Shown piece after piece: positions 1 to 32,000 of a stretch of 32,000 nucleotides of DNA. Each line of letters starts with the position of its first letter. Positions within the stretch are counted from its first letter, which is position 1. The stretch comes from Candidatus Altimarinota bacterium. GTDB taxonomy: Bacteria > Patescibacteriota > Gracilibacteria > UBA1369. The stretch covers positions 120,001 to 152,000 of the forward strand of contig JBAZYK010000002.1 in assembly GCA_041659405.1 (NCBI GenBank), written 5' to 3'. The position numbers were made by a program, and so were the translations under genes. The notes below the pieces were generated by a model that was not told where the DNA came from, made no database searches, and was given only the letters and a program-made list of their open reading frames with translations.

Positions 1-1
1 T

Positions 2-598
2 TCAGTTTCGAGTAAAATGATCAACAATGTAGCCTACATTAAAATACAACAGTTTTTAAATTTAACTCCTCAGGAATTTACAAATGCCACGACTGCACTC
101 CTGAAAAACTCTCCAAAAGGGTTTATCATAGACCTTAGAGGAAATCCGGGCGGATATCTTGATGCCGCAATTGACATTGCAGGACACTTCATCGGCCAAG
201 GGAAAGTGGTTAGTTTTACCAAAACGGCCCAAGGAACCAAAACTCCGTTTAATTCTTCAGGCAAAGCTGAACTTGGACAATATCCAATCGTTGTTTTAAT
301 GAACCAAGGGACAGCCTCCGCTGCCGAAATTTTAGCAGGCGCACTCCAAGATGATAAAATAGCAACTCTTGTTGGAACCAAAAGCTACGGCAAAGGAAGC
401 GTTCAGGAAATTTTTAGCTATAATGACAATTCCACTTTAAAAATAAGTATCGCTCACTGGTTAACACCATTAGAAAGAGACATCCACGGAATTGGTCTTA
501 TACCCGACATTGCAGTTAATGATATAACTCAAACCGCTGCACAACAAAATCAAGATCCGCAATTGGATCGTGCCGTCGCTGAAATTCAAAATCGCTAG
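2..598 (+). CDS. Carboxy-terminal processing protease (peptidase S41), C-terminal part; 5' end lies outside the window
   Basis: The frame stays open to the left edge. S41 motifs seen: DLRGNPGGYLDAAIDIA, GTASAAEILAGALQD (Ser nucleophile region) and TKSYGKGSVQ (catalytic Lys region). Confidence 0.85.
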   Translation, partial: SVSSKMINNVAYIKIQQFLNLTPQEFTNATTALLKNSPKGFIIDLRGNPGGYLDAAIDIAGHFIGQGKVVSFTKTAQGTKTPFNSSGKAELGQYPIVVLMNQGTASAAEILAGALQDDKIATLVGTKSYGKGSVQEIFSYNDNSTLKISIAHWLTPLERDIHGIGLIPDIAVNDITQTAAQQNQDPQLDRAVAEIQNR

Positions 599-604
599 GC
601 TGGA

Positions 605-2752
605 TTAGACTCCCGTGTTTTGCTGTTTCAAAATTTCTTCCGGATTTGTAGTGACGATTTTGTCCTCGGTATAAGAGGCAATAATCTGGATAGCCACATG
701 GCGTAAACCGGCAAAGAAAAGCCCTTGCCCGACACCACTATTTAGCAACATATATTTTTCTCCTTCGGTAAGATTGAAAACTTTAGCCAAGACTTCAATT
801 GCAGAAGGAGCCTGTTTCAACAAAAGTTGCAAAGATGAGTTCGTAATAACCGGCTTACCATAAGGACTCTTCACAAAGTCTTCCACATCCTGGGTAATCG
901 TTGTAATTCCAAGATAATATTTACGGGCACGTTTTACCAAACCATACAAGAATTTTCCGGAATCTTCATACTGCATTAAGGTCCAGGCCTCATCAATAAC
1001 CAGCAAACGCTTTTTCAGTTCACTGCGAACACGATTCCAAATAAAATTCAAAATAATATACATCGCGATCGGCCTTAAACTGTCTTCCAAATCACGAATA
1101 CTAAAGACCATCAAACCACTGTTCATATCAATGTTTGTCGGCTTATTAAAAATACCCGCATAAGTTCCCTGAGTAAATTTTTGCAAACGTTGAGCCAAAC
1201 TTTGGCCGCCCTCCATCGTATTCAAAATATCATAAAGATCTTCCATGGTTGGAGGAACCAATGTTGATGGATCCAAGATATCCATCGTAATCCCTTTCAC
1301 CGCATAAACATCATTTAAAGCTTTATCCAAAATACCTTCCTCTGAAGGAGTTACGCCACCAAGCATAATCTTTAAAAGACCATGCAGATTAATAATATTG
1401 GAACGCAACAAATCACCGGGCTGCAATTCTTCATCTCTAAGCGCAGCCGGCAAATCAAAAGGATTAATACGACGATCAGAAGTCAAAGAAACGCGTAAAT
1501 AAGAACCACCAACTGTCTGGGCCAAAGCTTCATATTCATTTTCCGGGTCGATAATAATAACATCGGTACCAACCATCAATGAACGCAAAACTTCCAATTT
1601 TACAGCATAAGATTTTCCCGCACCTGACTTGGCAAAAACCACCGAATTCGCGTTTTCCAAAGAGAATCGGTCAAAAATAATTAAACTGTCATTATGACGA
1701 TTTAGTCCATACAAAATTCCATCATTGGAAGTAAGATCCGCAGAACTAAAAGGAAAAGTCGAAGACAAAGGAGATGTATTCATATTGCGGGAAACCTCCA
1801 ATTCATCCAGACACATTGGCAAACAAGAATTAAAACCATGCTCGGTTTGAAGCTCGGCCTTTTTAGTTAAAATAAGTTTTCCTCCCAGCATACTTTCCAG
1901 CTGCTTGGAAACCTTCATCAGTTTTTTATCATCATCGGAATAAATCGTAAAATAAAGCGCAAACTGGAAAAACTTTTCCTGACCACGCTGAATTTGAGTT
2001 CGAAGTTCTTCCGCATCTTCCAACGCCGTTTCCAAAGCCGGATCACGCACGATGCCCTTTTCCTGGGCAATATGGATAGCTGAATTCATTTGAGCAACTT
2101 TCTTCTTGAGAATCGACATAATTGCCGCAGAATCTATTGGATAAATAAATTGGGCGACATCCATCGTCACATCAAAATTAACAATCGGAGAAAGCCAATT
2201 GGTATCCAAATAACGTGGATAAGCATAAACAAAAAAAGTCTGGGCATAAAAACCTTCAACGCGAATCAAATCGTAGCGAATCTCCATTGAAGATGGTGAA
2301 ATCAAATCACGAATTGTTGAAATTCCCTGTTGATAAATCTTTTCAGCTTCAAGCAGTTTTTGGCGTTCCTCTGCGGAAGCTTTATCCTGTTCTTTCTTGG
2401 ATAACTGCTTTTCGGCTTCAATTTGATTGGTTGGAGGCCGCATTTCAACAGGCAACCCGGCATTTTTGCTACTTTCTATGGTCGCCTGGCTTTTTTGAGC
2501 CGCGGTTTTGGCCTTACCAAAAGCAGGTTCGATCCAACCCTTTATAAAATCAGCGAACAAATCGTGCTTTTTAGCTACAACTTGCAGATTCACAGGTTGA
2601 GTTACTTCATTTTGCGCAGAAACTTCAGCAGCCTGAGCCGAAGAGGTTTCAACCTGAGCTGGGGCTTGAGCCTGTGCGCCATCAACCTGAGCCTGTGCAC
2701 CGTCAACTTGAGCTTGCGCGGGATCCAAAACTTGAGATTTTTCCTCTGCCAT
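605..2752 (-). CDS. VirB4/TraC-family (DUF87-like) secretion/conjugation ATPase with a low-complexity N-terminal extension
   Basis: 715-aa ORF. Walker A is FAKSGAGKSYAVK and Walker B is LLVIDEAWTLM. A VirB4-type RARKYYLGITTITQDVEDF motif is present. The N-terminal ~60 aa are an Ala/Gln/Val-rich repeat (AQAQVDG x2). Confidence 0.8.
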   Translation of the reverse strand: MAEEKSQVLDPAQAQVDGAQAQVDGAQAQAPAQVETSSAQAAEVSAQNEVTQPVNLQVVAKKHDLFADFIKGWIEPAFGKAKTAAQKSQATIESSKNAGLPVEMRPPTNQIEAEKQLSKKEQDKASAEERQKLLEAEKIYQQGISTIRDLISPSSMEIRYDLIRVEGFYAQTFFVYAYPRYLDTNWLSPIVNFDVTMDVAQFIYPIDSAAIMSILKKKVAQMNSAIHIAQEKGIVRDPALETALEDAEELRTQIQRGQEKFFQFALYFTIYSDDDKKLMKVSKQLESMLGGKLILTKKAELQTEHGFNSCLPMCLDELEVSRNMNTSPLSSTFPFSSADLTSNDGILYGLNRHNDSLIIFDRFSLENANSVVFAKSGAGKSYAVKLEVLRSLMVGTDVIIIDPENEYEALAQTVGGSYLRVSLTSDRRINPFDLPAALRDEELQPGDLLRSNIINLHGLLKIMLGGVTPSEEGILDKALNDVYAVKGITMDILDPSTLVPPTMEDLYDILNTMEGGQSLAQRLQKFTQGTYAGIFNKPTNIDMNSGLMVFSIRDLEDSLRPIAMYIILNFIWNRVRSELKKRLLVIDEAWTLMQYEDSGKFLYGLVKRARKYYLGITTITQDVEDFVKSPYGKPVITNSSLQLLLKQAPSAIEVLAKVFNLTEGEKYMLLNSGVGQGLFFAGLRHVAIQIIASYTEDKIVTTNPEEILKQQNTGV
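2650..2722 (-). repeat. Imperfect 21-nt in-frame tandem repeat encoding AQAQVDG units at the N-terminus of the VirB4-like protein
   Basis: + strand units gagcctgtgcgccatcaacct (2668-2688) and gagcctgtgcaccgtcaactt (2689-2709), with partial copies on both sides. Confidence 0.6.
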
Positions 2753-2931
2753 AGGTATTTAAAATACTAAATTTCTTATTAGTATACCAAAAAAAGCCGT
2801 TTTCTTCAACAGCAGAATGCCAAAAATCACCTTTAATACTGTATTTTTTTCAAAATTATGCTAAATTAACGCCGGTCAGGCCAAAAAGGCCCAAATAATA
2901 ACAAAAATCACATCATTTCATTTGAAGAATT

Positions 2932-5496
2932 ATGGCAGACAATAAACCAAACACACCTCAACCAGAAGACAAAAAAACGGAAAACGCCGGAGAAATGTTT
3001 TCTGATCACACCATGAGGAATATTTCCGAAGAAATGCAAACTTCGTATCTTGATTATGCCATGAGCGTAATCGTTTCCCGTGCCCTGCCTGATGTTAGAG
3101 ATGGCTTAAAACCGGTTCATCGCCGCATTTTATACGCCATGCACGACAAAGGTTTGCGCTTTTCCTCATCCTTCCGCAAATCAGCCTTTATAGTCGGTGA
3201 AGTTTTAGCTAATTACCATCCACATGGTGATGCCCCTGTTTACGAATCAATGGTGAGAATGGCTCAAGAATTTGCAATGCGTTATACGTTGGTAAGAGGA
3301 CAAGGAAATTTTGGCTCAATTGATGGAGATAGCGCAGCCGCAATGCGTTATACCGAAACTAAACTGGAAAAGATCACCGAAGAAATGCTTACAGACATTG
3401 ATAAAGAAACCGTTCCATGGGCTCCAAACTATGATGGTCGTGTTTTGGAACCAATCGTTCTTCCAACCAAAATTCCTCAACTTTTATTAAACGGATCACA
3501 GGGTATTGCCGTTGGTATGGCCACATCAATTCCTCCACATAATTTGGGAGAAATAATTGATGGAGTTATGCACCTGATCGACACCCCTGAAGCAAGTATT
3601 GAAGATTTAATGCAATTCATTAAAGGACCTGACTTTCCTACAGGTGCTATGATTTATGACGTAAACGCCATTAAAACAGCTTATTTAACAGGTCGCGGTG
3701 GTATTGTTATGCGTGCAAAAACTTCCATTGAAGAGCGCAAAAGCGGTCGTTTTGAAATCCTGATTCATGAAATTCCTTATCAGGTAAACAAAGCAAATTT
3801 AGTTACTAAAATTGCCGAACTCGTTCGTGACAAAAAAATTATTGGAATTACAGATGTTCGCGATGAATCCAACCGTGAAGGAATTCGTGTTGTAATTGAA
3901 CTTAAAAAGGACGCTTATCCAAAGAAAATCCTAAATCAGCTCTTCAAGATGACTCCAATGCAGTCAACTTTCAATCTAAATATGATTGCCCTAGTTGAAG
4001 GCTTGCAGCCACGTTTACTCGACTTAAAACAAATTCTTGAATATTTCATTCTGCATCGTCAGGAAGTCATTACCAATAGAACTAAATTTGAACTCCGCAT
4101 TGCCAAAGAAAGACTCCACATTTTGGAAGGTTATAAGATTGCCCTGGACAACATTGACGCAATTATTGAAACCATTCGTAAATCAGCAACCAAAGAAGAT
4201 GCCCACGTGGCCCTGATGAAAAAATTCAAACTCAGCGATCTTCAAACCAAAGCCATTCTGGAAATGAAACTTCAAACCCTGGCTGGAATGGAAAGACAAA
4301 AAATCGAAGATGAATACAAAGAGAAATTAGCTTTAATTGAAGAGCTTGAAGCGATTTTGGCAGACACAAAAAAAATCCGCAAAATCATCAAAAAAGAATT
4401 GGCGGAAATTAAAGAAAAATATGCCGATCCAAGAAAAACCGACATTCATCCACAGGCACTTGGACAAATTGGCTTAAAAGACACCATTCCAAATGAACCA
4501 ATGATCGTAATGTTGACCCGTGAAAACTATATTAAACGTATGCCACCTTCTACTTTCCGCGCTCAACATCGCGGTGGAAAAGGCATTATTGGTGCAACCA
4601 CCAAGGAAGAAGATGAAATCAGGATTATGCGTCCAGCAATGAATCACGACGAAGTTATGTTCTTTACCAACCTGGGTCGTGTATTCCGCTTGCCGGTATA
4701 TGAAATCCCACTGGCTTCCAGAATCGCAAAAGGACAAGCCATTGTGAATCTGCTCCAATTACAGGAAAAAGAATATGTTACAGCCATTTTACCAACCGGT
4801 GAACAGTTGGCTGGTGAATTCCTTTTTATGGCAACAACCAAAGGAACAGTCAAAAAGACGCTGGTTGCAGACTTCAAGAATGTTCGTAAGAGCGGTTTAA
4901 TTGCAATTAAGTTACGTGACGGCGACTACCTGGAATGGATCAAACAGATTAATAAAAATGACGAAATTATTATTGTCAGCAGAAACGGCAAATCCATCCG
5001 CTTTAAAGAAAGCGATGTAAGCTCAACAGGTCGCGCTTCTATGGGTGTCCGCGGAATGCGTCTAAAAGAAGGCGATGAAGTTATGGATATGGACGTTATT
5101 AAATCAACAAGCATTGAACACGCTGAACTGCTGGTTATTATGGAAAATGGTCTTGGTAAATGCACAAAAGTAGCAGATTACCGCATCCAAACTCGTGGAG
5201 GAACCGGTGTAAAAACCGCCAACATCACAGCTAAAACCGGTAAAATTGTTGGAGCAAAAATGATTGATGAAAATTCAAAAGGCGATTTGATCATTGTTTC
5301 CAAACAGGGCCAAATTATTCGCATGAATCTTAAGAGTATTCCTTCACAGGGCCGTGCGACACAAGGGGTTTACCTGATGCGCATGAATGGAAATGACAAA
5401 GTTGCTTCCACCAGTGTTATTGAAATTGACGAAACCGAAGAAGTAGCGGTCGTTGTAGACGAAAACCAACCGGAACTTATTGAAGAAAAAGTCTAA
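2932..5496 (+). CDS. gyrA: DNA gyrase subunit A
   Basis: 854 aa. Canonical N-terminus [32 protein letters not shown], then HPHGD and AAMRYTE (active-site Tyr region). The C-terminal region has beta-pinwheel style repeats. Confidence 0.98.
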
Positions 5497-5503
5497 ACCG
5501 CAA

Positions 5504-5520
5504 AAAGCTGCGCCAGCTTT
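5504..5520 (+). terminator. Candidate hairpin just after the gyrA stop (7-bp stem, 3-nt loop); weak U-tract
   Basis: aaagctg-cgc-cagcttt is a perfect inverted repeat starting 8 nt after the TAA at 5494-5496. Only the stem Ts serve as a U-run, so its function is uncertain. Confidence 0.3.
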
Positions 5521-5624
5521 AAGACCTATTAACTTAGGAAATAGGCTTGCGCCACCACAAAAATTAAAGTATTGTGCATGAGCTTTTTTCCAAAAAATTT
5601 ATCATTTAGTCTTAATTTTACACA

Positions 5625-5942
5625 ATGAAAGCTAAAATTCACCCTCAATACCACGAAAATCTTAAAATCGTTTGTGCATGCGGAAATATTGTTATCGCCG
5701 GCTCAACCAGAAAAGAACTCAAAACTGAACTTTGTTCAGGCTGTCATCCTTTTTACACCGGTAAGCAGAAATTGGTTGATACAGCAGGTCGTGTTGATAA
5801 ATTCTTAGAAAAGATCAAGAAAACACAGGCATTAAAAGAGAAAAAAGTTCAAATTGCCGAAGCTCAAAAAGAGGAAGCTATCAAAGACGCAAACGAACCA
5901 AAGAAAAAGGCTGTTAAAAAGTCCAAGAAAGCCAAGAAATAA
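5625..5942 (+). CDS. rpmE: 50S ribosomal protein L31 (Zn-ribbon type) with a Lys-rich C-terminal extension
   Basis: MKAKIHPQY start. Cys pairs CAC and [24 protein letters not shown] motif. About 40 extra K/E/A-rich residues at the C-terminus. Confidence 0.93.
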
Positions 5943-5945
5943 GTC

Positions 5946-7109
5946 ATGTTCAAATTTACAGAAACTCACAAAGACCCGCATTGCCGGGCAAGAACCGGAA
6001 GTTTTGAAACTCCTCATGGAATCATTCAAACTCCGGTTTTTATGCCTTGCGGAACTTTGGCTACCGTAAAGACGTTAAGCCCCGATGAATTAAACAATCT
6101 TGGAGGGGACATCGGCGCCGAAATTATTCTTGCAAACACTTATCACCTTTATTTACGCCCGGGACACGAGTTAATAGCCAAAATGGGCGGACTTCATAAA
6201 TGGATGGCCTGGGACAAGCCGATTTTAACTGATTCAGGTGGTTATCAGGTTTTTTCACTTGGTCGTGGCAAAAAAGAGGGTAAAAGTTTAATTAAAATTA
6301 AGGAAGATGGAGTTGAATTCAGATCTCATCTGGATGGTTCCAAGCATTTTTTGACACCGGAAAAAGTTATGGAAATAGAAAATGCGCTTGGTGCGGACAT
6401 TATTATGGCTTTTGATGAATGTGCTCCAGCCGATTCCACCCAAAAATATGCCCGCGAAGCAATGGAACGAACGCATAAATGGGCACTACAATGCAAAGCA
6501 GCTCATCAAGAAATTCAAAAAAAGTCCAAAACTAAACAGGCTCTTTTTCCGATTATTCAAGGTGTGATTTATGATGATCTACGAATTGAATCAACCAAGT
6601 TCGCCACCGAACTGGATTTACCGGGCGTGGCCATTGGTGGCTTAAGCGTGGGCGAAGATCGACAGGTTATGTACCATATTTTAGAAACGATTTATCCTTA
6701 TTTTCCACAAAATAAACCACGTTACTTAATGGGCGTCGGCACTCCGCGTGACTTATTTGAAGGTGTTGAAAGAGGTGTTGATATGTTTGATTGCGTGCAC
6801 GTAACCCGCCTGTCCCGTCATGCCTGTTTTTATGATCTGGAGGGGCGGAAACACCTTAAAAATCAAAGTTATAAAGAAGATCCAACTCCCCTTTTAGAAA
6901 ACTGCACGTGCTACACCTGCTCCAAATTCAACAAAAGTTACATTCGCCATTTGATGATGGAAAACGAAATGCTTGGTGCCAGACTTCTTACTATTCATAA
7001 TCTGCACTTTTTGGTAAACTTGATGCACGAAATCAGAAAAGAAATCGCCAAAGGAACATTTCTGGAATATAAGGAAAACTTTTTCAGCAAATTCAAGTCC
7101 GATACCTAA
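5946..7109 (+). CDS. tgt: Queuine tRNA-ribosyltransferase
   Basis: 387 aa. ARTGSFETPHGIIQTPVFMPCGT, LTDSGGYQVFSL, LMGVGTP, and the Zn site CTCYTCSKFNKSYIRHL. Confidence 0.95.
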   Translation: MFKFTETHKDPHCRARTGSFETPHGIIQTPVFMPCGTLATVKTLSPDELNNLGGDIGAEIILANTYHLYLRPGHELIAKMGGLHKWMAWDKPILTDSGGYQVFSLGRGKKEGKSLIKIKEDGVEFRSHLDGSKHFLTPEKVMEIENALGADIIMAFDECAPADSTQKYAREAMERTHKWALQCKAAHQEIQKKSKTKQALFPIIQGVIYDDLRIESTKFATELDLPGVAIGGLSVGEDRQVMYHILETIYPYFPQNKPRYLMGVGTPRDLFEGVERGVDMFDCVHVTRLSRHACFYDLEGRKHLKNQSYKEDPTPLLENCTCYTCSKFNKSYIRHLMMENEMLGARLLTIHNLHFLVNLMHEIRKEIAKGTFLEYKENFFSKFKSDT

Positions 7110-7136
7110 AAATTTCAAAAAAATAAATCCCTCCAA

Positions 7137-7727
7137 ATGCAAGATTCCATCAATTACCAAGACCTCTGCAAATATATTTTCGAACTTGGAACTTTAAAAA
7201 AGTTTCAACATTGTGGTACCAAATTGGCCGGAGTTAGAGACCCAGATACGATTGCCGAACATGCCCATCGCGCAGCCATTATTGGTTATATTTTAGCCAA
7301 AAACGAGCATGCAAATCCTGAAAAAGTAATGTTGATTTGTTTGCTGCATGATAACGCCGAAGCCAGAATTACCGATTTGCATAAAGTTGCACGCAGATAT
7401 ATTGATACCGAAAAAGCCGAAATGAAAGCTTTTCATGAACAAACGGAAAGATTACCCAAAAAAATGAAAAAAAGTTTTGATTCTCTGTTTGAAGAATATG
7501 AAGAAAAAGCAAGTCCGGAAGCCATTTTAGCGCGTGATGCCGACATGCTGGAAACCGCTTTTCAGAGCAAAGAATATCTTGATCTGGGATACAAAGCCTG
7601 TCAGGATTGGATCAACAATGTTGAAAAATGTCTAAAATCAAAAACCGCAAAAAAGCTCTTAAAAGAGATGAAAAAAGGTCAGTTCACAGATTGGTGGCGT
7701 GGACTCAAAAAAGTCGAAGGATATTAA
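7137..7727 (+). CDS. HD-domain phosphohydrolase (YfbR-like 5'-nucleotidase family)
   Basis: 196 aa. H..H/HD/D pattern: IAEHAHRAAIIG, LLHDNAEARITDL, ARDADMLE. Confidence 0.75.
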   Translation: MQDSINYQDLCKYIFELGTLKKFQHCGTKLAGVRDPDTIAEHAHRAAIIGYILAKNEHANPEKVMLICLLHDNAEARITDLHKVARRYIDTEKAEMKAFHEQTERLPKKMKKSFDSLFEEYEEKASPEAILARDADMLETAFQSKEYLDLGYKACQDWINNVEKCLKSKTAKKLLKEMKKGQFTDWWRGLKKVEGY

Positions 7728-7737
7728 ACACACTCTC

Positions 7738-8307
7738 ATGATTGCTTATCTTCAAGGAACCATTCTGAAAAAAATCCCCAAAGCCGTAATCGTTGATACC
7801 GGAAATGTCGGTTATTTGGTTTATATAAGCACTCCGCTACAAGAAAAAATCAAAGAAAAAGATCAGGTTGAGTTTTTTATTTACACCAAAGTTCGTGAAG
7901 ACGACATCAGTCTTTTTGGCTTTGAAACATTCAATGAACTCGAGTTTTACAAAATTTTATTAAGTGTGAACGGTATCGGCCCAAAACTTGCCATGGAAAT
8001 TCTTTCCCAAAATACTGACAAGGTTAAGTCCGCAATCATCAGCGGAGATTTGGCTTATTTAAGTAAGATTCCGGGCATTGGCAAAAAGACGGCAGAACGC
8101 ATTGTTGTGGAATTAAAAAACAAAGTTGAACTTGCCGACATTTCCAGATTACACGCAAAAATCGAGCATACGGTTGAAGATGAAGTTATTGATGCTCTCC
8201 AAAATCTTGGCTATCAAAAATTTGAAGTTATGCGAGTGCTGAAAAACGCTCCAGCGGAATTAACAGAAGCTGAAGCCATTATTACCTTCTTTCTTCAAAA
8301 CGTTTAA
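7738..8307 (+). CDS. ruvA: Holliday junction DNA helicase subunit RuvA
   Basis: MIAYLQGTIL... is a typical RuvA start, from the ATG at 7738, 10 nt after the HD-gene stop. Helix-hairpin-helix motifs LLSVNGIGPKLAMEIL and IPGIGKKTAERIVVELK. Confidence 0.9.
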   Translation: MIAYLQGTILKKIPKAVIVDTGNVGYLVYISTPLQEKIKEKDQVEFFIYTKVREDDISLFGFETFNELEFYKILLSVNGIGPKLAMEILSQNTDKVKSAIISGDLAYLSKIPGIGKKTAERIVVELKNKVELADISRLHAKIEHTVEDEVIDALQNLGYQKFEVMRVLKNAPAELTEAEAIITFFLQNV

Positions 8308-8325
8308 ATCCTATTTTTAAAACAT

Positions 8326-9576
8326 ATGCTAACCGTTGATTTTAAAAACGCTTTATCGGAAAAACTTAAAGGCGAGGGATTAAGTAAAAAAGAGTTTCAG
8401 GAACTGCAAAGAAAATATCAATCAATAAAAAGCGTTCTCACTCAAAAAAAACAACTTGGTTTTATTGATCTTCCATATCAAAAAAGCACCCATTTGGAAT
8501 TATTGGAAGCTGAAGCAAAAAAAATCCGCAAGAATTTTCAGAATGTTTTTATAATCGGAATTGGCGGATCGTCACTTGGTTCAATTGCCTTAATGAAGAG
8601 CTTAAAGCCATTTCAAACAGAGCAACCACACCTTTTCTTTTTGGATAACCCGGAGGCCGGATACATTGATTTTCTCATCAAAAATGTAGATTTATCAAAA
8701 ACTCTTTTAATTGTAATCAGCAAATCCGGCGGCACGATTGAATCACTTTCGATTTTCTCGGTTTTGTATGCGCAAATGCTCAAAAAAATGGGTTCCAAAG
8801 CCAAAAAAAATGTTGTTACAATTACCGAAAACAATAATGGACCACTCGCAAAAATCACACGGAAAGAAGGATTTACCACCTTTGAAGTTCCGTTAAATGT
8901 TGGTGGAAGATTTTCAGTTTTTACAAATGTCGGACTTCTTCCAGCAGCTATTGCCGGCATTAACATTCAAAAATTGCTTAAAGGCGCACGAAATACCGAT
9001 CTGGAAATGGCTTATAAGTTGAGTCTTTTACAATATTCTTTATATAAAGAAAAAGGCAAAACCATGACTGTTTTCTTTCCATACGGACGAATTTTGGCTG
9101 ATCTTGGCGATTGGTACGTTCAACTTTTGGCCGAAAGTATCGGAAAAAATGCCAAAGTTGGCCCAACCCCACTTAAAGCCGTTGGAGCAATGGATCAGCA
9201 TGCCCAACTGCAACTTTTTATGGAAGGACCAAATAATAAATTTCACATTTTTGTTGAATATTTAAAGACCAAACAAATTAGAATTCCCACATTATTTAAA
9301 AATGAAAAACCGTTTGAATATTTACAGGGCCATGACCTGCATGAAGTACTTTTAACCGAGCGCAAAGGAACCGCCGAAGCTTTAGCTTCAAAGAAACGCC
9401 CAAATATCACTTTCACCATGGAAAAAATTGATGAAGAAAATTTAGGAGAACTAATGTATTTACTGGAAATTGAAATCGCCTTTTTAGGAGAACTTTTTCA
9501 GATTAACGCCTTCGATCAGCCCGGAGTTGAAATTAGCAAAATACTCACAAAACAATATCTTTCCAAAAAGAATTAA
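8326..9576 (+). CDS. pgi: Glucose-6-phosphate isomerase (short form)
   Basis: 416 aa. IGIGGSSLG and ISKSGGTIE (SIS/PGI signatures), GGRFSVFT, QHAQLQLFMEGP. Confidence 0.88.
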   Translation: MLTVDFKNALSEKLKGEGLSKKEFQELQRKYQSIKSVLTQKKQLGFIDLPYQKSTHLELLEAEAKKIRKNFQNVFIIGIGGSSLGSIALMKSLKPFQTEQPHLFFLDNPEAGYIDFLIKNVDLSKTLLIVISKSGGTIESLSIFSVLYAQMLKKMGSKAKKNVVTITENNNGPLAKITRKEGFTTFEVPLNVGGRFSVFTNVGLLPAAIAGINIQKLLKGARNTDLEMAYKLSLLQYSLYKEKGKTMTVFFPYGRILADLGDWYVQLLAESIGKNAKVGPTPLKAVGAMDQHAQLQLFMEGPNNKFHIFVEYLKTKQIRIPTLFKNEKPFEYLQGHDLHEVLLTERKGTAEALASKKRPNITFTMEKIDEENLGELMYLLEIEIAFLGELFQINAFDQPGVEISKILTKQYLSKKN

Positions 9577-10667
9577 TGAAAACACACCTTAGCAAGCGGA
9601 TCAAACTCCTTCAAAAGAAACTTCAGAATCAAAAAATTGAGGGACTTTATCTAAGCGATCCTTTTAATATTAGATATTTAAGCGATTTTAGCGGAACCAA
9701 TGGCCAAATTTTTATCACGCCCAAGAAAGCTTATTTCTTAACGGATTTTCGATATCTTGGAGTTGCCAAAAAGATTCTGCCACCGGAAGTTGAATTAAAA
9801 ATATATAAAAAAGGGCTTCTGAATACGTTGGAATCCCTACTCAATAAACACAAAATTGCAGAAATGGCTTTTGAAAGCCGAAATCTGACCTATAATTTCT
9901 TTAATGCTTTCAAAAAAAATCTTAAAATCAAATTAAAACCCACAACCAAAATCGTTGAAGAACTCCGGGAAATTAAAGACGAAGAAGAAATCGCCAAAAT
10001 CATTAAAGCGCAAACAATAGCGGAAAAAGTCATTTTAGAAGTCAAGAAAAACCTTAAACCGGGCAAAACCGAAAAAGATCTTTCCTGGGAAATTGAAAAA
10101 TTCGGTCACGGATTTGGAGCTGATAAAATTTCTTTTGATTCGATCATTGGTTTTCAGGAAAACAGCGCTAATCCACATCATCAAAACACCGATAAAAAGC
10201 TTAAGAAAGGCGATGTTGTGCTGATTGATATGGGCATGCAATATCAGGGATATTGCTCCGACATGACTCGCATGATTTTTACGGCAAAACCTACAACCGA
10301 ACAAAAAGAAGTCTATTTAACGGTGCTGGAGGCTCAAGAGAAAAGTATTCAAAAGATGAAAGCGGGAGTAATGGCCAAGGACATGGACAAAATTGCCAGA
10401 GATATCATTGAAAAAGCCGGATATGGTAAAACTTTTGGCCATAGTTTAGGCCACGGAATAGGTTTGGAAGTTCACGAATCCCCCAACCTGTCTCCCAGTA
10501 GTGAAAATGCGCTTGCAGAAAACGCAATTGTCACTTCCGAACCGGGAATTTACCTGGAAAAAAACTTTGGCGTTCGCATTGAAGATATGCTATTAATTAA
10601 GGGCGCAAAAGCGCTTAACCTTACTAAAATCCCCAAGAAACTCGAAGACTCAATCCAGTTAATTTAA
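9576..10667 (+). CDS. M24-family Xaa-Pro aminopeptidase/dipeptidase
   Basis: 363 aa. A creatinase-like N-domain is followed by the pita-bread fold. Metal ligand motifs DMGMQYQGYCSDMTR, HSLGHGIGLEVHE and EPGIY..., VRIEDM. The start overlaps the pgi stop (TAATG). Confidence 0.85.
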   Translation: MKTHLSKRIKLLQKKLQNQKIEGLYLSDPFNIRYLSDFSGTNGQIFITPKKAYFLTDFRYLGVAKKILPPEVELKIYKKGLLNTLESLLNKHKIAEMAFESRNLTYNFFNAFKKNLKIKLKPTTKIVEELREIKDEEEIAKIIKAQTIAEKVILEVKKNLKPGKTEKDLSWEIEKFGHGFGADKISFDSIIGFQENSANPHHQNTDKKLKKGDVVLIDMGMQYQGYCSDMTRMIFTAKPTTEQKEVYLTVLEAQEKSIQKMKAGVMAKDMDKIARDIIEKAGYGKTFGHSLGHGIGLEVHESPNLSPSSENALAENAIVTSEPGIYLEKNFGVRIEDMLLIKGAKALNLTKIPKKLEDSIQLI

Positions 10668-10671
10668 ATCT

Positions 10672-12135
10672 ATGGATCACAAAGTAGCCGTCATTTTGTT
10701 TCCAGGCAGCAATTGCGAACTAGAAGCCCTTAGAGCTTGCAGAAGATCAAAATTAACAGCTGATCTTATTCGCTGGAATGACGATTATTCAAAGTTGAAA
10801 AAATATGACGCCTTCATTCTTCCCGGCGGTTTTTCTTATGAAGATCGCGGAAGATCAGGCATTATCGCGGCTCAGGATCCGATTATGGACGTTATTAAGC
10901 AGCAAGCAGAAGCCGGCAAGCCGGTTTTGGGTTTATGCAATGGTTGCCAAATTTTAGTTGAAAAAGGAATGATTCCCGGACTTAATCCAAATCATTTGGA
11001 ATTGGCCATGGGATGGAATGAACGTGTTAAAAAAGGCAAGATCCTTGGTGTAGGTTTTTACAACGATTGGATTTATATAAGGCACGATGCCACAAAAGGC
11101 CGCAGTGTCTTTAATCGTTTTAGCCAAAAAGAAGTAATGCGAATTCCGGTTGCTCATGGCGAAGGTCGCTTTACCACACTCGAAAAAAATCTCCTGGAAA
11201 ATTTGAAAAACAATGAACAGACTCTTTTCCGCTATTGCGATGAAAACGGCAAAATTGTTGAAGAGTTTCCCGTAAATCCAAATGGCGCCATGTACAATTT
11301 GGCTGGTGTTTGTAATCCGGAAGGTAACGTTTTAGCGCTAATGCCCCATCCGGAACGCACCACGGTTGGTCAACCGATTTTTGATTCATTGGCTGATTAC
11401 CTGAATAGCTCAAAAAAGACTTTGGTTAAGCCAAAAAGCTTAACTGCGGATAAGAAAAAATCACAATCATCACAGAAAACTTCTGCTCGTTCGCCAATCC
11501 AGGACAAACCGGAAAAGATGACCAAAAAGCCCGATATCACCATGCTGATTCGCCTGATTATTACGGATAACGAAGAACGCACCATGGAAAATACCGTAAA
11601 AAGACTTGGCTTTAATGCAACTTTAAAGCGCCAAATCTTTTTGGGATTCGATCTGAAAGATAAAAAAGATCTAAAAAAAACTGCTGAAAAACTTTTAGCC
11701 AGCGGCGAAATCCTTAATTTAAATAAAGAAATCCCAACTATTTATATTGGCGATGAAGTATACAGTTACAGCAAAGATAAAGGGCTGCAGCCAATGCAAA
11801 ATCAGCTCCCAAACAATTTTCATTTCATTGTTACCGAATACGACAATTATACCGGTAAAAGCATCAGGGCCAACCTTCAAAATCATCTTCATGATAACGT
11901 AATTGAAAAAGTTGAACGAGGAGTTTTCTGGAGCATGGAGGCAAAAGACCAGGCAACTTCCGATCAAATTATTAAGACCCACCTCTTCCACAATCCCCAT
12001 TCAATGAAATTAATTCTGGCCGATTTTGGAGGCAAAAGCGCTAAAAATGAAAGTTCAAAATCCGATTTTCAAAGTCAGAATCCCGACTTCCAAATTCAAA
12101 GATCAAACTCAAATCAAAAAAATATTTCTAATTAA
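10672..12135 (+). CDS. purQ: FGAM synthase glutaminase subunit PurQ fused to a C-terminal region with two PurS-like domains and a low-complexity tail
   Basis: Residues 1-240 align by eye with PurQ: VILFPGSNCE, LPGGFSYEDR, LGLCNGCQIL (Cys nucleophile), VAHGEGRF, MPHPER. Residues ~288-450 contain two ~70-80-aa segments with a PurS-like pattern: IRLIITDNEERTMENTVKRLGF...LLASGEILN, and FHFIVTEYDNYTGKSI...HLFHNPHSMK. Confidence 0.8.
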   Translation: MDHKVAVILFPGSNCELEALRACRRSKLTADLIRWNDDYSKLKKYDAFILPGGFSYEDRGRSGIIAAQDPIMDVIKQQAEAGKPVLGLCNGCQILVEKGMIPGLNPNHLELAMGWNERVKKGKILGVGFYNDWIYIRHDATKGRSVFNRFSQKEVMRIPVAHGEGRFTTLEKNLLENLKNNEQTLFRYCDENGKIVEEFPVNPNGAMYNLAGVCNPEGNVLALMPHPERTTVGQPIFDSLADYLNSSKKTLVKPKSLTADKKKSQSSQKTSARSPIQDKPEKMTKKPDITMLIRLIITDNEERTMENTVKRLGFNATLKRQIFLGFDLKDKKDLKKTAEKLLASGEILNLNKEIPTIYIGDEVYSYSKDKGLQPMQNQLPNNFHFIVTEYDNYTGKSIRANLQNHLHDNVIEKVERGVFWSMEAKDQATSDQIIKTHLFHNPHSMKLILADFGGKSAKNESSKSDFQSQNPDFQIQRSNSNQKNISN

Positions 12136-12160
12136 TAATTTATAATTACTAATTGAACCT

Positions 12161-13930
12161 ATGTGTGGAATTTTTGCTTATATTGGACAAAAAACGAATG
12201 CAGCTGATCTTGTAGTCAGAGGTTTAAAAAAACTGGAATATCGTGGATATGATTCTTGGGGAGTGGCTTATCAAAACGGTTCAAATCTTGGCCTATACAA
12301 AAAAGTAGGAAAAATTGGCGAGTTTGACTTGGAACATAATCCCTTTCCGCAAACCAGCATTGCCATTGGCCATTCTCGTTGGGCCACTCATGGTGGAGTA
12401 ACCGAACTTAATGCCCACCCACACGTTGATGAAGCCAAAAAATTGGCTGTAGTTCACAATGGTATTATCGAAAATTTTGAAGAGCTTAAAGCAAGACTCA
12501 TCAGCCAAAAACACGTTTTTATTTCTCAAACCGATACCGAAGTAATCGTTCATTTGATTGAAGAATATTGCAAAAAACATGATTTTGAGACCGCCGCAAA
12601 AATGGCCATTAAAGAGTTGAAAGGTCGTTTTGCCATTCTGGTTATGAAGGCCGAAGATCACAAAATTATCGCAGCCAGAAGAGGTTCTCCTTTAATCGTG
12701 GGCATTGGCGAACATGAATATTTTGTCGCTTCGGATATTCCGGCATTTTTGGAATACACACGCAAAGTTATGTATCTGGATGATAACCAAATGGTAGTGC
12801 TTGATGGTAAACCACTTTTTTATGATTTAGATACCGACAAAGAGATTGAAAAAAGAGTAGTCGAAATCAATTGGAACACCAAAGAAGCGGAAAAAGGCAA
12901 TTTCGCGCATTTCATGATCAAAGAAATCATGGAACAGAAAGACACAATTCACCGTGCGATTAACCAGGACGATCACGAAATTCAAAAGCTGGCCGAAGAG
13001 ATCAAAAAAGCCTATGGCACATTTTTAATTGGCTGCGGAACGGCCGGAAAAGTTTGTCTAGCCGCCGAATATATTTTCGCTAAAGTCGCTCAAAGACACG
13101 TAAATGTGGTTGTGGGATCGGAATTCCCAAGTCATCAACATTTCCTAAAAGAAAAAAGTCTGGTTATTGCCGTTTCACAAAGCGGAGAAACCGCCGATAC
13201 TTTGGAAGCGATTGAGGTTGCCAAGAAAAAAGGCGCAAAAGTTCTTTCAATTGTAAATGTGGAAGGCTCAACCATGGATCGCGAATCCGACTACACACTG
13301 CACATTAAAGCCGGCCCAGAAAAGGCTGTGGCATCAACCAAAGCCACAACTTCCCAAATTGCGATTTTGACACTGCTTGCTTACGCTTGTGTGGATAAGC
13401 TGCAGGAAGGCAAAAAACTGCTCATTGAAACTGCCGGAAAAATCAATGACATGCTTAATCCACGCTACGAAGAACACATCAAAAACCTGGCAGAAAAATT
13501 AAAGGATAGCGAAAGTATGTACGTGATCGGCAAAGCGGTAAACTACGCCATGGCGCTTGAATCAGCCATAAAATTGCAGGAAGTTTCTTACATTCACGCC
13601 GAAGGATTTGCCGGAGGAGAACTAAAACACGGCCCGATTGCTTTGATCAGCGAAGGCACACCTTGCATTGCGCTTGTAGCCAACGACGAAACCCGCACCG
13701 ACATTTTAAACAACGCCCGTGAAGTCAAAGCCCGCGGCGGTTACATAATTGGCATTTCACCGGAAAACGACGCCATTTTTGACTTCTGGATCCGCGTTCC
13801 GGATGTAGGCATTGCCTCTCCAATCGTAAACATCATCCCTATCCAACTTTTGGCCTATTACCTGGCCATTCTGCGCCAAAACAACCCCGACATGCCAAGA
13901 AACCTGGCAAAGAGCGTGACGGTGAAGTAG
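12161..13930 (+). CDS. glmS: Glutamine--fructose-6-phosphate aminotransferase (isomerizing)
   Basis: 589 aa. MCGIFAYIG (N-terminal Cys nucleophile), HSRWATHG, two SIS domains (SQSGETADT), C-terminal PRNLAKSVTVK. Confidence 0.97.
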   Translation: MCGIFAYIGQKTNAADLVVRGLKKLEYRGYDSWGVAYQNGSNLGLYKKVGKIGEFDLEHNPFPQTSIAIGHSRWATHGGVTELNAHPHVDEAKKLAVVHNGIIENFEELKARLISQKHVFISQTDTEVIVHLIEEYCKKHDFETAAKMAIKELKGRFAILVMKAEDHKIIAARRGSPLIVGIGEHEYFVASDIPAFLEYTRKVMYLDDNQMVVLDGKPLFYDLDTDKEIEKRVVEINWNTKEAEKGNFAHFMIKEIMEQKDTIHRAINQDDHEIQKLAEEIKKAYGTFLIGCGTAGKVCLAAEYIFAKVAQRHVNVVVGSEFPSHQHFLKEKSLVIAVSQSGETADTLEAIEVAKKKGAKVLSIVNVEGSTMDRESDYTLHIKAGPEKAVASTKATTSQIAILTLLAYACVDKLQEGKKLLIETAGKINDMLNPRYEEHIKNLAEKLKDSESMYVIGKAVNYAMALESAIKLQEVSYIHAEGFAGGELKHGPIALISEGTPCIALVANDETRTDILNNAREVKARGGYIIGISPENDAIFDFWIRVPDVGIASPIVNIIPIQLLAYYLAILRQNNPDMPRNLAKSVTVK

Positions 13931-13964
13931 GGGCAGCCAATTCAAAATCTTAACAAAAAACACC

Positions 13965-14294
13965 ATGAAAAAAATAATCGAACAACCGGACGTCCAATTT
14001 ATTTTAACAGGTGGAACTATTGATTCATATTATGATGCAACGAAAGACACAGCCGTTCCAAATCGTCACTCAGTTATTCCTGAATACATTAAATCGCTCA
14101 AAATAAACAATAAAGTCATATTCACTCAGGTCTGCATGAAGGACAGCAGAAGCTTAACTCAAAACGATCGAAAAAAAATCTTAGAAACGATTGAAAAAAG
14201 TGTATCTAAAAAAATCATCATCACACATGGAACCTATACCATGCCCGACACAGCAAAATATTTACAAGCCAATCTAAAAAGAAAAAAAAGGTGA
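13965..14294 (+). CDS. Asparaginase-family protein, upstream fragment, interrupted by a frameshift in an A8 tract
   Basis: ILTGGTIDS (asparaginase Thr motif 1) and IITHGTYTMPDTAKYL (variant of HGTDT motif 2). Ends at a TGA immediately after aaaaagaaaaaaaagg. Confidence 0.6.
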   Translation: MKKIIEQPDVQFILTGGTIDSYYDATKDTAVPNRHSVIPEYIKSLKINNKVIFTQVCMKDSRSLTQNDRKKILETIEKSVSKKIIITHGTYTMPDTAKYLQANLKRKKR

Positions 14295-14494
14295 TTATCC
14301 TTACTGGATCAATGATTCCTATCCAAGGCTTTTCACCTTCCGATGCAGGATTTAATTTAGGTTTTGCCCTTGGCCAACTAAACTACTTACCTGATGGCAT
14401 TTATGTCTGCATGAATGGTACAATCTTTAATCCTCAAGAAGTTGTGAAAATTATCAACGAGGGTAAATTCACATCAGTTTTTTCAAGATCATAG
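14291..14494 (+). CDS. Asparaginase-family protein, downstream fragment in the -1 frame
   Basis: VIILTGSMIP matches the conserved (V)LTGAMRP strand that follows motif 2 in asparaginases. This frame is open back to 14195, so the two parts join across the A-run. Confidence 0.6.
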   Translation: MIILTGSMIPIQGFSPSDAGFNLGFALGQLNYLPDGIYVCMNGTIFNPQEVVKIINEGKFTSVFSRS

Positions 14495-14541
14495 AGTACA
14501 TTTAAGGTAAATTCGCCCTTCATTTAAAGCTGATTTTGCTG

Positions 14542-14547
14542 TATAAT
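14542..14547 (+). promoter_or_regulatory. Candidate -10 box (TATAAT) upstream of pyk
   Basis: Exact TATAAT lies 22 nt upstream of the pyk ATG in a 74-nt intergenic gap. No convincing -35 element. Confidence 0.3.
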
Positions 14548-14568
14548 AAAATCAAATAAAACAAACTC

Positions 14569-15999
14569 ATGCTTCACAAAAAAACAAAAATTGTTTGCAC
14601 ACTTGGGCCGGCCTCACAGGATTTTGGCATGATTGAAAAAATGGTTCATGCCGGAATGAACGTGGCGCGGCTTAATTTTTCGCATGGGAGTTATGAAAGT
14701 TTTTCCAGGATTATTGAAAATATTCGCAAAGTTGAAAAGAAAGTCGGAACGCCAATTGCCATTATGCAGGATCTACAAGGCCCAAAAATCCGTGTTGGCG
14801 AAATGCCTGCGGAAGGTATAAACATCAAAAAAGGACAAACGATTATTTTAACTACAACAAAAATCGTGGGACATTTAGCAAATTCCGCGAGTCATACCGC
14901 CGCAATAATCCCCTGCCAATATCAGGAACTGCCTAAAGATGTTAAGAAAAATGATCAAATTCTGATCGACGACGGACTGATTGAAGTCACCGTAATCAAA
15001 GTCCAAAAGAACGAGATTTTTTGCCGAGTTGCCAATGGTGGAATCGTTAAATCACATAAAGGAATTAACGTTCCAACCGCTTCAATCAAGGCAAATCCGA
15101 TTACCGACAAGGACAAAGCCGACCTTAAATTCGGACTCGCTCACAATGTGGATTATGTTGCTCTTTCATTCGTAAAATCTGCCGAAAACATCAAAGAACT
15201 TCGCGAACTTATTCGCCTTCAAAAAGGACGAGCTAAAATTATTGCCAAAATCGAACGTCATGAAGCCGTTGAAAATCTGGAAAGTATTATTTTCGAGACT
15301 GATGGAGTAATGGTTGCACGTGGTGATTTGGGCAGCGAGATCCCCGCCGAAACAGTTCCGCTCATTCAAAAAAGAATTATCAAACTGGCCAATCTTCATG
15401 GCAAACCGGTTATTACCGCTACGCAAATTTTGCAATCAATGGTGGATAATCCCCGACCAACTCGCGCTGAAATGAGTGATGCCGCCAATGCCGTTTTTGA
15501 TCATAGTGATGCGCTGATGCTTTCTAACGAATCGGCTGTTGGCAAATATCCGCTGCAGGCAACAGCTACACTTTCTAAAGTTGCAGCTTCCGTTGAACAA
15601 TATCTTAAAAGACACAAAGAGTTTTTACCGAATCTGCTTTTTCATGAAAATCTTCCGGTATCTTACGCAACCTGTTTAAATGCGGCAAAGTTAGCTGTGG
15701 ATATTAACGCAGATCTGATTATAGCCATCACAAATTCCGGATTTACCGCACAGCATTTGGCTAAACACAGAATTTACATCCCGATTATTGCGCTAACCGA
15801 AGACCCAAAAGTGCAACGACAACTTGCCCTGGTTTGGGGAATTAAAAAAACATACATTCAACCGATTTCCAAAGAAATCGACGTTAAAATGATTCGCCAA
15901 TTTTTGAAGAAAAATAATCTGGCCAAAGCAAATGACAAAATCGTCATTGTGAGCAACGCCAGTAAAGACGAAAAACAGATTTCGACTATTAAATTTTAA
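14569..15999 (+). CDS. pyk: Pyruvate kinase
   Basis: 476 aa. KTKIVCTLGPAS, MNVARLNFSHG, DLQGPKIRVG, MVARGDLGSEIP, ATQILQSM, and LSNESAVGKYP (variant of LSGETA). Confidence 0.95.
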   Translation: MLHKKTKIVCTLGPASQDFGMIEKMVHAGMNVARLNFSHGSYESFSRIIENIRKVEKKVGTPIAIMQDLQGPKIRVGEMPAEGINIKKGQTIILTTTKIVGHLANSASHTAAIIPCQYQELPKDVKKNDQILIDDGLIEVTVIKVQKNEIFCRVANGGIVKSHKGINVPTASIKANPITDKDKADLKFGLAHNVDYVALSFVKSAENIKELRELIRLQKGRAKIIAKIERHEAVENLESIIFETDGVMVARGDLGSEIPAETVPLIQKRIIKLANLHGKPVITATQILQSMVDNPRPTRAEMSDAANAVFDHSDALMLSNESAVGKYPLQATATLSKVAASVEQYLKRHKEFLPNLLFHENLPVSYATCLNAAKLAVDINADLIIAITNSGFTAQHLAKHRIYIPIIALTEDPKVQRQLALVWGIKKTYIQPISKEIDVKMIRQFLKKNNLAKANDKIVIVSNASKDEKQISTIKF

Positions 16000-16056
16000 G
16001 ATTTTCCATTAAAATAAAGGTGCGTTTTTTTGACGTACCTATACCGAAAAATCCTT

Positions 16057-16590
16057 ATGATTATAATGGGGATCGATCCAGGAACAGCAACCACAGGTTT
16101 TGGATTTATTGAATGCTCCAAAGACCAATTCAAACTCTTGGATTACGGCTGCATTAAGACCTTACCGAATCAATCGCTAAGTTCCCGTCTTCAACAAATT
16201 AATGACGATTTAAAAACTCTTTTAAAAACCTGGAAGCCGGATTCAGTGGCAATCGAAGAACTTTTTTTTAGTAAAAATGTAAAGACGGCAATTCATGTTG
16301 CCCATGCCCGTGGCGCAATGATGCAGCTGCTTTCAACCAGTGGTTATGAAATCGCCGAATACAAACCTCAACAGGTTAAAGCGGCAGTTTGTGGTTATGG
16401 CAACGCCGAAAAAAAACAAATTCAAAAAATGGTTCAACTGATTTTTCAGATGGATCACCTCCCTACTCCGGATGACGCCGCGGACGCTTTAGCCATTGCT
16501 TTTTGTCATGCCAACACCTTAAAAACCAATCAAATCTTAAAGTCCCAGGAACAATTACCCGCCTATAATCCAAGCATAATCTCCGCATGA
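16057..16590 (+). CDS. ruvC: Crossover junction endodeoxyribonuclease RuvC
   Basis: MIIMGIDPGTATTGFG (catalytic Asp), VAIEELFF (Glu), PDDAADALAIAFCH (Asp). I prefer the ATG at 16057 to the TTG at 16030. Confidence 0.9.
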   Translation: MIIMGIDPGTATTGFGFIECSKDQFKLLDYGCIKTLPNQSLSSRLQQINDDLKTLLKTWKPDSVAIEELFFSKNVKTAIHVAHARGAMMQLLSTSGYEIAEYKPQQVKAAVCGYGNAEKKQIQKMVQLIFQMDHLPTPDDAADALAIAFCHANTLKTNQILKSQEQLPAYNPSIISA

Positions 16591-18050
16591 AAAAACTATT
16601 ACCAGCACTTTCTTTAATTCTTTTTTTAAGCTTTGTTACAAGCGGTCTTTACATTTTTGGACTTCCACCTTTTCAATCCGGCGGGCCATTTTTCCCTGCA
16701 GCTCCTCAAAATCCACAAACCGAACAGGGAACTCAAAAAGTGGAACGCAACAAAACCTACACCGAACACATTTCACGTGGCGCATTATTGGAACAAAACG
16801 GTTATTACAGCCTGGCCATTGCCGAATATGAAGCAGCCAGCAAACTTGATCTAACAAATCCGGAACCATTTGTGAAAATTGGACGCATTCACTTATTGAA
16901 TCATGAATATGATGCGGCCGTTGCAAACTTTCAACAAGCCAATAAACTCGCCCCAAACAACACCGACACCCTGGTTTATTTAGGAAGGTCTTACCTTGGA
17001 AATCGCCAAATCGACGAAGCCAAAAATCTTTTTGCCAACCTGAATGCCGATAGTCAAACCGCAAAATACTACCAAGGAATCATTGCTGCATTTAGCGGTG
17101 AATACGATAAAAGCAAAGATCTTCTAAAAAAAGCCGTAGAAATGGGCGGAAGCGATGACATCACCAAAAAAGCACAAAATTATTTGAATGCTTTTAACGA
17201 ATTTAATTTCAATCAGGGTGGAGAACCGATTCATTTAAAAGCTTTGCTGGCCCGCAGTTTTAATCAAACCGGAGAATATCAATTAGCGATTCCACTGCTT
17301 TTTGATGTCATTAAAGCCCAAAAAGATTATCGTGATGCCTGGGTTTTACTTGGATATGCCTACCTAAGCATCGACAAATATCAGGACGCGCTGGAATCGC
17401 TAAATCAGGCCAAAAATCTGGATCCTCAAAAACCTGAAACTTATTATTTTCTTGGACTTACCTATTATGATTTAAATAATCTTCCGCTTGCCGCAGCCAA
17501 TTTGGAACTTGCCAAAAAGAATGGTTTCCAGCCGGTTATTCAGATTAATCAAAAGCTTGCCGAGATTTATTTGCAACTTAAAGACTACAACAAATCCGCC
17601 CAAAATTATGAAAATGTTTTGGCCATCAACGATCAAGATATAAATTATTATATTAGACCAATCTGGCTCTATACTGAAAAAACAAATCAACCGGATAAAG
17701 CTTTAAGCCTGGCCGAAAAGGCATACCTTAAACACCCCAATGAAGCCATGAGTTACAATTTGCTCGCCTGGGCCCAAATAAGCGCCGGACAATTGGATCA
17801 AGCCGAAAAAAACCTGCAAACCGGAATTAATATCGACCCGCAACTGGAAGCCATTTATCTAAATTTTGGCTTATTAAACGAAAAAAAAGGTAACACAAGT
17901 CAGGCACTCACCTACTATCAAAAAGCCCACGACATGGGCAAAGGCAACTCCATCAGCGCTTCTGCTACCGAACGTTATACAAACCTGGTCGCCAAGGTTA
18001 AGGGAGTCGACCCCAATACTTTAAAGGCCAACGTTCTAAATGCACAATAA
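16587..18050 (+). CDS. Membrane-anchored or secreted TPR-repeat protein
   Basis: 487 aa. N-terminal hydrophobic anchor LLPALSLILFLSFVTSGLYIFGL. Many 34-aa TPR-like units (Y..LG..Y......A...F..A..L.P). The start overlaps the ruvC stop (ATGA). Confidence 0.8.
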   Translation: MKKLLPALSLILFLSFVTSGLYIFGLPPFQSGGPFFPAAPQNPQTEQGTQKVERNKTYTEHISRGALLEQNGYYSLAIAEYEAASKLDLTNPEPFVKIGRIHLLNHEYDAAVANFQQANKLAPNNTDTLVYLGRSYLGNRQIDEAKNLFANLNADSQTAKYYQGIIAAFSGEYDKSKDLLKKAVEMGGSDDITKKAQNYLNAFNEFNFNQGGEPIHLKALLARSFNQTGEYQLAIPLLFDVIKAQKDYRDAWVLLGYAYLSIDKYQDALESLNQAKNLDPQKPETYYFLGLTYYDLNNLPLAAANLELAKKNGFQPVIQINQKLAEIYLQLKDYNKSAQNYENVLAINDQDINYYIRPIWLYTEKTNQPDKALSLAEKAYLKHPNEAMSYNLLAWAQISAGQLDQAEKNLQTGINIDPQLEAIYLNFGLLNEKKGNTSQALTYYQKAHDMGKGNSISASATERYTNLVAKVKGVDPNTLKANVLNAQ

Positions 18051-18091
18051 TACCAACATCACAAAGAAATAATTATTTAATTTTCATTACA

Positions 18092-18886
18092 ATGCTCGTC
18101 TTAATCTCCATCTTAATTTTCATCCTGGGCCTAAGCTTTGGCAGCTTTTTAAGTGTTGTAATTAACCGACTCGAGACCAACGAAAAAGGAATCATTTTCG
18201 GCAGATCACATTGCGTTTTCTGCAAAAAAGTCCTTAAAAACCGTGATCTTGTACCACTATTAAGCATTCTTATTTTAAAAGGAAAATGTCGTTTCTGTCA
18301 TAAAAAAATCAGTTATGATTATTTCTTTATAGAATTAATGACAGGACTTTTGGCCGTTCTTACTTTTTTGAAATTTCCATTTTTGATGGATGGAGTTTTT
18401 TACGGATGGCAACTACTTTCCTTTATTCTTTATTTTATTTTTGGATTATTTTTTATTGGAATCTTCTTTTCCGATCTAAAAAACATGGAAATCCCCGACA
18501 TGCTGCTCTTCCCTTTTATGGGAGTTTCCCTGATCGGTTCGCTATTCATAGCCAAAACCGGACTGGTTTCCATTATTATTGCTACAGTGATTGCTTTGAT
18601 CTTTTTTGGCGGACAAATCGTGCTCTCCAAGGGAAAATGGTTGGGTGAAGGTGACTTATATCTTGGCCTTGCCATGGCTTTTATTTTTGGCTGGCAGCAA
18701 TTTTTGATCGCAATTTGTTTAACTTACGCTATTGGCGCAATTTTAAGTTTAGGACTTATCGCCAGCAAAAAAGTTACACCAAAAACTCAGGTTCCTTTTG
18801 CACCTTTTATGGTTATGGGAAGCGTTTTAACCATCTTCCTGGGTGAAAGGATTTTGAACTGGTATCTGCAACTTCTGAATTTCTAA
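18092..18886 (+). CDS. pilD: Type IV prepilin leader peptidase (A24 family)
   Basis: 264 aa polytopic protein. N-terminal CVFC...CRFC zinc/disulfide motif. Catalytic Asp contexts FFSDLKNMEIPD and GEGDLYLG. Confidence 0.88.
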   Translation: MLVLISILIFILGLSFGSFLSVVINRLETNEKGIIFGRSHCVFCKKVLKNRDLVPLLSILILKGKCRFCHKKISYDYFFIELMTGLLAVLTFLKFPFLMDGVFYGWQLLSFILYFIFGLFFIGIFFSDLKNMEIPDMLLFPFMGVSLIGSLFIAKTGLVSIIIATVIALIFFGGQIVLSKGKWLGEGDLYLGLAMAFIFGWQQFLIAICLTYAIGAILSLGLIASKKVTPKTQVPFAPFMVMGSVLTIFLGERILNWYLQLLNF

Positions 18887-18894
18887 TTTTAATT

Positions 18895-20484
18895 ATGGCA
18901 ACAAAAAAAGTTTATCTTATGATTTTGGATGGTTTTGGTGAGGGCAAAGATTACCCGGGCAATGCCATTACTCACGCCAAAATGCCAAACTTGAATCGTT
19001 TAAGAAAAGAATATCCGGTGGCGTTACTTCAAGCTCACGGTGAAGCGGTTGGCTTACCGGCAGGAACACAGGGTGGATCGGAAGTCGGACATTTTACCAT
19101 GGGCGCGGGAAGAATTGTTTTTCAAAAACTTGAAGAAATAAACCGCAGCATTAAAGACAAAAGTTTTTTCAAAAAAAAGCCTCTTTTAAAAGCCTTAAAT
19201 AAAGTTCAAAAAACTCCAAAATCAGCTTTGCACCTTTTAGGAATGATTTCCGATCAGGGAGTTCATTCACATTTAAATCACCTGTTCGCACTTTTGGAAA
19301 TGGCAAAAAAGGCTAAAGTTGGCCCTGTCTACATTCATGCCATTACAGATGGCCGTGATGTTCCCGAAAGAACCGCCGAAAAATTCATCAAACGAATTCA
19401 GGCAAAAATCCATGAACTCAAAATGGATCAACCTTTCAAAACCGGCAATGGCGATAAACTTCAATTTCAAGCCAAAATTGCCACCATCATCGGCCGCTAT
19501 TACGCCATGGATCGTGACAATAATTGGGATCGCACTCAAAAAGCTTATGACCTTTATACTGTTGGAAAAGGCCTCAAAGAAACCAATCCCATCAAAGCTA
19601 TCAAAAATTCTTACGCCAGTGGTATCAAAACCGATTATTATATTGAGCCGATTTTGCTTGATGAACATGGCCTGATCAAACCAAAAGACTCGGTAATATT
19701 CTGGAATTTCCGCACGGATCGAACACGCCAGATCACCCAATGTTTTACAGGAGAAGCTAAAATTGGCTTTAAACCAGCTAAAACTGTTCATCCATTTTTT
19801 GTTTGCTTTGGCGACTATTCAACCAAAGCGGAAGTTGTGTACTCAACCAAAGCTGTAAAAAACAATCTTGGAGATATTTTAAGTCAGCATAAAATCCATC
19901 AACTTAGGATAGCCGAAACCGAAAAATACGCACATGTTACCTATTTTTTTAATAGCCAAGTTGAAAAACCTTTTGCCCTTGAAGATCGAATTTTAATCGA
20001 TTCTCCAAAAACGCCTTCTTATGCCCAAAAACCGGCAATGAGCGCACAAGCAATTGCTGATCGCGCCATTCAAGAAATTAAAAAAAATAAATTCCAGGTG
20101 ATTATCCAAAACTTTGCCAATGCCGATCTGGTAGGCCATTCCGGCGATTACAAAGCCACTGTAAAAGCTTTGGAAGCTATTGATAAGTGTATAGGCGAAA
20201 TCGTTCCCACAGCTTTAGCCAATGGTTACGATTTTATTTTAACCGCAGATCACGGCAACGCCGAATATATGATTTACCCAAATGGAGATCAGTGTCCTTC
20301 CCACACAATCAATCCGGTTATTTGCCTGGTTGCCAAAAGCCAATCCCCACTTGCAGCAGAAACCAAAAACAAGTATAGATTAAGCAAAAAAGGTGGCCTT
20401 GAAGATATAGCTCCAACCATGCTTGATTTGTTAAATATCAAAAAACCCAAAGACATGACCGGACAATCCTTAATAACTAATTAA
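18895..20484 (+). CDS. gpmI: 2,3-bisphosphoglycerate-independent phosphoglycerate mutase
   Basis: 529 aa. LMILDGFG, GGSEVGHFTMGAGR (phospho-Ser region), DGRDV, ANADLVGHSG, ADHGNAE. Confidence 0.95.
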   Translation: MATKKVYLMILDGFGEGKDYPGNAITHAKMPNLNRLRKEYPVALLQAHGEAVGLPAGTQGGSEVGHFTMGAGRIVFQKLEEINRSIKDKSFFKKKPLLKALNKVQKTPKSALHLLGMISDQGVHSHLNHLFALLEMAKKAKVGPVYIHAITDGRDVPERTAEKFIKRIQAKIHELKMDQPFKTGNGDKLQFQAKIATIIGRYYAMDRDNNWDRTQKAYDLYTVGKGLKETNPIKAIKNSYASGIKTDYYIEPILLDEHGLIKPKDSVIFWNFRTDRTRQITQCFTGEAKIGFKPAKTVHPFFVCFGDYSTKAEVVYSTKAVKNNLGDILSQHKIHQLRIAETEKYAHVTYFFNSQVEKPFALEDRILIDSPKTPSYAQKPAMSAQAIADRAIQEIKKNKFQVIIQNFANADLVGHSGDYKATVKALEAIDKCIGEIVPTALANGYDFILTADHGNAEYMIYPNGDQCPSHTINPVICLVAKSQSPLAAETKNKYRLSKKGGLEDIAPTMLDLLNIKKPKDMTGQSLITN

Positions 20485-21572
20485 TGAAAGCAGTAATCTT
20501 AGCCGGCGGAACAGGTACACGCCTTTGGCCATTAAGCAGAGTTGATAAACCAAAACAGTTTCAAAAACTGATCAGTAACAAAACCATGCTTCAGGAAACC
20601 ATTGAGCGGCTGAACTTTTTAAAGCCCGAGCATATTTACGTTTCGACTAATCATAAATATCTGGAAGTTGTCCGTGAACAGGTAAAAGGTAAAATTCCAC
20701 TGGAAAATATAATTGTTGAGCCGGATTTGCGGGATACCGCACCATGTATTGGTCTGGCCGCAGCTTATTTGGCAAAAAAGTATCCTCATGACGTGATGAG
20801 TATTATTTACGCCGATCATCTTGTACAAAAAAAGGATGAGTTTATCAAAAAGATAAAAATTGCCGAAAAACTCGCCCATGACGAAAACACACTTAATGTT
20901 ATTGAAGTAAAAGCCAAGTTCCCCAATGTTAATCTGGGATATGTGAAAATTGGCAAAGTTTTAAAAGAAATTAACGGAGTCGAAATTTTCTCTTTTGAAA
21001 AATTTGTGGAGAAGCCGGATTTGGCTAAAGCAAGAGTCTTTTTGCAATCATATAAGTATCTCTGGAATACCGGTTTTTATGTCTGGAGAATTGATACCAT
21101 CCTTAAAAAATTCAAAAAATATTTGCCCACCACCTATAAAAATCTGATGAAAATTCAGCAAAAAATAGGTACCAAAGAAGAGCAAAAGGCGCTAAAAACT
21201 TATTATCCTTTATGCGATAAAATCTCCATCGATTATGGCATTATGGAAAAAGTCGACCCCAAAGAAGTGCGCATCATTCCGGCCGAACTTGGCTGGAGCG
21301 ACGTTGGAACATGGGAATCAATCTTTGACGAACTTTCTGAAAAAGAAACTTCCAATCTGGTCAAAGGCAAACATCTTGCCATAGACACAAAAGGAACACT
21401 GGTTTATGGTGACGAAAAAAAACTTATTGCCACCATCGGTTTGGAAGATATAGTAATCGTCGATACCAAAGATGCGCTGCTTGTATGCAAAAAAGATCGC
21501 AGCCACGACGTTAAAAAACTGGTTGAAAAATTAAAAAACAATAAAACCGCCCATTTTAAAAAATTGCTTTAA
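20484..21572 (+). CDS. manC: Mannose-1-phosphate guanylyltransferase (nucleotidyltransferase domain only)
   Basis: 362 aa. MKAVILAGGTGTRLWPLSR..KPKQF signature, IEPDLRDTAPCI, WSDVGTW. The start overlaps the gpmI stop (TAATG). Confidence 0.9.
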   Translation: MKAVILAGGTGTRLWPLSRVDKPKQFQKLISNKTMLQETIERLNFLKPEHIYVSTNHKYLEVVREQVKGKIPLENIIVEPDLRDTAPCIGLAAAYLAKKYPHDVMSIIYADHLVQKKDEFIKKIKIAEKLAHDENTLNVIEVKAKFPNVNLGYVKIGKVLKEINGVEIFSFEKFVEKPDLAKARVFLQSYKYLWNTGFYVWRIDTILKKFKKYLPTTYKNLMKIQQKIGTKEEQKALKTYYPLCDKISIDYGIMEKVDPKEVRIIPAELGWSDVGTWESIFDELSEKETSNLVKGKHLAIDTKGTLVYGDEKKLIATIGLEDIVIVDTKDALLVCKKDRSHDVKKLVEKLKNNKTAHFKKLL

Positions 21573-21578
21573 AGTAAT

Positions 21579-21995
21579 ATGAACCAACAAATGCCAATAA
21601 AAATCAAGGAAAAGCCGTGGGGACGTGAAGTTTGGTTTGCCCACACTAATGCTTATGCCGGCAAAATCCTTGAAGTGCGAAAAAGTGCTCGACTTTCGCT
21701 TCAGTATCACGAAAAAAAATGTGAGACCCAATATGTTTTTGAAGGAAAAATAAAACTCACCTATGGACCAGACGAGCAAAACCTGCAAGAGTTGATCTTA
21801 AATCCTGGTGACAAATTTGACATCTTTCCATATACTCTCCACCGCATAGAGGGACTTGAAGATTCCAAAATCTTTGAAGTTTCCACTCCCGAGCTTGATG
21901 ACGTAGTAAAGCTTGCTGACGATTACGGAAGAAGTGGCAAAGGTAACAACGAAGAGCTCGATAGCGAACTAGCTAAGGATATGCTTCAGATCTGA
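21579..21995 (+). CDS. Cupin-domain protein resembling the C-terminal phosphomannose isomerase (type II PMI) domain
   Basis: 138 aa. KPWGREVW, LSLQYHEKKCE, HRIEGL, DDVVKLADDYGR. These match the PMI-type cupin normally fused to ManC. Starts 6 nt after manC. Confidence 0.8.
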   Translation: MNQQMPIKIKEKPWGREVWFAHTNAYAGKILEVRKSARLSLQYHEKKCETQYVFEGKIKLTYGPDEQNLQELILNPGDKFDIFPYTLHRIEGLEDSKIFEVSTPELDDVVKLADDYGRSGKGNNEELDSELAKDMLQI

Positions 21996-22033
21996 ACACA
22001 ATTTTTTAATTCTTAATCAATCATCTTCAAGCT

Positions 22034-25000
22034 ATGAAGAATCGACACTTTCTTAAGGTAGGAATCATAATTCTCACCGCTTTAATTCTGGGGTTTATTG
22101 ATCTACCTGCCCAATATCAACAAAAACTCATCGGGGCCAGCCCAACCGGGACTCAATTAAACATACTGGATAGTCTAAAAAAATCTCTACTGGATAGCAA
22201 CTTTCATCTTGGCCTGGACTTACAAGGAGGCTCTCAGCTCGATTATCAAATCGACCTTCGCAAAGTGCCATCAAAGGATCAACAAAACATTATCGATGGT
22301 GTTGTTAATGTCATCAACAACCGTGTTAATGGCTTAGGCGTATCTGAACCGAACATTTATGTTTCTTCCGTAGCCGATGAAAAACATATCGTTGTGGAAC
22401 TCGCCGGAATCAAAGACTTGGAAGAAGCAAAAGCAATAGTAGGTAAGACCATTCAGCTGGAGTTTAAGGAAAGGAAAAAAACTGCTGACACAACTTCTGA
22501 TTCTACCGCAAAAGCGGGAGCAGAAGCTCTTTTGGCAAAAGTTAAAACCGGAGGAGACCTTGCCCTGCTAGGAAAACAGGAACAACAAGCCAATCCTGAA
22601 AAAGTTACCCACACAGAAAGTGATTATCAATATAAAGATGAAACTTCAACAGAAATAGCAGACATCCTTTTTAATACATTAAAAGTTGGCGAGGTTTACA
22701 GCCAAATTGTAAGTGCCAGTGGATCTTATACCGTTGATTCAAGCGGAAATCTTACTCAAAACAAAGGATATGAAACAATTAAACTGGTTGATAAACGTGA
22801 TCAACAAAGAACAATTGATAACAAAGCTTCCGCAAAAGTTGCACACATTTTAATTGCCTATAAAGGAGCTTCCAAAGCAGATGCAGGTGTAGCAAGAACA
22901 AAAGATGAAGCTAAAAAATTGGCTGACGATATTTTAAAGAAAATCCAGGGTGGTGAAAATTTTGAGAACCTGGCTAAACAATATTCAGATGACAAAGCCG
23001 ATAAAGACCAGGGTGGATTATTACCAAACCCGGTCACCGGTCCGGGCGATGGTTACGTAAAACCATTTGAAGATGCCGCCCTGGCTTTAAAGAAAAACGG
23101 CGATCTTTCCCCTGTTACAGAAAGTGAGTTTGGTTTCCACCTTATTAAGGGAATCGAAATCAAAGCAGCTTCAACCGAAACAAAGACAGAATCACAAGTT
23201 AAATACATCAGTACTTTCTATAGTGCTGCTCCGGATGAATGGCAGGATACTGGCTTAACAGGAGCACAATTCATACATGCAGATACCGAATTCACTCAGC
23301 TTGCTCAACCATATGTGACTATCCAATTTAATGACGAAGGAGCAAAACTTTTTGAACAAATCACCGAAAGAAATGTTGGACAACCGGTTGCAATCTTTGT
23401 TGGTGGTAAATTGATTTCTTCCCCAAAGGTAAACGAAAAAATTTCCGGAGGAAAAGCTCAAATCACCGGCAACTACACACTTGATGAAGCCAGCAATCTT
23501 GCCCGCGACTTAAATACAGGTGCAATTCCTGCACCAATCGTTTTGGCAGGACAAAACACTATCGGGGCCACATTGGGCCAGGACGCGCTAAATAAGAGTT
23601 TATGGGCAGGTCTTATCGGCTTTATCTTGATAGCTTTGTTCATGACCCTTTACTATCGTCTACCTGGTTTATTGGCGGTAGTGGCTTTGATGGTCTACTC
23701 AATCATCATGCTTTTCTTGATAAAAATTGCCTTACCAATTGGCTGGGCTTTAGCAATTTCCATTGGCGTTTTTGTCTATTTGATTACCCGCATCTTAAAC
23801 TCCAAAGAATCTGGTCCGGAAAAAGGAATTTCCCTGATTCTTTCTTGTTTCATTCTCTTCTTCTTAAGCTTCTTACTTTCCACACCAATCGTTATGACTT
23901 TAGCCGGTATTGCCGGTGTGATCCTTTCAATTGGTATGGCTGTTGATGCCAATATTCTTATCTTTGAAAGAGTTAAAGAAGAACTTCGTGATGGCAGACC
24001 ATTAAGCGCCGCTATTGAAATCGGTTTTGACCGTGCTTGGAGCAGTATTCGTGATTCAAACTTCTCTTCCCTGATCACTTGCAGCATCCTTTTCTACTTT
24101 GGAAGCTCAATCATTCAAGGTTTTGCCTTCAACCTTGCTGCCGGTATTTTGGTTTCCATGTTCACGGCAATCACAGTGAGCAAAACTCTTATTGGAGCTT
24201 TAACAAGAACTAAACTGGCTGACAAACTTTGGTTATTCGGCGCTCCAAAAAATAAAGAAAGAAAACTTTGGCCAATCATCCAAACTCGCAAAATTTCTTA
24301 CATCATTTCAGGAGCTTTGCTTGTTATTGCCCTAATTGGTATCCCGGCTTTTGGCATTAAATTAGGCTTGGACTTCACGGGAGGAACTTTGATGGAACTA
24401 AAATTCAAAACTCTCCAGGGTGAACAAATGCAACAAATCAGTCTAATCGAAAAAGCATTAACAGAAAGCACCAATGCTTTGAATCAAAAAGTAACAACTC
24501 CGGCTGCCAACAATAATCAACCGGCTATAACCGGAACAGACAGCAAGATTGACCTTGGGACTCCACATATCGTTCCAAGTGAGCAGGGTTACCTGATCAA
24601 GACCAAAACCATCACTTCGGATCAGCACGACCAATTGCTCGTACAACTCAAACAACGCTTAGGTGATTTTGAAGAGGTTCACTTTAACACTGTTGGCCCA
24701 ACAGTAGGAGAAAGCTTACGTTACAAAGCAATCTTTGCCGTTATTATAGCGAGTTTGATGATCATCATTTACATTGCTTTCGCTTTCCGCAGAATTCCTC
24801 GCCACATTGGTAAATGGAAATTCGGTACAGCGGCTGTTGTTGCCCTTTTGCATGATCTTGGCATTATGCTTGGTGTTTATGTTTACTTTGGTGTGTTCTT
24901 TGGAGTACAGATCGATGCCCTGTTTATTACAGCCATGCTCACGGTTCTTGGCTTCTCGGTGCACGACACAATCGTAGTATTCGATCGTATCCGTGAAAAA

Positions 25001-25276
25001 CTTAAGTATCAAAAACGTGATGAAAGCTTCACGGAAGTTTCTAACCAGGCTGTAAACGAAACTATTGCCCGTTCTATCAATACTTCACTTGCAGTATTCC
25101 TGACTTTACTTGCTTTAGCGATCTTTGGAGCTGAAAGCGTCCGCTTCTTTGTCATAACCTTAATGGTTGGTATCGTTGCCGGTACTTATTCTTCAATCTT
25201 TATAGCTACACCTATTCTGGTTGATTGGAACTTGTACAACGCAAAAAAGAAGCTGGAAGGCGGCAAGAAGAAATAA
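22034..25276 (+). CDS. secDF: Fused protein-export membrane protein SecDF carrying an inserted parvulin-type PPIase region in the P1 loop
   Basis: 1080 aa. SecD motifs: LDLQGGSQL, NRVNGLGVSEPNI, VAIFVGGKLISSPKV, GIAGVILSIGMAVDANILIFERVKEE. SecF motifs: LGLDFTGGT, GFSVHDTIVVFDRIRE. The parvulin motif block spans residues ~265-376. Confidence 0.92.
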   Translation: MKNRHFLKVGIIILTALILGFIDLPAQYQQKLIGASPTGTQLNILDSLKKSLLDSNFHLGLDLQGGSQLDYQIDLRKVPSKDQQNIIDGVVNVINNRVNGLGVSEPNIYVSSVADEKHIVVELAGIKDLEEAKAIVGKTIQLEFKERKKTADTTSDSTAKAGAEALLAKVKTGGDLALLGKQEQQANPEKVTHTESDYQYKDETSTEIADILFNTLKVGEVYSQIVSASGSYTVDSSGNLTQNKGYETIKLVDKRDQQRTIDNKASAKVAHILIAYKGASKADAGVARTKDEAKKLADDILKKIQGGENFENLAKQYSDDKADKDQGGLLPNPVTGPGDGYVKPFEDAALALKKNGDLSPVTESEFGFHLIKGIEIKAASTETKTESQVKYISTFYSAAPDEWQDTGLTGAQFIHADTEFTQLAQPYVTIQFNDEGAKLFEQITERNVGQPVAIFVGGKLISSPKVNEKISGGKAQITGNYTLDEASNLARDLNTGAIPAPIVLAGQNTIGATLGQDALNKSLWAGLIGFILIALFMTLYYRLPGLLAVVALMVYSIIMLFLIKIALPIGWALAISIGVFVYLITRILNSKESGPEKGISLILSCFILFFLSFLLSTPIVMTLAGIAGVILSIGMAVDANILIFERVKEELRDGRPLSAAIEIGFDRAWSSIRDSNFSSLITCSILFYFGSSIIQGFAFNLAAGILVSMFTAITVSKTLIGALTRTKLADKLWLFGAPKNKERKLWPIIQTRKISYIISGALLVIALIGIPAFGIKLGLDFTGGTLMELKFKTLQGEQMQQISLIEKALTESTNALNQKVTTPAANNNQPAITGTDSKIDLGTPHIVPSEQGYLIKTKTITSDQHDQLLVQLKQRLGDFEEVHFNTVGPTVGESLRYKAIFAVIIASLMIIIYIAFAFRRIPRHIGKWKFGTAAVVALLHDLGIMLGVYVYFGVFFGVQIDALFITAMLTVLGFSVHDTIVVFDRIREKLKYQKRDESFTEVSNQAVNETIARSINTSLAVFLTLLALAIFGAESVRFFVITLMVGIVAGTYSSIFIATPILVDWNLYNAKKKLEGGKKK

Positions 25277-25300
25277 TTAAACCTAAAGTTAAAACCACTA

Positions 25301-25337
25301 AAAAAGGTCCTTTCCCTAAAAAAGAGAGGACTTTTTT
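25301..25337 (+). terminator. Rho-independent terminator after secDF
   Basis: gtcctttc (25307-14) pairs with gagaggac (25324-31): 8 bp with one G.U, and a 9-nt loop. It is followed by TTTTTT (25332-37) and preceded by AAAAA. Confidence 0.7.
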
Positions 25338-25348
25338 AAAAAAGTAAG

Positions 25349-25354
25349 TATAAT
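25349..25354 (+). promoter_or_regulatory. Candidate -10 box (TATAAT) for the tRNA-Arg gene
   Basis: Exact TATAAT lies 30 nt upstream of the first tRNA nucleotide, just after the secDF terminator. No clear -35 element. Confidence 0.3.
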
Positions 25355-25383
25355 GGGACCGCAAAACACCTTAAAAGCCTTAC

Positions 25384-25460
25384 GCGCCAATAGCTCAGCT
25401 GGATAGAGCGTCGGTCTTCGGAACCGAAGGTTGTGGGTTCGATTCCCTCTTGGCGCACCA
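25384..25460 (+). tRNA. tRNA-Arg, anticodon UCG, with genomically encoded CCA
   Basis: Hand-folded cloverleaf. Acceptor GCGCCAA/TTGGCGC. D-arm GCTC-AGCTGGATA-GAGC. Anticodon stem TCGGT/ACCGA with loop CTTCGGA. T-arm GTGGG-TTCGATT-CCCTC, with one T-T mismatch. Discriminator A, then CCA. Confidence 0.93.
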
Positions 25461-25463
25461 ACA

Positions 25464-25550
25464 GATTTGCTACGCAAATCCGGCCGGCCACTACGCCGGC
25501 CTAACAGACATGAGCGCAGCGAATGTCCGCGTCCGCCCTAAAGCGGACAT
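25464..25550. other. GC-rich element of three consecutive perfect hairpins between the tRNA and the convergent gene; function unknown
   Basis: Hairpin 1: gatttgc-tac-gcaaatc (25464-80). Hairpin 2: ggccggc-cactac-gccggcc (25482-501). Hairpin 3: atgtccgc-[12 nt]-gcggacat (25523-50). Locally much more GC-rich than its surroundings. Confidence 0.5.
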
Positions 25551-25560
25551 AGCAAAAAAA

Positions 25561-25911
25561 CTATCGAAATTCCCTTTGGATTCTAGCCGAAGTCATCAAG
25601 GCATTAAAGACAATCAAACCCTGTTCAAGCATTGAGTCCTTTACTAATTCACTGGACAAATTTTGCCTTAACATTTCCACTATTTCGAGCCAAATTTTTT
25701 CATATTTCACCCCACTCAAACCAAGCTTTTTACGCAAATCAATCCCCTTGCCATTTTTAATTTCAGCCACAAATTCAGCTTGATTAGCTTGGATATAATC
25801 CAAGAGCAGTTTCTTTTCAAAAACAAGCCGTTTATCGGCTTTTATATCAAACAAAAGCTCTAAACGATCTTTAAAAGATTTTTGCTTTAATGTATGTTGT
25901 TCAAGCGACAT
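25561..25911 (-). CDS. Hypothetical protein (116 aa, predicted helical), no family recognised
   Basis: Clean ATG-to-stop ORF filling the gap between the tRNA region and the next gene. K/E/L-rich. No motif I can name. Confidence 0.55.
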   Translation of the reverse strand: MSLEQHTLKQKSFKDRLELLFDIKADKRLVFEKKLLLDYIQANQAEFVAEIKNGKGIDLRKKLGLSGVKYEKIWLEIVEMLRQNLSSELVKDSMLEQGLIVFNALMTSARIQREFR

Positions 25912-25954
25912 ATCAAGTTTAAAGGGATCTTCTTTTTACCACATTTAATTGAAC

Positions 25955-26806
25955 ATGTCAAGACCAGCAACACGCAAAATGGAAAAACCAACAATTTTCA
26001 TTTTTTATGGAGTAGAAGGCACCCCGCAAGAAAACTGGTTTCCATGGCTTAAAAAAGAGCTAAAAGGAAGCCGCTATCAGGTCATTATTCCGCCACTTCC
26101 CACTCCACAAAAACAGACCTTAAAAGATTGGCTTAAAGCGTTTGAACCATACAAAAAGCATCTAAACTCGGAAAGCATTTTTATTGGTCATAGTTTAGGC
26201 GTTTTGTTTACCTTGAACCTGATCGAGAAATTCAAAATCAAAGCCGCTTATTTGGTAGCTGGATTTGGAAAACTACCTGGAAACAAATTTGATGAAGGAA
26301 TGAAAACTTTCGCCAAAAAATTTGATTGGAAAAAAATTCGCCAAAATTGTAAAAAGTTCTATGTTTTCGCCGGAGATAACGATCCTTATGTAAAATTGAC
26401 GATTTCCAAGGATTTATCAAAAAAGACTCAAACTGATCTGATTCTTGTGCCAAACGGTGGCCACCTTAACCAGAGCGCCGGTTTTAAAAAATTCCCACTT
26501 CTTTTAGAAAAGATACAGAATGTGATAACCCCTTCCTTAAAAGCCAAAAGCCACTCCCCTTTCCAAATTGAAGAAGTCACTTTTGAAAAAGGCGAAATCA
26601 TCGAAATCACACCAGACATGATCATTGGCGATGTAGTCTTAGCCTTTCCCGAAACTTTACCTGTTCTGCAAAATATTGGAATTCATTGTATAGGTTGCTA
26701 CGCAGCCACCTTTGAAAGCATTCAAGAAGGTGTAACAAAACACGGCCTGGACCCAAAAAAAGTCTGTAAAGAACTCAATAAAGCCATCAGAAATGAACTT
26801 CGCTGA
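25955..26806 (+). CDS. YdeN/RBBP9-type alpha/beta serine hydrolase fused to a DUF1858-like CxxC redox-disulfide domain
   Basis: N-terminal part: IFIFYG, nucleophile elbow GHSLG, GDNDPYV (Asp), NGGHLN (His). C-terminal ~65 aa: ITPDMIIGDVVLAFPETLPVLQNIGIHCIGCYAATFESIQEGVTKHGLD. The start could be TTG 25949, ATG 25955 or ATG 25979. Confidence 0.75.
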   Translation: MSRPATRKMEKPTIFIFYGVEGTPQENWFPWLKKELKGSRYQVIIPPLPTPQKQTLKDWLKAFEPYKKHLNSESIFIGHSLGVLFTLNLIEKFKIKAAYLVAGFGKLPGNKFDEGMKTFAKKFDWKKIRQNCKKFYVFAGDNDPYVKLTISKDLSKKTQTDLILVPNGGHLNQSAGFKKFPLLLEKIQNVITPSLKAKSHSPFQIEEVTFEKGEIIEITPDMIIGDVVLAFPETLPVLQNIGIHCIGCYAATFESIQEGVTKHGLDPKKVCKELNKAIRNELR

Positions 26807-28895
26807 AATCCTCTTTCCGCAAAAAATAGGTAACGACAGAGCCACGCTCACGTACCAAATTCCCGATTCCATCAATGCGCGAATCGGCCAGGTTGTGGAA
26901 ATTCAACTTCGCAACAAAAAAATGAAAGGCGTTATTTTAAACATGCACAGCCAAACTCCCGAATATAAAACCAAAGAAATTTTGGGAATTGTCGAGAACG
27001 CACCTCATCTGGAACCTTCTCAAATTGAACTTTTACAATGGATAGCCCATTATTATTTTTGCCCTACTTATAAAGCATTAAAGCTGTTTTTGCCGATTCC
27101 GTTCATCAAAAAAAAGAAAATTATTGCGCCCGACTTTACCCAACAGGATGAATTACAAACCCTAAAAAGCCACGCCCTTAATGCTGATCAGCTGCAAGTC
27201 CTGCAAACAATCGAGCAAAGTCAAAAAAAAGTTGCTTTGCTCCATGGAATTACCGGCTCCGGCAAAACCGAAATATATCTTCACATAGCTGATAAACAGG
27301 TCCACGAAGGCAAGCAGGTTTTAATGCTGATTCCCGAAATTTCTTTAACCGCTCAAACCGTTCAGCGTTTTAAACAGCATTTTCACCACAAAGTTGCGGT
27401 TATCCATAGCCAATTAACAGCCAAGGAAAAGGAAAAAGCCTGGCAAAGTATTCACAAAGAAGAAGCCAAAATCGTCATTGGATCACGCTCCGCGCTGTTC
27501 GCTCCCTTCAAAAATCTTGGTTTTATTATTTTGGACGAAGAGCACGATAGCAGCTACAAACAGGATCAATCGCCACATTACAACACTTTGGACGTAGCAA
27601 TTAAAATGGCCGAAATTTTGAATATAAAAGTTCTAGCCGGTTCCGCTACGCCTTCACTGGAAACTTATTATCAGGCCAAACAGGGCAATTACGAGCTTGT
27701 GGAACTCAACGAACGCGCGACCAAAGAATTCGGCAGCACTTTACCAAAAACCACCATAGTTGATCTTCGTGAAGAAATTAAAAAGAAAAATTTTTCGATT
27801 TTCAGCGAAGCACTTCAAGCAAAATTAACCGACAAACTTCAAACACACGAACAGGCGATTCTTTTTTTGAACCGTCGTGGAGCCGCTTCCGCCGTACTCT
27901 GCCGCACTTGCGGATATATTGTGAAATGCGACAAATGTGACACCTCCATGACCTATCATCAAAGAATCTCGATTGAAGGCGGAATTTATCAGGTAGATCG
28001 ACTGATTTGCCATCACTGCGGCAAAATCGGTCAAGTTCCCAAAATCTGTCCAAAATGTGAAAGTGCTTACATCCGCTACCTGGGTTTGGGTACCCAAAGG
28101 GTGGAAGATGAAATGAACAAGCTTTTTCCGGTTGCCAAAGTAATCCGTGCCGATAGCGACACCACAACGCAAAGAGATAGCTTTAAAAACATTTACACAG
28201 CTTTCAAAAACCACGAAGCGGATATTTTAGTTGGAACGCAAATGATTTCCCTTGGCTTACATTTACCAAAAGTTAACCTGGTTGGAATAATTCTGGCTGA
28301 TTTAAGCCTTACCATCCCAAATTTCCGTAGCGCCGAAAAAACTTTTCAACTTTTAACCCAGGTTTCCGGGCGAGCCGGTCGCGAATCCAACAATGGCGAA
28401 GTGGTTATTCAGACTTATTTGCCTAATAACTATGTAATTAAGAAAGCCGCCGCACACGATTATCTTGGATTTTATGACCTGGAAATTGCTCTTCGTAATG
28501 AGCTTAAATATCCGCCATTCACTAAACTTATCAAATTAACGATTGCCGAAACAGATATCAAAAAAGCCAAAAACAAAGCTGAAGAAATTTACCAAAAACT
28601 CCTCGCCCTTAACTCACACGACCCCAGTTCAGACACCCCGGCAAGTGTTGAAAAAAGCAGCGACATCTCGATTTATCCAGCACTGATACCAAGATTCCGC
28701 AATAAGTATCGTTGGCACATTTTAATCAACGGAGAAAATCCCCGAGAACTTCTAAAAAAATATTTACAGCAAAAAACAACGGCCCAGAGCACCCCAACCT
28801 TTGCACCCAAAACCATAAAATCCTCACCCTTCGCCAAAAAATTCACCGCAGAAAACCCACTAAAAATAGATGTAGATCCACTTTCTACCGTTTAA
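26793..28895 (+). CDS. priA: Primosomal replication-restart helicase PriA
   Basis: 700 aa. Walker A LHGITGSGKTEIY and DEEH box IILDEEHDSSYKQ. Cys-rich zinc region CRTCGYIVKCDKCDTSMTYH...CHHCG...CPKCES. The motif GTQMISLGLH is also present. Overlaps the upstream gene by 14 nt. Confidence 0.93.
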   Translation: MNFAEILFPQKIGNDRATLTYQIPDSINARIGQVVEIQLRNKKMKGVILNMHSQTPEYKTKEILGIVENAPHLEPSQIELLQWIAHYYFCPTYKALKLFLPIPFIKKKKIIAPDFTQQDELQTLKSHALNADQLQVLQTIEQSQKKVALLHGITGSGKTEIYLHIADKQVHEGKQVLMLIPEISLTAQTVQRFKQHFHHKVAVIHSQLTAKEKEKAWQSIHKEEAKIVIGSRSALFAPFKNLGFIILDEEHDSSYKQDQSPHYNTLDVAIKMAEILNIKVLAGSATPSLETYYQAKQGNYELVELNERATKEFGSTLPKTTIVDLREEIKKKNFSIFSEALQAKLTDKLQTHEQAILFLNRRGAASAVLCRTCGYIVKCDKCDTSMTYHQRISIEGGIYQVDRLICHHCGKIGQVPKICPKCESAYIRYLGLGTQRVEDEMNKLFPVAKVIRADSDTTTQRDSFKNIYTAFKNHEADILVGTQMISLGLHLPKVNLVGIILADLSLTIPNFRSAEKTFQLLTQVSGRAGRESNNGEVVIQTYLPNNYVIKKAAAHDYLGFYDLEIALRNELKYPPFTKLIKLTIAETDIKKAKNKAEEIYQKLLALNSHDPSSDTPASVEKSSDISIYPALIPRFRNKYRWHILINGENPRELLKKYLQQKTTAQSTPTFAPKTIKSSPFAKKFTAENPLKIDVDPLSTV

Positions 28896-28915
28896 CTTAA
28901 AGAAATAAAAAAATC

Positions 28916-28924
28916 TGCTATACT
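28916..28924 (+). promoter_or_regulatory. Candidate extended -10 promoter element (TGcTATACT) upstream of trpS
   Basis: tgctatact lies 60 nt upstream of the trpS ATG in the 88-nt gap after priA. Confidence 0.35.
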
Positions 28925-28983
28925 GGGCAAGAAATTGAAGTTTCCATACTTATTTGATTCAAAATTTCAATAAAAGCAAAACT

Positions 28984-29967
28984 ATGAAGAAACGCATTCT
29001 TTCCGGGGTTCAAGCAAGCGGAACTCCTCATCTTGGCAATTATTTGGGAGCCATGAAAAACCACATTGCCATGCAGAATTCGCATGAATGTTTTATTTTT
29101 ATTGCTGATTTGCACGCGCTCACAACGGTTAGAGATCCCAAAAAACTTCATGAATCAACCATTAATTTGGCCCTGGATTACCTTGCACTTGGACTTGACC
29201 CCGAAAAAACAACTTTTTTCCGCCAAAGTGATGTTCATGAACACACCGAACTTGCCTGGATTTTTAATTGTATTACTCACATGGGTTTGATGGAACGCGC
29301 GCACGCTTATAAAGATGCCGTAGCCAAGGGCTTAAAAGATGCAACGGTCGGACTTTTCACCTACCCGATTTTAATGGCTGCCGATATTTTGATGTATAAA
29401 CCTGATCTTGTTCCGGTCGGAAAAGATCAAAAGCAGCACATTGAAATTGCCCAAGATATCGCCGAGAAATTTGACCACCATTTTGGCGCTACTTTTAAGC
29501 GCCCGGAACCATATATTCCCGAAGATGTAGCCACAATTATCGGTACCGACGGCGAACACAAAATGAGCAAAAGCTACGGAAACGTAATTGAATTTTTTGC
29601 AGACGAAGCAACACTCAAAAAGCAGGTTATGGGCATAAAGACCGATTCAACAGCGTTGGAAGAGCCAAAAGATCCAAACAAAGATACGGTTTTTAAACTA
29701 TATTCTCACTTTGCTACAAAAACAGAAATCGAGGCTCTTGAACAGAAGTATCGTAAAGGCGGTTTTGGTTATGGTGATGCCAAAAAACTTCTCAATGAAA
29801 AAATACTCGAATATTTCGCTCCATATCGCAAAAAAAGAATTGAACTTGCCACTGATTTAGGATATGTTTATAGCGTTTTGAACAAAGGGGCGAAAAAAGC
29901 AAAAAAAGTCGCTGCCGCAACAATGTCCGAAGTGCGAAAAAAAATCGGACTCGAACTTGAAAATTAA
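28984..29967 (+). CDS. trpS: Tryptophan--tRNA ligase
   Basis: MKKRILSGVQASGTPHLGNYLGA (HIGH-type motif), GKDQKQHIE, and the KMSKS motif. I prefer the ATG at 28984 to the upstream in-frame start at 28954. Confidence 0.95.
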   Translation: MKKRILSGVQASGTPHLGNYLGAMKNHIAMQNSHECFIFIADLHALTTVRDPKKLHESTINLALDYLALGLDPEKTTFFRQSDVHEHTELAWIFNCITHMGLMERAHAYKDAVAKGLKDATVGLFTYPILMAADILMYKPDLVPVGKDQKQHIEIAQDIAEKFDHHFGATFKRPEPYIPEDVATIIGTDGEHKMSKSYGNVIEFFADEATLKKQVMGIKTDSTALEEPKDPNKDTVFKLYSHFATKTEIEALEQKYRKGGFGYGDAKKLLNEKILEYFAPYRKKRIELATDLGYVYSVLNKGAKKAKKVAAATMSEVRKKIGLELEN

Positions 29968-31608
<1,641 letters not shown>

Positions 31609-31623
31609 CAAAACACCATTTCA

Positions 31624-32000
31624 ATGCAAAAGTACCGTTATACCGTTATAAATCCAGAGAATAAAGAACTTACGGGAACCATTGGTGCTCCCGACGAAAA
31701 AAGTGCCCGCGCGGAATTAAATCAATTGGGGTTTTCAATCATTTCCATAATTGCCATAGCCGAAAACGAAGAAGCCACAGCCACTTCCGATTTACCGAAA
31801 TTCGAATTTTCCGCAACCGACAAAAACCTAAAAAAGGTCAACGGCACAATTCAGGCCGAAGACCGTTACGCGGCATACAAGCGATTGGTTAAAGAATATC
31901 TTTTGGAGGTTGAATATGTGATTGACCTTAATTTAACCGAAGAAGAAAAAGTAAAAGAACGTCAAAAAGGCGCATTTGAGCTTCAAAACAAACTGGACGG
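31624..32000 (+). CDS. Probable type II secretion / type IV pilus platform protein (GspF/PilC family), N-terminal fragment running off the window
   Basis: Absent from the ORF track because there is no in-window stop. I translated it by hand as MQKYRYTVINPENKELTGTIGAPDEKSARAELNQLGFSIISI..., the typical PilC/GspF N-terminal pattern (Y.Y.a.d..G....G.i.A.....A...L...G). A second similar unit follows: FEFSATDKNLKKVNGTIQAEDRYAAYKRL. Confidence 0.5.
   Translation, partial: MQKYRYTVINPENKELTGTIGAPDEKSARAELNQLGFSIISIIAIAENEEATATSDLPKFEFSATDKNLKKVNGTIQAEDRYAAYKRLVKEYLLEVEYVIDLNLTEEEKVKERQKGAFELQNKLD

What the first reader, a model, noticed from the sequence alone, without database searches (positions are those of the whole stretch)
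22481..23167. SecDF with a tandem parvulin (PPIase/chaperone) module inserted in its extracytoplasmic P1 domain
The 1080-aa ORF is an unambiguous SecD-SecF fusion, but its first extracytoplasmic loop is about 230 aa too long. The extra block sits between P1-base-like strands (GKTIQLEFKERKK, ~aa 140) and the P1-head-like segment (LTGAQFIHADTEF...VAIFVGGKLISSPKV). Residues ~265-376 read as a complete parvulin/PpiC domain: KVAHILIAYKG...GENFENLAKQYSDD...QGGLL...FEDAALALKKNGDLSPVTESEFGFHLIKG. Both conserved His positions are retained. Residues ~155-255 look like a second, degenerate parvulin: LLAKVKTGGDLALLGKQ...ILFNTLKVGEVYSQIVSASG...YETIKLVDKR, with the His replaced by Glu. This recalls the inactive/active domain pair of SurA. 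Parvulin foldases (PrsA, SurA, PpiD) are normally separate proteins. A covalent insertion into the mobile P1 head, which grips emerging substrates, would tie folding catalysis directly to the translocon pulling motor. I cannot tell from the sequence alone whether this architecture has been described.
Basis: partly seen in the sequence, partly recalled or inferred. Interest (0 to 1): 0.75.

Follow-up and report, generated by a model that had tools for sequence, protein, structure and literature searches.

The report
SecDF translocon motor with built-in parvulins
A bacterial protein-export motor (SecDF) from an uncultured Patescibacteria lineage carries a pair of prolyl-isomerase (parvulin) folding domains, one apparently active and one degenerate, spliced into its outward-facing arm; this fusion is standard in that group of bacteria but has not been described in the papers searched.

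Summary
ORF 22034-25276 (+, 1080 aa) is an intact SecD-SecF fusion. The three essential motor residues are present: D638, D978 and R1013. About 246 residues (aa 155-400) replace a 27-residue segment of T. thermophilus SecDF, at the junction between the P1 base strand and the P1 head.

Residues 263-378 are a canonical parvulin (Pfam E=2.5e-28). Its catalytic-type residues H271, D320 and H369 are kept in 94-99% of 117 homologs.

Residues 148-262 are a diverged parvulin that lacks its own beta1 strand and has no conserved His. It falls below the Pfam threshold in this protein. Support comes from family-wide Pfam hits, hhalign (95-96%) and Foldseek, whose best match is the first PPIase domain of SurA.

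Assembly chimerism is excluded. All 120 best relatives share the architecture, and one lies on a 1.44-Mb contig with the same gene order.

The fusion is widespread in Patescibacteria: a single, circularly permuted parvulin in Moranbacteria/Parcubacteria, tandem parvulins in Peregrinibacteria/Gracilibacteria, and longer inserts in Peribacteria. All are annotated as plain SecD or SecF, and no paper describing the fusion was found.

The most likely function is a translocon-tethered foldase/chaperone that acts on chains held by the P1 head. This is a new variant of known kinds.

The parts
22034..25276 (+). SecDF fusion gene (1080 aa plus stop)
   Evidence: ORF list. Pfam and NCBIfam: TIGR01129 secD 386 bits (cutoff 244), TIGR00966 SecF 308 bits (cutoff 160). 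The AF2 model matches SecDF crystal structures: 3aqp_A TMt 0.71, 5xap TMt 0.66.
22211..22474 (+). N-terminal part of the P1 base (aa 60-147), ending in the conserved strand GKTIQLEFKE
   Evidence: PF21760 SecD_1st at aa 88-147. Aligns to Tt SecDF 36-125. Residues Q141-K145 are invariant in 117 homologs.
22475..22819 (+). N-half of the insert (aa 148-262): a degenerate parvulin unit that starts at helix alpha1 with no beta1 of its own. Glu247 stands at the second-His position.
   Evidence: Sub-threshold Rotamase in this protein. 16/24 relatives hit Rotamase, best E=1.3e-6. hhalign to the C-half 94.9-96%. AF2 pLDDT 84-94 with parvulin element order. Foldseek top hits are SurA first PPIase domain prob 0.97 and full-length SurA prob 0.96 and 0.85. 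Position 247 is variable: N46/Y24/H19/S9/L4/E3.
22820..23167 (+). C-half of the insert (aa 263-378): a canonical parvulin/PpiC domain with H271 (22844-22846), D320 (22991-22993) and H369 (23138-23140)
   Evidence: Rotamase_3 E=2.5e-28 and Rotamase E=1.2e-21. PDB sequence hits: PrsA1 5htf E=1.3e-11, Pin1 E~1e-8 to 1e-10. Pin1 alignment gives H271=H59, D320=C113, H369=H157. Kept in 110, 113 and 116 of 117 homologs.
23168..23233 (+). Trailing strand and linker (aa 379-400, 'ESQVKYISTFYS'): a beta1-like strand that has lost its His, leading into the P1 head
   Evidence: AF2 strand E380-397. K390 is >=90% conserved in both alignments and Q388 in the 30-sequence alignment. It occupies the same position as the His-bearing 'EVKASHILxK' strand of single-parvulin SecDs. 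Placing it in front of the N-half raises the hhalign score to a canonical parvulin from 46.8 to 53.3, and it aligns to beta1.
23234..23563 (+). P1 head subdomain (aa 401-510), the proposed precursor-binding element
   Evidence: PF22599 E=7.2e-27. Aligns to Tt SecDF 153-271. 70% mean pairwise identity in the family. Its role in precursor contact is from PMC5974789.
23564..24253 (+). SecD transmembrane bundle TM2-6 (aa 511-740) with the essential Asp of TM4, D638 (23945-23947)
   Evidence: PF02355/MMPL. Tt D340 aligns to D638, which is invariant in 117 sequences. Its essentiality in Thermus is from PMC5974789.
24254..25261 (+). SecF half: TM7, the P4 loop (aa 776-888) and TM8-12, with D978 (24965-24967) and R1013 (25070-25072)
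   Evidence: TIGR00966 SecF and PF02355 at aa 875-1066. Tt D637 aligns to D978 and Tt R671 to R1013; both are invariant.

Best explanation
This is a working, proton-driven SecDF translocation factor that carries its own extracytoplasmic foldase module. A two-unit parvulin cassette is spliced into the connection between the P1 base strand and the substrate-binding P1 head. The second unit (aa 263-378) is a canonical parvulin that keeps the His/Asp/His active-site constellation, so it is predicted to catalyse prolyl cis/trans isomerisation. The first unit (aa 148-262) has lost those residues and its own beta1 strand. It most likely acts as a peptide-binding or scaffolding domain, as the first PPIase domain of SurA does, and may be completed by the trailing beta1-like strand (aa 383-397), which would leave the active unit nested at its tip. 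Because the cassette is tethered beside the P1 head, unfolded chains leaving SecYEG and held by the head would meet a chaperone/PPIase at very high local concentration. That would couple release from the motor to the first folding steps and would do covalently what PrsA, PpiD/YfgM, SurA or the Mycoplasma PrsA-like dome do by non-covalent association. Shown here: the domain identities, the insertion point, the conservation of motor and parvulin residues, and the wide distribution in Patescibacteria. Inferred: catalytic activity, action on translocating substrates, the geometry relative to the head cavity, and replacement of a free PrsA.
For: Architecture: Pfam and NCBIfam. Insertion point mapped on Tt SecDF. 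AF2 full-length pLDDT 83, with the insert at 84-94. The SecDF fold is confirmed. Intact motor: D638, D978 and R1013 align to the essential Tt D340, D637 and R671 and are invariant. Competent parvulin: H271, D320 and H369 align to Pin1 H59, C113 and H157 and are kept in 110-116 of 117 homologs; the closest solved relatives by sequence are PrsA foldases. Degenerate first unit. Selection: the insert's length is tightly conserved (N-half 101-121 aa, C-half 113-137 aa) although it diverges faster than the core. The architecture is kept in all 120 best homologs and in at least 94 of 121 complete-P1 representatives of 50%-identity clusters. It also occurs in Moranbacteria/Parcubacteria, in Peribacteria, and in code-25 Gracilibacteria. 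Biological plausibility: the P1-head cavity contacts precursors (PMC5974789). Non-covalent translocon-parvulin partnerships are documented: PpiD/YfgM-SecYEG (PMC9643414) and SurA-holotranslocon (PMC9987972), both listed, and Mycoplasma PrsA-like proteins cross-linked to SecD and forming a dome on the translocon (bioRxiv 10.1101/2024.09.05.611430 and 10.1101/2025.04.25.650208).
Against: No activity or substrate data exist for any member. Parvulin domains of SurA, PpiD and PrsA are often dispensable or inactive in vivo (established knowledge), so conserved active-site residues do not prove that catalysis matters. I had no model coordinates or PAE, so the position of the parvulin active site relative to the P1-head cavity and the SecY exit is unknown, and so is the pairing of the trailing strand. 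I could not survey whole genomes for free PrsA/PpiD homologs. One survey reports 'PrsA' annotations in CPR classes (PMC9166423), so the fused module may supplement a free foldase and not replace it. The N-half's structural match is modest (Foldseek E=0.02, TM 0.46-0.57).
Confidence: 0.7

Rival explanations
1. The cassette is a non-catalytic holdase or substrate clamp. Both parvulin units serve only as peptide-binding surfaces that enlarge or replace part of the P1-head grip, and prolyl isomerisation is irrelevant, as for PpiD and largely for SurA.
For: The first unit has clearly lost its catalytic residues, and its best structural match is the first PPIase domain of SurA, solved with a bound peptide. 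The insert evolves faster than the SecDF core (39-49% against 66-75% pairwise identity). In some single-parvulin relatives both His positions are degenerate (P0254, P0255 and P0262).
Against: H271, D320 and H369 are kept in 94-99% of 117 homologs. The two His residues are also kept in most permuted single-parvulin SecDs: 92 of 94 scorable proteins have FGxHII followed by xHIL. Such retention over deep divergence is hard to explain if only generic binding mattered.
Confidence: 0.2
2. The cassette has a structural or regulatory role unrelated to client folding. It might act as a spacer that reaches the wall or S-layer of these monoderm-like cells, a docking site for another envelope machine, or a brake or gate on P1-head movement.
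For: The insert length varies in steps among lineages: about 130, 250 and >=340 aa. Peribacteria add further non-parvulin sequence and a coiled-coil-like segment in P1.
Against: The inserted domain is always a parvulin, a dedicated protein-folding fold, and its active-site residues are conserved. No other domain type was found at this site in the sample.
Confidence: 0.07
3. The architecture is an artefact: a chimeric assembly or a frameshift-joined gene model that fuses a parvulin gene into secDF.
For: None found.
Against: All 120 best homologs from NCBI, JGI, ENA and Logan assemblies have the same architecture. The 67%-identical ortholog on a 1.44-Mb contig lies in the same gene order over about 15 kb. 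Base composition is uniform across the gene. AF2 models one continuous, confident protein.
Confidence: 0.01

Closest known systems
Canonical SecDF (Thermus thermophilus, PDB 3AQP/5YHF; Deinococcus radiodurans 5XAN/5XAP)
   Same: 12 TM helices of the RND type. P1 base, P1 head and P4 loops. Essential Asp(TM4), Asp(TM10) and Arg(TM11). SecD and SecF fused in one chain. TMt 0.66-0.71 to the AF2 model.
   Different: About 246 residues (tandem parvulin units plus a trailing strand) replace the 27-residue segment Tt 126-152 between the base strand and the head. No solved or described SecDF carries a foldase domain.
PrsA lipoprotein foldase of Bacillota (e.g. Listeria PrsA1 5HTF, B. subtilis PrsA 4WO7)
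   Same: An extracytoplasmic, membrane-tethered parvulin that acts after Sec translocation. PrsA proteins are the best solved sequence relatives of the C-half (E=1.3e-11). The active site is of the non-phospho-specific His/Asp/His type.
   Different: There is no N/C chaperone (NC) domain and no lipobox. NCBIfam PrsA models match only aa 274-381, at 50 bits against cutoffs of about 360. The tether here is the SecDF polypeptide itself.
SurA (E. coli, 1M5Y; first PPIase domain 2PV1)
   Same: Tandem parvulins in which the first is degenerate and the second retains the catalytic residues. The N-half's best structural match is SurA's first PPIase domain.
   Different: There is no SurA N-/C-terminal core domain: no SurA_N Pfam hit, and NF008038 scores 35 bits against a cutoff of 394. 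SurA is a soluble periplasmic protein of diderms. The first unit here lacks its own beta1 strand.
PpiD-YfgM on SecYEG (E. coli) and SurA-holotranslocon contacts
   Same: A parvulin-containing chaperone stationed at the exit of the Sec translocon (PMC9643414 and PMC9987972, listed).
   Different: Those are separate proteins that bind non-covalently. By established knowledge, PpiD's parvulin is catalytically inactive and PpiD has its own TM anchor.
Mycoplasma pneumoniae Mdp/Mpn444-436-489 'dome' on the Sec translocon
   Same: PrsA-like PPIase/chaperone proteins physically coupled to SecDF in a wall-less, genome-reduced bacterium. Mpn444 cross-links to SecD (bioRxiv 10.1101/2024.09.05.611430 and 10.1101/2025.04.25.650208).
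   Different: That system uses large separate lipoproteins forming a trimeric dome. Here one or two small parvulin units are inserted into SecD itself.

Membership tests
SecDF protein-export membrane protein (RND superfamily) | Two SecD/SecF-type six-helix membrane bundles | tested here: met
   PF02355 in 3 stretches, E=1.4e-65. TIGR01129 secD 386 bits (cutoff 244). TIGR00966 SecF 308 bits (cutoff 160). Foldseek to 3aqp_A TMt 0.71.
SecDF protein-export membrane protein (RND superfamily) | Large first extracytoplasmic loop with P1 base and P1 head subdomains | tested here: met
   PF21760 at aa 88-147 and PF22599 at aa 406-500. Colinear alignment to Tt SecDF 36-125 and 153-271.
SecDF protein-export membrane protein (RND superfamily) | Essential proton-pathway residues Asp(TM4), Asp(TM10) and Arg(TM11) | tested here: met
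   D638, D978 and R1013 align to Tt D340, D637 and R671 and are invariant in 117 homologs.
SecDF protein-export membrane protein (RND superfamily) | PMF-dependent stimulation of Sec translocation | not testable with these tools
   Needs in vivo complementation or in vitro translocation and proton-flux assays.
Parvulin/PpiC PPIase domain: C-half, aa 263-378 | Profile match above the curated threshold | tested here: met
   PF13616 99.4 bits (cutoff 22.5). PF00639 77.9 bits (cutoff 21.7), covering profile positions 1-94 of 97.
Parvulin/PpiC PPIase domain: C-half, aa 263-378 | Active-site His...Asp/Cys...His constellation (Pin1 H59, C113, H157) | tested here: met
   H271, D320 and H369 by alignment to Pin1. 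Kept in 110, 113 and 116 of 117 homologs.
Parvulin/PpiC PPIase domain: C-half, aa 263-378 | beta-alpha3-beta-alpha-beta2 parvulin fold | tested here: met
   The AF2 element order is E266-274, H290-305, H310-317, H321-324, H343-350, E362-364, E367-377, at pLDDT of about 84-93. This unit was not given its own domain-level fold search.
Parvulin/PpiC PPIase domain: C-half, aa 263-378 | Measured prolyl isomerase activity | not testable with these tools
   Needs a biochemical assay.
Parvulin/PpiC PPIase domain: N-half, aa 148-262 | Profile match above the curated threshold | tested here: not met
   In this protein PF00639 scores 16.6-16.7 bits against a cutoff of 21.7. At family level, 16 of 24 relatives hit PF00639 (best E=1.3e-6) and 16 of 24 hit PF13145. 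hhalign to the canonical C-half gives 94.9% global and 96% local. A distant relative, L020, has two above-threshold Rotamase stretches at the same site.
Parvulin/PpiC PPIase domain: N-half, aa 148-262 | Parvulin fold | tested here: inconclusive
Parvulin/PpiC PPIase domain: N-half, aa 148-262 | Active-site His...Asp/Cys...His constellation | tested here: not met
   There is no beta1-His strand at its N-terminus. The second-His position (aa 247) is Glu here and N/Y/H/S/L/E across the family.
PrsA foldase family | N- and C-terminal chaperone (NC) domain flanking the parvulin | tested here: not met
   NCBIfam PrsA models match only aa 274-381, at 36-50 bits against cutoffs of 343-361. The flanks are SecD P1 base and head.
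PrsA foldase family | Lipoprotein signal peptide with lipobox Cys | tested here: not met
   The parvulin is internal to a polytopic membrane protein, and the N-terminus is SecD TM1 (aa 6-22).
SurA chaperone family | SurA N-terminal/C-terminal core chaperone domain | tested here: not met
   No SurA_N-type Pfam hit at E<=1. NF008038 SurA scores 35 bits against a cutoff of 394 and covers only aa 238-378.
SurA chaperone family | Two tandem parvulin domains, the first degenerate and the second intact | tested here: met
   for the first unit. for the second.

The most novel reading that the evidence does not exclude
The parvulin cassette is mechanically coupled to the proton-driven swing of the P1 head, so SecDF in Patescibacteria is an energy-coupled translocation-and-folding machine. 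Each power stroke would hand the captured segment to an active-site-competent parvulin that isomerises or clamps it and so prevents back-sliding. On this reading the fused module has replaced free PrsA/PpiD-type foldases in these genome-reduced, monoderm-like bacteria. The series of tandem and single (circularly permuted) forms would then record how the module was built inside SecD.
Probability: 0.2. Interest if true: 0.8.

Novelty: new variant of a known kind. Interest (0 to 1): 0.62.

Why it matters
How chains leaving SecYEG are handed from the pulling factor SecDF to extracytoplasmic foldases is an active question. Current work includes PpiD/YfgM, SurA-holotranslocon contacts and the 2025 Mycoplasma 'dome'.

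A covalent SecDF-parvulin fusion that is conserved across a huge bacterial radiation gives Rosetta-stone evidence that SecDF's P1 arm and parvulin foldases work on the same substrate at the same place.

It also offers a compact, single-polypeptide system in which to test that coupling, through structures, PPIase assays, and deletion or point mutants in heterologous hosts.

The family shows natural intermediates of circular permutation of the parvulin fold inside a host protein, which is useful for studies of protein evolution and engineering.

Practically, thousands of database entries annotated only as 'SecD' or 'SecF' hide a foldase domain, and this may distort inventories of CPR chaperones.

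Tried and rejected
1. Chimeric assembly is rejected.
2. The N-half as a SurA_N- or PrsA-NC-type helical chaperone domain is rejected. Pfam gives no such hit, and all weak hits are Rotamase families.
3. The first hhalign of N-half against C-half, using 30 sequences, gave only a 28-column match at 74%. It was repeated with 117 sequences.
4. The profile search of the N-half against PDB sequences was weak. The best hit was a spurious repeat protein, and the parvulins PpiD, PrsA and Par10 scored only E=0.14-0.85.
6. The idea that the P1-base strand 'IQLEFKE' serves as the N-half's beta1 is not supported by sequence. Adding it lowers the hhalign score from 46.8 to 43.7, and it is low-confidence in the isolated-domain model.
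7. The promoter/terminator scan around the gene was uninformative.
8. Seven literature searches found no description of a SecD/SecDF-parvulin fusion or of a permuted parvulin.
9. No model coordinates or PAE were accessible, so I could not measure the geometry of the cassette relative to the head cavity.
10. I could not scan whole genomes for free-standing PrsA-like genes.
Full report
**What is there.** The window holds a 1080-aa ORF at 22034-25276 on the + strand. The finding's coordinates, 22481-23167, are exactly residues 150-378 of that ORF.

Pfam places these domains in order:
- SecD_1st at aa 88-147
- Rotamase_3 at aa 249-375 (E=2.5e-28), with Rotamase at aa 271-372 (E=1.2e-21)
- SecDF_P1_head at aa 406-500
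- three SecD_SecF_C stretches (E=1.4e-65)
- two Sec_GG motifs

NCBIfam's SecD and SecF domain models pass their cutoffs. The AF2 full-length model was built on 117 homologs and has mean pLDDT 83. It superposes on the solved SecDF structures, with TMt 0.71 to 3aqp_A and 0.66 to 5xap.

The three residues that are essential in Thermus SecDF are D340, D637 and R671 (PMC5974789). They align to D638, D978 and R1013 here, and all three are invariant in 117 homologs. The host protein is therefore an intact SecDF and not a decayed one.

**Where the extra block sits.** Sequence alignment to T. thermophilus SecDF pairs our aa 60-154 with Tt 36-125 and our aa 401-519 with Tt 153-271. About 246 residues here stand where Thermus has 27, a net excess of about 220 aa. 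The block lies between the conserved base strand GKTIQLEFKE and the start of the P1 head (W-x-D-T-G-L-T-G). The insertion is thus at the base-to-head connection, on the N-terminal edge of the head, and not inside the head's core.

**The second unit (aa 263-378) is a canonical parvulin.**
- It matches the Pfam Rotamase model from position 1 to 94 of 97.
- Its closest solved sequence relatives are PrsA foldases and Pin1.
- Alignment to Pin1 gives H271=His59, D320=Cys113 and H369=His157. Asp at the Cys113 position is usual for bacterial parvulins (established knowledge).
- These residues are kept in 110, 113 and 116 of 117 homologs.
- Pin1's phosphate-binding basic residues are not conserved, so the domain looks like a general, non-phospho-specific parvulin.

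**The first unit (aa 148-262) is a degenerate parvulin.** In this protein it is below Pfam's threshold (16.6-16.7 bits against 21.7). The family-level evidence converges:
- 16 of 24 relatives hit Rotamase (best E=1.3e-6) and 16 of 24 hit Rotamase_2.
- Profile-profile comparison with the canonical unit gives 94.9% in global mode (91 columns, template positions 14-115) and 96% in local mode.
- AF2 models it confidently (pLDDT 84-94) with the parvulin order of elements, minus alpha3.
- An isolated-domain model has pLDDT 77. It finds SurA's first PPIase domain as top Foldseek hit (prob 0.97, TMt 0.57), followed by full-length SurA chains (prob 0.96 and 0.85). The E-value is only 0.02, and every non-parvulin hit has probability below 0.2.
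- A distant relative, L020, has two above-threshold Rotamase stretches at the same site.

The position equivalent to the second catalytic His is Glu247 here and varies across the family as N/Y/H/S/L/E. There is no His-bearing beta1 strand at the unit's N-terminus.

**An unexpected detail: strand order.** The first unit starts at helix alpha1, directly after the SecD base strand. After the second unit comes a conserved strand, aa 383-397 'SQVKYISTFYS', that leads into the head.

In SecD proteins of Moranbacteria/Parcubacteria, which carry a single parvulin, the same layout is obvious. The domain starts at alpha1, and the canonical beta1 motif with the catalytic His ('E-V-K-A-S-H-I-L-x-K') follows the beta4 motif 'FG[FWY]HIIK' after a short acidic or Gly-rich turn. 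Of 94 scorable proteins, 92 have the xHIL strand after beta4 and none has one before alpha1. This is a circularly permuted parvulin. One cluster, P0180, has the canonical order.

In our family, moving the trailing strand in front of the first unit raises its hhalign score to a canonical parvulin from 46.8 to 53.3, and the strand aligns to beta1. Adding the native base strand instead lowers the score to 43.7.

The layout [alpha1..beta4]-beta1[alpha1..beta4]-beta1'' is what the duplication/deletion route to circular permutation predicts. I infer, without coordinates to prove it, that the trailing strand completes the first unit's sheet and that the active unit is nested at its tip. The very long strands E240-263 and E380-397 in the model are consistent with a two-stranded stalk.

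**Not an artefact, and not rare.**
- All 120 best homologs (92-53% identity; NCBI, JGI, ENA and Logan) have Rotamase plus SecDF domains.
- The 67%-identical ortholog on a 1.44-Mb contig lies in the same gene order as here: PK, RuvC, TPR, PilD, iPGM, ManC, cupin, SecDF, then PriA, aaRS and CTP synthase (compared).
- In one-genome-per-species GTDB contigs, full-length matches to the insert plus both junctions occur in Peregrinibacteria, Peribacteria, Gracilibacteria and 'Patescibacteria group' MAGs. One exception is labelled Gammaproteobacteria (L020). The set includes a Gracilibacteria gene that is intact only under genetic code 25. Hits from other phyla cover only the parvulin and are free-standing PPIases.
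- An exhaustive search of 1.84 billion cluster representatives gave 276 proteins at E<=1e-30.

Among the 121 listed representatives with a complete P1, the base-to-head gap sorts as follows:

| Gap (aa) | Count | Reading |
|---|---|---|
| <60 | 27 | canonical, no insert |
| 60-180 | 23 | single unit |
| 180-300 | 54 | tandem, like ours |
| >=300 | 17 | Peribacteria type |

Pfam confirmed examples of each class. The single-parvulin form is general in Moranbacteria/Parcubacteria. All of these records are named just SecD, SecF or SecD/SecF fusion.

**Constraint on the insert.** The insert diverges faster than the core. Mean pairwise identity is 39% for the first unit and 49% for the second, against 70-75% for the P1 base and head and 66-69% for the TM bundles. 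Its length is tightly held, at 101-121 aa and 113-137 aa. This fits folded, selected domains under looser constraint.

**Mechanism (inference).** The P1-head cavity contacts precursor proteins, and the head swings between membrane-facing and upright forms during the proton-driven cycle (PMC5974789). A parvulin cassette tethered at the head's N-terminal edge would meet the emerging unfolded chain at very high local concentration. I propose that the intact unit catalyses prolyl isomerisation while the degenerate unit binds or scaffolds, which would couple release from the motor to the first folding steps.

This is what separate proteins do elsewhere:
- PrsA in Bacillota.
- PpiD/YfgM and SurA at the E. 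coli translocon (PMC9643414 and PMC9987972).
- PrsA-like Mdp proteins that cross-link to SecD and form a dome on the Mycoplasma translocon.

The main rival is a purely non-catalytic holdase or clamp role. A structural or regulatory spacer role is less likely, because the inserted fold is always a parvulin with conserved active-site residues.

**Comparison with known families.** The protein is a member of SecDF; all testable features are met. Its second insert unit is a member of the parvulin family. It is not a PrsA (no NC domain, no lipobox) and not a SurA (no core domain), although it works like a membrane-tethered PrsA and is laid out like SurA's P1/P2 pair.

Seven full-text searches found no paper describing a SecD/SecDF-parvulin fusion or a permuted parvulin. 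The library lacks most subscription journals, and the domain co-occurrence is visible in precomputed Pfam tables. The claim is therefore 'undescribed as far as I could search', not 'unseen'.

**Verdict.** This is a new variant of known kinds: an accessory foldase domain built into a known motor. It is lineage-wide in Patescibacteria, with a permutation series as a bonus. Interest is moderate to high (0.62). It does not overturn anything, but it gives a natural covalent link between the translocon motor and extracytoplasmic folding catalysts, and that link makes the hand-over question directly testable.

Noticed in passing
Proteins P0191, P0192, P0198, P0207, P0175, P0177, P0228, P0230, P0232 and P0275-P0393 (relatives, not in the window); equivalent window segment 23168-23233: SecD of Moranbacteria/Parcubacteria carries a single, circularly permuted parvulin. 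The domain starts at helix alpha1 after the base strand, and the His-bearing beta1 strand ('EVKASHILxK') follows beta4 ('FGxHIIK'). This holds in 92 of 94 scorable proteins. One cluster (P0180) has the canonical order.
   Followed up: partly
L021, L028, L029, L065 (Peribacteria loci); P0133-P0170 class with a base-to-head gap >=300 aa: Peribacteria SecD is encoded without a fused SecF (about 830 aa). It has a still longer insert of about 340-400 aa before the head, with only one above-threshold parvulin, plus an extra coiled-coil-like segment early in P1. The content of the additional ~200 aa was not resolved.
   Followed up: partly
L001 5659-8640: The Gracilibacteria ortholog of the SecDF-parvulin gene is an intact 994-aa ORF only when UGA is read as a sense codon (code 25). 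Under code 11 it breaks at 675 aa. So the architecture spans lineages with different genetic codes.
   Followed up: partly
L020 737-2905: A 6.7-kb contig binned as 'Gammaproteobacteria' encodes a CPR-type SecD with two above-threshold parvulin units, the first with GYNIVKY and the second with FGYHLIKA. It is probably a mis-binned Patescibacteria contig.
   Followed up: no
window 13965-14294 and 14291-14494 (+): One asparaginase-type gene is split over two overlapping ORFs in different frames (Pfam Asparaginase profile positions 2-102 and 107-162). This could be a frameshift, a pseudogene or a sequencing error.
   Followed up: partly
window 605-2752 (-): A TraG/VirB4-like P-loop ATPase (TraG P-loop, AAA_10 and TraC_F_IV hits) lies in a housekeeping neighbourhood. 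It may belong to the Patescibacteria type IV secretion system discussed in PMC12102498.
   Followed up: no
window 24425-24568 (aa ~798-845 of SecDF, P4 loop of the SecF half): The P4 loop has a helix followed by a low-complexity, low-confidence stretch (pLDDT <50 at aa 823-835). P4 length varies from 82 to 161 aa across the family, so this is a second variable extracytoplasmic region of the protein.
   Followed up: no
window 25949-26806 (+): An ORF combines a Ser_hydrolase (alpha/beta hydrolase) domain with a C-terminal DUF1858. The function of this combination is unclear.
   Followed up: no
window 25384-25460 (+) and 25561-25911 (-): A tRNA-Arg(TCG) lies directly downstream of secDF. It is followed by a 116-aa ORF on the opposite strand with no Pfam match. 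This interval differs from the syntenic 1.44-Mb contig, which has other small ORFs there.
   Followed up: no
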